From: Desulfatiglandales bacterium
GTDB lineage: Bacteria > Desulfobacterota > DSM-4660 > Desulfatiglandales > Desulfatiglandaceae
Reading direction: 5' to 3'
Assembly (NCBI GenBank): GCA_963662465.1
Contig: OY759599.1
Span: forward strand, 4,512,001 to 4,576,000
Length of the DNA: 64,000 nt
Below are positions 1 to 64,000 of the stretch, one piece after another (positions within the stretch are counted from its first letter, which is position 1; each line of letters opens with the position of its first letter). The notes under the pieces are model-generated. The model searched no databases and was not told where the DNA came from. It saw nothing but the letters and a program-made list of their open reading frames with translations. A program made the position numbers and the translations under genes.

Positions 1-498
1 CCCGGGTAGCCCCGAGAGAATGCCAGCCACCCTTTGTCCAACCTCCCCCATGGCCCAGGCGGCGCTGGTTCGGGTAAGTTCGGTCCAAAGCGCCTGGGAA
101 GCGAAGTCCTTTTCAGCGACTTTCCCCACCGGACCCTCTTTGACAAGCCCGAACAGGTCCTTCAGGGGATCAACGCACCGCATTTCAATCATCTGGAACA
201 ACGCACCCCGGTAGCCGGGGGATGCCTCCGACAGGAAGGTCTGGGTGATGGGAAGGTTGCGGTACAGACCTTTTTCCTTTTCCAGCAGGTCGATGGTGAC
301 CAAAGCGTCCAGGAAGCACCGGGTATTCTCAGGATGGGCGTCCAACTCCCGAGCCACCTCTTCAGCAGAGCGAAACGTCTCAAGCCGGTTGAAGATTTTG
401 AGTTCAATCCCCGTCATCATCAGTCTTGTCTTTACGGGTCCGGTGACGATCTGATAAAGTTCTCCGTAATCCATGGTTGCTGCCGGCAACTGATTCAT
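1..498 (-). CDS. O-methyltransferase (dimerisation domain + SAM domain), runs off the window edge
   Basis: Not in the ORF track. Hand translation from ATG at 498 gives MNQLPAATMDYGELYQIVTGPVKTRLMMTGIELKIFNRLETFRSAEEVARELDAHPENTRCFLDALVTIDLLEKEKGLYRNLP..., a winged-helix dimerisation domain, open to base 1. ATGA overlap with the upstream gene. Confidence 0.8.
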   Translation of the reverse strand, partial: MNQLPAATMDYGELYQIVTGPVKTRLMMTGIELKIFNRLETFRSAEEVARELDAHPENTRCFLDALVTIDLLEKEKGLYRNLPITQTFLSEASPGYRGALFQMIEMRCVDPLKDLFGLVKEGPVGKVAEKDFASQALWTELTRTSAAWAMGEVGQRVAGILSGLPG

Positions 499-776
499 AA
501 TGGTCTCCTTCCTCTCAAACACACAACATTGGTTTCCTCTTCAACAAGCCTTGATTCCTCCACCAGAAAGCCTGCCGCATCCAGCAATCGGGCAAGGTCG
601 TCCGGACTCACGATCCGGTTTTCTTTGGGCGGTATGCCGAATTTTCCGAGATAACGAATCCCCATGGCAAGCTTTGATCGGAAACTCATGCCATAAGAGG
701 TGGAATCCGCCAGTACAATGCTTCCGCCGGGCTTGAGGACCCTGTAGCCCTCGGTCAGAACATCCATCAGACGCCT
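495..776 (-). pseudogene. 5'-truncated class I SAM methyltransferase (paralog of 13834-14481)
   Basis: MDVLTEGYRVLKPGGSIVLADSTSYGM... aligns to the C-terminal 90 aa of the 13834 protein; the SAM-binding N-half is missing. Confidence 0.8.
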
Positions 777-871
777 TGATCCGCGACAGAGGTTTCTCTC
801 CCGATCAATCTCTCCACTGTGTCACGGAGAAAAGAATGGTCGTAGTCCACCAACCCGGGTATTGTTTTCAT
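767..871 (-). pseudogene. N-terminal remnant of a transglutaminase-like gene (paralog of 17058-17786)
   Basis: MKTIPGLVDYDHSFLRDTVERLIGRETS vs MKAKSGLVDYDHSLVRDTAERLVGGEAS; the DNA just upstream of the start is also similar. Confidence 0.75.
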
Positions 872-927
872 GTGTTGTCCTCATATCGTGTTTCATCCCG
901 TTCATACCTCAATCCTCCGAATGTTCC

Positions 928-2019
928 TTAGAGGTGGTAAACGCACACGCGATTGCGTCCCCCATGCTTCGCCCGATACAACGCCATGTCCGCCGCTCTT
1001 AACAGTCCCTCACCATCGGCAATATTTCCGTTGAGCGTACATAAGCCGACGCTTATCGTTGTCCTGACCACATCATCGGCAATGCAGATGTCGTCTTTTT
1101 CAACACCTTCCCGCAAACGTTCAGCAATTTGCCCGGATCTGGGCAGATCCACGTCCGGTAGAATCACCGCGAATTCCTCTCCTCCCAACCGCCCGAAGAT
1201 GTCATTTTCCCTGAGTACTTTTTGGCAGGCGACCGTGATCCTTTTGAGTACCTGATCACCCACGCCGTGACCGAATCGGTCATTGACGGATTTAAAATAA
1301 TCCACGTCGATCATGATCAACGACAAGGGGAATTGTAAATCGCGAGCGCGACGAACTTCCTGTTGCAGCTTTTCCGTAAAACAACGGCGATTGTATATTC
1401 CGGTGAGCGCATCCGTATGGGCCAGAAGGGTGAGTCTCTCGTGCAGCTTCTTCCTTTCGGTAATATCCAAAAGCAAACCATCGATATGGGCAACGCTGCC
1501 GGTTTCGTCTATAATGGCTTGAGCGCTGAATTCCACCCATATGCAATCGCCCTCTTTCCGAATCAATTCCGTCTGGTATTGCTTACACCCGCCATTCTTG
1601 ACGACAACGGAAAAAAGCTGCCGGTACCCTTCCTGAGCCTCCAAAGCCGACTTTACGGATTGCTTTTTCAATATATGCGTGGGAGATGAATATCCCAAGA
1701 TATGCGCCATTGCCGGATTGACATCAATAAGGCCGCCATGAGGGTCGCTGCGAAAAATCCCTTCGACCGCATTTTCAAACAGGTTTCGATACTTGCTTTC
1801 GCTTCGAAAAAGCTGTTTGTTGAGCCGATTCAATTCGTTTTGCATACGGTCGCTGAACTGAACGATCCTTCGGGTTTGTTTGAAGAGTTTTCGGTATTTC
1901 CCGAGGAGCCATTGGAAATGCCCGAGGGCCTGGTTCTCATCCCGAAAACCGGTCGCAAGTATTTCCTGGGCCTCATGAACAACACCCTGCTCCGTTTGAA
2001 ACAAATTGCCGTAACCCAT
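928..2019 (-). CDS. PAS-GGDEF diguanylate cyclase, SiaD-like
   Basis: N-terminal coiled coil, PAS, DALTG...NRR and GRLGGEEF; last gene of a siaABC-like operon. Confidence 0.9.
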   Translation of the reverse strand: MGYGNLFQTEQGVVHEAQEILATGFRDENQALGHFQWLLGKYRKLFKQTRRIVQFSDRMQNELNRLNKQLFRSESKYRNLFENAVEGIFRSDPHGGLIDVNPAMAHILGYSSPTHILKKQSVKSALEAQEGYRQLFSVVVKNGGCKQYQTELIRKEGDCIWVEFSAQAIIDETGSVAHIDGLLLDITERKKLHERLTLLAHTDALTGIYNRRCFTEKLQQEVRRARDLQFPLSLIMIDVDYFKSVNDRFGHGVGDQVLKRITVACQKVLRENDIFGRLGGEEFAVILPDVDLPRSGQIAERLREGVEKDDICIADDVVRTTISVGLCTLNGNIADGEGLLRAADMALYRAKHGGRNRVCVYHL

Positions 2020-2031
2020 TATTTTTGCATC

Positions 2032-2418
2032 CTACTCGGAGATGGCGACCAGTCTGATGTCAAGACCATCATAGTCCATCTGAAAATCTTCGCCGCTTTC
2101 CCGGATAATTTCGTTTTCCTTATCAAAACGCCACATAACGGTTATAGGCCAGCCTGTTTGGACGGCATCCTCCAGAAGGTCAAAAAGGTTCATGATCGCC
2201 TTTGAACTGCTGCTGTTGTAGTAAACCAGCTCAAAATTCAGCTGCATATGATGTTGATCGGAGATTTTAAACCATCGACTGAGCCAATGCAAAACCGGTT
2301 CATAAAAACCGGCAGCATTTTCCGGATAGGACTCCCCCTTGATCTCAAAAACGTTCGAATCCGGATAAAAACGAACCGATGGCGTGGATTTGGATGATTC
2401 GATTCTTAAAGATTTCAT
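2032..2418 (-). CDS. siaC: SiaC family (DUF1987) phosphoprotein
   Basis: STPSVRF...GESYPENA..FYEPV...YYNSSSSK motifs; start re-called at ATG 2418 after a GAGGAG RBS. Confidence 0.85.
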   Translation of the reverse strand: MKSLRIESSKSTPSVRFYPDSNVFEIKGESYPENAAGFYEPVLHWLSRWFKISDQHHMQLNFELVYYNSSSSKAIMNLFDLLEDAVQTGWPITVMWRFDKENEIIRESGEDFQMDYDGLDIRLVAISE

Positions 2419-2428
2419 GCCAAACTCC

Positions 2429-2980
2429 TCATATGACCGCTTTGACGGCAAAGAAAGCAAGCTTTTCATCCAGGGGCTGAACATCAAATACAATGGGATC
2501 CGTGGAACGACGCGCGATTTCCAACAACCCCAAGCCCGCACCCAGGCTATCGGCCGGAGGATCAGACCTTCGCCTTTCCCGATACATGTTTCGAAGCCCT
2601 TCCGGTTTGAGTTCCCGAATCATAGTCAGATCCCGGGCAAGCGGTTCGGCTCTCTCCAGAGCGATATAATTCCCACAACATACATAATACTGTTTGTCCT
2701 GAAATCCGAGCGCTAAAACGCCGGCCCTGATCTCCCCTTTCCCTTCTCCTTCCGATGCGACAATTTCAGCGGAGTAGTTCATAATATTCTGGCTCTGCTC
2801 GATGAATACGGAAAAGACACGCTGTATGGTGTTCAGTGCGGTTGAATCCATTTTCATCTTTTTGCGCATCGTCTCCCCGATGCCTTCCAAAATCATCTGA
2901 GACAACGGGCCGCTGAAACTGAAAATAATGCCATCGCTTTTCAGCTCTTCGTAAAGGAACTTTAAATGTTCGATCCGCAT
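2429..2980 (-). CDS. siaB: SiaB family protein kinase (DUF6272)
   Basis: FSFSGPLSQ, VFIEQSQNIMNYS, GAGLGLLEIARRS. Confidence 0.85.
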   Translation of the reverse strand: MRIEHLKFLYEELKSDGIIFSFSGPLSQMILEGIGETMRKKMKMDSTALNTIQRVFSVFIEQSQNIMNYSAEIVASEGEGKGEIRAGVLALGFQDKQYYVCCGNYIALERAEPLARDLTMIRELKPEGLRNMYRERRRSDPPADSLGAGLGLLEIARRSTDPIVFDVQPLDEKLAFFAVKAVI

Positions 2981-2989
2981 ATCCTCTCC

Positions 2990-4177
2990 TCAACCCTTAA
3001 CGGCTGAAAAACCCAACAATGTAAGGTCATCCCTTTTTTCTTCTTGACCCGCGTATGTTCTCCAAGATTCCGTTAAATGCTTTTGACGCTCCTGAAACGG
3101 CATTCCGGAAACCCTTGCCAACAACTGTTTGAGCCCGTTCTTTCCCAAAGGCAATCCCTTCCGACCGCCCACCTGATCCGTTACGCCGTCGGTCAATAAA
3201 TAGAACGTCTCAAAACCCGTCAATTGAAGGGTATGGTTTTTATAATGATAATCCACCGGAACCCGATGATCCCCGACGCCCATTCGGTCCCCTTTGATTT
3301 CCAATATCTTTCCCTGGATCTCGTAGAAAAGGGGCAATCCGGCGCCGGCGAAGGTCAGTTCTCCACATTCGGCATTTATATGACAAACGGCGGCATCAAA
3401 ACCATCATCAATTCGCGATGCCGTTCCGTTACAACCCAAGACCTGTTTCAATTGAATGTTCAGAATCTCCAGCACCCGCCCGGGGTTGTTGCAGAATTCG
3501 GAAGCCCCTGTTTTCTCAAGCAGGATATGGACGATGAGGGTCATAAATGCACCCGGAACACCATGCCCCGTGCAATCGATGGCCGCGACAAAACAACCGC
3601 TTTCCGTCTTTGTGACCCAGTAGGTATCGCCCCCCACCACATCGCGCGGTTCCCACCACACGAAATAGTCTTTAAAAACCGCATTGAACACGGCGGAAGA
3701 GGGCAGCAATGCATGCTGTATCCGGCTGGCGTATTCGATGCTTTCCATGACCTTGGTTTGGGAAAATCTTAGCAGTCCAAGGATATTGACCAGTTTTTCC
3801 TCCCTCGCCGCAATAATCCGCCCCATCCAATAGAGATTTCTCTTGGTTTTCAAAAAATCGTTTTCCTCTCCTTTTTCAGGCGGCAAGGGGAAGGACGCAT
3901 GATAGGCCCCCTGTTTCACCGACTGACAATAATCATTGATTTTCTTTATATTTCTGAAAACCATTGCGTTGCTGAACCAGCCGCACACGGGGAACTGGAT
4001 CACAATCATGAATGCCAGGAAAAGGGCGGCAAAGGGGATGATTTGTTTAGAAGAATAATGGTGCAAGAGTACCAGATTCACCCCGGCGGGCACTATCGAT
4101 AAAATAAAGAAAAACACCAGGGTTTTGATTTTGGTATCCATATCGGCAATGATGTCCATCAATCGGCTCATCCTCAT
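2990..4177 (-). CDS. SiaA-like membrane PP2C/SpoIIE phosphatase
   Basis: Two N-terminal TM helices; SIEYASRIQ, PRDVVGGD, DCTGHGVPGAFM, TDG..DQ.GG, RDDLT. Start uncertain (4171/4177). Confidence 0.85.
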   Translation of the reverse strand: MRMSRLMDIIADMDTKIKTLVFFFILSIVPAGVNLVLLHHYSSKQIIPFAALFLAFMIVIQFPVCGWFSNAMVFRNIKKINDYCQSVKQGAYHASFPLPPEKGEENDFLKTKRNLYWMGRIIAAREEKLVNILGLLRFSQTKVMESIEYASRIQHALLPSSAVFNAVFKDYFVWWEPRDVVGGDTYWVTKTESGCFVAAIDCTGHGVPGAFMTLIVHILLEKTGASEFCNNPGRVLEILNIQLKQVLGCNGTASRIDDGFDAAVCHINAECGELTFAGAGLPLFYEIQGKILEIKGDRMGVGDHRVPVDYHYKNHTLQLTGFETFYLLTDGVTDQVGGRKGLPLGKNGLKQLLARVSGMPFQERQKHLTESWRTYAGQEEKRDDLTLLGFSAVKG

Positions 4178-4181
4178 GATC

Positions 4182-5978
4182 TCATCCCTTGGACCCAACA
4201 TTTGTTTCTTTTGGAATGGGCACATCCAGCATGTTGCGCACACTTTCCGAAAGTTCCGCGATGGTAAAAGGTTTCTGAATAAACCCGCCGTATCCCTTGC
4301 CCATGACTTTGTTCACCTGGTTGCCGGCGGCATGACCACTGGAAAACATCACCCGCATCGCGGGCATGATCTCACGGATGGAATCGAACGTCTTGCCGCC
4401 ATCCATACCCGGCATGATCATGTCCAGAATCACCAGATCGATTTCGTTTTTCAATTTTTTGACGACTTTAACCGCTTCTCCGCCACCTTTTGCAGCAATG
4501 ACGCGATAACCCAATTTTTCCAGCATGGCATGGCCCACATCGAGGATCATTTCCTCGTCGTCAACCAGCAAAATTCTCTCCGAACCTTGATTCAGCTTTG
4601 CTTTTCCTGAAACAACCCGAACCGCTTCGTTTTCGCATAGCGGCAGATAAATATTGAAGGCACTCCCGTGACCGGGGTCGCTTTTCACCGTAATCACGCC
4701 GCCATGATTCTGGATGATCCCGTAAGCTGAAGCCAGCCCCAAACCCGTCCCCCGACCCCTTTCCTTGGTGGTGAAAAATGGATCGAAGATCCGTTTTCGA
4801 GTGGCGCGGTCCATGCCGACCCCCGTATCCGAGATCCTGATCCTCACGTAGGGTCCCGGTTCGGCCCCATGACGATCCAGAAATTGCTTATCGGGGATGA
4901 GGATTCCGGTTTCCAGAAAAATATCCCCGCCATCGGGCATGGCCTGCCAAGCGTTGATCAGCATGTTCAGCAATACCTGTTCAATTTGATTGGGATCGGC
5001 ATTGACCACCACGGCCCCTTTTTCGCATTTCATGTGAATCCGAAGCCCTTTTTTGGTTCTTCCGAACAGGCTCGCGCTTTCTCGCACCAATTCATTGACG
5101 TCCATGGGCCGAGCCCTGTATTTGCCGCCCCTGGCAAAGCCCAACAACTGATCCGTGAGTATCTTGGCGCTTTGAACGTGCGTCTCGATGGCATCGGTGT
5201 GTTCCAAATGGGGATGAGAAGGAAATAAATCCATGGCGATCAGTGAGGCGCGGCCCTGAATGCCCATGAGCAGATTATTGAAATCATGGGCAACCCCGCC
5301 GGCCAGCGTGCCGATGGCTTCAAATTTCTGAACCTGAAGAAGGTGTGCTTCCAATTCTTTGCGCTTTGAAATATCCGTGAAAACGAACTCGAAGTGCTTG
5401 GGGCTGCCATTGCCGTTGAAATGAACGAAACCGCTCCCCATAACCACGGTCCGTTGTTCACCCAGGTCTTTGCGGCACAGCACTGCCTCAAAATCCCCAA
5501 TACTACCCATAAACAGCAGTTCCTTGAGGAAATCGTCCAGGATTGCCGGTTCCGCGAAGAGATTGTCCAAACAAAGATCCCGCATATCCGTCATGCAAGA
5601 ATACCCGAACAAACGAACCGAGGCCGGGTTGGCTTTAAGCAACCGCATTTCATGGTCAAAAACCACAATGGCTTCCCGGGTGCTTTGGAAAAAATTATGA
5701 TGTTCCCGTTCACTTTCAAGCACGGCGGTATATTCCCGAACAAGCGCCTCATTTTGCTTCTCCAGCGCCGCCATTCGTTGCGCCATCCGGCAGAAATCCA
5801 TTCCAACCCCCATGGAACGGCAATCTTCATTGAAAGCTTTTCCTTCGAATTCCATTCGGGCTCGATCCGAGAGCCCGATTTCGCCATTTTCTGATATCGA
5901 ATTATTCCCGCGACCGCGGCAATCCTGCTCCATTACACGAACCTCACCCACAAGATTAGATTTTCTTTTTGCCTCCAT
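4182..5978 (-). CDS. PAS hybrid sensor histidine kinase/response regulator
   Basis: AGGVAHDFNN H-box, DTGVGM, PFFTTK, GTGLGL; C-terminal REC domain (LLVDDE, ILDMIMP). Confidence 0.9.
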   Translation of the reverse strand: MEAKRKSNLVGEVRVMEQDCRGRGNNSISENGEIGLSDRARMEFEGKAFNEDCRSMGVGMDFCRMAQRMAALEKQNEALVREYTAVLESEREHHNFFQSTREAIVVFDHEMRLLKANPASVRLFGYSCMTDMRDLCLDNLFAEPAILDDFLKELLFMGSIGDFEAVLCRKDLGEQRTVVMGSGFVHFNGNGSPKHFEFVFTDISKRKELEAHLLQVQKFEAIGTLAGGVAHDFNNLLMGIQGRASLIAMDLFPSHPHLEHTDAIETHVQSAKILTDQLLGFARGGKYRARPMDVNELVRESASLFGRTKKGLRIHMKCEKGAVVVNADPNQIEQVLLNMLINAWQAMPDGGDIFLETGILIPDKQFLDRHGAEPGPYVRIRISDTGVGMDRATRKRIFDPFFTTKERGRGTGLGLASAYGIIQNHGGVITVKSDPGHGSAFNIYLPLCENEAVRVVSGKAKLNQGSERILLVDDEEMILDVGHAMLEKLGYRVIAAKGGGEAVKVVKKLKNEIDLVILDMIMPGMDGGKTFDSIREIMPAMRVMFSSGHAAGNQVNKVMGKGYGGFIQKPFTIAELSESVRNMLDVPIPKETNVGSKG

Positions 5979-6028
5979 GGCCTATTCCCTCCCCGGCGGA
6001 TCCATTATATTTGACCTGATGTCAATGC

Positions 6029-8023
6029 TCAACAGCTTGAAGGAATTACACCGGAACCCATCACTCCGGACGGACCCGTCTCAAGGAGAGGGCGTCTCCG
6101 CCATTTTCCGCTCCCCACCATATGCCGATCCCGTCCGCCGCCGGCGGAATTTCCAGCCACCAATGCCAGCAGACCTTTGACAGTCTGCCGCATCCGTTCC
6201 GCCTGCCCGGCCATTTCTTCAGCCACGCTTGCCGATTCCTCGGCGCCCGCCGCATTGTGCTGAACCACCTTTTCCGTGTCTTCAAATGCCATGTTGAGCT
6301 GTTTGATAGCCGCTGACTGTTCATTGGAAGCGGAAGCGATCCGACTCACCAGTCCGCCGACTTTTTCAGTGCTTCGGGCAACCCGAATGGACTCTTCCCG
6401 GGTTGTGGAAGCCAGTTTGGCGCCTTTTTTCACGCTTTCCAGGGTCCCTGCGATCAGCGCTTCCGTTGTTTTGGCCGCATCCGCTGCCCGAAGGGCCAGT
6501 TTCCGAACTTCATCGGCGACAACCGCAAATCCCGCCCCGGCTTCACCGGCCCTGGCCGCTTCAATCGCGGCATTCAAAGCCAGCAGATTGGTCTGAAAAG
6601 CGATATCATCGATGGTCTTGATAATCTGGGATGTCTCCTGACCGGCTTTTAAAATCTCCTCCATAAAATCGATCAAATGCGCCATGGCGATATTGGCACC
6701 GGCCACGATCCTGCCGGTCTCACCCATCAAGCCATTGGCATCATCGGCGTCATCGGCGTTGTGTCGGGTGGTTGACGCCATCTCGGCCAGGGATGAGGAA
6801 ATTTGTTCGATGGCCGCCGCCTGCTCGGCGGCCCCCTCGGCAAGCGCCTGACTGGTAGCGGAGAGCTGATCGGATGCCGAGGCAACCTGTTCCGCCCCCT
6901 TATCCAGAACGTCCGTGCTGTCGCCAATGGGTTTTGTAATGCTTCGGGCCAAAAGAAAGGCGGCGCCACCTCCCAAGATCAACAGCAACAGGGCGCAAAG
7001 CGATACCACAACCATCAGGGATCGAAAGCCGTTTTGCACGGACAGCGCGGTCGCCGCGATCTCATCCTCGTAGGCGCCGGCACAGATCACCCAATCCCAG
7101 GGGGCGTAATAGGTACACTGAACCACCTTCATGCGAGCCTCGCTTTCATGGCCGTTTTTCCATGGATACCGCACTGTAATCGTGTTGCCCGGTTTTGCGG
7201 AAACGGCCCTTTGGATGATGTCGTAAACAAACGGCTTCCCTTCGGCATCCCTCACCTCCAGGATATCTTCACCATCCCGCTTGCCCTCATGGGATATGAT
7301 ATAATGCCCTTTGTCCTCCCCCTTACCTCCCAGAACACTGACATAGCCGCTTTCGCCAATCCGTTTGGACAGGATCATCCGGCGTATTGCGTCTCCGATC
7401 CGCGCTTTCACCATCTGGTCGAACTCGGTTTTGTACGCCGATGCCGCAATGATCCATCCCCAAGGCGCAAAAATTTTCTGGGCCAGACATTTGGCCCGTG
7501 CATTGGCTTCCCCGGGATTTTTCCACTCGTACTCAAGGTATCCCCCATCACCCATTGTGAGCTGTTTTTGAACAAAATTGTGTTTACGCAAATTTCTTCC
7601 GATCATGGCCCCGTTGGGATGAGCCACCATTATTCCCTCAGAAGACAGCACGCAAACATACCCCGTTTCCCCGATTTTCCGGCTCAACAAATATGACGCA
7701 GCTCTTTCCTTGGCCTCAGCCTCGGTCATGCGACCCGATTGATATTGATCGTAAAAATACCGAACCATCCGTTCGCCGTTCTCTGCAATACTCATACACG
7801 TGGAAACAATGGCGGCACTGGACGCCTGGGCGATGTTTTCGCCGATGGTCTTGGCCATGTCGTCCAACTGCGCCAGCGTCGCTTCCTCCATTTTGACATT
7901 CACCAATTGACTCAAGGCGTTGCTTTTCAAGTACGTCACGATTAAAATAACGAGCGTCGGCAAAATGACACACATCAGGGCAAGGGCGACAATTTTCGTT
8001 CGCAAATTTAATGCATTCATCAT
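6029..8023 (-). CDS. Methyl-accepting chemotaxis protein with Cache domains
   Basis: [37 protein letters not shown] signalling domain; two Cache repeats; AGGAGG RBS. Confidence 0.92.
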
Positions 8024-8192
8024 GTTCAATCCTCCTTATTGAGAAAAAGGCATATGGGTCTGTTTCGCAAACACACATGAGCGGCATTCACACTGCATCA
8101 GCTTCCAGTCGGCTGATAAATACCACCGGAATCCCTGACAACTTAAATGGGAAAATCCGCACAAACGGATGGAAACCGCTACGGCGGCAATA

Positions 8193-8230
8193 TGTTTTGC
8201 AGGTCTAACTCTTTCGAAAAGTTCTGTCAA
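8193..8230 (-). promoter_or_regulatory. Sigma70-like promoter overlapped by a putative DtxR-type operator
   Basis: Minus strand TTGACA-N17-TAGACC; operator-like TGTTTT-GCAGGT-CTAACT at 8193-8210. Same layout as the feoA promoter at 24870-24907. Confidence 0.55.
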
Positions 8231-8458
8231 TCTTTTTTTATTAGGAAATTCAAACATATTTCGTTTCATTGATCAGGAAGGCACAATTCACTCAGAATAG
8301 ACGTCATGAATCAGGCGGGCATTCACCCCCAAACATGGAAATGACATCTACCGCTTTCAAGCTAACGGCTTTATTTTCATGATAAATCAAGGAAACAGAA
8401 ATTAATGCGGCCGAGCGGCCGAAGGGGATAAGGAACTTTATTAAAGGAAAAAAAGCCG

Positions 8459-9358
8459 CTAAACAAACGTCGATATCAGGAAAAGGACTCCCAATGTCGC
8501 AACGGCAAGGCCCGATACGATGCCCATGCACTGTTCTACTTTGACGGCCCGTCTTTCCGAAATAAATTTCAGGGAAAAATCCTTTCCCAAAACAACCGCG
8601 ACAATAACGAAACCGATGGTTGCGGCCATTCCCAATGAAATGACAATTCCCAGCAGCAATCCCAGCATGAACGCGTCCATGGACAGACAGAAGAGCAGAA
8701 CCATGACCACGCCGGGACACGGCACCAAACCCACTGCCAGTGCCCAGGGGAGGAATCTTTTTTGACCTGCCATCGAGGGGCTGCCCGCCACGGAATGGGG
8801 CGTTTCGTTTCCGGAAAAAAAACAATAGCCGTTTTTAATAACGATTGCCAGTCCCAGAAGGGAAATCAGGCTGAAGCTGACCAGTTGCGTGATGTAGGAA
8901 ACCGATCCCAACCCCCCAAAAACGCCCTGCTGAAGGATATGGTGCAGAACTAAAACACAAAGGATTCCTGATAAACCGTGGAAAAGGGCAATGAGTGCGC
9001 CGAACAACAACCCGCCGCCAAGGGTCACATTTCCGGAGAGCATAAACGACATGGCCACGGCTTTGCCGTGTCCGGGCCCGGCCGCATGAAGCGCACCGTA
9101 ACCGAATGCCATCAAGATTACAACCATCAGGGGCATGATGCTTTTTTCGGTTTTCGCCTGTCGGATCAAAGCAGCCATTTTCCCCTTGAGCTGTTGTTGC
9201 CAAAGGGTTATTTTCAATAAAAATGAATGTTGCGGCGCCGGGATCTCGGAAACACGTTCAGGGCTCTTTTCGGCCATAAAGGGATTCCGGGAATGTGCCG
9301 TCGTCCCGGTCCAGATAAAGGCGGAAAACAAAAGGAAAAACAGGAGTATTCTAGCCAT
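8459..9358 (-). CDS. Nickel/cobalt transporter (NicO/RcnA family)
   Basis: YGALHAAGPGHGKAV and GLVPCPG motifs, several TM helices. Confidence 0.88.
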   Translation of the reverse strand: MARILLFFLLFSAFIWTGTTAHSRNPFMAEKSPERVSEIPAPQHSFLLKITLWQQQLKGKMAALIRQAKTEKSIMPLMVVILMAFGYGALHAAGPGHGKAVAMSFMLSGNVTLGGGLLFGALIALFHGLSGILCVLVLHHILQQGVFGGLGSVSYITQLVSFSLISLLGLAIVIKNGYCFFSGNETPHSVAGSPSMAGQKRFLPWALAVGLVPCPGVVMVLLFCLSMDAFMLGLLLGIVISLGMAATIGFVIVAVVLGKDFSLKFISERRAVKVEQCMGIVSGLAVATLGVLFLISTFV

Positions 9359-9971
9359 TTTTGAGCCTGAACCTCACGGTGGCTTCATCGGGATAAATCT
9401 GATCGAAGAAATAGGCCTCGGCCTTATTTTTTTCGATCCGGCGGCGTACCTCAAAAGACCGGTGGTTTTTAAAAACGATCGGCTCTTTTGCCATAAATAT
9501 GCTGGTGTAGTATTCCCTGTCATAAACGGATATTGTAACTTCTTTCCATTTACGCGTGGCGCTCACATGGCAGGGGACAAAAAACCGGTAAATCAAAATA
9601 TTATTTTCAATTTCCGCTGAAAAATTTCTAACGTATTTTACCTGAAACGGTTTTTTGTCTATTTTGATATGGGTAAAATAATCAAACTCCCGCAGATTGG
9701 AAAAGGCGCCCGTTTCCAGTCCCGCAATCTCGGACGGCTCAAATCGTCCATTCCGGTTCTTGTCAAAATCCAGAATAATCATACTGCTGAACATCTCGTC
9801 AAAATCCCATCTGATTTCAAACCCCGAAAGGCCTTTTTGATCAAAGACCACCGTGACCCCATTGAACATAAAAACGTGGGGATGCGCTCGGGACAGAGGG
9901 ACCGAGAGTAGCGGAAAAAGCATTAAACCCGCAAGAATCAAAAATATTCGACGCATCATCATTTCGGTCAT
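9351..9971 (-). CDS. DUF1007 family periplasmic protein
   Basis: Signal peptide followed by AHPHVF, W.FDEMFS, YD.EYY; usual partner of NicO-family genes. Confidence 0.85.
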   Translation of the reverse strand: MTEMMMRRIFLILAGLMLFPLLSVPLSRAHPHVFMFNGVTVVFDQKGLSGFEIRWDFDEMFSSMIILDFDKNRNGRFEPSEIAGLETGAFSNLREFDYFTHIKIDKKPFQVKYVRNFSAEIENNILIYRFFVPCHVSATRKWKEVTISVYDREYYTSIFMAKEPIVFKNHRSFEVRRRIEKNKAEAYFFDQIYPDEATVRFRLKNG

Positions 9972-10092
9972 CCGGATATCGCTTCCTTCGGCAGTTCACA
10001 GCAAAAGAAAACATCACTAAAGATGGCACGAAATGTATTTTAAATGGGATGGGTTGTCAAGACGGCGCATCGCTTCGAGTAAAGCCTGTCAT

Positions 10093-10110
10093 AATTAGAA
10101 ACATCTAAAA
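10093..10110. promoter_or_regulatory. Putative DtxR-type operator upstream of DUF1007-nicO
   Basis: AATTAG-AAACAT-CTAAAA, about 33 bp upstream of a minus-strand TTGACA-N17-TACATT. Confidence 0.45.
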
Positions 10111-10117
10111 AATTTAT

Positions 10118-10427
10118 TCACATGGTGGGATGTTGGTTTACGATATAGAACGCGAAAATACCATGGCCGCTCCCCAAATCCAGCATTTTCTCAAATCCCG
10201 AAAAACCGGGCAGTTCCTCAAGGATTTCCGCCACCTTCGGTCCAACCGTACCCATGGGCCAGGCAGCGCTGGTCCGAGTGAGTTCGGCCCAGAGTTCCTG
10301 GGAAACAAAATCCTTTTCGGCGCTTTCCCCAATCGGCCCCAATATTCGTATTCTTTCCTGTTTTTCATTATCTTGACTCCCAAACGCTGAAATATAAAAT
10401 CGGGGGGTGGAAAAAAACGCGCATCAG
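10118..10427 (-). pseudogene. Fused remnant: 5' end of class I methyltransferase joined to an internal O-methyltransferase piece
   Basis: 10338-10427 matches 14452-14541 (MKNRKEYEYW vs MKNEKEYKYW plus upstream DNA). 10118-10340 encodes PIGESAEKDFVSQELWAELTRTSAAW...MLDLGSGHG, matching the O-methyltransferase copies. Confidence 0.8.
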
Positions 10428-10763
10428 TTTCAATAAATCGCTCACTTTTCTTAGAAGGCTTATTTTCATGACAAAAATTACCGTTTAAGCCCAAGAATAG
10501 GGCTATTTCGGCATAATTAATTAGGCATTTCAACCAGTTGGCTTGGCCCGACCCGGCCAACACGGCCAAGTGGCCAAGTTCCACGTTGTTCAAACGGAAC
10601 GGCGAGGAATTTTTTCCGGAAACCTCACCATTTCCGAATCGATCTCGTAAATTCATAGGAAGTTCCAGTTTGACATAATGGATCGCCCATTGAATACTGC
10701 GCCGCATTATTAAATAGGGCGGTGCATTTTTTTCTCGACCTTCCCTTAACCGGAGAACATCCT

Positions 10764-11585
10764 ATGATATTGCCTTTTCATCCGTGCATGAACCACGATG
10801 CCCATTACCAGGTTCCACGCCTGCATTTGCCGGTAGCGCCAAAATGCAACTTGAGCTGTCGCTTTTGCGAACGGAACATCGACCCGAAAAATTCTTTGAT
10901 CAGTGCTCCCGGCGTAGCCACTGAAATCATGACTCCCGGACAAGCCCTTGAAAAAACCGGACGGTTTTTAAACCGATGGGGTATGTCTGCGATTGTCGGT
11001 ATCGCCGGTCCGGGAGACCCTTTGGCCAATCCTGAAACCCTTGAGACATTCAGGTTGATCCGAAAACGTTATCAAAATGTGAACCTCTGCATTTGTACCA
11101 ACGGTTTAAACCTACCAGAAGCGGTGTCTGAATTAAAGAGACTCAATGTCAAATATCTGACCGTTACAGTCAACGGCCTAGACCCGGCGATTGTCGCAAA
11201 AATCCAACCCTGGATCAACAAAAACGAGACCTTCTTCAGAGGACATGAAGGCGCCCGCATATTGATTCAGAATCAACTGGAGGGAATTCAGGCTGCTGTC
11301 AAAACCGGACTTATCGTCAAGATCAATTCGGTTGTGGTCCCGGGGATTAATGAGATTCATATTGCCGCCATCGCCCAAAAAGCCCGCAACCTGGGCGCCA
11401 CTGTCATCAACCCCATGCCGCTGATCCCCAGAGGCGGGCTAAAGAAATTTAAAGCCCCTTCCAGTGCACAGATGCGGTTCATATATAAAGTCTGTGAAAC
11501 TCAATTGCCGGTTTTTAAGCTGTGCCGTCAGTGCCGTGCGGATGCCGAAGGCATACCGGGAAAGGAGCGACTCTTATGCCGTTAG
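10764..11585 (+). CDS. NifB-like radical SAM protein (SAM domain only)
   Basis: HPC, RLHLPVAPKCNLSCRFC, IAGPGDPL, TVTVN and CRQCRADAEG present; ExRP absent; no NifX domain. Start re-called at ATG 10764 after GGAG. Confidence 0.85.
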   Translation: MILPFHPCMNHDAHYQVPRLHLPVAPKCNLSCRFCERNIDPKNSLISAPGVATEIMTPGQALEKTGRFLNRWGMSAIVGIAGPGDPLANPETLETFRLIRKRYQNVNLCICTNGLNLPEAVSELKRLNVKYLTVTVNGLDPAIVAKIQPWINKNETFFRGHEGARILIQNQLEGIQAAVKTGLIVKINSVVVPGINEIHIAAIAQKARNLGATVINPMPLIPRGGLKKFKAPSSAQMRFIYKVCETQLPVFKLCRQCRADAEGIPGKERLLCR

Positions 11586-12436
11586 AACAAAAGAACGTTA
11601 GCCGACGTGCTTTTTTAAAATCTTCCGGGCTGGCCCTGACCGGGACCCTTGCGGTGTCTGCCGTGGCAAAAGCCGGTGAAGGTAAAAAGCGCTCTCTACA
11701 GGTTTGGTCCTGCGGTGGTTTGGCTGAGGCCTTTATTCCGGCAAATAAAAGGTATGAAAAGGAAAATGGATGCGCAATCGCCTACACCGGCGCGTTTGCC
11801 GGTGCCCTTGGAAAAACCCTGTTAGGGGGCAGCGGCCGGACGGAAGTATTTGCGCCGCGCGTTCTGGGTTTGGCCAAAAAATTGAAAGCACAGGGCAAGA
11901 TGCTAAGCTATAAACCGCTCTGCTTTGCCCAATATGGCCTTGTGGTCCCAAAAGGCAATCCCGCAAACATTCAAAGCATTCAGGACATGGCAAAACCGGG
12001 TGTTCGGGTCGTTTTATCCCCCGATGCATCGCCGCCGGGAGGCAAGGCGTCCATGGTCATTTTAAAAAAGGCGGGCATTATTGAACAGGTGCAAAAAAAT
12101 GCCGTTGTACGGGGAGACTGCGTTCAGACCGCTCTGCCGGCCCTTTTAAACGGTCAGGGAGATGTGGCGGTGGCGGAACTGAGACTGACACGCCTGCCCG
12201 AGTTCAAAGGGAAAGTCGACTGGATCGAAATTCCGGAAAAATACATGCCTCCGCCTCCCATGCCCTTTACCATCGGCGTGATGAAATGGGCCAAAAACAT
12301 TGATATGGCGGAACATTATGTTCGGTTTATCTTATCGGCAAAGGGTCAGAGCTGTTTTGAGAAAGCCGGTTTTATTCCGGCCATGTCGGAAAAAGGGAAA
12401 AGACTCAGCGTAAAATACGGAGTGATCGATGCTTGA
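11576..12436 (+). CDS. Tat-exported ModA-fold substrate-binding-like protein, Cys-substituted
   Basis: SRRAFLK Tat signal; LVVPKGNPANIQSIQDMAKPGVRV is typical of the ModA family; WSCGG and GDCV at presumed ligand loops. Confidence 0.75.
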   Translation: MPLEQKNVSRRAFLKSSGLALTGTLAVSAVAKAGEGKKRSLQVWSCGGLAEAFIPANKRYEKENGCAIAYTGAFAGALGKTLLGGSGRTEVFAPRVLGLAKKLKAQGKMLSYKPLCFAQYGLVVPKGNPANIQSIQDMAKPGVRVVLSPDASPPGGKASMVILKKAGIIEQVQKNAVVRGDCVQTALPALLNGQGDVAVAELRLTRLPEFKGKVDWIEIPEKYMPPPPMPFTIGVMKWAKNIDMAEHYVRFILSAKGQSCFEKAGFIPAMSEKGKRLSVKYGVIDA

Positions 12437-13171
12437 TGCAATTAAAATACAATGGAAACGGCGGTTGGTCCAGTTGATGTCATTGGCTGTCATGGGTGAA
12501 TTCTCATTTTACGGTGTCTTTCGGTGTCCTTTTGCCGTTCCCTACGTTAGCTGCGGTAATTGTCCGGTCATTCAGTGCCCGGGACGAAAATTGTGGCTGA
12601 CGGTCTGGCTGGTCATTCTGGTATCCGCCATTCTGTTCGGCCGCGCTTTCTGCGGCTGGGCATGCCCCGGAGGCCTCCTCTCGGAAATTCTATCACAATT
12701 TTCGCTGCTGCGAAAAAAAATTACAGGCCGAATGGAGATGATCCTCAGCACGGGAAAATACATGGTTTTGGCGGTAAGTCTTTATTTTGTTTTTTTCACC
12801 ATCAATCCGCGATGGGCCATCCCATAAGGACCGGAGATTTTTTCAACTCCGTCAAACTGACCTTTGAACATGGGAATGGGCTCTGGCTGACCCGGACCAT
12901 CATAGTCCTCGGAGGGTTGGCTCTGTGCCTGCTCATTCCCCACTTCTGGTGTCGGTACCTTTGTCCCACGGGCGGATGTCTGGAAATTTTCCGGAAAATA
13001 TCCATATTTAAATATTTCAAAACTTCCGACTGCAATGATTGCGATGCCTGTTTAAGATCGTGCCATATGGAGACCCGGCCGAAAGAGATCAACTGCACCA
13101 ACTGCGGCGACTGCGCCGGTTCCTGTCCCGTTGATGCCATCAAATTCGGGGTTCGCGACAAATCCGAATAA
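12429..13171 (+). pseudogene. NapH/YccM-like membrane 4Fe-4S protein with a one-base frameshift near 12820
   Basis: GRAFCGWACPGG in the first frame; FWCRYLCPTG and two CxxCxxCxxxC in the second. Adding one C to ATCCCATAAGG restores ...WAIPIRTGDFF. Confidence 0.8.
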
Positions 13172-13234
13172 CGTGCGAATCGCTGACTTTTATTTCCACG
13201 CATACTCCGGCTTGCTGAAAAAGCGTGCGAGATC

Positions 13235-13298
13235 GGGGGGCAAGTCTACGGTTGGCCTTTGATAATTTTAACAAGAGTCAATGGTAGACTTGACCCCC
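13235..13298. repeat. REP-like imperfect palindrome
   Basis: GGGGGGCAAGTCTACGGTTGGCCTTTG ... CAAGAGTCAATGGTAGACTTGACCCCC. Confidence 0.6.
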
Positions 13299-13553
13299 AA
13301 TACGTAGCCTCCAATGCCTTCAAAAGCATGGCTTTTTTATGGGAGGGATGATGACCTGCGACCGAATCATGAGGTGTGGTCGTGATGAATTAAGGCTGTC
13401 GCCCCAAATCCTTTTCAATGGTAAGCTAAAATGCTATGAGCCGGTAAAGGACAATGATTTCTGGTGGTTTGAACGGTGAATGGCCGCACTTCCTTCTCTA
13501 AAAGGAATTTCACTGTTTCGAAATCCAGGCGCAGATACACCCCCTATGGTCGT

Positions 13554-13841
13554 TTATTTTCCGCCACCTTCGGTCCAACCGTACCCATGGGCCGCAGCGC
13601 TGGTCCGGGTGACTTCAGCCCAGGGTTCCTGGGAAGCAAGATTCTTTTCGGCGCTTTCCCCAATCGGCTCCTTCCTGATGCGTTCGGCCAGATCTTTTAG
13701 CGGTTCAATGTTCCTGTTTTCAACCCGTTGAAATAGGGCGCCAATGTAGGTGGGAGAATCTTCCGTAAGCAAAGATTGTGAGACCGGAAGGTTGCGATAA
13801 AGCCCGCTGTAATCCATACTTGTTGCCGGCAGTCTATTCAT
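13554..13841 (-). pseudogene. O-methyltransferase pseudogene (internal deletion, frameshift, 3' loss)
   Basis: MNRLPATSMDYSGLY|RNLPVSQ lacks about 64 codons relative to the copy at 1-498; frameshift at TSAA(W). Confidence 0.8.
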
Positions 13842-14481
13842 GGCTTTCTCTCCTTCCTTTCAGACACACAACGTTTGTTTCCTTGCTGATGAGCTTTGAT
13901 TCCTCCACCAAAAATCCGGCCTTTTCCATCAACCCGGCAATTTCCGGCGGACTGACGATCCGATTCTCCCTGGGCGGTATTCCGAATTTCTCCAGATAAC
14001 GAATGCCCATAATAAGCTTTGACCGGAGCGCCATGCCATGGGATGTGGAATCCACCAGCACAATGCTTCCCCCAGGCTTGGTGACCCTGCGGCTTTCATT
14101 CAGAACATCCATCGGACGGCCGAGAATATGGATGACATTCCCTAAAAAAACGACATCGAAAACGCCGTCCGAAAACGAGGTGTGATAACAGTTTTCCATC
14201 TTCACTGTCGCATTTCGCAACGGATCCAGTCTCCGTTTCACAAGCCCAAGCATTTCAAGAGATCGGTCCGTGGCCGTCAGATGCCTGACTTTGCCTGCAA
14301 TAACCAATGAAAAATGGCCGGTTCCGCAACCCAATTCCAACACCTCATCCTTGGCTTTGAACTGGTTCCCGATCCAGTGGTTTGTTGCCCACTGCGTTTT
14401 CTTTCCAACCACATAAGATGTGGCAGCGTCAAAATTACGTGCCTTTTTGCTCCAATATTTGTATTCTTTCTCGTTTTTCAT
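13834..14481 (-). CDS. Class I SAM-dependent methyltransferase (UbiE-like)
   Basis: VLELGCGTG, FDVVF, RVTKPGG. Confidence 0.88.
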   Translation of the reverse strand: MKNEKEYKYWSKKARNFDAATSYVVGKKTQWATNHWIGNQFKAKDEVLELGCGTGHFSLVIAGKVRHLTATDRSLEMLGLVKRRLDPLRNATVKMENCYHTSFSDGVFDVVFLGNVIHILGRPMDVLNESRRVTKPGGSIVLVDSTSHGMALRSKLIMGIRYLEKFGIPPRENRIVSPPEIAGLMEKAGFLVEESKLISKETNVVCLKGRRESHE

Positions 14482-14682
14482 TATGTTGACTCCCAAACGC
14501 TGAGATACAAAATCGATGGTGGAAAAAAACGCGCATTAGTGCCTTACAGATCAAATGCTTCGAAAAAAACAAGATGATCAATATAACAAAATGAGTTCAT
14601 TGGTAAAATAACTTAAAACTTAAAACTGCGGCTTGCCGCTTTAGTTTCAATAACATGCGTCTGAAGCCGATAACCCGTTTAA

Positions 14683-15840
14683 TCAAAAATCGGCCGTGAG
14701 TCGCACGCCCAGGATCCACCCCTTTGGGCTGTCGCCCTCTTTCATTACATCCTTCATGTATTGAACATCACCGGTGACGGCGAAAATGTCATTGAGGGCG
14801 AACCGGCCGTAGGCCTCAAACACGTCTGTGCTATCCGCATTCATGTTTCCACCCATCAGATAGCCATAAGCGATCCCGATATTATCCGATGCTCGCCCCC
14901 AGAGCTTTCCGCTGACATTCAATCCACCGGAATAGAGGTCTCCATAAGTTACGGCGGCGGCATCATCCTGCCAGGCAAACCGAATCTAAGTCCCCAAAAT
15001 TTTGCCAAACTGCTGATCAAAGGAGATGGATGCCGCACCCAGCCGCTCCTTTCCGTTGCCGGTCACATTGCTGAAATCACTGCTCGTTGTATCCACGAGC
15101 AACCGGTAGTTCCCTTTCCCGAGACGAAAATCCACAGTGTAACCCAACTGGATCCCAAAAAAATTGTAGGGTTCGTCAAGCGCCCCGGCTTCCCCATTGC
15201 TCCCAACGGCCATGGCCGCAGCATTAAGGGAAAACCCGCCGATACCCCATTCCATCACCACCCCGATGTCATAAGACGGCACAAAGGCATTGGGACCGTT
15301 TACAAAGGTCGCATTCATAAACTGGCGGTACTCATCATTGGCAAAGGCGTTTACGTCCAGATAGTCCGTGGCATCGATGATACCTCCGGTTAAACCCAGT
15401 GTGTGATCCTTGCTGAAACTGAAGGTATGCTTGTACCATGCCGTGAGGAGATAGTCGCGATTTCGGCCGTTGATGTTTTTAACGCCATCCTGAGTATCAC
15501 CACCCCACGAGGCCAAGATAAAGGGAGACCGGCCATCTTCCATCAATCCGTTTCCCGCGCCAAACCCAAACTTGACAAAAAATTCGTCGTTGCCGGTAGG
15601 GCGAAAACCGATTGTGGGCTGAAATGCTAAAAGACCGCTGCCTTCGCTCTCATGGTTCGGGAAATCCGTGATGCTCTGATACTGGTATATCCCAGCAATG
15701 ACGCCGCCCACTGAAAATTGGTCGTTGATTTCATGAGCAAACCCAGTCCGCCCCGGCAAAACAAACCCCAAGATCGTGCATAACAAACCCAGGACCTGCT
15801 TCTTTCTCGCCTTCGTGCCTTGTTGTATCGCTTGGGACAT
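14683..15840 (-). pseudogene. OprB-like outer-membrane porin interrupted by an in-frame TAG at 14986-14988
   Basis: Collinear with the intact paralog 34078-35214 (ILGT*IRFAWQDD vs ILGAWLRFGFQDD); both halves are in the same frame; ends in Phe. Confidence 0.8.
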
Positions 15841-15845
15841 GATGG

Positions 15846-16241
15846 CTAACTGGGATAAAACGGCATCAGTTCGTCGAACAGCTTTTCATCCCGGAACACC
15901 AGACCGCCCCGGCGGGCGTCATTGGCGATCATATCGGAAGAAAAAAGGGAAACCGTCTGCCGGTGAATGCATAGCACATAGTAATCCATTTTGAACAACT
16001 CCACACGATAAAGCGTTTTGGGTTTGGGATTGCCCTTATAACTGTCGGCACTGAGATAAACCCTTCTCCCATCTTTTTTAACCCGGTTCAGGGCCTTGGC
16101 AATAACCCTTCTGATCTCGTTTGCATTTCGCCGCTTACGTCTGACGGCCGGATCGCCGACCCTTTCTTTATAGGAGTTAACCGTGTGGGCGCCGATCGAC
16201 CAGTCGCTATTGACGCGTTTCCTGATTTTAGCCATGATCAT
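15846..16241 (-). CDS. Hypothetical basic protein
   Basis: 131-aa ORF with AAGGAG RBS, in operon orientation. Confidence 0.6.
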   Translation of the reverse strand: MIMAKIRKRVNSDWSIGAHTVNSYKERVGDPAVRRKRRNANEIRRVIAKALNRVKKDGRRVYLSADSYKGNPKPKTLYRVELFKMDYYVLCIHRQTVSLFSSDMIANDARRGGLVFRDEKLFDELMPFYPS

Positions 16242-16314
16242 CTCCTTTCAAATCGCCCTTTCCGAAATTGGGAAAGCTATAAAAAGGTAAAAGCGGCGGA
16301 TACGGAATAATCCG

Positions 16315-16500
16315 TCAATCAATCCTGACGATTTTCACCGTACATCCAACCCAGCTGGATGGAAGATATATCCTCCCACTGTTGCAGCTGTTGCAGCTGG
16401 ACTTGACTTGCTTTTCAAGGATCTCTTTGCCGTAAATTTCAAGCCGGGCCCATCCGGATTTCCCTTGCGGTTTGTTGACGACGTATTTTTCCATATTCAT
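16315..16500 (-). CDS. DUF2080-like small protein
   Basis: EIYGKEILEKQVK...GRIYLPSSWVG..VKIVRID; abuts the flavodoxin stop codon. Confidence 0.7.
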   Translation of the reverse strand: MNMEKYVVNKPQGKSGWARLEIYGKEILEKQVKSSCNSCNSGRIYLPSSWVGCTVKIVRID

Positions 16501-16950
16501 CTATTGGACTTGTTCTGCAACCATTGCGGCCCAGTCTTTAATGCCCTCATCCGCGTCATCGGGGTCCCCGTCGATCTTCAACGATACAGTCACAAGCTTT
16601 CCGCCCAGTTCCTCCACCTTTTCTTCAATGACATCCACGGCACCGCAAAAATGCTTATAGGAGCTGTCGCCACAGCCAAAAACCGCCACTTTCTTGCCGA
16701 TTAGAGATATTTGATCCATGTTCTCATAAAATTCGGCGAAATCCTCTTGAATTTCGATCTCTTCATCGCCCCAGGTGGAAGATCCCAAAAGAAGCAGATC
16801 ATAATCCCAAGTGAGTTCTTCAACCGAAGTCTCATCCACGTTCTTCAAAACCATATCCCATTCCTTTTCCTCTAAAACATCGTTGATCACTTCCGCCATC
16901 GACTCGGTGTTGCCGGTTGTTGAACCGAAAACAATCAATGCATTACTCAT
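16501..16950 (-). CDS. Short-chain flavodoxin
   Basis: FGSTTGNTE, GSSTWG, AVFGCGDSSY.HFCGAVD; start re-called at MSNAL. Confidence 0.93.
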   Translation of the reverse strand: MSNALIVFGSTTGNTESMAEVINDVLEEKEWDMVLKNVDETSVEELTWDYDLLLLGSSTWGDEEIEIQEDFAEFYENMDQISLIGKKVAVFGCGDSSYKHFCGAVDVIEEKVEELGGKLVTVSLKIDGDPDDADEGIKDWAAMVAEQVQ

Positions 16951-17057
16951 TTGTTTCTCTCCCTTGGTTAATTCCCCTACGGAAACATCATCAGGCCATT
17001 TTATTTTCAGGAGTTTTATTAAAAACAATACAACTTAGGCGTTTGCACACCAGAAAG

Positions 17058-17786
17058 TCACATCTTCACTTCGTCCGCATCCTGCAAAAGATCGGATTCC
17101 GATCTCATGCGTGCCACTCTGCGATTGATCCTTTTGATCATGAACCTGTAAACAAACAGCACTATGGCATTGTGGCGGTTTTTATATTTGTCGGTCCCGT
17201 AATAGTCGGAAGGATCACGCCAGACACCCTGGTCTTTGACAACGGCATCCATTTGGACAAATTTTTCTTCTTCGATATTAAAATCAGCGCTCGCCTCCCC
17301 GCCGGAACATGAAATGGAATATCCCGTGTCCCACCCTTTCTCACTGAGGGCATTTCTGCCCGCAATGTAGAATGCCTTGTCATTGATAAACGAATCCAGC
17401 CTGCGCCATGTCCCGTCTATTTTGACTTCAATCCAGCTATGGGAGAGCAAAGACGGCATTAAAGCATAGCCGATTCCGGTGAAAAGACCCCTTTGTATCT
17501 CTTTTTTTATAAGGGAAAAATGGATGCGTGCAGGAATGCCAACGGCCTTGCACAAAGCCAGAAACAGTACACCCTTGGTATTGCATTGCCCCATTCCGAG
17601 TCTGATGGTGTCGGAGGCCTTCACCAAGTCTCCATCTTCTGGAAAACCGAAGCGGATTTCGTCGCGAACATAGTAAAACAGTTTTTCCAGCTTCCCGCGT
17701 AAGGAGGCTTCTCCCCCGACCAGTCTCTCTGCGGTATCGCGAACCAGAGAATGGTCGTAATCCACTAATCCGGATTTTGCTTTCAT
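17058..17786 (-). CDS. Transglutaminase-like protein
   Basis: GQCNTK, LCKAVGIPAR, HSWIEV and D form the Cys-His-Asp triad. Confidence 0.85.
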   Translation of the reverse strand: MKAKSGLVDYDHSLVRDTAERLVGGEASLRGKLEKLFYYVRDEIRFGFPEDGDLVKASDTIRLGMGQCNTKGVLFLALCKAVGIPARIHFSLIKKEIQRGLFTGIGYALMPSLLSHSWIEVKIDGTWRRLDSFINDKAFYIAGRNALSEKGWDTGYSISCSGGEASADFNIEEEKFVQMDAVVKDQGVWRDPSDYYGTDKYKNRHNAIVLFVYRFMIKRINRRVARMRSESDLLQDADEVKM

Positions 17787-18088
17787 GTCTTGCCCTCATC
17801 TGGTGAAGCCCTTGAAACACCGCTTCAGCGAGCCGATTTCGCCGGCTTCACTGAATTTTTTCATCTCGATTCTCTTATTTTTTTCTTGAAATATCCGGCT
17901 CCATCGGCAGTTTCCCCAAATGCCGGGTAAGCGTACTCCTGAGAACGTAACAGATTTTGAAGGCCGCCACATGGGATAACGTACCGGATACAAACAAGAT
18001 CAGAGAACGTAAAATAACGATCCCCGCGGCAAAAAAAAGCCATCTTTCGGATATATAAGAATAATCATTGGGGCCAAAATGGTTTTAT

Positions 18089-18397
18089 TTAAACAATGAC
18101 TACGGAATTCTCAGCATCCTCATATGGGGTGGGGACATATCTGTCAGCGTTCCAATCATTCGCCCAATCCGTCCCATTCAGAAGATAACGAAACTGGTAT
18201 TCTCTGCCTTTTTCCAGATCAATCACCGCATTGAACGCACCCTTTTTTAATCTTTTCATGGGAGTGGCAGAAACATTCCAGTTATTAAACTCACCAACAA
18301 TATGGACGGATTTGGCGGATTTGGCCTGTTTTTTGTTCAGCCTGAACGTGACTTTACATACAGGCTTTCTCTTAAGGTACTGTCTTTTAACACTCAT
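18089..18397 (-). CDS. CBM48/isoamylase early-set domain protein
   Basis: KVTFRL, VGEFNNW, YQFRYL, W.ND..AD.Y, NSVV. Confidence 0.85.
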   Translation of the reverse strand: MSVKRQYLKRKPVCKVTFRLNKKQAKSAKSVHIVGEFNNWNVSATPMKRLKKGAFNAVIDLEKGREYQFRYLLNGTDWANDWNADRYVPTPYEDAENSVVIV

Positions 18398-18425
18398 AAT
18401 AACCTCCAAATCTAACTTGGGACCT

Positions 18426-19274
18426 TCATCCCGATTGGAATCCTGCCATACCATGCGGAACAGAACGGGGATGCGGCCAAGCAAACCGTAAGCGTACGAT
18501 TCTGTCGTTAAAGCGCCTTTTAAACCAAGGGATTAAAGCCAACCAACCCATCCATCGCCATCGATCCTTATGATAGTCGAAATAATTCCATTCTTCGACA
18601 AAGCGGATCGCGGGATTGAAAGCTTCCATCTCCCGACCGTGTTGAATCCCCCATTTGAACGTAACCCCGATTTTACGGACCGTATCATGCTGTTTGCTTT
18701 TCTTAACCAGGGCCGGGGTCATCATCTCAAACAGCATCTCAGCCCCGGGAAACGCAGCCACAAGGCTGTTCATCAAATCCCTCACCCGGGCTTCTTCAAA
18801 GTACATCAATATCCCTTCGGCAATAATGAGTACCGGAAGATCGGCGGAATGCACATCCTTGATCCAGGAAAAATCAAAGATCGACTTAGCGATCATCCGA
18901 TATCTCGGAGATTCTTCAAAATACACCCTTCGAACGCGAATGGGTTCGGGCAGATCAAGGTCATGCCACCGTATTCTGCCATTATCGAGTCTGGAGTACC
19001 GTGTATCCAGCCCGGCGCCGAGGTTAATGATCACGCAATCGGGATGCGCATCGATAAAGCCCTTTGTTGCAGAATCCAGGAGCATGGTTCGGATGGCGAC
19101 GCCCACCTGAGACATCCAGGCACGGTTGAATTTGGAAAAATCATAATCCATTTTCCCGACGATCTTGACGGCCAGATCATCTTTCACGATAGGATTGGGC
19201 CGCCCGGTTTCAGCTGCTCTGGCCCAAAGAGGGATCAGCGATGTTTCGGAAAGGCCGTTCAAATGGTGTTTCAT
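18426..19274 (-). CDS. TcmP/LCM-family SAM methyltransferase
   Basis: ETSLIPLWARA, INLGAGLDTR, DLDLPE, IAEGILMY. Confidence 0.88.
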   Translation of the reverse strand: MKHHLNGLSETSLIPLWARAAETGRPNPIVKDDLAVKIVGKMDYDFSKFNRAWMSQVGVAIRTMLLDSATKGFIDAHPDCVIINLGAGLDTRYSRLDNGRIRWHDLDLPEPIRVRRVYFEESPRYRMIAKSIFDFSWIKDVHSADLPVLIIAEGILMYFEEARVRDLMNSLVAAFPGAEMLFEMMTPALVKKSKQHDTVRKIGVTFKWGIQHGREMEAFNPAIRFVEEWNYFDYHKDRWRWMGWLALIPWFKRRFNDRIVRLRFAWPHPRSVPHGMAGFQSG

Positions 19275-19376
19275 TTCGTTCAAACCTCCATTCTCCGGAA
19301 TTTATTTTTGAGCATATTATCCGGGATTTCCGGTTCCGCGATTGGGTGTTATCTTAAGCCGACATGGGCTATTTCC

Positions 19377-20096
19377 TCATTTAATCGCCTCAACCTGGAT
19401 GACATGAGCCTCATCCGGACCGAAGTGAATACGGAGTCCGTCCATGGTCTCGATGGCAAGATGATTTCCGGGCCCGTAGGCGATCCGCTTTCCCTGCTCG
19501 ATCCCCACCAAGGCCAGGACCGTACCCGGCGTGATCCCTAAGCCCGTCAGATACTTCCGGGCGCGGGCACCCCCAAGGAGTTTGCTGACTTTGAATTCTT
19601 TCCGGACCTTTGCCGACGTGAACTGACATTCCGACCCTTCCATCACCCCCCAGATCTTTGAAGCAATCCCTTCCTGAAGATGGATGTGCTTCTTTCGATC
19701 CATGCCGGCCACGTATTCCATGGGAGGCAATTTGCGCAATAGTTTGATCCGCCCCCCCACCCCGAATCCAAGCGTCTCAAGGGTATTGATCAAGCCGGGT
19801 CCCCCGTTCAAGGCCTCAATGGTTCCCTCTTCATTCCGGTTCATCCGCGAAAGGGACGTCCTTCCGCCATCGGCTTTTCCCACGATAATTTTGGTGCACA
19901 TCCCCCCACCCAGAACCGCGTCCCTTTCCGATCCCCGAACACGAACGGACTGACGCACGATCTCTTCTTTCGGGAATTTTATAAACGTGGATCCGGGGAT
20001 CAACCCGATCCGTTTCAGGCTTTCGGCAAGTTTATTGTCTTCAACACGGGCCAGACGCAGAACGTCGCCCGGATGAGCATCTTCAAGGGTCAGCAT
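19377..20096 (-). CDS. Protein with three tandem FeoA (SH3-like) domains
   Basis: Repeats of L..IGLIPG / LETLGFGVG / LTGLGITPG. Confidence 0.75.
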   Translation of the reverse strand: MLTLEDAHPGDVLRLARVEDNKLAESLKRIGLIPGSTFIKFPKEEIVRQSVRVRGSERDAVLGGGMCTKIIVGKADGGRTSLSRMNRNEEGTIEALNGGPGLINTLETLGFGVGGRIKLLRKLPPMEYVAGMDRKKHIHLQEGIASKIWGVMEGSECQFTSAKVRKEFKVSKLLGGARARKYLTGLGITPGTVLALVGIEQGKRIAYGPGNHLAIETMDGLRIHFGPDEAHVIQVEAIK

Positions 20097-20173
20097 TTTT
20101 CAATCCCCCATATTAAACCGTTTCTTTCAAACGGTGATTCATTCACGGTTCCAAATCAAGGCATTACCCATCC

Positions 20174-22273
20174 TCATTCCTCTTTCGGTACAATCGACGT
20201 GGCCCCGGCCGTATACCCCAGAAGACCGATGGTGGTCCCGTTATGCATGAAGGCCGCCAAAGGCGGTGAAATCATGCCGAAAAGCGCAAGCAGCAGCACC
20301 GAGGTGTTGACGCCAACGGTCATATAAAAATTGTTTTTCACAACGGACATAACCTTCCGGCTCACTTCCCGTGCAAAAACAAGGGACATGAGATCATCAT
20401 TGAGCAAAACCACCCGGGCGGATTCCTTGGCAATATCGGCGGCCCTGGGCATGGATATGCCCACGTCCGCCTTGACCAGGGCCGGGGCGTCGTTAACGCC
20501 ATCCCCCACAAAGGCCACTTTGCACCCTTCATCCTGAAGCCGTTCAAGAATCACGGCCTTGTCTTCCGGCAGTAGTTTCCAGTGAACCTCATCGATGCCC
20601 AGTTCAAGGGCAATGGCCCGTGCCGTCTCCTCCTGATCCCCGGTGAGAACGATCACCCGTTTTATGCCCGTTTCCCTGAGCCGAGCCAGGGCCTTCTTCG
20701 CTTCGGGACGGATGATATCCCGCAACGCAATCAACCCCATGAGCTTCCCTTCCCTGGCCACATAAAGGGTGCTCTTTCCTTCGGACTGGAGTATTTTTTC
20801 CCTATCCAACCCAAGGGTACAATCCACACCTTCGTCTTCCGCCAAAAAATGGAAATTTCCCACCAATACATGACCTGAATCCACAAAAGCTGAAACCCCG
20901 TGGGCGACAATAAAGTCGCATTCGCCAGCTTCATTCACGCAAATGCCCTTTGCGACCGCCGCTTCGCTGATGGCGGCGGCCACGGGATGGTGATAATGGC
21001 TTTCCGCTGCGGCGGCCAGTGCGAGCACTTCATCCGGCGTGCAGCCGTTGAAGCAAACGACGTCCGTGACTTCCGGAGACCCTTTTGTCAGTGTGCCGGT
21101 TTTGTCGAATATGAAGGTGTCCACCCTGGAAACCGCCTCCAGAGCGCCCGCGCCCTTGATGATGATACCCCCTTCGGCCGCCGATTTCATACCCGTTTTC
21201 ACGGCCACGGGACTGACCAGTTTCAGGGCGCAGGAATAATCTACGGTCAATGCGGCGGAAGCCCGACGCAAATCCCGCGTCACACCATAAATCCCCAACC
21301 CCAGCCCCAGCGTCAAAGGCACCAGGCGATCCGCCAGGTTTGCCGATTCCGTTTGAACAACGGACCTGTCCATCAATGATTTCTCGATATACTGGCTGAT
21401 TTTCGCTGTAGTGGCCTCGGCGCCCACGCGCACGGCCCGGATTTTCAACTTTCCCTGCTCGATGATCGTACCCGCGAAGACCTCGCTCCCCAGCGTTGCA
21501 TCCACGGCCAGGGGTTCGCCGGTAATGGACGCCTGGTTCACGGCCGCCGCCCCTTCCGCCACCACGCCGTCCACGGGAATCAGCTCACCGGGGCCGCAGA
21601 TTAACGTATCACCCAGACGTACGTCCCGGATGGGGATACGCGTCTCAACGCCGTCCACTTCGATCCAAGCCCAATCCGATTCCTGTTTGTAGAGGCTCAA
21701 GAGCAGCCTGTCCGACCGATACTCGGTAATACCCTCCAGATACTGCCCGAAAGACAACATGAGGGTGATAATATTGGCCGAAAGATAATCCCTTCGAAGC
21801 AGCGTAAACAACACCGCGCCCGCATCAAGGGTTTCCACGGAAATGCCCCTTTCAAGGAAGCTGCCAGCCCCTTTCGTCAAAACCGGGGCCACGGTGAGCC
21901 AGGTCAAAAGCGCCTTCAGGGGAAAGGGCAGGAAAAAGACTAAAACCATATTGACCCCTACCCGCAACGTGCCGGTAAGATCAGGAGGCGGGGAAAGATC
22001 AAATTTTGTGGTGATGATCTCCCGGGGCGGGTTTTCCAGGATCGAAAGAATTTTATTTCGCGTTTCCGCCTTGCCGTCGAAACGGATCATCACACAGGCG
22101 GCCGGTTTATTCAATCGGACGAATTCGACCCCCTTGAGCGCCTCCATATAGGCTTCCAGATATCGTGCATTTAAAAAAGGATCGCCCAAAAAGGCACTCC
22201 GAATTCGAATCCTCCCGAAGATATCATGGACAATCCTGAGTCTGTTTTTTTTTGCGGGTTCCCGCTTTTCCAT
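20174..22273 (-). CDS. fezB: P1B-6 type ATPase, FezB-like
   Basis: N-terminal GRIRIR, TGE, DYSCALKL, DKTGTLT, HYHHP, GDGVNDAP, HNGTT; start re-called at MEKREP. Confidence 0.8.
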   Translation of the reverse strand: MEKREPAKKNRLRIVHDIFGRIRIRSAFLGDPFLNARYLEAYMEALKGVEFVRLNKPAACVMIRFDGKAETRNKILSILENPPREIITTKFDLSPPPDLTGTLRVGVNMVLVFFLPFPLKALLTWLTVAPVLTKGAGSFLERGISVETLDAGAVLFTLLRRDYLSANIITLMLSFGQYLEGITEYRSDRLLLSLYKQESDWAWIEVDGVETRIPIRDVRLGDTLICGPGELIPVDGVVAEGAAAVNQASITGEPLAVDATLGSEVFAGTIIEQGKLKIRAVRVGAEATTAKISQYIEKSLMDRSVVQTESANLADRLVPLTLGLGLGIYGVTRDLRRASAALTVDYSCALKLVSPVAVKTGMKSAAEGGIIIKGAGALEAVSRVDTFIFDKTGTLTKGSPEVTDVVCFNGCTPDEVLALAAAAESHYHHPVAAAISEAAVAKGICVNEAGECDFIVAHGVSAFVDSGHVLVGNFHFLAEDEGVDCTLGLDREKILQSEGKSTLYVAREGKLMGLIALRDIIRPEAKKALARLRETGIKRVIVLTGDQEETARAIALELGIDEVHWKLLPEDKAVILERLQDEGCKVAFVGDGVNDAPALVKADVGISMPRAADIAKESARVVLLNDDLMSLVFAREVSRKVMSVVKNNFYMTVGVNTSVLLLALFGMISPPLAAFMHNGTTIGLLGYTAGATSIVPKEE

Positions 22274-22328
22274 TTTTGTTTCTCCAAGTCTCGGCAATCG
22301 AAATTTTCGGTCAATCATTCACCGTTTT

Positions 22329-24515
22329 TCAATAGAGCCATCTTCCCACCTGATAAATGACGAAAGCCAACGTGAAGGCAAACGCCATGGACCCAAAGAC
22401 GGCGAAAAGCGTCCACCGCCAACTCGATTCTCTCACCATTACCGCCACAGTTACCATACATGGGGCATAGAGCAACAAAAACACCATCATGGCGATAACC
22501 CCGGGCATGGTCCATTCGGGATCGGCCGCAATCTTCTCACTCAGGCTTTGGGCATTATCCGTTTCAACCTCTCCCATGGAATAGGCTGTGGAGAGGGTAG
22601 AAACAAACACCTCCTTGGCCGCAAAGGCCCCGATCAGCGCGATATTGGCCTGCCAGGGAAAACCGGCGTATCGGGTAATGGATTCCAAAGCGTTTCCAAG
22701 TCTGCCGGCGACCGAATACCGCAACGCCGCCTCACCCTGATCGTCGGCAATTCCGGAAAGCCGTTCTTGAAGCATCGCTTCCCTTTCCCCGGCCGAAATC
22801 CCCCGGCCCCGTTCCGCCACTTCGATTTTGGCCGTTTCGCGTGCGGCCTCGAATCCATCAATGCGATCAGCGGGAAGTTGCGGGAACGTCATGAGGAACC
22901 ACATGAGGATTGAGATGCCGAGAATGACCGTTCCCGCTTTTTTGATGTATTGCCACACGCGATCCCATGTATGGATGGCGACGCTTTGCACGGTAGGCAA
23001 ACGGTAGGGAGGCAGTTCCATGACAAAGGGTGTGGCAGGCCCTCGAATGACGGTGGTTCGAAGGATCTTTGACACCATCAGCACAAAAAACCAGGAGGCC
23101 ATGACCACCGAAAACATGGCCGCGGTGGGGTAGGTCGGAAAAAAAGCCGCAATCAGCACCACGTAGGCCGTTGTTTTGGCGCCGCAAACCATGAAAGGCG
23201 CCGTAAAGATGGTGGCCAACCGCTCGCGCGGGCTCCTGAGGGTACGAGCGGCCATCACGCCCGGAACCGCACATCCGCCCGGAAGCCCCCCCGATATAAT
23301 CAGGGGCATGACGGATGCGCCGTGCAAGCCGAAGGTTTGGAGAACCCTGTCCAACATATAGGCCACTCGCGCCATGTAACCCAGGTCTTCCAAAAAGACC
23401 AGCAGGGAAAACATGATCAGAATGAGGGGCGTAAAACTGAGGACGGCGCCGACCCCGTCAATGATACCGGAAACAACCAGTGATTGCACCAGTCCTTCCG
23501 GTATAAACCGTGTCCCCAATTGGGCCAGATAGGCGAATCCTTCCTCCACCCAACCCTGGGGATAGGCCCCGATGTTAAACGTAACGTAGAAAAGCGCAAA
23601 CAGGACGCCAAGCATAATGAACGGCCCCAGAAAGGCATGGGTCAACACCCGATCCACCTTGTCGGACGCATCGACGCGAAGGTCGTTCTCCCTTGACACC
23701 ACCCCCTGATTCAAAATTGAATTGATAAACCCGTAACGATAATCCGCAATGACCGCCTCCGGATAAATACCCTTGGTTTTCTCCAGACGTTCGGACAATT
23801 CATCCACATACTTTTCAAGTTCCGTCCCAAGTGGACCCGCCTTCTTTCCCGCAGCAATAATCTCACCATCTTTTTCCAAATATTTGACGGCCAGCCATCG
23901 GGCATCATACCGATCCGTCATGAATTGGGATTCTTCGATCCTGCGGCTCATTTCATCCACGGCCGGGTCAAGGTCGGGTCCATAAGAAATTCGAAGGGGC
24001 TTCCATTTCCCCTTTGTTTTTTCAACAAGGGCCTTTATGCTTTTCATCAACTGCTCTTTACCCTTTCCATACCGGGCAACGCATTCCACAACGGGAACCT
24101 GGAGAAGTTTTGAGAGTTTTTGGGAATCGATTTGCATGCCCTTCTTCCTGACCTCGTCCATCATGTTCAAACCGAGGACGATCGGCACACCGATTTCAAT
24201 CAGCTGAATGGCAAGATAAAGGCTCCGTTCCAGGGCCGTGGCATCCAGCATATTAATGGCCGCGTCGGGACGTTCGTCTACAATAACGTTCCTGGCAACC
24301 ACCTCTTCCATGGAATAGGCGGAAAGTGAATAGGTCCCCGGCAGATCCACCAACCTGAAGGTGCAATCACCCATCCGGCAGGAACCCTCCATCCGATCGA
24401 CCGTGATTCCCGGATAATTGCCCACGCGGGCCGTAGACCCGGTAATGGCGTTGAACATGGTGCTCTTTCCACAATTGGGCTGGCCCGATACTGCCACCCT
24501 GATAATTTCGGTCAT
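22329..24515 (-). CDS. feoB: Ferrous iron transport protein B
   Basis: GQPNCGKS, VGNYPGITV, DLPGTYSL, NMMD, FVMELPPYR, LLYAPC. Confidence 0.95.
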   Translation of the reverse strand: MTEIIRVAVSGQPNCGKSTMFNAITGSTARVGNYPGITVDRMEGSCRMGDCTFRLVDLPGTYSLSAYSMEEVVARNVIVDERPDAAINMLDATALERSLYLAIQLIEIGVPIVLGLNMMDEVRKKGMQIDSQKLSKLLQVPVVECVARYGKGKEQLMKSIKALVEKTKGKWKPLRISYGPDLDPAVDEMSRRIEESQFMTDRYDARWLAVKYLEKDGEIIAAGKKAGPLGTELEKYVDELSERLEKTKGIYPEAVIADYRYGFINSILNQGVVSRENDLRVDASDKVDRVLTHAFLGPFIMLGVLFALFYVTFNIGAYPQGWVEEGFAYLAQLGTRFIPEGLVQSLVVSGIIDGVGAVLSFTPLILIMFSLLVFLEDLGYMARVAYMLDRVLQTFGLHGASVMPLIISGGLPGGCAVPGVMAARTLRSPRERLATIFTAPFMVCGAKTTAYVVLIAAFFPTYPTAAMFSVVMASWFFVLMVSKILRTTVIRGPATPFVMELPPYRLPTVQSVAIHTWDRVWQYIKKAGTVILGISILMWFLMTFPQLPADRIDGFEAARETAKIEVAERGRGISAGEREAMLQERLSGIADDQGEAALRYSVAGRLGNALESITRYAGFPWQANIALIGAFAAKEVFVSTLSTAYSMGEVETDNAQSLSEKIAADPEWTMPGVIAMMVFLLLYAPCMVTVAVMVRESSWRWTLFAVFGSMAFAFTLAFVIYQVGRWLY

Positions 24516-24520
24516 CGAGG

Positions 24521-24754
24521 TCAATCCTCCGTTTCACAATCAATGTAATCGGCCTCATTGTTGCGCAGGCTCAGGGTAAATCCCTTCATACGCAGGGCAA
24601 TGGGATCTTTCAAAGGGGCACGGCCCACCACGGCAAACTCGGTCCCGGGAATCAGACCCATATCCCGGATGCGCCGTCCGATCTCACCGTGGGCCCTGAC
24701 CGAACAGATGCGGCCGCGTTGATTTTTCTGCATTCTTCTCATTGACATGGGCAT
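24521..24754 (-). CDS. feoA: Ferrous iron transport protein A
   Basis: RRIRDMGLIPG, APLKDPI, LSLR..EA. Confidence 0.93.
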   Translation of the reverse strand: MPMSMRRMQKNQRGRICSVRAHGEIGRRIRDMGLIPGTEFAVVGRAPLKDPIALRMKGFTLSLRNNEADYIDCETED

Positions 24755-24869
24755 GGCATTCCTCCTTAGGGTTGATCAAACATCGTATCCGCAAAAATCC
24801 CGCAAAACGCTTTCACGGCTTACAACGGAAAAATTTTCGGAAACGGATGCAATCTGATAAACGCGAGAG

Positions 24870-24933
24870 TGTTTTGAGCGTCTAACTTTTTCCCATTGTT
24901 TTGTCAACTAAATTATGTTAGAGCTTTATAATT
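24870..24933 (-). promoter_or_regulatory. feoA promoter with two putative DtxR-type operators
   Basis: TGTTTT-GAGCGT-CTAACT (24870-24887) over the -10 and TGTTAG-AGCTTT-ATAATT (24916-24933); minus-strand TTGACA-N17-TAGACG. Confidence 0.6.
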
Positions 24934-25030
24934 AAATCGCTCCTCCCCAGGTGAATTTCATTGACAAACATGGAAAAATCCACCCATAACAAACCGGAAA
25001 GGCAACACTTAATCAAAGGGAAATCGGCAT

Positions 25031-25630
25031 ATGTTCAAAACATGCGTGATCATTGGCGCACATCGTGAAGAGTTGGCCTTTGGGGAAAAAACAACGAAAG
25101 GCATCAACAAAAGGGGAATCGAAATCATCCGCATACCCGAAGGCATCCCGAACAAACGTTCCAACGGCGAGCTGAAGTCCTCCAAAAGAGCCAACCTTGC
25201 CAATCTGTATTCCCGAATCCACAAAAAAGTATGCGGCAGTTTTGACCTGGTCATCGATCTGCATTCCGGCTTAAGTGAAGAAAAATGGGGTGCGGACATC
25301 TTCTCCGCTGAAAAGGAATTTCTGGATTTCATGGGCGCCGGATCAAAAAAGCTGTTCCAAAAAAAATATCGTTTGCCGGATGCAATCCGTCTGTTCAGGA
25401 TTATCGGAAAACCCGAACGTATATCAAACGTCTTCGACGACCGTTACCCGGTTTGCCTGGCTTTTGTCCCTGAAAACATCATAAACGGAAAGCATTACCG
25501 TTATGTCGGGCTTGAAATTTACCTGACGTCGGAAAAGGGACGCTTGTCGGATTATCGCCTATCACGACGCCTCCTACGAGCTGTCCATGAATGCGCCATG
25601 GGCTATGCCTCACGGAAAAAGAGTTTCTGA
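25031..25630 (+). CDS. Hypothetical protein with M14-peptidase/deacylase-like Zn motifs
   Basis: IGAHREE and DLVIDLHSG; own TTGACA promoter at 24961. Confidence 0.55.
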   Translation: MFKTCVIIGAHREELAFGEKTTKGINKRGIEIIRIPEGIPNKRSNGELKSSKRANLANLYSRIHKKVCGSFDLVIDLHSGLSEEKWGADIFSAEKEFLDFMGAGSKKLFQKKYRLPDAIRLFRIIGKPERISNVFDDRYPVCLAFVPENIINGKHYRYVGLEIYLTSEKGRLSDYRLSRRLLRAVHECAMGYASRKKSF

Positions 25631-25657
25631 TACACGACATGACTTCCGACATTTTAC

Positions 25658-27502
25658 TTAGCAATCGACGCCATTATCACGAACCAACCGGGCGGAATTA
25701 AGCACGACCAGTACAGAACTGACGTGATGGAACAGGGCCGCCAACCACGGGCTCAGGAACCCCATGGTAGCGAGACTGATGCCGACAACATTAAACCCGA
25801 TGGCCCATGCATAATTCTCCTTGATAACGCGGATGAGCTTTTTTCCCTTATGGATGATGGTCAACACGCTTGAGGCATCGTCTTGCAGCACAATAATGTC
25901 GGATGACTTTATGGCCAGATCCGCCTTGGCGCCGCCCATGGAAATGCCCACGTCCGCCGCAACCAGCGACGCGGCATCGTTAACCCCGTCTCCGATCATC
26001 ATTGTGACCCCCTGTGCGTTCAGTTCTTTCACAAGAGCGGTCTTTTCCTCCGGTTTCAAGCCCCATCGACAACCATCCGCTCCGATGAGTTCCGCCACGC
26101 GACGCGCTTCAACCTCTTCGCTATCACCCGTTGCCAACTCGACTCTTTTTACGCCCAAACCGTGAAGTCTTTCCCCGAGGCCCCGGGCATTCTCCCGAAG
26201 CACGTCCCGAATGACGATAGCGCCCGCCACTTTCCCATCAAGGGCAATCCATGTGGGACGCCCTTTGAACCCGACGTCAGAGGGCACGGTCATACCGAGG
26301 CCCTTTATCGTCTCCGCCGGACCTAAAACAACCTTACGGTCCCCCACAAAAGATCTGACGCCCTGGCGCAGGTATTGTGATTCGCGAACGACCAGAGGCT
26401 TTATTCCTTTTCCGGCGGCATAGGTTACAATGGCGTTTGCAATGGGATGATTGAACCCCGATTCAACCGAGGCGGCGATTTGGAGCAATTCCTCTTGCGA
26501 CAATGTCAAGGCTCTTATTTCCGATACTTTGGGTTTTCCCAGGGTCATGGTTCCCGTTTTGTCCAGCACCACATTTACAACCCGACCCGCCATCTCCAGG
26601 GGCGTACCGCCGCGGACCAGAATGCCGCGGCCGCTGAGGCCCCCGATGGCCGCCGCAAAGGCCGTGGGAACGGACAGCGCCCAAGCGCAGGGACAAGCCA
26701 CCGCGGTCACGGCGGCCATGCGCATAAGGCCCGCGGCAACATCACCGGCCAAACCGCCGGAGAAGAAAAATACACCGATTGCATAAAAAACCACGCCGGG
26801 AATGAAAAATTGAACAATGCCGTCCGCCATACGCTGGGTTTTGGACTTTTCTTTCAGGGACTCGGTTATTTCCTTGGCCATAACATAAAGAAATCCCTTG
26901 TCCCCCGCTTTGGAAGCCCGTACTTTCAACTGGGAGGTAAGGCTAACGGCGCCCGACACAACCGGGGCGCCGGCCTCCTTGAATACGGAAAAGGGTTCAC
27001 CGGTAATGACGGATTCGTCAATGGAAGAAGCACCCTCCACGATTTCTCCATCCACCGGTATCATTTCGCCTTCCGGCACAATGACCAGATCGCCCCGGAG
27101 AACCTGTTCAACGGGCAATTCCATGATCTTGTCTTCCCTCACGACCCGAACCACCTTGTCCCTTTCGTTCGTAAGGATTTCAATCCGCCGACGCGTCCTT
27201 TCAATGACCGCAAGGGAAACGGCAAGCCCCATGCTGATAAACCAGGCCACCAGCGCACCGCTTAAGGGTTGTCCGGCCAAAAACGAGACCACCATCACCG
27301 TTACCACCAGCAAGTCCGCCGTAACCCTTCGAGTCTTTAGCAACGCAAAGAGCAATGCCTTGGCGTACATGGTCAAACAAATAAAATAAAAAATCAGTGC
27401 AAACCCCATCATCGGTTCAAAGCCCGTCCACTGATGTGCAACCAAGCATATAACGGCGACCAACGCAACAAGGGTTCTGATGATAAACGCTTTCGCGGAC
27501 AT
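25658..27502 (-). CDS. P1B heavy-metal ATPase (ACPCAW, FHHVSS), no N-terminal metal-binding domain
   Basis: TGEP, CPC, DKTGT, NHP, GDGVND. Confidence 0.9.
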   Translation of the reverse strand: MSAKAFIIRTLVALVAVICLVAHQWTGFEPMMGFALIFYFICLTMYAKALLFALLKTRRVTADLLVVTVMVVSFLAGQPLSGALVAWFISMGLAVSLAVIERTRRRIEILTNERDKVVRVVREDKIMELPVEQVLRGDLVIVPEGEMIPVDGEIVEGASSIDESVITGEPFSVFKEAGAPVVSGAVSLTSQLKVRASKAGDKGFLYVMAKEITESLKEKSKTQRMADGIVQFFIPGVVFYAIGVFFFSGGLAGDVAAGLMRMAAVTAVACPCAWALSVPTAFAAAIGGLSGRGILVRGGTPLEMAGRVVNVVLDKTGTMTLGKPKVSEIRALTLSQEELLQIAASVESGFNHPIANAIVTYAAGKGIKPLVVRESQYLRQGVRSFVGDRKVVLGPAETIKGLGMTVPSDVGFKGRPTWIALDGKVAGAIVIRDVLRENARGLGERLHGLGVKRVELATGDSEEVEARRVAELIGADGCRWGLKPEEKTALVKELNAQGVTMMIGDGVNDAASLVAADVGISMGGAKADLAIKSSDIIVLQDDASSVLTIIHKGKKLIRVIKENYAWAIGFNVVGISLATMGFLSPWLAALFHHVSSVLVVLNSARLVRDNGVDC

Positions 27503-27557
27503 GTAGTATCTCCCTTTTTAAGCCGGCGGAACGGCAACCATTCCGCCGTTTGCCGCG

Positions 27558-27746
27558 TCACGACCGTTTCCCATGATGCGGCTGATACAGGTTGTAGTGC
27601 CACACGGAAAAACCGACCAGCGCCACGCCGGCCCAGGTATGCAACGCCCTATTCTGTCGGCCCCTTCCAAGCGCCGTCCAGGCAAGAACGCTCAGAGAAA
27701 CCACCATCCCCGACTTGACCAAGTCTTTTGCGGTACTTTTTTCCAT
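27558..27746 (-). CDS. Small two-TM protein, fez-cluster type
   Basis: MEKSTAKDLVKSGMVVSL...LHTWAGVALVGFSVWH, with intramembrane His residues. Confidence 0.65.
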   Translation of the reverse strand: MEKSTAKDLVKSGMVVSLSVLAWTALGRGRQNRALHTWAGVALVGFSVWHYNLYQPHHGKRS

Positions 27747-27756
27747 AACGACCCAC

Positions 27757-28167
27757 CTACTCACCCTCCGGGGCATGCTGCATTTCGGCCCTGACGTCCT
27801 CAAATTTTTCTTTTATTTCCTGAACGCCCCCCTGGACCGCGCCAATGACTTTGGCGGCACCCTTGATCACGCTTTTCTGTACGGTGTCATTGGTTACCAG
27901 CAATGCCGCGGCAGCCCCCAACAGCGCCCCTTTCCAAAACTGTTGATCCCGAAAATTCATTCCCAGAAAACCCACGCCCGCCGGCGCGGCCTGAACCTGG
28001 AAACTCTGTTGTGGAACCATTCCGTACTGATTGGCTTCATAGAGCGGTTCGTGGCTCCGGGGATATGAAAAAGCCCCTTCGTTACCGGGGGCCACCATGC
28101 CCTGTTGCGGCTGGAAATTGGGCGGTTGCTGCGTATTCATGGGGTAAGACGGATGATGTTCACTCAT
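27757..28167 (-). CDS. YtxH-like GxxxG membrane protein
   Basis: Disordered Q/P-rich N-terminus, FWKGALLGAAAALLVTN, C-terminal amphipathic helix. Confidence 0.75.
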   Translation of the reverse strand: MSEHHPSYPMNTQQPPNFQPQQGMVAPGNEGAFSYPRSHEPLYEANQYGMVPQQSFQVQAAPAGVGFLGMNFRDQQFWKGALLGAAAALLVTNDTVQKSVIKGAAKVIGAVQGGVQEIKEKFEDVRAEMQHAPEGE

Positions 28168-28252
28168 GATATGACTCCTTCTCATTTAAAAAAATTTGCA
28201 AAAAGATGATGGTTAACCTGTTGCGATTCAGCGTTTTCAAAACGCGACGGGA

Positions 28253-28618
28253 TTATTTCTTCAATACGGTTACGGACTTTTCGGATGCCGATTTACCCAC
28301 CGAATTCAGCACATAACCGACGCCTGTCGCCGTTGCAATCAGAAGCGCAAAAGACGCGAAACTGCCGAAACGCACCGATGATGCCACGGCAGTCCCGGCA
28401 GCGGTCGCAACACCGATCCCCGCGCCTTTGGCCAAACTGTCCACAAAAGCCTGTTTCGGACTCATCGAATCATCCTGAACCTTGTGCAGGTTCAGTGCAA
28501 GAGACGCCGTTCCCCCTACGATAGCGCCGAAAAGACCGGCATTCATGATGGTATTGGGATAAATGCGGGTTGACGGGGTTACAATCTGATACTGTTGTGG
28601 ACTCGGATGTTTTGTCAT
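28253..28618 (-). CDS. MamC-like Gly/Ala-rich membrane protein
   Basis: GLFGAIVGG, KGAGIGVATAAG, ATATGVGY. Confidence 0.7.
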   Translation of the reverse strand: MTKHPSPQQYQIVTPSTRIYPNTIMNAGLFGAIVGGTASLALNLHKVQDDSMSPKQAFVDSLAKGAGIGVATAAGTAVASSVRFGSFASFALLIATATGVGYVLNSVGKSASEKSVTVLKK

Positions 28619-28714
28619 AATGGACTCCTTAATCGTTTATTTCATTTAAGCCGAAGGCCCCATGGCCAAAATCTTCATGGGATTTCTTTTCCGCCGCAAG
28701 TCGCGTGCCCGCGG

Positions 28715-29563
28715 CTATTGGCGCTTCTTTGTTTTGGTTTCGGTTTCCGATTTTTCCGTGGGCGAGTCCCGCGTTTCAGGCGGCTGCACGGTTTTTGCCG
28801 ATGCCCCGCCGAAAACTTTGCCCACACTCTGCTTGACCATGTCGCTATTGAGCACCAAAGCCACGAGTGCACCCGCCAGCGCCCCTTTCCAGAACTGATC
28901 GTTCCGGAAATTGAGGCTGAAAATGTCTTTGACCATATCGCCGGTGGTGGCCTCGCCTTGAACAAAACGGCTCACCATATCGGCCATCTGTCCGAAACGA
29001 TTCTCATCATGTTCCACGTGTTTGGCATCGGCGCCCATATGGCCGAAACCCCGTCCGGATTCCGCGGGGTTCATCGGGGGATGTATATCGGGACCTTGGA
29101 AAGGCATCATTCCCGGATGACCCACCTGCGCATATGGGGGAAAATACGAACCCTGCTGCACCTGATGGGGCGGGAATGGAGGCGCAAAATGAACCGACGG
29201 AACCTGTTGCGGCTGATATTGCGGCGGCATCCGCGGAGGTTGTTGATACGGCTGATTTTGAGGTTGGTATTGGGGTTGTGCCTGATACTGAGGCTGAACT
29301 TGCGGTGGCTGCTGATACTGAACCCGGGCTTCCGGTTGTCCCATGGTTGCCTCTGAAAATCCGGCGGGTCCACCATCCATACAGCTTTGCCCGCCCACCG
29401 TCGCCGCTCCTGTTTCATGCTCGCAATCGCAAGATTCAGCCGCGGCTTCCAAACCACCGGCCTGCCCTGCTTCAACATTTCCGGAAAAACCCGTCCCGGG
29501 CATCTGTTCCTGATTTGAGCCTGCGCCCCCTGTTCCCGGCTGAATTCTTTGTTCCTGTTCCAT
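28715..29563 (-). CDS. Q/P-rich low-complexity protein with a C-terminal GxxxG helix
   Basis: PQYQ repeats; NFRNDQFWKGALAGALVALVLN is paralogous to the 27757 protein. Confidence 0.75.
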   Translation of the reverse strand: MEQEQRIQPGTGGAGSNQEQMPGTGFSGNVEAGQAGGLEAAAESCDCEHETGAATVGGQSCMDGGPAGFSEATMGQPEARVQYQQPPQVQPQYQAQPQYQPQNQPYQQPPRMPPQYQPQQVPSVHFAPPFPPHQVQQGSYFPPYAQVGHPGMMPFQGPDIHPPMNPAESGRGFGHMGADAKHVEHDENRFGQMADMVSRFVQGEATTGDMVKDIFSLNFRNDQFWKGALAGALVALVLNSDMVKQSVGKVFGGASAKTVQPPETRDSPTEKSETETKTKKRQ

Positions 29564-29656
29564 AAAATTTCTCCTTACGCTAAAAAATACAATAAAATAT
29601 CAACACGGCAAACTTATCGCCCAATGCGGTATAAGCGCCGCCGGCCCCTGTTCCCA

Positions 29657-30004
29657 CTACCCTTTTTTCCCGCCGAACAGGGCCCGAAAACGACTGACGA
29701 TTTTCGGCGCCAGATCCGGTCGTTTCCCGACTTCTCCCAACCCGACCCACAGGTCATGGGGAATTAGTTTTTCGTCATAGTCAATGATGACGGACCGCCC
29801 AATACTATTGACCCGCGTACTTTTAATGCCCGGGATTCGAATCCCGTCCATCGCAATACCGCGACCGTTGACGGCTCTCGCACCTTCAAGCGAAATTTTC
29901 AGCCGTATTCGGCCCGGAATGTGATGGACGATGGTCGCATAAGGCGCGATTCTCAAAAGTCCGTCAATCATCCGTTCATCTTCAATGTCATCAATGGATT
30001 TCAT
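29657..30004 (-). CDS. HMA-like (FezC-type) domain protein
   Basis: IVHHIPGRIRLK...PGIKSTRVN..GRSVIIDYD. Confidence 0.8.
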   Translation of the reverse strand: MKSIDDIEDERMIDGLLRIAPYATIVHHIPGRIRLKISLEGARAVNGRGIAMDGIRIPGIKSTRVNSIGRSVIIDYDEKLIPHDLWVGLGEVGKRPDLAPKIVSRFRALFGGKKG

Positions 30005-32244
30005 CTATCCGCACTCCGTTTCTTTGATTTTTCCAATCCGGGCGCCTCCCAATTCAGAAGACGGCTTGAATTTATGAGAATGCCGAGGGTATGAACGATA
30101 TGCAGCATACCCGCCATCACCGGACTGAGCAGACCGCCGGCCCCCAGAATAACGCCCAGGACGTTGGTGCCGGTAGCCAGATAATAATTCTGCTCAATGG
30201 TCAGAAGGGTCCGATGGCTGAGCTGCCGCATGGCGACCAGCCGTTCAAGTTCGCTGTCCACAAGCGCAATATCCGCGGCTTCAATGGCCACCTCGGCGCC
30301 GCCGGCCCCCATGGCCACACCCACGGTGGCCTTGGAAAGGGCCAGGGCATCGTTGACCCCATCGCCGACCATCACGACCCGTTTGCCCTCCTTTTCAAAT
30401 TTTTCCACGTAGTCGGCCTTGCCCTCGGGAAGCAGATCGCCCTGATACCCGTCAAACCCGAGGGAATCGGCAAGGGATTCGGCCACGGACCCGGTATCCC
30501 CGGTCCCCAGAAAAAGATAGGACGCCCCGTCCTGTCGAAGCCAATCCAGAACGGCCTTTGCATTGGCTCGAACCGCGTTGGCCACCACAATGACGCCCTG
30601 GAGCTTGCCGTTTTTGGCCACATAGAGAACCGTATGCCCTTGCAAAACACGGGCTTCCGCTTCTTTTTGGAAGTACTTCACACCGATATTGCGGTCTTGC
30701 ATGAAATGATCATTCCCCACCAGGATTTCGTTTCCGCCGGTTTTGGCCATGACCCCTCTGCCCAGGATAAACTCGCACACCGCATGGGATTCAAGCGCGA
30801 TCCCCCGGGCGACCGCAGCATCCACCACGGCCCTGGCCATGGGGTGTTCATTATGGATTTCGGCGATGGCCGCCGTTTTCAATACCTGGACCTCGGTCTG
30901 TTGGGGGGTGCACGGGATAACCTCAAGCACCTCGGGAATTTCAGAGGTAATGGTGCCGGTTTTGTCAAAAAAGAAACTATCCGCCTTTCCCACCATCTCC
31001 AGGTGAAGACCGCCCTTGATGAGGAGATGGTTGCGGGCGGCATTGGCCAATGCCGCGGTCACGGCGGTTGATGCGGCAAGCACGGTGGCGCAGGGACAGG
31101 CCATGACCAGCATGACCGTAAATGCGCGAACCGGATCCGCTGTAAGCAGGAGCGTGGCAACGGTGGCAAAGGCGCCCAGGCGAAAGAGACGGGCCGCCAA
31201 AATATCCGCCTGCTTTTCAGCGGGCGCCCGGTTTTCAATGGCGTCTTCCACCAAATGAAGAATCCGGCACAGATAGGTGTCGTCTCCAACCCTATCGGCC
31301 CTGATATAAATAACGCCTTTCTGAACAATGGTTCCCGCGAAAACCGGATCATCGGCACGCCGCATTTCCGGTTCGGCCCTGCCGGTGATATGGGCCTCAT
31401 CCACCAAGGCTTCTCCCTCCAGCACAACGCCGTCCACGGGGATTTTCTCTCCGGTGTGAAGAACCAGGGTATCTCCTTCGCGAAGCTGATCCACGGGGGT
31501 TTGTACTTCCACGCCGTCAATCAGGATATAGGCGTCCTTTGTCGCCACCTGAAGGATTTCGCTGATGGCTCTTCTGGATTGTTCGGCCACATAATCTTCC
31601 AGAAGCATGCCCACACGCAGGATCCAGATTACCTCCAGGGCCGTCATGGCCTCCCCCACGAAGATGGACAGAACACAGGTAGCGGCCAGAAAAGGGAAGA
31701 GGCTCATGGTTTTACCCTGCCTGAGATCATTTACGGCATGGCGGAAAAGAGGAATGGCCCCCACCAACGCTACCCCGGCAACCACTGAAAACACCCCCTG
31801 GGCCAGGGGCGCCTTGAAAATAAGCTTCCGTATAAGGACAAAACCCACAAAAAGAGTAATTGCCACTACCTCCACCACCCGCCCCAGCATGGATTTTCTT
31901 CTCTGTACGGGGCCGATAATAGGCCGGCACGTCCTGCAGTCCAGACCACAGGCGGCGTGTCCGGACAAAACGCCGGAAAGAGAAGGGGACGGAAGATTTT
32001 TCAGGACGCTTCTTACCAGACCCAGAACCGTATCGGTTCCGACCTTATCAGGATCGAAAAGCAGAATAAGGCTTCCGCTCTTGGGTCTGGCTTCCGCGCG
32101 ATTTACGAGTTCATGGCGTAAAAGTTGATCCTCCAGGATATTGGCCCTCGCGTTGGAAAACCGGATGGCCGGGATTTTCAATCGCAAACGCCCGGGGATA
32201 CGATTTTTGATGGTAAACTTCTTTGCAGTCACATTTATAACCAT
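30001..32244 (-). CDS. P1B heavy-metal ATPase with HMA-like N-terminus (second fez-type ATPase)
   Basis: IPGRLRL, CGLDCRTC, TGR in place of TGE, ACPCAT, DKTGT, EHP, LHIVHT. Confidence 0.9.
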   Translation of the reverse strand: MVINVTAKKFTIKNRIPGRLRLKIPAIRFSNARANILEDQLLRHELVNRAEARPKSGSLILLFDPDKVGTDTVLGLVRSVLKNLPSPSLSGVLSGHAACGLDCRTCRPIIGPVQRRKSMLGRVVEVVAITLFVGFVLIRKLIFKAPLAQGVFSVVAGVALVGAIPLFRHAVNDLRQGKTMSLFPFLAATCVLSIFVGEAMTALEVIWILRVGMLLEDYVAEQSRRAISEILQVATKDAYILIDGVEVQTPVDQLREGDTLVLHTGEKIPVDGVVLEGEALVDEAHITGRAEPEMRRADDPVFAGTIVQKGVIYIRADRVGDDTYLCRILHLVEDAIENRAPAEKQADILAARLFRLGAFATVATLLLTADPVRAFTVMLVMACPCATVLAASTAVTAALANAARNHLLIKGGLHLEMVGKADSFFFDKTGTITSEIPEVLEVIPCTPQQTEVQVLKTAAIAEIHNEHPMARAVVDAAVARGIALESHAVCEFILGRGVMAKTGGNEILVGNDHFMQDRNIGVKYFQKEAEARVLQGHTVLYVAKNGKLQGVIVVANAVRANAKAVLDWLRQDGASYLFLGTGDTGSVAESLADSLGFDGYQGDLLPEGKADYVEKFEKEGKRVVMVGDGVNDALALSKATVGVAMGAGGAEVAIEAADIALVDSELERLVAMRQLSHRTLLTIEQNYYLATGTNVLGVILGAGGLLSPVMAGMLHIVHTLGILINSSRLLNWEAPGLEKSKKRSADR

Positions 32245-32256
32245 AATACCGGTTCC

Positions 32257-33012
32257 TTAAAAATTCATTTCATTGGCTTCAACCTTTATCAATTCGAATA
32301 GGTTATTGCCCAGATTCTTCAGTTCGACTTCATATTCCGTCCCGCCGGATGCGAAGCATGCCGGGATACGCAAAACTCCGTCTTCCCCATAGAGGGGGAC
32401 CATCTGCACATGGAACTTGTCGATCATCGGCAGGAACTCCATATTAGCAACAGCCTGGGGCCGAAGAGCATTTTGGAAAAATATAATTTCTTCTTCGGTC
32501 GCGCTTTTTGTTTTAATCGACGTTCGGTAGGAGAAAAAAGCTTTTGGATAAAGACCCTCCCTTGCCGTAACTTTCCAGGCCCTGCCCGTTGATTTTTGAA
32601 CAAAAAAGAACACGGCATCCTGAAGGGTCAGAAGGGTGGGTTCCGTAGCGTTTGCCATAAACAAAATGTCCGAATGAGGCCAGCCCATCACCTCCACAAA
32701 AAGCTCTTCGGGTCCATCGGTTGTCCAGCCCGTAACGATTTTGATGTCATCCCTTGGGATCACGCCGTCAGCAAACCGGGATGCCAGCATCTGAAGCGCC
32801 CTGAAGCAGAGGCATCGGCAAATGCAGACCTTTGTTTTTCCATTTTCCACTTCCGTTTTAACTTCATCAAAATCATAGACCACGACGGTCTCCCCGGACT
32901 TGACAAGCACCTGGTTATGAACAAGGGTATCCGCGTAAACAGTGGCAACCATACAAAGAACCATGGCTAACATGGCCAAAACGGCCCATTTTATTTTTAT
33001 CCTTTTTTTCAT
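32257..33012 (-). CDS. Exported FmdE-like Cys-motif protein
   Basis: Signal peptide; CICRCLCFRALQ...IPRDDIKI. Confidence 0.55.
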   Translation of the reverse strand: MKKRIKIKWAVLAMLAMVLCMVATVYADTLVHNQVLVKSGETVVVYDFDEVKTEVENGKTKVCICRCLCFRALQMLASRFADGVIPRDDIKIVTGWTTDGPEELFVEVMGWPHSDILFMANATEPTLLTLQDAVFFFVQKSTGRAWKVTAREGLYPKAFFSYRTSIKTKSATEEEIIFFQNALRPQAVANMEFLPMIDKFHVQMVPLYGEDGVLRIPACFASGGTEYEVELKNLGNNLFELIKVEANEMNF

Positions 33013-33051
33013 TATCGATCTCCTTCAGTATCAATAAGTTATTCTATAAAA

Positions 33052-33909
33052 TCACTCCGACGCATCTTGAGCAACGGGAAGATACACCGAAAATCCGGCG
33101 CCCATTCCCACTTTGCTTTCAACATCGATCCACCCGTTGTGCCGCTGAACGATGGTATAGACGATGGCCAGGCCGAAACCGGTATTGCCTTTTCCTTTTT
33201 TGGTTGAAACAAAGGGGTCGTAGATTCCGGGCAAAACGTCGCGGGGTATCCCCGGGCCGGAATCGGAAACCGTGAGCGACATGAATTTCCCCGGTCTGGC
33301 GTTTCCGTGTTGCAAACAGTCACGAGCCTTCAGAGTTATTTCCTCGGTCGAAATGGAGATAACCCCTTCGTCTTCATCAATGGCCTCCTTTCCGTTATTC
33401 ACCAAGTTTGTGATCACCTGCCAGATCTGAATGGGATCAGCCGCAATCAAAGACGCATGCTCTGAAAATACGGTTTCAATATGAATGTTTTCCGGCATTG
33501 TCTCTCGTAAAAGGGAGATCCCCTTTTTCAGTTCCACATTCAGATCCACCTTCTCCGTCGGGTTCTTGCCGGTCCTGGTCAAATTCATCATGTTTGCCAC
33601 CAAATCCGATGCCTTACGGCAAACCTGGATAATCTGTTCGCATCGCCGGACATTTTTTTCGTTTTTCTCGGAATTCTTGATCAAACCGGCATTTACAGCA
33701 ATAACATGTATGAAATTTTTAAAATCATGGGCAACGCCGCCGGCCATCAAGCCGATGGATTCCATCTTTCGGTCATGGGTATATTCCGCGAGGATATGTC
33801 CCACCGAATCCATATGGCTGTTGACTTCCGCCAAAGACCCGTTAATAGCGCGGGACAGCGTTTCCAGATTGTCCCTCACTTTGCTGATCTGATATTCAAT
33901 ATGCTCCAT
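33052..33909 (-). CDS. Cytoplasmic histidine kinase without a sensor domain
   Basis: AGGVAHDFKN, DSGPGI, PFVSTK, TGFGL. Confidence 0.85.
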   Translation of the reverse strand: MEHIEYQISKVRDNLETLSRAINGSLAEVNSHMDSVGHILAEYTHDRKMESIGLMAGGVAHDFKNFIHVIAVNAGLIKNSEKNEKNVRRCEQIIQVCRKASDLVANMMNLTRTGKNPTEKVDLNVELKKGISLLRETMPENIHIETVFSEHASLIAADPIQIWQVITNLVNNGKEAIDEDEGVISISTEEITLKARDCLQHGNARPGKFMSLTVSDSGPGIPRDVLPGIYDPFVSTKKGKGNTGFGLAIVYTIVQRHNGWIDVESKVGMGAGFSVYLPVAQDASE

Positions 33910-34024
33910 TCATAATGTCCTTCATCCATGGGAAAAAGCTCACGCCACCGGTATGGAACCGCAACCTCTCACTTGAACCCCGGAGTTGTGAGAGGAAGGG
34001 GCGCGCCGCCATTCCAGCGAATTG

Positions 34025-34055
34025 CCCCGATCCCCTCAGGCCGAGGAGAGAGTTA
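34025..34055. repeat. Extragenic repeat, copy 1 (partner at 47568-47598)
   Basis: 28 of 31 nt identical to copy 2; forms the 3' arm of a GC-rich hairpin. Confidence 0.6.
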
Positions 34056-34077
34056 TCGGCCTAACTTAAAAATTCAT

Positions 34078-35214
34078 TTAAAATTCCGCCGTTGCCCGCA
34101 GACCGAAAATCCAGCCACTCGGGCTGTCGCCCACATTCATGGAATCCTTCATGTACTGAACATCGCCCGTAATGGCGAAGATATCGTTTAAAGCAAAACG
34201 ACCGTAAACCTCGAATACGTCCGTGTGATCCACGTCCAGGTTGCCGCCCCGCAGATGACCGTAACCGATGCCGAGATTGTCCTGTTCCCGGCCCCAGAGA
34301 TTTCCGCTGATGTTCAGGCCGCCGGTATAAACATCCTTGTAATCAATGGCCGCCTCATCGTCCTGAAAGCCGAACCGGAGCCAGGCCCCCAGGATTTCCC
34401 CCAACTGCTGGTCAAAGGAAAAAAGAACCGCGCTCATGCGTTCCTTTTTATCGCCTTTCACATTGCTGAAATCGCTGCTGCTTGTGTCAACAATTAACCG
34501 GTAGTTTCCTTCGCCCAAGCCGAAATCCACATTGTACCCGAACTGCATGCCGTAAAAATTATAGGGCTCCTCAAATTCCCCTTCCTCGCCGTTGGTCCCC
34601 ATGGCCATGGCCACGCCTTTGATGGAAAATGCACCCAATTCCCACTCGACGGCGCCGCCGATGTCGTAGGACGGCAAAAAGGCGTTGGGACCGTTCACCA
34701 GGGCCTCGTTCATAAACTGACTGAATTCGTCGTTGGCAAAGGCGTTTTCATCCATATAATCGCACGCATCGATAATACCGCCGGTCAGTCCCAGGGAGTG
34801 GTCCTCGCTGAAACTAAAGGTATGCTTGTACCAGACAGTCATCAGATAATCGCGGTTCCTGCTGTTGATATCTTTATAGTCGTCCTGCACGTCCGCACCC
34901 CAAGTAGCCAGAATGAAAGGGGACCTTCCTTCCTCCATCAATCCATTTCCCGCACCGAAACCGAATTTGGCAAACAGTTCGTCGCTGTCGGTTGGCGTAA
35001 AACTGATCTCCGGCTGAAAAACCATGGCGCCCCGACCCTCGGATTCAAACCCTTCGGCATCGCTTAAGTTCTGATACTGCCATTCACCGGCGATAATGCC
35101 GCCAATACTCAATTTATCGTTAATCTCATAACCGAAACCGGAGTTTGCCAGCAAAAAAAACCCACAAATCGCCGGCAAACAAATCAAACCCAACTTCTTC
35201 ATTATTCTCATCAT
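34078..35214 (-). CDS. OprB-like outer-membrane porin
   Basis: Signal peptide, D.NAFANDE..QFMN, alternating beta-strand pattern, terminal Phe. Confidence 0.8.
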   Translation of the reverse strand: MMRIMKKLGLICLPAICGFFLLANSGFGYEINDKLSIGGIIAGEWQYQNLSDAEGFESEGRGAMVFQPEISFTPTDSDELFAKFGFGAGNGLMEEGRSPFILATWGADVQDDYKDINSRNRDYLMTVWYKHTFSFSEDHSLGLTGGIIDACDYMDENAFANDEFSQFMNEALVNGPNAFLPSYDIGGAVEWELGAFSIKGVAMAMGTNGEEGEFEEPYNFYGMQFGYNVDFGLGEGNYRLIVDTSSSDFSNVKGDKKERMSAVLFSFDQQLGEILGAWLRFGFQDDEAAIDYKDVYTGGLNISGNLWGREQDNLGIGYGHLRGGNLDVDHTDVFEVYGRFALNDIFAITGDVQYMKDSMNVGDSPSGWIFGLRATAEF

Positions 35215-35462
35215 TGACTTCTTTCCTCCTTCAAAACATTTCGGTGGATACTCTAATCCACATCATTCAGAAATACGGGCAGTTACGGCGCTATTTCCGC
35301 CTGCCCCGAACCTTTTTTCACCTCCTCCCAGGTTCAAATAAAAAGGCGCATACAGGTGCATCTCCATAAACCCATGGCCCTGTCGCGCCTTCACTTGCCC
35401 CGCCTTTTATCGGGACCCGTAAGACATTCACATACCGTTACCGGTCAATCGTTAACGGCTAT

Positions 35463-35648
35463 TCAGTTTTTTCCGCCCTCAATGAGCGCTAAGGAACATT
35501 CGCTGCATCGACTTTCACCACTTCGGCGGACGCCGCGGCATCCACCACAGGTTGAAGCCCTACCATTTTGCCTGAACATTGAAAGGACATACCTAAAGAT
35601 ATAGCGCGCCGCCAGCAGGAAAATGATGCCTATTATGACGTAATCCAT
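35463..35648 (-). CDS. FeoB-associated Cys-rich membrane protein
   Basis: N-terminal TM helix followed by CGGC...CSEC. Confidence 0.65.
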   Translation of the reverse strand: MDYVIIGIIFLLAARYIFRYVLSMFRQNGRASTCGGCRGVRRSGESRCSECSLALIEGGKN

Positions 35649-35726
35649 AACCTTGTTTTCATCATCCGGATAAGGGTTGCTTTTATTCAATGGGGGTTGC
35701 CGGCAACCGGCAACCGATAACCGCCG

Positions 35727-36539
35727 CTACTTCATATCCACGGCCTTGATCCAGATCACAGCGTCCCTAGAGCATTTCTTCCCTTTGTACTTGTAGGAGG
35801 GATCCAGATCCAGGGCCGCAAACCCCCACCAGCCCGCCTTGGGAATGCCGAAAGTGAAGACCCCGTTACTGTCGGCGAAAATGGTCTGGAGCACAAAGGC
35901 ATCCTGAGGCGCTGTTGCATTGGCCTCCTTTGCAAAGGAATTTTTGTCCAACAGGGGCTTGTGGTTCATGTATTCGATCTCGATTTCGGCGCCCGGAACA
36001 ACCTTGCCATTACACAACACACGGCCCTGAAACACATTGCCGGTCCATCGGTCGTAAGGTTTCGAAAGGGGAACGATCTCCGTGGGAAGTCCTACCGGAT
36101 CCATCCAGGCCCCGGGTTCGCCGCCCACATTGACAATCACCTTGGTGTTCTGTTTGATATAGAATGCTTCATTCGCTTCCCAATAGGGTTCCGGAATCAA
36201 ACAAAAGATATGATCCCCTCCCCTGGCAGTATATTCCGTGGCCCAAGCCTTGCCCGAATTGGTCAGGCTTTGCCAGGTGATCGGTTTCAGGGTGTTGAGG
36301 AGATCGGTTTTTTTGGGTTCGTTTTCCCCTCTGGACCGAACCGCGAAGAACTGCTCAGGTTTGCCCATATCCATGGTATGACCCGCCTCAAAGGGATGGG
36401 TAAAAACCAAAACCACGGGGATCTTGCCCCCCTTGTTCATAGCCGCTTCCGGGGTATAAATCATCTGGAAGTGGGCAAACGCGGGAATGCTCATGGCCAT
36501 CACGGCCAGACCCAACAACATCGCTGTCAATTTCTTCAT
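35727..36539 (-). CDS. DUF4198 periplasmic metal-uptake protein
   Basis: Signal peptide, AHFQM, FTHPFE, PYWE, EIVPL..PY, GWWGFAAL. Confidence 0.88.
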   Translation of the reverse strand: MKKLTAMLLGLAVMAMSIPAFAHFQMIYTPEAAMNKGGKIPVVLVFTHPFEAGHTMDMGKPEQFFAVRSRGENEPKKTDLLNTLKPITWQSLTNSGKAWATEYTARGGDHIFCLIPEPYWEANEAFYIKQNTKVIVNVGGEPGAWMDPVGLPTEIVPLSKPYDRWTGNVFQGRVLCNGKVVPGAEIEIEYMNHKPLLDKNSFAKEANATAPQDAFVLQTIFADSNGVFTFGIPKAGWWGFAALDLDPSYKYKGKKCSRDAVIWIKAVDMK

Positions 36540-36668
36540 AAGAAAAACTCCTTTCTTGATTCATGCCTCAAAGTATGAGAGCATCGAATCTATCCTTAAT
36601 TCATGTTAGGGACACCATCGGGGGTGGACTTGGGTCTCAAGGTCAAGCCCACCTCCACTTTTTTAAAA

Positions 36669-36989
36669 TCACTCGGTAATTTTTTTTCCCTCCACTTCCA
36701 CCAGATGCCCGGGGCCCGCGTCAAACTGGACCTTGAAGGGGCCGGAAGGCCTTTTAAACGTAAACTCGCTGTCCTCATCCATCTTGCCCTCGATCAAAAC
36801 TTTTCCGGGCTTGTCCACCACCCGCAACGCAACGCCGGCGGCCGAAGAGCCGTCTGAAAAACCGCCCTCGCAGGTAATGGTGCCATCCCCGTTGTCATAG
36901 CAGGAACAGAGGGGCGTATGGGCAAAACCGAGACCCGCCGTGAGAACGCAAACAGCGGATAGAAACATTATTAAAAACACCCTTTTCAT
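36669..36989 (-). CDS. Small exported protein of feoB-DUF4198 operons
   Basis: AHTPLCSCYDNGDG.ITCEGGFSDGSSA...FDAGPGH. Confidence 0.8.
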   Translation of the reverse strand: MKRVFLIMFLSAVCVLTAGLGFAHTPLCSCYDNGDGTITCEGGFSDGSSAAGVALRVVDKPGKVLIEGKMDEDSEFTFKRPSGPFKVQFDAGPGHLVEVEGKKITE

Positions 36990-37009
36990 TTCTTTCACCT
37001 CCTTTCTTT

Positions 37010-39481
37010 TTAGTTTAAATCAGGGGTTTTTCTGACAAAACCCATCATGACGGTAAAACCCAGGGCAAGCCCGAAAAATGCAACCATTGCTTCAGTTCCA
37101 GTCAATCCCAGGGCGCTTCCCCCCGAGAACACCAGGGTCGCCACGAAGATGCCCAAAAACATGGGATAAATCATGGAAAAGAGCATCCATTTGATAGAGC
37201 CCGACTGAATTTTCACCATAATGGCCGTTGCGATACAGGGAGGATACAGCACCATGAAAAGCATCAGGGCCAGGGCATGCAGGGACGTAAATCCGGTTGC
37301 ACCTTCATCCATCCGTTCTTCCAGGGTCTCGGCCCCTGTTTCGCTCTGATCATAAAGCGCCCCAAGGGTGGCCACACTGCTCTCCTTGGCCGCGAAAGCG
37401 CTTAATAAAGCCACGTTGACCTTCCAGTCAAAACCCGCATATTGGGTGACGGGAACCAGGAATCGACCCATTCGGCCCAGAAAACTGTTGTCGATCTTTT
37501 CCTTTTTGATTTCCCGAAGCAGTTTCTTCCTGGCCTTGGAGAGCTTCTTAAGCGCACGGTTCACCTTTTTGGCTTCCTTATCCTTGCCGGGGTTTATGAT
37601 TTTAAAAAAATCCGGATTCTTTTCTTCAAATTCCTTGTTCAAGGCCAGGGACGCTTCTTTCCCCTTTACACCCATTTTTTCGTTCTTGTATTCGTCCTGA
37701 TAAAGGACCAGGCTCATGAGGTTTTCCCCTTGCAGTTGCTCGGCATAGGGGCTCCCCTCAATTTTGTGGTAAAAGTCCGAAACCACCCTCTCTTTCTGCC
37801 CGGCGTAGTAGGCCTCCCGTTCTTCACTGAGCCCCGGAAACTGGAGCAGCACGAAAATCACCACGGCCACGGCGGCCACGATGGTGACGATTTTTCGGAC
37901 AAAGAGCCAGACCCGCTCCACGGCCCGGCCCAACACCCCCCGAACAGTGGGCAGATGATAAGGGGGCATCTCCATAATAAAGGGCGCCGTAGACTTTTTT
38001 TTGAGCACCGTAAGGGTCAGGAGCTTGGCGATGGGCAGAACCATCAATAAACTGATGGTGGAGATAAAAAACATGGCCATACCCTTGTGCCCGACAAAAT
38101 AGATGTTGATCAAAAGGACATAGAGCGGCACCTTGGCCAGACAGTTCAACAATGGAATGATCAGAATCGTGGCCAACCGGGATCTTTCGTCCGGGATTCC
38201 CTTGGTGGACATGACGGCCGGCACCGCGCATCCCCCTACATAAATGCCCCCCAGCACCATGGGAAGGGTGGAAGAACCATGCAGCCCGAACCTGGAAAAA
38301 AGCCGGTCCAGAATAAAGGCCATTCGGGGCATATAGCCGCTGTCTTCCAGGATGGCGATGAGGCCGAACAAAATAAAAAAAATGGGGATATAGTTTAAGA
38401 GCGCATTGATGCTGTCCACGAACCAGAGGGAAAAGGCGCGGATCAGGGGAACCTCGATGAACCCGGGGGAAGGCGCAAGGGCGGCCGTGATGTTCCTGAG
38501 CTTGGCCAGCAGGGGCCAGGTGTAGTTGGTCAGATTGTAGCCTTGAACAATGGACAGGTAGTAAAGCAGATAGAGAACACCCACCAGAATCATGGGACCC
38601 AGGAAACGGTTGCACACCACCCCGTCAATCTTGTCGGACATGGGACGTCGGTTGCCCGTTTTGGGGGCCACGCAAGCTTTGCCGATAGTCTCGGCATGTT
38701 GATAACGGCAATAGGCGATATGCCTGGCGGGCAAGTCCTCAAATTGCAATTCAAAGGCTTCCCTTTTTTTCGCCGCAAATTCCAGAAAAGGGTCAGGATT
38801 CGAGAGCTTGTCCTGAATATATTTCAGCGTTTCATCATCCCCCTCCATAATTTTTACGGCCAGCCATCTGAGCGGGTAGTCCATGACTTCCGGAACATCG
38901 CTTGAAAGCCTGGTTTCAATTTCCTTTATGAAGGGTTCCATGGGACCATAATCAATATGCATGACCCGGGGGACGGCTTTGGAACGGCCGACCCCGGATA
39001 TGGCCGACAGCAATTCCTTTCTACCCCGTCCGGTCTTGATGGCCGTCTGCACGACGGGTGAATCCAACCGCCCGGCCAATTCCTCGGGGTCGATCCGGAT
39101 GCCCCTTCGCTCCGCCACATCCATCATATTGAGATCAACCACCAGAGGGATCTCCATTTCCAGCAACTGGAGGGTCAAATAAAGATTCCGGGTCAGATTG
39201 GCGGCATCCGCCACATTGATCACGACCGACGGCTTTTCCTCCAGCAAAAACCCGCGGGTTACTCGCTCCTCAAGAGAATATGACGTCAGGCTGTAGGTGC
39301 CGGGAAGATCCACCACCTCCACCGTAAAGCCGTCATGAGTGTAGCGACCGGTCATCTTTTCCACGGTGACGCCGGGATAATTGGCCACATGCTGGCTCGC
39401 CCCGGTTAGGGCATTAAACACCGTGGACTTTCCGCAATTGGGCTGACCAGCCAAGGCGATCAGGACGGAAGCCTGCTTCAT
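37010..39481 (-). CDS. feoB: Ferrous iron transport protein B
   Basis: GQPNCGKS, VANYPGVTVE, DLPGTYSL, FIMEMPPY, LYPPC. Confidence 0.95.
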   Translation of the reverse strand: MKQASVLIALAGQPNCGKSTVFNALTGASQHVANYPGVTVEKMTGRYTHDGFTVEVVDLPGTYSLTSYSLEERVTRGFLLEEKPSVVINVADAANLTRNLYLTLQLLEMEIPLVVDLNMMDVAERRGIRIDPEELAGRLDSPVVQTAIKTGRGRKELLSAISGVGRSKAVPRVMHIDYGPMEPFIKEIETRLSSDVPEVMDYPLRWLAVKIMEGDDETLKYIQDKLSNPDPFLEFAAKKREAFELQFEDLPARHIAYCRYQHAETIGKACVAPKTGNRRPMSDKIDGVVCNRFLGPMILVGVLYLLYYLSIVQGYNLTNYTWPLLAKLRNITAALAPSPGFIEVPLIRAFSLWFVDSINALLNYIPIFFILFGLIAILEDSGYMPRMAFILDRLFSRFGLHGSSTLPMVLGGIYVGGCAVPAVMSTKGIPDERSRLATILIIPLLNCLAKVPLYVLLINIYFVGHKGMAMFFISTISLLMVLPIAKLLTLTVLKKKSTAPFIMEMPPYHLPTVRGVLGRAVERVWLFVRKIVTIVAAVAVVIFVLLQFPGLSEEREAYYAGQKERVVSDFYHKIEGSPYAEQLQGENLMSLVLYQDEYKNEKMGVKGKEASLALNKEFEEKNPDFFKIINPGKDKEAKKVNRALKKLSKARKKLLREIKKEKIDNSFLGRMGRFLVPVTQYAGFDWKVNVALLSAFAAKESSVATLGALYDQSETGAETLEERMDEGATGFTSLHALALMLFMVLYPPCIATAIMVKIQSGSIKWMLFSMIYPMFLGIFVATLVFSGGSALGLTGTEAMVAFFGLALGFTVMMGFVRKTPDLN

Positions 39482-39702
39482 GACAGGGAAACCTCCACAT
39501 ACCTGGCCTCATCGTGGCGCAGACTCACAAAAAACCCTCCCAGGGATATCTCCATGGGATCCTTAAGGGGGGCGTTGCGGATGACCTTGATGGTCAAACC
39601 CGGATAGACGCCCATGTCCAAAAGGCGTTGCCCCAATTGATCGTGAATCATCAGTTTTATAATTCGACATTTATTTCCCGGTTGCAGTTGGTCCAATGTC
39701 AT
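39478..39702 (-). CDS. feoA: Ferrous iron transport protein A
   Basis: RLLDMGVYPG, APLKDPME, SLRHDEA. Confidence 0.93.
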   Translation of the reverse strand: MTLDQLQPGNKCRIIKLMIHDQLGQRLLDMGVYPGLTIKVIRNAPLKDPMEISLGGFFVSLRHDEARYVEVSLS

Positions 39703-39804
39703 GAATCTTTCCTCCTCGCTTGAGCGACGACTTCAGCTTCCTTTTCGAATTAGATCTTATTCTTAAATATCGTTATTGCGAATTTCATTCCAATACAAAC
39801 ATAA

Positions 39805-39822
39805 CGATAGAAATACCTAACT
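39805..39822. promoter_or_regulatory. Putative DtxR-type operator upstream of the second feoA
   Basis: CGATAG-AAATAC-CTAACT. Confidence 0.55.
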
Positions 39823-39861
39823 TCAAAAGCGAAATCTAATTATCACAACAAAAAAAAATTA

Positions 39862-40248
39862 TCAAGGTTTTTGTTGCGATAAAACAGCTTTTTTCCCGAC
39901 GGCGCAACGGCAGTGGACGCAATCTCCACTGCAACCACAAGGGCGTTGTTTGGAAACCACCAGCACCTTGCTCCCGTCCGGGGCCATCTTGAACCCATTT
40001 TCACCTTTGAAAAACAGGCGGTGAGTCGGCACCCCGCCCTGTTGAAACCGGCATCGAAATGTACTGCAGCCAAACCCATGCATCTTTTTCAGATGGTTGG
40101 TATCAATAAACACCCGGCCCTTTCCATCGTATTTGTCCCGCATAAAATGGATCAATTCCCAAGCCGAAGTACCGTCAAAATCACCTTTCGGCATTAGGTG
40201 TAAATTCCCGTTGCTCTTTTTGCATTGCACCTGAAAATTGCTACTCAT
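39862..40248 (-). CDS. STAS-like protein with a Cys-rich tail
   Basis: LHLMPKGDFDGTSA..L, VFIDT..L...GFG; tail CGCSGDCVHCRC; AGGAGG RBS. Confidence 0.65.
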   Translation of the reverse strand: MSSNFQVQCKKSNGNLHLMPKGDFDGTSAWELIHFMRDKYDGKGRVFIDTNHLKKMHGFGCSTFRCRFQQGGVPTHRLFFKGENGFKMAPDGSKVLVVSKQRPCGCSGDCVHCRCAVGKKAVLSQQKP

Positions 40249-40283
40249 GCAAATTCCTCCTAAAATAGTATCAATACTAAGCA

Positions 40284-40463
40284 TTAGTCTTTATATATAG
40301 TCAATTTTTCTGAAATAATACGATCAATATCCTTGGACACGGAATTCTTGGCCTTCAGCCTGGAGCCCATATTGATGACGCCAAAACCTTTTGATTTGAA
40401 TTCAGCACGTCTTTCCGCCGACCAAATTCCCGCAAAAGGAGCTGTACCTACATTTTTCTTCAT
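40284..40463 (-). CDS. Small hypothetical protein
   Basis: GGAGG RBS, in operon orientation. Confidence 0.5.
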   Translation of the reverse strand: MKKNVGTAPFAGIWSAERRAEFKSKGFGVINMGSRLKAKNSVSKDIDRIISEKLTIYKD

Positions 40464-40711
40464 ATTGTATACCTCCAATTAAGAAAATGTTTCCCCCCAA
40501 ACACACTGCCTGCAAGCGCTGATTGCCCCCTTGAACCATGAATGCCTCCTCTAAGACTTTTCAGGAATGCCTCGCAGGCACCATGGTTCTCTTTTGCAGC
40601 AGGCGCCATGCCTCCTTAAATTGCGAATACTTGCTTCTTGCCCGATCAGACTCGGACGACAGAGAAATGCTGCATTTTGGCATGGCCGTCTGAGGAGTAA
40701 TGAAATAGGTT

Positions 40712-41128
40712 TCATGACAATCCCGTTTCAAATCGTCGTTTTTTTTCAAGGGTCTTCAATTTTCCGTGATTTTCACCGTAGGCACATCCGTAAAGTTTTC
40801 GGTACACCTGCCGTGCATATTCCCTTGAAAAGCCGAAATAATCACCCGCATCAGTCAGGTTTTTTTCTGGATTTTCAATGGTTTCCTTAAACCTCATCAC
40901 GGCGCCCGGGCCGTATTTCCGATCAAAACGGCCCGGAAAACCTCTCGTGCGATCAAGGCCCAGCCGGCGCCGCAATAACCCGACATGATGGTGCTTCACA
41001 TGCAGCATATCCGCTACTTCATAATCCCAAGCGCCTTCCACCTCAATTTTTTGCCTCAATAAATTGTTAAGATCCCTTCCAAAATACGCTTTTGCGCGTT
41101 CATTTAGATCCGTTTTCGTCATAACCAT
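40712..41128 (-). CDS. Hypothetical HTH-like DNA-binding protein
   Basis: DYEVADML.V....VG..RRRLGL and LTDAGDYFGFSREYARQ; AGGAGG RBS. Confidence 0.6.
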   Translation of the reverse strand: MVMTKTDLNERAKAYFGRDLNNLLRQKIEVEGAWDYEVADMLHVKHHHVGLLRRRLGLDRTRGFPGRFDRKYGPGAVMRFKETIENPEKNLTDAGDYFGFSREYARQVYRKLYGCAYGENHGKLKTLEKKRRFETGLS

Positions 41129-41227
41129 TTCCCTCCTTTCATTCAAAACATTGAACCGAACAGAAATAGGGCGCCCATGGCTGAAAGGCACGAAATAAAC
41201 ACGGCCCACTCCAAAACCCGTGATGGT

Positions 41228-42496
41228 TCAGTTTCCCGATGCATAGACGCCCCCCCCCTTCCCGGTCAGGGCCTCGCCCACGGCGCTCAAACTGGCGCCG
41301 GCCAGCAGACGGACCGGCTTTTTATGCTTTTTCCCCAGCTTTTTAACCAGAGTGCAGGCCGCGTGGCTGTTGCAGGTCACGGGGCAAAGCACCATGTCGG
41401 CCCGCCTGACCCGGCTTTCAAGCGTTTTGGCGCCTTTTTGCATATAGCCGTCATGGTACTCAAAAATGCCGTTTTGCCCTTCGATGACATCCCGATACAG
41501 AGCTGCCATCTTTGTAAGTCCACCGACCATGAGAACTCGTCTCTTACAAAGGTCGTATGAAGGACAAGTTTTGTCACAACGTTCGGCCCGAAACGGCGCA
41601 TGCACCAGCATTTTCAATTCCCGTTTCAGGGAAATACCGGCCGCCTTTTCCTTGTTAAGGGCATCGGAAAGCTGCCGGTTTTTCCGGATAAACACCGCCA
41701 ACATGGCGTCCTTTTCCTTCATGGCCTTGCTGTAATGCGATAAATCCCACCCCATGCACTTTTTTTCCCTTTCCGGGGCATGGCTTGCAATTTTGGATTT
41801 CTCTTTTGAAAGCAGCTGGTTCAATTGGTTGATATCCTCTTCCCGGACGGCCAGCTGCCTGCGCAAATCATCCCCATCCCGCTGTAGTTTCGCATTTTCT
41901 TTTTGCAGATTTCTCCGGGTCCGAACAGCTTCATTTGCCTTTACGTTCATTTTGACGGCCTCTTCCCGGTAAAAGGCCAATTGCTGCTTTATGCGGGCGA
42001 TGTGTTCCACGTTTTTGTGCATGGCCATATGGATGTCTCCAAAAATCAGGCCCCTGGATTCGGCGGAAAGATCAGGCTTCGTGGCGGCGGCCCAGAAAAC
42101 CCCGGCGAATTCGCCGCCGAAAAAACAGGACGCCCAGTGCCCCATAAAGACCTTTTCATTCAACTTCAACAAAGGCTCGATCTCCGCACAGTACTTTCGG
42201 TTCATCCGCCGATCCACTTGCCTGGATAAGCGGTTTTCATTTTCGGAACACCCCACCAGAATCTCATGAATTTCAAACGGGCTCTTCCCTTTGAAAGAAA
42301 CTCCCGCCTTTTTGAGTATCTGCTTCTGTTCCGAAAGGGTAAGACATATGCCCACCGCCGGACACTTGAAAAACGATTCGATTTCCCAGAACTTGAGTAT
42401 GGAAAGACATCCGGAATCCGGTTTTTCATCAAGGGGGTTGCAAAGTTTTTTCATGGCCTTGACATAAGGTTTTCGAATTTTCATGCTTTTCATCAA
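41228..42496 (-). CDS. DUF2325 domain protein
   Basis: CPAVGICL, central coiled coil, C-terminal VLMVGG...HDG...ADMVLCPVTCNSHAAC..VKKL.K. Confidence 0.85.
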   Translation of the reverse strand: MMKSMKIRKPYVKAMKKLCNPLDEKPDSGCLSILKFWEIESFFKCPAVGICLTLSEQKQILKKAGVSFKGKSPFEIHEILVGCSENENRLSRQVDRRMNRKYCAEIEPLLKLNEKVFMGHWASCFFGGEFAGVFWAAATKPDLSAESRGLIFGDIHMAMHKNVEHIARIKQQLAFYREEAVKMNVKANEAVRTRRNLQKENAKLQRDGDDLRRQLAVREEDINQLNQLLSKEKSKIASHAPEREKKCMGWDLSHYSKAMKEKDAMLAVFIRKNRQLSDALNKEKAAGISLKRELKMLVHAPFRAERCDKTCPSYDLCKRRVLMVGGLTKMAALYRDVIEGQNGIFEYHDGYMQKGAKTLESRVRRADMVLCPVTCNSHAACTLVKKLGKKHKKPVRLLAGASLSAVGEALTGKGGGVYASGN

Positions 42497-42514
42497 CAGA
42501 CCCTCCCTTTCTTT

Positions 42515-42844
42515 TTACCGATCGAAATCGATCAGTGCTTTGGTAAGCTTCCTGCGGAGCATCTCCAGCCGTTTGGATTTAAAGGCTTTTCGACTTTCCT
42601 CCAAAACCTCTATGGCTTCCAGAAGCGCCTCCCTCAGCAACTTTTCCCGGGATTGGGGAGAATTCAGGCAAAAGATCGTTTCCTTTTGCAAGTCTTTTTC
42701 CCCTGGCCCGCGGATGGAAGCCATCACGTCAAGATGGGACAGAACGGCAACGTACAAAGCCTGTATGCTTCGGTCAACGGCCTTCAGGGATTCCGCATCC
42801 TTTATCAGCCCTTCATATTTTATAGTTCTATATAAGTTAGACAT
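42515..42844 (-). CDS. Hypothetical protein
   Basis: Ends AIEVLEESRKAFKSKRLEMLRRKL; start uncertain and overlapped by the operator palindrome. Confidence 0.65.
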   Translation of the reverse strand: MSNLYRTIKYEGLIKDAESLKAVDRSIQALYVAVLSHLDVMASIRGPGEKDLQKETIFCLNSPQSREKLLREALLEAIEVLEESRKAFKSKRLEMLRRKLTKALIDFDR

Positions 42845-42852
42845 AGCTAACT
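42835..42852. promoter_or_regulatory. Palindromic operator with perfect arms, putative DtxR/IdeR box
   Basis: AGTTAG-ACATAG-CTAACT. Confidence 0.7.
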
Positions 42853-42953
42853 ACAACCCCCAAAAAAATTCCCGGCCCCGACCATCAATCCATCAGGGGG
42901 GAAAACTACGGTTTAAGCCAAACGTATTTTAACGATGCGCACCTTAGGCATCT

Positions 42954-43514
42954 TTAATTTTCAGACGATGTTCCCTCCTTTAACCCATGGGTCCGTTTGC
43001 TAAATTCACAGGAAAACGCTTCCGATTGGAGAACACATTTTTCAGCCGTCCAGTCATCACGTCGATATTCCGCAAAATGATCGAGCCAGTTTTCTCCTAC
43101 CCGAGGACATACCTGTATAAAGGCCATAAAATCCGTTAAACTGTCCAGGGTTTCGGCGCTCAGGGAATGCTCCATCTTACAGGCCTCTTCATCGGCTGTT
43201 TTGTCGTCAACTTTCAGAATTTCGGTGAGGAACCGAGCCAAAATGCCGTGTCTTCGCCTCATTTCACGTCCCACCTCAGCCCCTTTTTGGGTCGGTTCCA
43301 CATACTCGTATTTTTCGTAATAAACCAACCCCCGCTTACTCAGGGTCTTGAGCATGCTGGTAACCGTAGGCATCTTTACGTTCAGCCGTTTGGCAATATC
43401 CTTTACCCGAACCACCTTTTTTTGGCGGTCCAAATCAAAGATGGTCTCCAGATAATCTTCCATGACGGAAGTCAGAGGTTTTTCCGCCGGTTGCTTTGTT
43501 TTTTCCTGCACCAT
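42954..43514 (-). CDS. DtxR/IdeR/MntR family metal-dependent repressor
   Basis: MEDYLETI, VRVKDIA..L.VKMPTVT, RRHGILARFL, EACKMEHSLS. Confidence 0.93.
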   Translation of the reverse strand: MVQEKTKQPAEKPLTSVMEDYLETIFDLDRQKKVVRVKDIAKRLNVKMPTVTSMLKTLSKRGLVYYEKYEYVEPTQKGAEVGREMRRRHGILARFLTEILKVDDKTADEEACKMEHSLSAETLDSLTDFMAFIQVCPRVGENWLDHFAEYRRDDWTAEKCVLQSEAFSCEFSKRTHGLKEGTSSEN

Positions 43515-43526
43515 CTCTACGCCTAA

Positions 43527-43544
43527 AGTTAGAAACCGCTAACA
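43527..43544. promoter_or_regulatory. Putative autoregulatory operator
   Basis: AGTTAG-AAACCG-CTAACA, 12 bp upstream of the regulator start codon. Confidence 0.65.
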
Positions 43545-43728
43545 CTACTTGAAGCCTTTTATCATTCAAACAAAAAGGATGTCAAGTTAATTTTTTAAAA
43601 AAATAGTTCAGACAGATACATCAAACTTGTTCAATGCCGGGATATTGGAGGAAATTTATTTTGAAAACTAATTTTCTGACGGAGCTTGTAAATATAAGCT
43701 CCCTAAATGTAATTAAATACCGTAATAA

Positions 43729-44436
43729 TTATATCCTCACGTAACATTTATTAACCCACTTTTCAGCGATAACACGAAATCGGTTCAAATCTTCTTCCTG
43801 GTAAAGGTTTTTTCTTTTTCCATCAAAAAAGTCCGGATAAAGGATTTCTCCAGGCACAAAGGGTTGAAGGACATATAAACGGGCGTTTTCAATGAGACGC
43901 GCGATTTTTTCAATCCCATTTGTCGTTATCATGGGTTTTGCGCAGGTGGTTCTAAATTCATAGGGCTTGCCGGAAGCCATAATCAATCGCATGCTGTCCA
44001 AAACCGGCTGCGGATCAACGCCTTTTTTAATGTAAACAGGGTAATTTTCGGGAAGGGTTTTGATGTCCATGGCAATATAATCCACCAGGCTTTTCTCAAT
44101 CAAGCCGGCCAGCACCTTTGGCCGGCTTCCGTTGGTATCCAGCTTGACGGGATAGCCCATTTGTTTGATGCGACGGCAGAACCTGACAAGATCACCATGA
44201 AGGGTCGGCTCGCCGCCGGATATAACCACGCCGCCCAGAAGGCCTTTTCGCCGATGGAGGAACGCCATGACTTCTTCTTCCGCGATTTGCCCCCGTTTTC
44301 CTTTTCCGGAAGGGATCACCAGAGACGGATTATGACAATAGGGACAACGAAAGTTGCAGCCGCGGGTGAATAAAACGCAACTCACAAGGCCAGGGTAGTC
44401 AATCAGGGAACTTTTTTGAATGCCCGCGACAATCAT
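43729..44436 (-). CDS. nrdG: Anaerobic ribonucleotide reductase activating radical SAM protein
   Basis: SLIDYPG, GCNFRCPYCHNP, SGGEPT, KLDTNG; follows nrdD. Confidence 0.92.
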   Translation of the reverse strand: MIVAGIQKSSLIDYPGLVSCVLFTRGCNFRCPYCHNPSLVIPSGKGKRGQIAEEEVMAFLHRRKGLLGGVVISGGEPTLHGDLVRFCRRIKQMGYPVKLDTNGSRPKVLAGLIEKSLVDYIAMDIKTLPENYPVYIKKGVDPQPVLDSMRLIMASGKPYEFRTTCAKPMITTNGIEKIARLIENARLYVLQPFVPGEILYPDFFDGKRKNLYQEEDLNRFRVIAEKWVNKCYVRI

Positions 44437-44452
44437 GGATCAATGCCAAACA

Positions 44453-46546
44453 TTATGAGGCCAGTTTAAAAGATTTTCGAAGTCCGAATTCCGCTTGTTT
44501 TCCGGGATTCCATTGCTTGATGGGCCGCAGATATCCCACGACCCTCGAATACACTTCCGTTTCCCTGTTGCAACGAGGACACAGGGGTTGACGCCCTTTC
44601 AAATAACCGTGGGAAGGGCATACGCTGAAGGTGGGGGTCAAGGTAAAATAGGGAAGCTTGAAGCGGTCGGAGATTTTTTTAACCAAATCTTTCATGACCG
44701 CCATGTCGCTGATTTTTTCACCCAGATAGACATGAAGCACCGTTCCCCCGGTATAGCGCGTCTGCAGTTCGTCCTGCAGTTCCAGGGTTTCAAAAATATC
44801 ATCCGTATAGTTGACCGGCAACTGGGTGGAATTGGTGTAAAAAGGATCTCCCCCGCCCTCAACCAAGCCTTCATTTGCACAGGCGATATTCGGATACGCC
44901 CGTTTATCCAGCATGGCGAGCCGATAGCTGGTTCCTTCCGCGGGCGTGGCTTCCAGGTTGAAGATATCGCCGGTTTCCGTTTGAAATCGACTGAGCATAT
45001 CTCGAATGAAATCGAGTGTTTCAATAGAAAAAGCCCGTCCCGATTCACTACCAATGTCTTCTCCCATAAAATTCAGGCAGGCTTCATTCATGCCGATAAT
45101 GCCGATGGTGGAAAAATGGTTTTTCCAGTAAAGGCCGGTTCCCGTTTTGATATCCCGCAAATAGAATTTTGAGTAGGGATAGAGATTCTGCTCCGTGAAC
45201 TTTTCAAGGATTTTCCGTTTGATGGAAAGACTGTCCCTGGCCAGAAGCACCAGGTTTTCCAGCCGCTCAAAGAATTCGGTTCGGGTATGCGCCAGATAGC
45301 CGATGCGAGGCATGTTAAGGGTCACTACCCCGATGGAACCGGTGAGTGGATTGGCGCCGAAAAGACCGCCGCCCCGTTTTAGAAGCTCTCGGTTATCCAG
45401 CCGCAACCGGCAGCACATGGAGCGGGCGTCTTCGGGGGACATCTCGGAATTGACAAAATTGGAAAAATAGGGAATCCCATATTTCCCGGTCATTTTCCAT
45501 ACCATGTCCAGGTTGGGGTTATGCCAATCGAAATCGGGAGTGATGTTGTAGGTGGGAATGGGGAAGGTGAAAACCCGGCCGCGGGCATCTCCTTCCATCA
45601 TGACTTCGGCAAATGCCCGGTTGATCATGTCCATTTCGGGCTGAAATTCTCCGTAATGAGCCTCCCGTTCCTTCCCTGCAATGACAACCGGCAAATTCTT
45701 CAGGGTGGCCGGGGGATTCAAGTCCATGGTGATGTTGGTAAAAGGCGTCTGAAAACCAACCCTTGTGGGAATATTGATGTTAAAAACAAATTCCTGCAGG
45801 GCCTGCTTGACGTCCGAATAGGCTAAGCCGTCATGGCGAACCAGAGGCGACAGCAGGGTATCGAAATTGGAAACTGCTTGAGCGCCCGCGGCTTCTCCCT
45901 GCAATGTATAGAAAAAATTTACGATTTGCCCCAAAGCCGCCCGAAAATGGCGCGGGGGGCGGCTTTCCACTTTGCCTTCAACCCCCTTAAATCCCTGCTT
46001 GAGAAGGTCTTGAAGGTCCCATCCCACACAGTAAACAGAAAGCAGACTGAGATCATGAATGTGAAAATCACCCCGCTTGTGGGCATTTCGAATGGTAGGG
46101 GGATAGATGCGGTGAAGCCAGTATTCTGAAGTGACCTCCGAGGATATGAAATTGTTCAACCCTTGAAGGGAATAGCACATATTGCTGTTTTCCTTCACCT
46201 TCCAGTCCAGGTGATTAACATAATGTTCCACCAGGTCGCAATTGGCGCCGGTGGCGATATTTCGAATCTGAGCATGCTGCTCCCGGTAGAGGATATAGGC
46301 TTTGGCCGCTTCATAAAATGGAGAATCGAGCAATACCCGCTCCACCACATCCTGGATTTCCTCCACTTCGGGAATGTTGCCCATCCCCAACTCATGGGCA
46401 AGCGTCAGTACTCTCAACGTCAACCGTCTGGATTCCCACTCCTGGAAGTCGCCGGTGGCTTTCCCGGCTTTGGCGATGGCGCCGGTAATTTTGGATGAAT
46501 CAAATTTAACAATTCTACCATCACGTTTCTTAATGGTTTCAAACAT
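44453..46546 (-). CDS. nrdD: Class III ribonucleoside-triphosphate reductase
   Basis: ATP cone (IKKRDGR), RSMCCRL, EATPAEG, CPSH...CPRC, YSRVVGYLRP glycyl-radical motif. Confidence 0.95.
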   Translation of the reverse strand: MFETIKKRDGRIVKFDSSKITGAIAKAGKATGDFQEWESRRLTLRVLTLAHELGMGNIPEVEEIQDVVERVLLDSPFYEAAKAYILYREQHAQIRNIATGANCDLVEHYVNHLDWKVKENSNMCYSLQGLNNFISSEVTSEYWLHRIYPPTIRNAHKRGDFHIHDLSLLSVYCVGWDLQDLLKQGFKGVEGKVESRPPRHFRAALGQIVNFFYTLQGEAAGAQAVSNFDTLLSPLVRHDGLAYSDVKQALQEFVFNINIPTRVGFQTPFTNITMDLNPPATLKNLPVVIAGKEREAHYGEFQPEMDMINRAFAEVMMEGDARGRVFTFPIPTYNITPDFDWHNPNLDMVWKMTGKYGIPYFSNFVNSEMSPEDARSMCCRLRLDNRELLKRGGGLFGANPLTGSIGVVTLNMPRIGYLAHTRTEFFERLENLVLLARDSLSIKRKILEKFTEQNLYPYSKFYLRDIKTGTGLYWKNHFSTIGIIGMNEACLNFMGEDIGSESGRAFSIETLDFIRDMLSRFQTETGDIFNLEATPAEGTSYRLAMLDKRAYPNIACANEGLVEGGGDPFYTNSTQLPVNYTDDIFETLELQDELQTRYTGGTVLHVYLGEKISDMAVMKDLVKKISDRFKLPYFTLTPTFSVCPSHGYLKGRQPLCPRCNRETEVYSRVVGYLRPIKQWNPGKQAEFGLRKSFKLAS

Positions 46547-46692
46547 GTATACCTCCTTTTTTTAATCCGTGCCTAGTGAAACATGATGACTTAAACCCTG
46601 TTTAAAAATTATCTCGTCGCGAGGTTGAGCGAGGTTTTCGAGGGCAAGAAAGCGATAAAATCCTTTCCCCTTATGGGGTTGTCCAAAAATCA

Positions 46693-46726
46693 TGTCCGGG
46701 CTTGGAAAAACTCACAAGCCCGGACA
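46693..46726. other. Perfect 12-bp stem-loop upstream of nrdD
   Basis: TGTCCGGGCTTG-N10-CAAGCCCGGACA. Confidence 0.6.
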
Positions 46727-46907
46727 CGCTGAAAATATTAGCGGAACAATCAGCTGATTAAAAAATTCAGTGAACCAGCCGGCTTTCAAGATTCATTATA
46801 GTTCAAAGTTTTTTGCCTCAATGCTGAAAACTTCCAAAAGGCCTTTCACATTTTTTCCCAGAATCATTTGATTAACTCCCGCTTATAGATCATTTGAATT
46901 GGGTCAT

Positions 46908-47168
46908 TTATCCACATAATCGGAGGCTTCTATTTTTCATTTGAAGGCCGCCCGCGGCGTTGATTTCCCCGACCATGCAGATAATACGCTGCATGCCTTT
47001 TACCGTGAGCGCCCACCAGGCATCGGCAATGTCAAAATGCCCATCGTTTTTAGCCACCACCTCCACACGATCCGTCTTCGGCTCGATTTTCCTGATTTCC
47101 GTTCCAATGTCGGTGGTTTCCCGTATAAGGTTTTCACCGACCACGTAAAGAATAACGCCCGTCTTCAT
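46908..47168 (-). CDS. Small hypothetical protein, first gene after the cobalamin riboswitch
   Basis: 86 aa with GGAGG RBS. Confidence 0.7.
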   Translation of the reverse strand: MKTGVILYVVGENLIRETTDIGTEIRKIEPKTDRVEVVAKNDGHFDIADAWWALTVKGMQRIICMVGEINAAGGLQMKNRSLRLCG

Positions 47169-47226
47169 AACATTCCCTCCCTAAATTAAAGACCTGAAAA
47201 AGCATCGGCAAAACTCAGCCGCCCAT

Positions 47227-47262
47227 AAAAAAAGCCCTTCAAGCCTAATGACTTGAAGGGCT
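47227..47262 (-). terminator. Intrinsic terminator (riboswitch expression platform)
   Basis: AGCCCTTCAAG-loop-CTTGAAGGGCT followed by a U-run on the minus strand. Confidence 0.8.
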
Positions 47263-47330
47263 GCACCCAGTTTCTTGGCCCTTTTTATATTGTGCCGAAA
47301 CTCCGTAACACCGCAGAGTTCAAACATAAC

Positions 47331-47495
47331 GCAGGCAGGTCTTCTGGCTCTCGGATCAACCTAATCTCCACACCTTCCCATTCCGATTTATCGAAACAGT
47401 GGCATTCGTGGATTTCGTCCCCGATCACAGCGGCGGGACCGCTCCCGGTTTTCACGGGATTCCCTATTAAGCCCTAAAAGGCACCTTGTTTTCTT
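47331..47495 (-). ncRNA. Cobalamin (AdoCbl) riboswitch
   Basis: Minus strand AGGTGCC...AATAGGGAA.CCCGTGAAAACCGGG.GCGG.CCCGCCGCTGT...GCCACTG...GGGAAGG...GAGCCAGAAGACCTGCC (B12 box). Confidence 0.95.
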
Positions 47496-47567
47496 TTATT
47501 CGAGATCTTCAGGAATTGTCAAGCGCTTAATTGCAGGATAGGGACGCATCGGCGTCCGTCGAAGCGT

Positions 47568-47598
47568 CCCCGATCCTCTCAGGCCCCGGAGAGAGTTA
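47568..47598. repeat. Extragenic repeat, copy 2
   Basis: Matches 34025-34055; 3' arm of the hairpin at 47535-47577. Confidence 0.6.
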
Positions 47599-47679
47599 AG
47601 TGAAATAATAGCATTGACAGGGTATTTGACTTGTGATTAAAAACCATCAGTCGATTCGCTGCCGTTATGGAGGTCAATT

Positions 47680-50600
47680 TTGCCGGAAAAACATCAACCC
47701 CTGTTCAGCACCGCCTATCTTCGTTCCATCTGGGCAAAGGACTATGAAACCTTTAAAGGCTCTCCAGAAGCGGAAGCCCTTCATGTCCGACTGAAAACCT
47801 GGGCCAACAAAGACTGGCAAAAAGAGACCACATCGGAAGCAGCGTTCATCCATCTGTTTTTCAAGCAAACCTGGGGCTATTGCGCCAGCGGAGAAAGCGA
47901 AAGGGATTACGGCTACACCCTCCAGCAACAATTTCCCGTCAAGGGCGCCGGGCAGAGAGGCAGCACGGGCGCGGCCGACGTGGCGCTGGGTTGCTTCGGC
48001 CGGGATGACATGGCGGAAGTCCCCCAAGTGCTGGGCGAATTCAAGGATGATCGCTCCGGGCTTGACAAACCCCAAACAAGCCGTCCCAACGCCCGCTCGC
48101 CCGTTGACCAGTGTCTCGACTATCTTCGCGAGTCCCGGACAGGCCTGATTTCCCCGATTCTGCCGACCTGGGGGTTTGCAACGGACATGAACGAATTCAG
48201 GCTCTATGTTTACGGCAACAAGGCGCAATACCAACGTTTTGTCATCAAACCCGAAGAGGGCGACCTGGCTGTTTCCCTTCTGGGGGACGGCGCGGAAGCT
48301 TTATTTCAGCGGTTTCTCTTCTACCGCACCCTTCATGCTGACTGGCTGCTGACCACCGGTGGAAAATCACGACTCGAAAAACTCTTGGGCGAACAGATCA
48401 CCCATGAACAAGTTTTGGAGAACGAGTTTTACGGTGAATACCACGCTTTTCGCGAAACACTTTATCAGGCGTTGCGCGAACACAATCCGCAATACGATCA
48501 GGAGGGTCGATTGCGCCGGCTGGTCAAATTTACACAGCGAATCCTTGACCGCTGCCTGTTCATCCTTTATTGCGAGGACATGGGCCGCGAGTTGGGCTTT
48601 CCACCCAATGTTCTGCGCGACGTGTTAATCGAGGTGGGGGCGAGCAAGTTCTACAATCCGGAATCCAATCAAGCCTGGAACATGCTCAAGCAGTTGTTCG
48701 CCGCCATGCGGGAAGGTTCGCCCTTCGGCGCGGACCGTATCAATAAATTCAACGGCGGGCTGTTTGCGAAAGACCCGGGAATGGACATCCTGAAAATTCC
48801 GAACCGTGTTTTTTGTGAGCAGAACCAGGGGCAGAGTACCCAAAGACTTCTGCGGTATCCCAAAACCCTGCTTTATTTCTCGGCCAAGTACAACTTCGGG
48901 ACAGCGGATGACGGTGCGGGACGTACGCTTACCCTCACCGCCCTGGGCCGAATCTTTGAGCAGAGCATCACCGACCTGGAAGTAATGGAAGCCCACGCCG
49001 AGGGCCGGGAATCTCTGACCGAAATCACCAAGCGCAAGCGCGACGGGGTGTATTACACGCCGGAGTGGGTAACCCATTATATCGTCGAGGAGACTGTGGG
49101 CGCCCGGCTGTGTGAAATCCGCAAAGAACTTGGCCTCGACAAGTTCTCGACTGTGAGCAATGAACAGATCGAAGCGTACCGCAAAGATGGCCGTTCCGCC
49201 AAGATAGTTGGTGAATATGAAAAGGGCTTGCGGCAATACCGCCAACGGCTGGACGAATTGAGGGTCGTGGACCCAGCCTGCGGCTCGGGCGCCTTTTTGA
49301 TTCAGGCATTCAAGTATCTCTACGAAGAACGGCAATGGATCGCCAAAGAGTCGGAGCGCATAACCGGCGTTATGGGACTTTTTGACACCCATTCCGCCAT
49401 GCGCGCCGTACTTTCGAAAAACATCTATGGCACGGACATCAACGCCGAGTCGGTGGAGATCACACGGCTGGCCCTCTGGCTGCATACGGCCCTGCCGGAT
49501 CAACCGCTCACCTCCCTGGACCGGAACATCCGCTGTGGAAACAGTCTGATCGGGCATGATTTCTACCGCCAGGCAAGCATCAACCGAGACCTGTTCGGCG
49601 AAGATGAACAGGAACGCGTCAATACCTTCGATTGGGAAGAGGCCTTCCCGGAAGTCTATGAACGCGAAAGCTCCGGCTTTGATTGCGTTATCGGCAATCC
49701 GCCGTATGTCAAACTGCAAAATTTTCGCAAAATGCAGGAAGATGTGGCAGGATACCTGATAAAAGCCAGGGCCGAAAACGGCGGGCCATTGTATGAAAGC
49801 ACGCAAACGGGCAACTTCGACATGTACCTACCCTTCATCGAACGTGGGATTGAATTGCTAAATTCGAAGGGGAAAATGGGATATATTGCCCCAAATGTTT
49901 GGATGGTAAACGAATATGGCAAAGGTCTGCGGCAAAAGCTCAAACGAACACGCAGTCTGGACCGTTGGATTGACTTTAAGAGCTTCCAGGTGTTTGATGA
50001 AGCGATTACCTACACCGCCTTGCAGTTTTTCACCGGCTCCGGCCAGGACCGCATCCGTTGTGTGTTCGCGCCCGAAGGAAAAGAAGGCATCGCCTCTATA
50101 GATTGGCGCGAAGTGAAGGATGCTGTTTTTTTCTATGACTTGCCGGAGAAAGATAGCTGGCAATTGATTCCAGCAAAAGAGAAAAAACTGATGGCATCGC
50201 TTTCATTAAAAAATGAGCTACTTGGTTCGATAGCCGAATCCATTTCGCAGGGATTGATTTCAGGTGCCTTTTGGATATTCGCAAACGAGAGGCTATCGGA
50301 GGGAAAATATCTGCACTCTCCAAAACAGCAAGTTCGGAAAAGCTCCCCTCATGAAATTGAAGTCGAAGAAATGATAACACTCAGATTGGCGACTGGCGAC
50401 CATATCAAACGCTATCAGTCAGTAAAAACGGAATTAGGAATCATCTTTCCATACACAAAAGGCGGCAAAGCAAAGTTGTATGAACCTTACGTTATGGAGC
50501 GAGATTTCCCTAAAGCATTTGAATTCCTATTAATATATGAAGAATTCTTACGCCAAAGAGATGGCGGAAAACTGAATGACGAACACTGGTATCGCTATAG

Positions 50601-51528
50601 CCGCAATCAGAATCTCGACAAACAGCCGCTTCCAAAGCTAATGATCGCAGGGACAGCCCAAAGTGTTCTCTGCGTGGTTGATGAAAATGGAGAAATTGCA
50701 GCAAACGATAAGCGAGTCTATAGCATCTTCACCACTTCTATCGACGACCTGTGGTTTCTCGCAGGGATGTTGAATAGCTCAGTGATTTCTTTCTTTTTCC
50801 AAAGAATCGCTCGGCCCAAAGCAGGCGGCTTTTTCGACATCGAAACCCAGTTCCTCGCCCCTCTCCCCATTCCCCACACCACAGACGACGAAAAGACCCA
50901 AGTGGCCGAGAAAGCAAAGAACCTGCAAGACCTGCACACCCGTCGACGTGATCTTCTGTCGATGATCGACAAACGACTTGAAAGCGCTCAATGCGAAGAC
51001 GACAAGCGAGACGAGGGCTGGTTCTGGGCCGACGTCAAACCGCTGAAAGACTTTAAACAAGACGCCCCACCCGAATTGAAAGGCCGCGAGTTAACCACCT
51101 GGGCCAAACTGCAGCGAAATTTGAAACTGGCAGCCCACCTGGAACAAATTAACCCCATGCTTCGTCCGGGGGTAAAGCTCACTGTGACAAACGATTACGG
51201 CGAGTTGAAGGTTATGGCCGATGGCGCGGCGCTGATCGAGGGTATTTTCCTGGACGAAGACGAAGCGACATTCATCGCGGCCCAATGGCGACACAAGGCT
51301 CGTCGCACCAATGTCACCCAGAAATTTGATGCCAGCCGGTTGATATCACTCCTCCTCAAACTCCGCAAGACGAACAACCCGGCCATCATAAAACAGGTGC
51401 TGGGAATTGACGCCGATATCGAGACATTGGATTCTGAAATCGCCAAGGCTGAAGACGACATGAATCAACTCACCTACCGCCTCTACAAACTCACGAAAGA
51501 AGAAATCAGGCTGGTAGAGAGAGGATAA
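47680..51528 (+). CDS. Type IIG (Eco57I-like) fused restriction endonuclease/N6-adenine methyltransferase
   Basis: AD...EFK nuclease motif, FNGGLF, GVYYTP, DPACGSGAF, IGNPPY, C-terminal target-recognition region. Confidence 0.9.
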   Translation: MPEKHQPLFSTAYLRSIWAKDYETFKGSPEAEALHVRLKTWANKDWQKETTSEAAFIHLFFKQTWGYCASGESERDYGYTLQQQFPVKGAGQRGSTGAADVALGCFGRDDMAEVPQVLGEFKDDRSGLDKPQTSRPNARSPVDQCLDYLRESRTGLISPILPTWGFATDMNEFRLYVYGNKAQYQRFVIKPEEGDLAVSLLGDGAEALFQRFLFYRTLHADWLLTTGGKSRLEKLLGEQITHEQVLENEFYGEYHAFRETLYQALREHNPQYDQEGRLRRLVKFTQRILDRCLFILYCEDMGRELGFPPNVLRDVLIEVGASKFYNPESNQAWNMLKQLFAAMREGSPFGADRINKFNGGLFAKDPGMDILKIPNRVFCEQNQGQSTQRLLRYPKTLLYFSAKYNFGTADDGAGRTLTLTALGRIFEQSITDLEVMEAHAEGRESLTEITKRKRDGVYYTPEWVTHYIVEETVGARLCEIRKELGLDKFSTVSNEQIEAYRKDGRSAKIVGEYEKGLRQYRQRLDELRVVDPACGSGAFLIQAFKYLYEERQWIAKESERITGVMGLFDTHSAMRAVLSKNIYGTDINAESVEITRLALWLHTALPDQPLTSLDRNIRCGNSLIGHDFYRQASINRDLFGEDEQERVNTFDWEEAFPEVYERESSGFDCVIGNPPYVKLQNFRKMQEDVAGYLIKARAENGGPLYESTQTGNFDMYLPFIERGIELLNSKGKMGYIAPNVWMVNEYGKGLRQKLKRTRSLDRWIDFKSFQVFDEAITYTALQFFTGSGQDRIRCVFAPEGKEGIASIDWREVKDAVFFYDLPEKDSWQLIPAKEKKLMASLSLKNELLGSIAESISQGLISGAFWIFANERLSEGKYLHSPKQQVRKSSPHEIEVEEMITLRLATGDHIKRYQSVKTELGIIFPYTKGGKAKLYEPYVMERDFPKAFEFLLIYEEFLRQRDGGKLNDEHWYRYSRNQNLDKQPLPKLMIAGTAQSVLCVVDENGEIAANDKRVYSIFTTSIDDLWFLAGMLNSSVISFFFQRIARPKAGGFFDIETQFLAPLPIPHTTDDEKTQVAEKAKNLQDLHTRRRDLLSMIDKRLESAQCEDDKRDEGWFWADVKPLKDFKQDAPPELKGRELTTWAKLQRNLKLAAHLEQINPMLRPGVKLTVTNDYGELKVMADGAALIEGIFLDEDEATFIAAQWRHKARRTNVTQKFDASRLISLLLKLRKTNNPAIIKQVLGIDADIETLDSEIAKAEDDMNQLTYRLYKLTKEEIRLVERG

Positions 51529-51576
51529 GTATTTAAAAATGAGAGGGAAAAACGGTTACCGGTTCCGAATTTTACC

Positions 51577-52164
51577 TCACCCCACCATCACCAGACCGGC
51601 AACCCATGACATGGATTCATCAGGGTAATCGGCCCGAACAGGGGTCTTGTCCATGGGGATTCCGGCATTTTGCAACAATTTTAAGACGCTGATGCCAAAC
51701 CCGGACATGGAAGGACGTGCATATTGGGGGTTTCGACATTCCCCCTGTCCTGAAAGCACACGGCATGCCGCATGTTCACGGCAAAAGATTTTCTTGCATG
51801 ACCCACCCGCAAAGCCCTTTGATTCAGCGTAACCCATGCGAACGGCTGCCCGCTCCACACCCGAAACGATTTCATGAAGCAGTTGCATGACTTCATTGCA
51901 TTCATTTGAAAACATGATCGAAGAGGGGACATCAAGCCGAATCACCACGGCATGGCGCGTCTTCCGAATCAATTTTCGAAAGCCGGCGGGTCCCGAAACA
52001 TGGGGGGGACAGCTTAGCGAGAGTCCATAGGCTTCGCATGGGGTTTCCCGGCAAACCTTTGCCAGATCATCGTCAACAGGAACATCGCCCGCCCCTATAA
52101 TCCCAACCGCGCCGGCCCCCAGTCGAAAAGCCAGTTGCATGAGTTCATTCAATTTCAGCGACAC
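51577..52164 (-). CDS. DUF2284 metal-binding protein
   Basis: C...CEAYG..LSCPP, GGSCK..C, CRNP..ARPSM. Confidence 0.85.
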   Translation of the reverse strand: MSLKLNELMQLAFRLGAGAVGIIGAGDVPVDDDLAKVCRETPCEAYGLSLSCPPHVSGPAGFRKLIRKTRHAVVIRLDVPSSIMFSNECNEVMQLLHEIVSGVERAAVRMGYAESKGFAGGSCKKIFCREHAACRVLSGQGECRNPQYARPSMSGFGISVLKLLQNAGIPMDKTPVRADYPDESMSWVAGLVMVG

Positions 52165-52173
52165 ATTTTCTCC

Positions 52174-52503
52174 TCAAAATGCAAACAGTTCTTGCAAACA
52201 ATCAATGGTTCGAGCCTGTACGCTTCTTGAAACGGCGCCCAGCTTACGAACCAGCCTTGTTTTGTCGACGGCTCTTATCTGATCTAACAAAATCAATCCC
52301 GTTTTCCCTTGAAAAGTACATGAAATTCGGGTCGGGAAACCGAACCCCTTGGAAGTCATCGGCGCTACAATGACTGTTTTTAATGGGGACATTTCATCCG
52401 GTGAAACAACAATACATGGCCTGGTCTTCTTAATTTCAAAACCTTGGGCAGGGTCTAACTGAACCAGCCAAATGTCAAACCGCTTAATCTCTCGTTTCAC
52501 CAT
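52174..52503 (-). CDS. mazF: PemK/MazF toxin
   Basis: DIWLVQLDP..G.EIKKTRPC.VVSP, VAPMTS, DQIRAVDK.RL. Confidence 0.9.
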   Translation of the reverse strand: MVKREIKRFDIWLVQLDPAQGFEIKKTRPCIVVSPDEMSPLKTVIVAPMTSKGFGFPTRISCTFQGKTGLILLDQIRAVDKTRLVRKLGAVSRSVQARTIDCLQELFAF

Positions 52504-52751
52504 TCCCAATCCTCATCATCAACCAATGGGGCATCCAGCCATTCATGGTCCATTGCATCAGATTCTTGGGATTGAAGCGCTTTTTCGAATTGTTTTTTCC
52601 AACCTTGCCTCGGCTTTTTGACCGGCTGGATTAAAAGCCCGTCTTCAACCACCTTCAATGTTAATTCCTTTTCATCCAACTGCGCTTGTTCGATAATGGC
52701 CTTTGGAATCCTCAAACCCTGTGAGTTTCCAATCCGTATTAAGGTCGTCAT
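52497..52751 (-). CDS. mazE: AbrB/MazE antitoxin
   Basis: IRIGNSQGLRIPK; overlaps the toxin start. Confidence 0.9.
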   Translation of the reverse strand: MTTLIRIGNSQGLRIPKAIIEQAQLDEKELTLKVVEDGLLIQPVKKPRQGWKKQFEKALQSQESDAMDHEWLDAPLVDDEDWEW

Positions 52752-52773
52752 ATCTGCCTCCATTTTTCGGCTG

Positions 52774-52795
52774 ATGTAATTACATTATAATTACA
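52774..52795. promoter_or_regulatory. Toxin-antitoxin operator palindrome
   Basis: ATGTAATTACAT plus an adjacent TAATTACA repeat just upstream of mazE. Confidence 0.55.
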
Positions 52796-53049
52796 ATGCA
52801 GAAAACCGTCAAATGAAAATAGCGTCGCATTTGCATGCAGTTTCAGCAAAATACTGGTTTGCCCTTACTTACGCCCACCCACGTTTGAACCGCTCAAATC
52901 TCATTTCAAGAAAAAAAACACCTTGACCTCAGTTAATTCAAAGCAATAGAAGAGGACTTCCTGGTGGATCATTCCCTCCAGGAATGCGAAAAATGCCACG
53001 ATTTACGGTTTACCTGTAATCACAATTCTAAAACGGAGGATGAAAAACG

Positions 53050-53961
53050 ATGAAAAAGAAATCGAAGATCGTTCTGCTTGCCATGTCCCTGTCCTGCCTG
53101 TTGAGCATATCTCTCCCGGTCCCCGCCCCGGCGGGAGACCGCCTGCCGGTTATCGTGAGCATTCTCCCCCAGAAGTATTTTGTTCAAAAAATCGGAGGCG
53201 ACCGGGTCGATATTTCCGTGATGGTGCTTCCGGGCGCCAACCCCGCAACCTATGAACCCAAACCGCAACAGATGGTCAACCTAACAAAATCAAAGCTATA
53301 CTTCGCCATAGGCGTTCTGTTTGAAACGCACTGGTTGAAAAAATTTGCGGGCTTCAATCCCCAAATGACGATTGTTTCCACTCAATCGGGAATAGAGAAA
53401 ATCTCCATGAAAGCCCATCTCCACAATGAGAATGAGGGAAAGGAGGATGCCAAAACAGCGGCTCACACGGAAATCAAAGACCCCCACATCTGGCTTGCGC
53501 CGCCCCTCGTGATGCTGCAGGCCCGGAATATCCTTGAGGGTCTTCTGAAGGTTGATCCACAACACGGAGAAACATACAAAGCTAACTATGGGAGATTTGT
53601 CCGTGAGCTGGTAGATCTGGACCTCAAGCTCATCAAGCAATTTAAAGACTCGGCGGAAGGCACACAGTTTATGGTCTACCATCCCGCGTGGGGATATTTT
53701 GCATGGGCCTATGGCCTGGAACAAATACCGATCGAGATGGAAGGAAAAAATCCAACGCCAAAAGAACTGCAGGCGTTGATCGGTATGGCCAAAAAAAATA
53801 GCATCAAGGTTATTTTTGTTCAACCGCAATTTTCAATAAAAAGCGCCAACACCATCGCAAAAGAGATTGGGGGTCAGGTGATGTTCGCCGACCCTTTGGC
53901 GTTGAATTGGGCTGAAAATCTCGAAAAAGTCGCCGCGGGATTCGAATCGGCGATGAGATGA
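53050..53961 (+). CDS. ZnuA/TroA family metal ABC substrate-binding protein
   Basis: NPATYEP, DPHIWL, YHPAWGYF, VIFVQPQ. Confidence 0.9.
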   Translation: MKKKSKIVLLAMSLSCLLSISLPVPAPAGDRLPVIVSILPQKYFVQKIGGDRVDISVMVLPGANPATYEPKPQQMVNLTKSKLYFAIGVLFETHWLKKFAGFNPQMTIVSTQSGIEKISMKAHLHNENEGKEDAKTAAHTEIKDPHIWLAPPLVMLQARNILEGLLKVDPQHGETYKANYGRFVRELVDLDLKLIKQFKDSAEGTQFMVYHPAWGYFAWAYGLEQIPIEMEGKNPTPKELQALIGMAKKNSIKVIFVQPQFSIKSANTIAKEIGGQVMFADPLALNWAENLEKVAAGFESAMR

Positions 53962-54103
53962 AAAAAGCCGCTTTTGCCGATAGCAAGGACCTGATTCACG
54001 GGAGAAATCAGTTTTCTGTTGACAAGAAATCTCGTCACATCTATTCCTTATCTTGGAAGCGTTAGTTTTTCACCTTAACACCCAAAGAAAGGAGGATGAC
54101 GTA

Positions 54104-55507
54104 ATGGAAAAGAAGCAAACCAGGTTCCGCGTTGCAGTGCTGGGAGGGGTTTTCCTTTTTTTGATCATTTCGAGCGTAGCTCTTGCCGAAGAGATGGTCA
54201 AAAGCAGTTACAGCCCCGTTGTCATGACGGAACCATTTTCCAAAACCATGACCCGGATGGAAAATCAGAAGGATGAGGTCATGGCGCGCCAGATGGACCT
54301 GCTTAACGAGCGCTATGACATGAGCAATCGGCCCGCCGAAGGTCAGATGATGTCCGGCGGAACAAAGGCTATTCAGGAAGGGGTGCGGGTGAAACTGCCC
54401 GCCGGCGTTACCTGGAAACAGCTTGCTGCCATGACCCCGGAAGAAATCAAGGCAAAAGATCTCTGGCCCAATGGATTTTATCCCCTCCCCCACCCCAACC
54501 ACCCCGAGGGCGGCATGGTGTTCCCCAAATACCATATCGAAGAAATCAAAAAACTGGAGGGCAGGGACCTCACCCGATTTGATCTGGACTATGACCTGCC
54601 CGATCATTTTCTTCCCGAATACCCACCCCCCATCTTTCTGACCACCCGGCCGGACCTGGGGGATGTGTCCAAAGGGAAGGTGGTTAACATGATGAATTAC
54701 TTTGAGCTGTTTAACGGGATTCTGAACCCCAAACAGATCGAGGGCCTTCGCCTCCTGCTGACCGCCTTTCCGCAACAGCAGTTCAATCAGACGGATGATC
54801 GGCGCTCGAAGCTGCCCCATCGGGGGGTGACGTGTTTTGACTGCCATGTGAACGGACACACCAATTCAGCTACCCATCTGGTGGGGGACATTCGGCCCCA
54901 GGAGTTCAGGCACGGACTGGATACCCCGACACTTCGAGGTGTAAACGTCCAACGGCTTTTCGGAAGCCAGCGCGCCTTGAAGTCCGTGGAAGACTTTACC
55001 GAGTTCGAGCAACGGGCCGCCTACTTTGATGGAGATCCGGTCATCGGCACCAAAAAGGGCGTCAATATCCTGGACCGGGGAAGCCAGGTCCACTTTATGG
55101 CCGAATTTCAGGCCCTTCTGGACTTCCCCCCCGCCCCCAAGCTGAACATCTACGGCAAGCTGGATCCGAAAAAAGCCACAAAATCGGAGTTGAAGGGCCA
55201 GGAACTCTTTTTCGGAAAGGCCCAGTGCGCCGTTTGTCATCCAGCGCCTTACTATACGGATAACTCAATGCACAACCTCAAGGCGGAACGCTTCTTCAAA
55301 CCCCGCATGATCAATGGTCGGATGGCATCGGCTGACGGACCCATCAAGACCTTTCCCCTCCGAGGCATCAAGGACTCGCCGCCCTATTTTCACGATCGGC
55401 GTTTGATGACGCTGGAAGATACCGTGGAATTTTTTAACCTGATCCAGGAACTTAATCTCACCACCCCGGAGAAAAAGGAATTGGTGGATTTCCTCAGAAC
55501 CCTGTAA
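54104..55507 (+). CDS. Periplasmic di-haem cytochrome c (peroxidase-like fold)
   Basis: Signal peptide, CFDCH, CAVCH, TPTLRG, PPYFHD; AGGAGG RBS. Confidence 0.8.
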   Translation: MEKKQTRFRVAVLGGVFLFLIISSVALAEEMVKSSYSPVVMTEPFSKTMTRMENQKDEVMARQMDLLNERYDMSNRPAEGQMMSGGTKAIQEGVRVKLPAGVTWKQLAAMTPEEIKAKDLWPNGFYPLPHPNHPEGGMVFPKYHIEEIKKLEGRDLTRFDLDYDLPDHFLPEYPPPIFLTTRPDLGDVSKGKVVNMMNYFELFNGILNPKQIEGLRLLLTAFPQQQFNQTDDRRSKLPHRGVTCFDCHVNGHTNSATHLVGDIRPQEFRHGLDTPTLRGVNVQRLFGSQRALKSVEDFTEFEQRAAYFDGDPVIGTKKGVNILDRGSQVHFMAEFQALLDFPPAPKLNIYGKLDPKKATKSELKGQELFFGKAQCAVCHPAPYYTDNSMHNLKAERFFKPRMINGRMASADGPIKTFPLRGIKDSPPYFHDRRLMTLEDTVEFFNLIQELNLTTPEKKELVDFLRTL

Positions 55508-55527
55508 TCTTCAAGGGCGCTTCATAA

Positions 55528-55566
55528 AAGGGGCAGGCCAAAAATGGGCCTCGCCCCTTATTTTTA
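55528..55566 (+). terminator. Intrinsic terminator
   Basis: AAGGGGCAGGCC...GGCCTCGCCCCTT followed by a T-run. Confidence 0.6.
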
Positions 55567-55611
55567 TATTCTTATCAAGAAGTAATGAAGTTTGTTTCAC
55601 CAGGGGGTGGC

Positions 55612-56451
55612 ATGAACCATGAAAAAGGGTTTTTGAACCCACACAGCAATGAAAAGATTTTTTATCAGTGCTGGCTTCCCGAAGGTCCGGTCAAAGCCGT
55701 GCTGCTGCTGGTGCATGGGCTCGCCGAACATTGCGGACGGTACATGAACCTGGTCAACCGGTTTGTCCCCCTGGGTTACGGGGTTTATGGGTTCGATCTG
55801 CCGGGTCATGGAAAATCCCATGGCAAACGGGTATATATTGATCGATTTGAATATTATACCCGAATTTTGGCGGCTTTTCTGGACAAGGTCCGATCCTTAC
55901 ATGAAGCCCCCCCCCTCTTTCTGGTGGGTCACAGCATGGGCAGTCTGGTGAGCGCCGTTTTTCTGCCGGATCACCAGGAAGCATTTGCGGGCGCCGTTCT
56001 TTCCGGATCCGGGGTCATCAAGATTCCGGACGGCATTTCATCAGCTACCATTTTTGCGGGCAGGGCGTTTTCGGTGTTGATGCCCAAAATGGGGCTCATC
56101 GGACTGGATGTCAACGGCGTCAGCCGTGATCCGGCGGTGGTGCGGGCCTATGTGGAGGATCTGTTGGTCTATACGGGAAAAACAACGGCCCGGCTGGCGG
56201 CGGAGATCCTCAAAGCCATGCGGCGTTTCCCGGAAGAGGCGTCCCGGATTACCCTTCCAATCCTGCTGCTTCAGGGCGGCGCGGACCGGCTCGTGGACCC
56301 GGCCGGCGCTCAAATGCTCTTTGACGCAGTCCATTCCCATGACAAAACCCTGAAAATCTATGAGGGGTTGTATCACGAGATATTTAACGAGCCGGAGCAT
56401 GATCAGGTGCTGGCACATGTGGAGGACTGGCTGGAAAACCATATTCACTAA
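55612..56451 (+). CDS. Alpha/beta hydrolase (lysophospholipase/monoglyceride lipase)
   Basis: HGLAEH, GHSMG, YHEIFNE. Confidence 0.9.
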   Translation: MNHEKGFLNPHSNEKIFYQCWLPEGPVKAVLLLVHGLAEHCGRYMNLVNRFVPLGYGVYGFDLPGHGKSHGKRVYIDRFEYYTRILAAFLDKVRSLHEAPPLFLVGHSMGSLVSAVFLPDHQEAFAGAVLSGSGVIKIPDGISSATIFAGRAFSVLMPKMGLIGLDVNGVSRDPAVVRAYVEDLLVYTGKTTARLAAEILKAMRRFPEEASRITLPILLLQGGADRLVDPAGAQMLFDAVHSHDKTLKIYEGLYHEIFNEPEHDQVLAHVEDWLENHIH

Positions 56452-56520
56452 TAACAACAGGAATTCATTGGTAGAAAAACGTAAAACTTAAAATCTAAAA
56501 CCCCAGACACCGGATAATCC

Positions 56521-57390
56521 ATGAAACGATTTACCTTTTCCCCAAAACTGGGCTGGTCGGTAAGCCGATACAGCCTGTTTGAAACCTGCAAGCGGCAATA
56601 CTACTACAACTACTATGCCAAATATGATCCGGTCCACCCCGTCAAAAAGATCCTTGCGCTGAAAAACATGACATCCATCCCCCTTGAAATCGGAAATATT
56701 GTCCACGACGTCAACAAAACCCTTTTGGAGAGACTGCAAAAAACAGCAAAAGCCATCGACAAAGTACGTTTTTTTGACTATGCAAGAAAAAAAACCGTAG
56801 CCTATGTTCACGCAAAAACATTTCAGGAAGTCTATTACGGCCAAATGAAATCCGTCAGCTCGGATAATCTTTTTGAGAGAGTTCGAATCTCCCTTGCAAG
56901 TTTTTTAAACAGTGATCGGTTTCCCTGGTTGATTGACCATGCGATAATAAATAAAGATGAATGGCTCATCGAGCCCCCCGGATATGGAGAAACCCGAATC
57001 AGCGGCACAAAGGCCTACTGCAAGGTGGATTTTCTATTCCCGGTGGAGGACCAACTCTTCATCATGGATTGGAAAACCGGAAAGCCCGACGCCGCAAAAC
57101 ATCACCGGCAGATGGTGGGATACACTGCCTGGGCCTGCTATCATTTCGAGAAGGATCCTGACAAAATCTCTCCCATTGTCGCCTACCTGTATCCTGGGTA
57201 CAAAGAAATTAAAATCACGGCAAAACCATCCGACATTGAGGCATTCGCAAAGCAGGTCAGAAAAGAAACAGCCGATATGAACAAATTCTGTCAGGATATA
57301 CAGAAAAACATTCCCAAGGACAAAACGGTCTTTACCCCGCAAAAGAGCAGGCTCTGCCATTACTGCAACTTCCGGGAGATCTGCGATTGA
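56521..57390 (+). CDS. PD-(D/E)XK nuclease, AddB/Cas4-like
   Basis: WS.S....FETCKR, KVD, DWKTG, Q...Y, C-terminal CHYCNFREIC. Confidence 0.85.
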   Translation: MKRFTFSPKLGWSVSRYSLFETCKRQYYYNYYAKYDPVHPVKKILALKNMTSIPLEIGNIVHDVNKTLLERLQKTAKAIDKVRFFDYARKKTVAYVHAKTFQEVYYGQMKSVSSDNLFERVRISLASFLNSDRFPWLIDHAIINKDEWLIEPPGYGETRISGTKAYCKVDFLFPVEDQLFIMDWKTGKPDAAKHHRQMVGYTAWACYHFEKDPDKISPIVAYLYPGYKEIKITAKPSDIEAFAKQVRKETADMNKFCQDIQKNIPKDKTVFTPQKSRLCHYCNFREICD

Positions 57391-57417
57391 AGCGGAAGCG
57401 ACCCGCAAACTTTCACC

Positions 57418-59697
57418 CTATTGACTGTCGATTTTGTAATAGGAGTTGCTCAAATGCTTGTCGAACTTGAAAGATTCATTGAAAATCTCAAGCAATTTGA
57501 TGTTCTGCTTCCCGATCATGATGCAGTTCCCCACAATGGCATAGAAAAGAATGCTGAGGCGTGTTTTGCTTTCTTCGGTCCTGATCCTTTCAATCTGATT
57601 CTGGTTGAACTGATCCGCCAGTTTTCGCATGTACAGATACTGGTCAACGATGTTCTGGTAATCCACGATTTCTTTCCGGGTAAAAGAGGTTTCCGCCTTC
57701 AAAATGATATCCAGGATGCAAATCTTGATCTTCTTGAGTTCATCGATTTGGACATCCAATAACCCTTTGTGTTTATTGCCGATATGTTTATAGGACCGCA
57801 CCACGATATCCCTGTGTCCATCGGATATTTTCTGCAGGCGTCTAATGGTCTGCGCGTATTTGTACGATATTTTAGCGTCCCCTTTATGTTGAAGACGCAA
57901 CACCTTGAAAACGTTGGCCATGATAATATTGGTCCACAATTGAATCTGGTCGACTTTTTTCCGCTGTTTTTTCAGTTCATCAATATCCTGGTTAATCAAA
58001 GCGTCAAAGGTCAGGTCAAAGGATTCCCGAATGGCGCCCAAAAGGTGCGCCAGATGGTCAAATGTACTGGAAATGGCCATGTGCGCATCCTTGATTTTCT
58101 TCAGGTTAAAAACCCGTTCCTCCTCTTTTTCCTTGACGCGGCCCTTGTGTTTTTTCTGATTGTTCCAGATGACCAATCCCGCAAGCAGCAGAATACCGGC
58201 CACCCCCGGCGCCTTAAAAAAATAGATAACGGTTGCGAAGGCGCCGGAGACCACAAAGGCAATCAAAGCCGTCATAAACCATCCGCCGATCACCGTGAGA
58301 ACCCCGGTGACGCGATAGACCGCCGTTTCCATGCCCCAGGCCTGATCCGCAAAAGAGGCGCCCATGGCTACCATGAAGGTCACATAGGTCGTTGACAGGG
58401 GGAGTTTCATGGAGGTGGCAAAGGAGACCACGGCGCCGGCCACCATCAGGTTAACGGATGCACGCACCAGGTCAAAGGAAGGCTTGGGGCCCGGAACCGG
58501 CGCCGGCTTGTAGCTGTGGGGGTCTATTCGCCTGGCGATATTTTTTCTGAGATTGCGGGGAATAACGCTGCTTAACGTTTTAAAGAATGCATCCGCCATG
58601 TTCACAATGATCCGGGAAAGCCAGATGGACTCAAAACGCTCCGTGGTCTCTTCCTGATGACCCAGCCTGATCTCAGTCTCGGTAACCGTGCGGGCCTTTT
58701 TGCTAAACCACAGGGTCGCCACCATGATGATGCCCGCAATGAGCAGCACGCCGGTCTGGGAGTGAACCTTTCCTCCCAGGGCGCTCATGGCAACACTCAG
58801 CGGATCTCCCGCGGCCATGGCCGTCTTGTAGGCACTCAGTCCCGCCAAAGGGACGCCGATGAAATTGACCAGGTCATTGGCCGCAAAGGCCATGGCCAGG
58901 GCAAAGGTGCCCACCAGCACAATGGGTTTAAAGATATTAACCCTGAAAAAACAAATGGCCGCCTGCAACAGAACCGCCGAAATAACGAAAATACAAGCCA
59001 GGATCAGCAAGGAATGGGTGTTGACCCATAAAACCGCCTCAGACGTCATAAAAGAGGCGCCCTTGGCCCCCTTGATCAAAATGAAGAAGGCGATGGTCGC
59101 CATGGCAACCCCGCCCCAGAGAGCCCCATACCGTTTGAGTCTTTTCTGATAATCAAAGGTAAAGATCAACCGGGTAACGAACTGAACCGCGGCGCCGCAG
59201 CAAAAGGCCACGACGATGGAAAGAAGAATGCCGAACACAATCATCATGGCCTTTCCCGTGTTGATATATTCTCCAAGCGCCATGGCGCCATCCGGACTTT
59301 GCATGATCTTGATGGCGGATGCCGCCACCGCGGCCCCCAAAAGTTCAAACACAATGGAAACGGTGGTGGAGGTGGGCAGGCCATAGGTATTAAAAAGATC
59401 CAGGAGAAGGATGTCCGTCAGCATAACGGCCATGAAGATGGTCATCAATTCCGGCATGGTAAAAAACTGGGGATGAAATATGCCTTTTCGCGCCACCTCC
59501 ATCATTCCGCTTGAAAAGGTCACTCCCGCAAGGATGCCAAGACTTGCAATGATCATGATCACAAAAAACGGCGCCACCCTTGAACCGATGGAAGAATTCA
59601 GAAAATTAACGGCATCGTTGCTAACCCCCACCACCAGATCGAGAACTGCGAAAAGCAGAAGAATCACGACAGCGATCAGAAAAATTTCAGTTCCCAT
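57418..59697 (-). CDS. PiT inorganic phosphate transporter with PhoU-like C-terminus
   Basis: GVSNDAVN, PTSTT, AANDLVN, PLSTT. Confidence 0.88.
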   Translation of the reverse strand: MGTEIFLIAVVILLLFAVLDLVVGVSNDAVNFLNSSIGSRVAPFFVIMIIASLGILAGVTFSSGMMEVARKGIFHPQFFTMPELMTIFMAVMLTDILLLDLFNTYGLPTSTTVSIVFELLGAAVAASAIKIMQSPDGAMALGEYINTGKAMMIVFGILLSIVVAFCCGAAVQFVTRLIFTFDYQKRLKRYGALWGGVAMATIAFFILIKGAKGASFMTSEAVLWVNTHSLLILACIFVISAVLLQAAICFFRVNIFKPIVLVGTFALAMAFAANDLVNFIGVPLAGLSAYKTAMAAGDPLSVAMSALGGKVHSQTGVLLIAGIIMVATLWFSKKARTVTETEIRLGHQEETTERFESIWLSRIIVNMADAFFKTLSSVIPRNLRKNIARRIDPHSYKPAPVPGPKPSFDLVRASVNLMVAGAVVSFATSMKLPLSTTYVTFMVAMGASFADQAWGMETAVYRVTGVLTVIGGWFMTALIAFVVSGAFATVIYFFKAPGVAGILLLAGLVIWNNQKKHKGRVKEKEEERVFNLKKIKDAHMAISSTFDHLAHLLGAIRESFDLTFDALINQDIDELKKQRKKVDQIQLWTNIIMANVFKVLRLQHKGDAKISYKYAQTIRRLQKISDGHRDIVVRSYKHIGNKHKGLLDVQIDELKKIKICILDIILKAETSFTRKEIVDYQNIVDQYLYMRKLADQFNQNQIERIRTEESKTRLSILFYAIVGNCIMIGKQNIKLLEIFNESFKFDKHLSNSYYKIDSQ

Positions 59698-59806
59698 GCT
59701 GTTTTCCTTTAAAAAAACAAAAAAATTTCATTGCCTGACCAAAGGGGTGTAATGTTACTATGACAAAGGTTGTTTTGTATAGAATTTTTCGAAGGAGCGT
59801 AATCAA

Positions 59807-61081
59807 ATGAAAGATACCCTGGCATTCATTATGGCCGGCGGCAGGGGAGAGCGACTGATGCCCCTAACCCGGGATCGAGCCAAACCCGCTGTTCCCTTCG
59901 GCGGCATATATCGACTCATAGACTTCACTCTGACCAATTGCGTCAATTCCCAGATTTACAAGATCATCGTTCTTCCCCAGTACAAATCCCAATCCCTCAA
60001 TGAACATCTTGAAGCGGGATGGAATATTTTCTCCCATAAATTCGGCCATTTCCTGAAAATCGTCCCCCCCCAGCAGCGGACCGGGCCCGACTGGTACATG
60101 GGAACGGCCGATTCCATCCGCCAGAATATTTATCTCATAAAACAGGTTAAACCGCAGCACGTCCTGGTCCTTTCCGGTGATCATATTTACAAAATGGACT
60201 ACGGCCTTTTGCTGAAATACCATCTGGAAAAAAAGGCCCATATGACCCTTTCCCTTCTGGAGGCGGGTAAAGACCTGGCCCCTGAAATGGGGGTTGCGCA
60301 GGTGGATGATGATTTCCGAATCAGAGGGTTTCAGGAGAAACCCAAGGAAAATATCCAGACCATACCCGGCGATCCCCACCATGTGCTGGCCTCCATGGGA
60401 ATTTATCTCTTTGAAACGGAAACCCTTCTGGAGCTCCTTCAATCGAAGCTGGAGGAAGATTTCGGCAAAGGCATCATCCCTTCTTCCCTGGAAACCCATC
60501 GGGTGTACGCCTATCCTTACAACCGGTGCAACCAGATCAAAGACTACGTCCACGTCACACGGGAAGACGGCATCCGGGAAGAGAAGCTGGAACCTAAGAT
60601 GCGTGATTCTTCTTACTGGCGGGACGTGGGAACCCTGGATGCCTACTGGAATGCCAACATGGATCTCACGGGACTGGACCCCCATTTCAACCTCTATGGC
60701 CGAAAGTGGCCCATTCACACCAACCTGATCCCGGCCCCACCCGCCAAATTCGTCTTTGCCAATGAACGTCAGGATGGTTTCCGGGTCGGCAAGGCCCTCG
60801 ATTCCATCGTGGCGCCGGGGTGCATCGTCAGCGGCATTGTCCGGGATTGCGTACTGAGCTATCGTGTGGTGGTGAGAAGCTGGGCGACCGTGGATGAATC
60901 GGTCATTCTGGACAATGTGGTGGTAGGACGACATTGCCGAATCAAAAAGGCGATTATCGATAAAAACAATATCATCCCCCAAGGCCTGGAAATCGGATAT
61001 CACCCCGAAGAAGACCGCAAACGGTTTACGGTAACCCCCCGGGGGATCGTGGTGGTGCCCAAGGGGTACTTCGGCGGTTAA
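59807..61081 (+). CDS. glgC: Glucose-1-phosphate adenylyltransferase
   Basis: MAGGRGERL.PLT.DRAKPAVPFGG, GTAD, SGDHIYKMDY, YWRDVGT. Confidence 0.95.
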   Translation: MKDTLAFIMAGGRGERLMPLTRDRAKPAVPFGGIYRLIDFTLTNCVNSQIYKIIVLPQYKSQSLNEHLEAGWNIFSHKFGHFLKIVPPQQRTGPDWYMGTADSIRQNIYLIKQVKPQHVLVLSGDHIYKMDYGLLLKYHLEKKAHMTLSLLEAGKDLAPEMGVAQVDDDFRIRGFQEKPKENIQTIPGDPHHVLASMGIYLFETETLLELLQSKLEEDFGKGIIPSSLETHRVYAYPYNRCNQIKDYVHVTREDGIREEKLEPKMRDSSYWRDVGTLDAYWNANMDLTGLDPHFNLYGRKWPIHTNLIPAPPAKFVFANERQDGFRVGKALDSIVAPGCIVSGIVRDCVLSYRVVVRSWATVDESVILDNVVVGRHCRIKKAIIDKNNIIPQGLEIGYHPEEDRKRFTVTPRGIVVVPKGYFGG

Positions 61082-61181
61082 AATCGCTCCCGCCCCTCGT
61101 GGAGATTACGAATCTGCAGGCGGGCCGGCGGGACAGGACCCGTCCGACCGGACTTTTGAGAGATATAACATCGACACGCCA

Positions 61182-62822
61182 ATGGATAAGGAGTACATCA
61201 TGACCGCCTCCCTTAAAAAAAACCTTCGATTCCTCGGTTACGCAATCGTCGCATTATTGCTTTTATGGATGCCCTTTGGCGCCGGCGCCGCGGAACCGGA
61301 AGCCGCCGTCCCTTCCCCCGGCGGAGAACTGGTGGTCAGTCTCTATGCGTCCCCGCACCATTTGAACCCGGCTATTCAGTCGGGATTGGCCACGGCTTTT
61401 CCGGGCGCCCAGATCTTTGCCGGGCTGGTTCGATTCGATAACGAGTGGCATCCCCATCCCTACCTGGCTGAAAAATGGGACATCTCAAAAGACGGATTGA
61501 CGGTAACGCTTCATCTGGTGAAAAACGCCCGGTTTCATGACGGCAAACCCATTACCAGCGAGGATGTGGCCTTTTCCATCATGACCGTAAAGGCCCTGCA
61601 CCCGTTTCAGTCCATGATGGCGCCGGTTACGCGAGTGGACACGCCGGATCCCTACACAGTGGTCATTCACCTGGAAAAACCGCATCCGGCCCTTCTGCCG
61701 GCCATGTCGCCGGCCCTTCTGCCCATCCTTCCCAAGCATGTGTATGGCAGCGTGGAAAAGGTCAAAAACCATCCCGCCAATATGAAGCCCATCGGCTCCG
61801 GTCCCTTCAAGCTGGAGGCCTTTGTTCCCGGAAAGGAGATCCGGCTTGTGAAAAACACGGATTTCTTCATCAAAGGCCGTCCCTATATGGATCGCCTGAC
61901 CATCAAGATTATCCGCAATACCCTGGAAGAAGGCATGGGCATGGAAACCGGGGATATTCACATGATGGTGAGCTTTCAGGACCTGGATGAATTCAATCAC
62001 CTGCGAAGCCTGGATTACCTGACGGTGGACCGAAACGGTTTCAAGGGCATCGGACCCATTTACTGGCTGGCCTTCAACCTGCAAAAAAAACCCTTTGATG
62101 ATGTTCGGGTTCGAAAAGCCATTGCCTACACCGTTGATCGCAAATTCATTATCAACGCACTCTTTGGAGGGGAAACCCTCGTCGAAACAGGCCCCATCTC
62201 ATCGGGCAGCCCTTTCTACTCATCCGATGTCCATCTTTACGAACAGAATTTTGAAAAGGCCAATCGTTTGCTGGACAAGGCCGGATATCCCCGCGACGAT
62301 TCCGGCAAACGATTCACCTTTCACATGACCTACATTCCCGATAGAGCGGCCAGCAACCAGAAAATGCTTGGATACCTGCGCGAGATTTTACTTAGAAAGC
62401 TGGGCGTGGAAGCCATCATCGATCATCCGAAAAACTTCGTTGAATGGGCCGAAAAGGTGTCCAACTGGGACTTTGATCTCTCCCTGGATGATGTTTTTAA
62501 CTGGGGAGACCCGGTCATCGGCGTTCACCGCACCTATCTGAGCAACAATATCCGCAAAGGCACGATATGGTCCAATACCCAGGGGTACCAAAATCCCAAA
62601 GTCGACGCGCTCCTGGAACAGGCCGGTTCGGAACCTGATTTTGAAAAACGCTATGCCCTGTACCGGCAATTCCAGAAGATCATCACCGATGAGCTTCCGG
62701 TTTACCCGATCTTTCAACCCCTGTTTGCCATCGCCTGCCACAAGGACCTCGGGGGGACCAACCAAAGCATCTGGGGATTGATGTCGCCCCTGGACACGGT
62801 TTACTGGAAAAAAGGTCATTAA
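61182..62822 (+). CDS. Family 5 (peptide/nickel) extracellular solute-binding protein
   Basis: PYLAEKW, FHDGKPIT.EDV.FS, PIGSGPF, DVRVRKAI. Confidence 0.9.
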   Translation: MDKEYIMTASLKKNLRFLGYAIVALLLLWMPFGAGAAEPEAAVPSPGGELVVSLYASPHHLNPAIQSGLATAFPGAQIFAGLVRFDNEWHPHPYLAEKWDISKDGLTVTLHLVKNARFHDGKPITSEDVAFSIMTVKALHPFQSMMAPVTRVDTPDPYTVVIHLEKPHPALLPAMSPALLPILPKHVYGSVEKVKNHPANMKPIGSGPFKLEAFVPGKEIRLVKNTDFFIKGRPYMDRLTIKIIRNTLEEGMGMETGDIHMMVSFQDLDEFNHLRSLDYLTVDRNGFKGIGPIYWLAFNLQKKPFDDVRVRKAIAYTVDRKFIINALFGGETLVETGPISSGSPFYSSDVHLYEQNFEKANRLLDKAGYPRDDSGKRFTFHMTYIPDRAASNQKMLGYLREILLRKLGVEAIIDHPKNFVEWAEKVSNWDFDLSLDDVFNWGDPVIGVHRTYLSNNIRKGTIWSNTQGYQNPKVDALLEQAGSEPDFEKRYALYRQFQKIITDELPVYPIFQPLFAIACHKDLGGTNQSIWGLMSPLDTVYWKKGH

Positions 62823-64000
62823 ATGCGCGGCCTTAAAAAAAACATTTTCTCCGGAATCTCTTTCAATGTAAGCCTGGGACTCGTATTGATCATCCTGGTA
62901 GCGTTTGTTATGAGCGGCGTTTCCAAACGCTATTTTGACAAGTTCGCGGGCCTGTTTCAGACTATTTCCGCACAACAGCTCCCCCTGCTCATTAACGCCT
63001 CCAAACTGGCAAAAGAAGCCGAGGGGCTCATCTCCGCCACATCGAATCTCGTTCTGACCAAGAGTCCGCTTCTCCTTGAATCCCTGTCGTTGAACATGGC
63101 GACAAACCTACAGGAAATCCAGACCCTCATTGCCGACATAAAAGCGGCCGGGATGGATGAGACCCTGGTTTTGGCCAAACGATCTCAACAGATTTCTGAA
63201 AATATTCAGGGCCTCGTGAACCTGATCATGGCCGATATGGAACTTGACCGGCGCATCCTTCAACTCTCCATTTATATGCGGCAAACAATGGATACGCTGA
63301 TCACCGCAAAGGAACCGGAGGCTGAAACATGCCCTCGTCCCGTTCGCGAGATGTTCATTCAGACATTCAGCCTGTTGCGGGACATGCCGAACATTTCGGA
63401 CAACCAAAGGCTGGAAGAATATGAAAGCCAGATCCTTGATCTGAAAACAATGATTGATGACGCCGGCAAGCGTAAATCCCTTGAGACCGGTACTTTACGG
63501 CGCTATTACCGGATACTGGCGCGTTACGGCCTGGGAGATAAAGGGCTGCTGGTCCTGACGAAACGCCATTTGAAGCAGAAAACACGCATTCAGGACAAGC
63601 TGATCCAAAATGCATTTTTATCCGATGAACTGGTCGAACAGACCGAACGGGTATTCTTGACCATTTCCGGAACGATCCGCCGGCAAAGCCAAAAAGCGAC
63701 GGATGAGATAGAATGGATTGGAAGACTCTTCCTGGTGATTCCCGCGGTCATCCTCATGAGCGCCATACTGATTTTTCTGTTTATCCGCCATTCGGTCATC
63801 GGTCGCATTTTGACCCTTAAACAGGTGATGAAGGCCCATGTTCAGGGAAATCCCCTTCCCATTCCCAGCGATGGAAAAGACGAAATCGCCGACATGGCCC
63901 AATCCGTTGCCTATTTCGTCAAGAAACGGGATGATGATGATGCCAGTCTTCGAGAGGCCCGGGAGACGGCGGAAAAGGCCAACCAGGCCAAAAGTATATT
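62823..64000 (+). CDS. Membrane sensor histidine kinase (TorS-like), runs off the window edge
   Basis: Not in the ORF track. From ATG 62823: TM, helical periplasmic domain, TM, HAMP (DEIADMA), ending AEKANQAKSI just before the H-box. Confidence 0.8.
   Translation, partial: MRGLKKNIFSGISFNVSLGLVLIILVAFVMSGVSKRYFDKFAGLFQTISAQQLPLLINASKLAKEAEGLISATSNLVLTKSPLLLESLSLNMATNLQEIQTLIADIKAAGMDETLVLAKRSQQISENIQGLVNLIMADMELDRRILQLSIYMRQTMDTLITAKEPEAETCPRPVREMFIQTFSLLRDMPNISDNQRLEEYESQILDLKTMIDDAGKRKSLETGTLRRYYRILARYGLGDKGLLVLTKRHLKQKTRIQDKLIQNAFLSDELVEQTERVFLTISGTIRRQSQKATDEIEWIGRLFLVIPAVILMSAILIFLFIRHSVIGRILTLKQVMKAHVQGNPLPIPSDGKDEIADMAQSVAYFVKKRDDDDASLREARETAEKANQAKSI

Follow-up and report, generated by a model that had tools for sequence, protein, structure and literature searches.

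A conserved operon of NifB, a ModA-fold exported protein and a membrane ferredoxin with a candidate link to selenium acquisition

Introduction

In the single-domain NifB that serves as reference here, the K-cluster is bound by C18, H31, C115, C260 and C263, with K192, N194 and T141 also named, and a C52/E53 mutation abolished NifB-co production (PMC8179604). Six sequence fingerprints have been defined for NifB (PMC5715403). The protein is reported to be universal in methanogens (bioRxiv 2023.10.20.563283), and its presence in those that do not fix nitrogen is accounted for by the L-type clusters of McrC/Mmp7. For the L-clusters of McrC, Mmp7 and MarD, two Cys/His ligands are described as sufficient, and L-cluster maturation is described as able to incorporate reduced selenite (PMC12176620, PMC13474568, PMC12552129). 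ModA, the molybdate-binding protein, holds its oxyanion with Ser12, Ser39, Ala125, Val152 and Tyr170 (PMC8895017), and an engineered A11C/R153C disulfide bridges its two loops across the cleft (3AXF). On the selenium side, families of the YedE, LysR_Se and DUF3343 type have been tied to the metabolism of this element (PMC5322559).

Here, we describe an operon that brings together a NifB-type protein, an exported ModA-fold protein and a membrane ferredoxin. No account of it was found in the open literature, which was the scope of the search to the exclusion of subscription papers, and the accessible text of PMC13188914 does not list the module. None of the curated families covers the binding protein or the membrane protein, and the ESM Atlas returned generic family names only.

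Results

The locus and its assembly

The window, that is the whole stretch of 64,000 nucleotides analyzed, lies within a complete 8.16 Mb genome (G000). The three overlapping plus-strand genes described in an earlier note on this DNA are all present (Table 1), and its statement that genes for an ABC permease or ATPase and nif genes are missing holds for the 38+10 window ORFs scanned. In the whole genome, PF00148 gave zero matches and no second NifB was found; elsewhere, the genome has a ModABC-like operon, which encodes a binding protein of its own.

Table 1. Features of the locus, in window coordinates.
Feature	Position	Strand	Remark
NifB-type radical SAM protein, single-domain, 273 aa	10764..11585	+	clade without the C52/E53 loop
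ModA-fold periplasmic protein, 286 aa	11576..12436	+	PF13531; twin-Arg signal, RR at codons 10-11
Four-helix membrane ferredoxin, 247 aa when intact	12429..13171	+	PF12801/NapH-like, below cut-off
Assembly error: one C dropped from a C run, ferredoxin frame split	12818..12821	+	only this assembly
Possible sigma-70 promoter TTGACA-17-AATACT	10670..10698	+	consensus match only

The frame split in the third gene had not appeared in the earlier note. An extra C behind position 12820 was found in 4/4 sequencing runs at full depth, in two of which the contig was otherwise identical to the window, so that these two may be where it comes from. A related locus (L001), 98% identical to the window's genome over 10.8 kb, reads CCCC at the corresponding position. 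Since L001 and all four runs carry the missing C, the ferredoxin gene is intact.

Sigma-70-like sites (4 found, 3.5 expected) were not above chance, and an Rfam search of positions 8000-16000 gave no match. The DUF1007/NicO genes in the neighborhood were kept in only 1/80 loci and do not belong to the system.

Distribution of the operon

Relatives were found in 286 GTDB species, and the locus counts given here rest on the best 80 of these 286, which are titled Thermodesulfobacteriota, Planctomycetota, Bacteroidota, Acidobacteriota and Spirochaetota. The full trio was also identified in Veillonella, Megasphaera micronuciformis, Colibacter and Campylobacter concisus, all of which we take to be non-nitrogen-fixing, and the Methanococcales hold the pair of binding protein and membrane protein (AVB75435.1 and the next accession, AVB75436.1). 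The carriers include many anaerobes that are not nitrogen fixers.

Among the best 80 of 286, the membrane ferredoxin directly followed the binding protein in 74/74 genome loci whose downstream flank was 900 nt or longer. The same arrangement was seen in 73/74 metagenome loci with a flank of that length, but these are near-copies of a few species. NifB adjoined the pair in 51/80 loci of this set, in two gene orders. The operon is therefore real and conserved. As judged from genome comparison, the binding protein and the membrane ferredoxin form an obligate pair that needs a NifB, either its own or that of a nif system.

The radical SAM protein

The first protein aligned to NifB 7BI7 over its whole length (E 3e-69). 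Its score with TIGR01290 was 262.4 bits, below the cut-off of 343.65; the model also spans a NifX domain, and NifBs of the short type from nif clusters stayed under the cut-off as well (292 and 278), while the operon NifB of C. concisus passed it (346.8 bits). The RS-cluster ligands are C28, C32 and C35, and those of the K-cluster are C8, H21, C109, C254 and C257, with T135, K186 and N188 also present; these columns were kept in 48-51 of 49-51 rows. All ligands named in the accessible text of PMC8179604 are thus kept and near-invariant.

The motifs HPC, Cx3Cx2C, AGPG, TxTxN and Cx2CRxDAxG, which the earlier note had listed, are present, and the window protein has five of the six NifB fingerprints. 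The missing one, ExRP, was correctly reported as absent, but its absence marks one of two clades of operon NifBs and not the system. The clade of the window also lacks the C52/E53 loop. In a quick tree, one clade of adjacent NifBs (29 rows, support 97) comprised upstream genes without ExRP, and the other (20 rows, support 99) comprised downstream genes with all six fingerprints and was sister to the long nif NifBs (support 97). Accordingly, ExRP was found in 20/49 distinct adjacent NifBs, and the C52/E53 loop was absent from 29/49. The gut and oral NifBs constituted a third group near the second clade, with both ExRP and the C52/E53 loop. Many operon copies thus use a canonical NifB, which the earlier note had not recorded. 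The AU test rejected a single clade for all operon NifBs (p=0.018), on 40 rows with the loop columns removed, in a fast LG+G4 search with 2000 replicates. On these trees, NifB was recruited to the operon at least twice.

All longer relatives (29/29) were fusions of NifB with the binding protein, in a search that covered fusions of the binding protein only. In most of them an internal Met precedes the twin-Arg motif, therefore separate proteins may also arise.

Dependence of the pair on NifB

NifB was searched in 50 and then 27 genomes of the 80 loci, the other three having been covered by the phylum sample. In 47/50 and 24/27 genomes, a NifB-type gene was detected, and one of the misses (G463) has an adjacent NifB cut by the contig edge. 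The pair occurred without any NifB match in G002, G015, G035, G457 and G464, all of which are fragmented genomes. In an even phylum sample of 300 genomes, the pair was found in nine, all of them NifB-positive, against a background of 66/291 for the other genomes.

Where the adjacent copy was absent, 18/19 genomes carried a long nif NifB elsewhere; where it was present, 14/30 genomes had no other NifB (12 loci truncated at contig ends were not scored). This complementation gave a Fisher p=0.003 on 48 rows, among which kin are not independent. The adjacent NifB was lost at least seven times on the binding-protein tree and 12 times on the best tree. A tree-aware independent-pairs test of the complementation was not significant (six pairs, none opposing, median p 0.5). 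The hosts often belong to nif-rich families, with nifD in 35/50 genomes; no Nif-family gene of any kind was found in G000, G007, G011, G026, G030, G250 and G341, and nitrogenase-like pairs were present in G149 and G338.

Taken as genome comparisons, these results make the predicted dependence of the pair on NifB well supported. The earlier proposal that the binding protein carries a cluster made by the NifB paralog is partly supported, in that the comparisons tie the pair to NifB activity.

The ModA-fold protein

The predicted model (pLDDT 83) displayed the type II binding-protein fold of ModA (Z 25.9, rmsd 2.0 over 224 residues against 4KD5). The TIGR01256 scores were below the cut-off of 62.5 bits for the window protein (35.5) and for the Veillonella and Methanococcus homologs (30.4 and 39.8). 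The columns of the ModA ligands Ser12, Ser39 and Tyr170 are occupied by G48, A75 and E201, all invariant, and ordinary molybdate binding is therefore unlikely.

The earlier note had pointed out five Cys, a WSCGG in place of the AAAS-type loop and a twin-Arg signal. All of these are present, but only three of the Cys are conserved. Among the best 80 of 286, C46 (11711-11713) was kept in 79/79, C116 (11921-11923) in 80/80 and C182 (12119-12121) in 80/80 homologs, and C66 (22/80) and C260 (11/80) were variable. R95, E201, R203 and K80 were also invariant in the alignment. The twin-Arg motif, SRRAFLK in the window protein, was kept as RRxF in 78/79 bacterial homologs. According to the alignment, the first anion loop contains C46, and C182 immediately precedes the residue equivalent to Val152, in the opposite lobe. 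By alignment-read offsets, the two residues are one residue off the positions of the engineered A11C/R153C disulfide, presuming that E. coli ModA numbering applies to them.

In the archaeal relatives, C46 and C182 are the only key Cys that remain, together with R95, E201 and R203. The Methanococcus homolog has a lipobox and lacks both the twin-Arg motif and C116, and the ferredoxin domain of its partner is truncated; the homolog may therefore be exported empty, and as a lipoprotein without twin-Arg signal it weakens the Tat argument.

Selenocysteine at the key Cys positions was considered and not seen. No internal TGA was found in the three genes across 80 loci, with scan patterns that favored Cys forms, and a TGA flagged in G250 falls outside the aligned core.

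The earlier note had named three observations that would tell against its proposal, namely unconserved Cys, homologs routinely accompanied by modBC or nif clusters, and binding as in a normal ModA. Instead, the key Cys are invariant, a ModB-like gene is nearby in 1/84 loci and the homologs are not in nif clusters, and the residues for oxyanion binding are lost.

The membrane ferredoxin

The membrane protein contains 16 Cys that were invariant in 75/75 homologs. C33, C42, C45 and C50 are located in a loop after helix 1, and the others form two Cx3CP and two [4Fe-4S] motifs. With model helices at 9-32, 52-70, 109-122 and 151-168, it has the four helices, the two Cx3CP and the two [4Fe-4S] motifs of NapH/MauN, but the intact L001 protein scored only 57.6 bits with TIGR02163 (cut-off 213). 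We assume a topology analogous to that of NapH, with a cytoplasmic C-terminus and the four-Cys loop facing outward. The model of the membrane protein had no clear match in fold searches, which is not evidence for a new fold. A complex prediction of the membrane ferredoxin, the binding protein and four [4Fe-4S] clusters scored 0.16, with the mark at 0.32, and was given no weight in either direction.

Selenium-related neighbors and regulation

A gene of the selenium set was located within 8 kb in 21/84 loci, the set having been chosen after the loci were viewed. Among the 84 loci, we counted YedE (8), TIGR01977 (5), DUF3343 (5), SelB (5) and LysR_Se (4), as well as full-length double-cubane reductase (7) and a TIM barrel protein (5). 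Sec-lyase-like genes were recurrent neighbors, and the Negativicutes loci add TIGR01977 and YedE. These neighbors scored above the family cut-offs, and the selenium-specific models TIGR04112 and NF040786 were among those passed. This connection was absent from the earlier note.

De novo analysis of the sequences upstream of the operons yielded an operator, AT[AC]G-N7-C[TG]AT with the T-N11-A of a LysR-type box. It occurred in 24/72 operons (shuffles 1.4, maximum 5), the set from which the pattern was derived. In independent data, it was found before yedE in 17/40 operon-free genomes (shuffles 0.8, maximum 5), compared with 1/18 before selD and 0/42 before a separate nifB. None was detected in five stretches from four further operons (0/5) or in gut operons (0/9). 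The window's own copy has no perfect operator (best 6 of 8) and no selenium neighbor. By these comparisons, the family, the window copy aside, shares a regulon with the selenium transporter candidate YedE.

The Methanococcus protein AVB75435.1 is probably MMJJ_00160, an ortholog, since the two share the annotation wording, an adjacent membrane protein and the gene order relative to nif. On the basis of this gene order, with the S2 locus numbers presumed in part, the three true modA loci (bioRxiv 2024.03.05.583561) are excluded. Upon selenium starvation, MMJJ_00160 was reported to rise 55-fold in RNA and 14.6-fold in protein, and MMJJ_00170, the membrane protein, was up 14-fold; YedE, DUF3343, TusA, HgdB, a TIM barrel protein and a methyl-selenide system were co-induced, and nif genes fell (PMC11097638). 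In the supplement of that paper, the two genes that follow carry the names ModB and ModC, and its main table gives 00180 as a putative permease. The YedE, DUF3343, TusA, HgdB and TIM-barrel genes are also operon neighbors in the present family.

At the genome level, yedE was not enriched (27/58 vs 134/301). The selD gene was present in 55/58 genomes vs 118/121 in the background, a comparison that carries no information, and the two larger genomes without selD have selA. A putative selenium link of the module is supported by several of these comparisons.

Discussion

A proposed pathway and its alternatives

Our best reading, which we hold tentatively, is that the Tat-exported protein carries an Fe8 carbide cluster made by NifB and would use it to reduce extracellular selenium compounds. 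NifB would fuse two [4Fe-4S] clusters and insert a carbide, yielding an [8Fe-9S-C] L-type cluster. This would be loaded in the cytoplasm onto the ModA-fold protein, with the terminal irons held by C46 and C182 across the cleft and the charge balanced by R95, R203 and K80, and the Tat system would export the cluster-loaded protein. The membrane ferredoxin would move low-potential electrons outward by way of two cytoplasmic [4Fe-4S] clusters, a cluster at the Cx3CP pair and the outer four-Cys site. By reduction or cleavage, the cluster would then convert a scarce extracellular selenium compound to selenide, with selenocyanate, a methyl-selenium species or selenite as candidates, and YedE would take up the selenide for SelD. 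In M. maripaludis, selenocyanate is used at a tenfold lower concentration than selenite (PMC11097638). A two-Cys, Arg-lined cleft, Tat export and the fusion to NifB together fit a cluster across the cleft.

The NifB cluster might instead reside on the membrane protein, in the four-Cys loop or at the Cx3CP pair, with the same role in selenium acquisition; a metal-free ModA-fold protein would then use C46 and C182 to capture selenium between them, for instance as S-Se-S, and pass it to the membrane protein. We regard this as unlikely but as the most serious of the alternatives. The archaeal homologs speak for it, since without a Tat signal they keep C46, C182, R95, E201 and R203, and the four-Cys loop is present in their partner; the 16 invariant Cys of the membrane protein and the ability of ModA loops to close to bonding distance (3AXF) are in agreement. 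Against it stand the near-universal twin-Arg motif of the bacterial homologs and the 29 fusions, which join NifB to the binding protein and in no case to the membrane protein, in a search that covered fusions of the former. Moreover, the loading of an outer loop from the cytoplasm would be hard to explain.

A further alternative, which we consider improbable, concerns the product of the window-clade radical SAM protein. It may stop short of the L-cluster and make a carbide-free or altered 8Fe cluster, or it may methylate cluster-bound S/Se, and the pair would tolerate several 8Fe clusters, possibly including a double-cubane one. The frequent lack of the C52/E53 loop in adjacent NifBs is consistent with this, as is a double-cubane reductase with its activator beside the pair in the NifB-less G015, G035 and G464. 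However, loop-less NifBs are the sole NifB match inside nifH-nifD-nifK clusters (G121 and G116), losses of the adjacent copy in the window's clade coincide with a nif NifB, and K186, N188 and T135 are kept.

More improbable still is a sulfur module for scavenging thiosulfate, polysulfide or organosulfur compounds, or a sensor rather than an enzyme. Rhodanese genes near 15/80 loci, the TusA and desulfurase-like neighbors, and the C-S cleavage by Mar enzymes with an L-cluster (PMC12552129) would suit such a role. Opposed to these are the neighbors passing the two selenium-specific models, the selenium response of the probable Methanococcus ortholog and the lack of any kinase or receptor conserved nearby. 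Most of the hosts produce sulfide, which we also count against the sulfur reading.

An ordinary molybdate/tungstate-binding protein served by a distant ABC transporter, with incidental neighbors, is scarcely credible, for in spite of the database name (molybdate-binding protein), the ModA fold and a ModABC-like operon elsewhere in the genome, its anion ligands are replaced by invariant residues, it scores below the TIGR01256 cut-off, the distant operon has a binding protein of its own and the pairing with the ferredoxin is obligate.

Significance

If the cluster is indeed carried by the exported protein, the module may be the first case of a bacterial NifB client that lacks the nitrogenase fold, and also of an [8Fe-9S-C] enzyme that is exported, in the form of an ATP-independent, membrane-wired reductase of solute-binding fold that frees selenium from extracellular compounds; we put this forward as a possibility somewhat short of probable. 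It would explain the orphan nifB of Veillonella, Megasphaera, oral Campylobacter and sulfate reducers, and would supply a missing step of prokaryotic selenium uptake. A soluble protein of 250 residues with the nitrogenase cofactor core, supplied through a membrane wire and with no ATPase, would also be a minimal system in which to study and engineer the cluster. For gut, oral and sediment metagenomes, it means that nifB is no marker of nitrogen fixation. The use of the nitrogenase cofactor core in selenium gathering appears to be undescribed in bacteria.

Comparison with known systems

The radical SAM protein resembles the single-domain methanogen NifB (7BI7, 6Y1X) in its whole-length alignment, its RS- and K-cluster ligands, the equivalents of K192, N194 and T141, and its fingerprints (five of six in the window protein, six of six in the second clade). 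It differs in having no Nif-family client in G000, in the missing C52/E53 loop and in sharing an operon with an exported protein.

The McrC/Mmp7 MCR activation complex likewise has L-type clusters outside the Nif family, with two protein ligands each (PMC12176620). However, that complex is archaeal, cytoplasmic and ATP-driven with unrelated folds, whereas the present module is mostly bacterial, predicted to act outside the membrane and devoid of an ATPase. In the methylthio-alkane reductase MarBHDK, a NifB paralog supplies [Fe8S9C] for carbon-chalcogen cleavage in nutrient scavenging (PMC12552129), which is similar to the role proposed here, but that enzyme has a nitrogenase fold, is ATP-dependent and cytoplasmic, and acts on sulfur.

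With ModA/WtpA, the binding protein shares the fold and a weak sequence similarity (21% to 4KD5); it differs by the replaced anion ligands, the invariant cleft Cys, the Tat signal and the lack of permease and ATPase. The membrane ferredoxin has the helices and cluster motifs of NapH/MauN/YccM, but differs from them in its low model score (57.6 vs 213 bits), its additional invariant four-Cys loop and a partner of binding-protein fold.

The SAO system, as described, comprises a full ABC transporter that includes selenoprotein subunits, which sets it apart from the present operon. The YedE/YedF/DUF3343/LysR_Se set has neighborhoods, an operator and a double-cubane association in common with the module, but its description in the accessible text of PMC5322559 names no NifB, ModA-fold or ferredoxin member.

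Genes adjoining the pair and the trio

Genes encoding a double-cubane reductase and its activator were located by the pair (ModA-fold binding protein and membrane ferredoxin) in three genomes without a NifB match. The trio in L157, which also includes the NifB-type radical SAM gene, was bracketed by two double-cubane reductase copies. An alginate-export-type porin of ~500 aa was encoded next to the operon in eight of the 84 loci and may be the channel through which the substrate crosses the outer membrane. The operon's binding domain was also identified in three proteins of ~730 aa (P0149, P0156 and P0157), where it was joined to long helical repeats and retained the invariant C46, R95 and C182.

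Locations of the features in the window and in loci from other genomes (L-numbers)
Feature	Location	Remark
Double-cubane reductase genes	L029:4609-6626; L036:1832-3784; L060:54-2237; L157:2998-7973	adjoining pair
Porin gene	L002, L004, L006, L029, L047, L056, L074, L154	
Degenerate repeats	window 10121-10428, 13558-13671, 14449-14540, about 1-270	both sides of operon
Metal-uptake island	window 8459-44436	adjoins nrdDG
Nitrogenase clusters, sole NifB without Cys/Glu loop	L151:5211-12553; L152:3-3710	
Short NifB	within L153:4751-13033	between TonB-dependent receptor and uncharacterised genes

Genomic surroundings and regulation

The degenerate repeats displayed 67-91% identity and were confined to one 15 kb region, with none elsewhere in the genome; they may be what is left of a mobile element by which the operon was acquired. 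The metal-uptake island encoded DUF1007 and NicO proteins, a flavodoxin, FeoA, two FeoB, three P-type ATPases, DUF4198 and a DtxR-type regulator. A palindrome, AT[AC]G-N7-C[TG]AT, located 5' of the candidate selenium transporter gene yedE (stretches L238-L277), is a candidate binding site of the selenium LysR regulator.

NifB in unusual contexts

The short NifB of L153, where NifH-like genes follow the uncharacterised genes, is a further NifB in an unusual context. Two nitrogenase clusters had as their sole NifB one without the Cys/Glu (C52/E53) loop, which is also absent from the window's NifB clade; PMC8179604 reports this loop as required for NifB-co synthesis.
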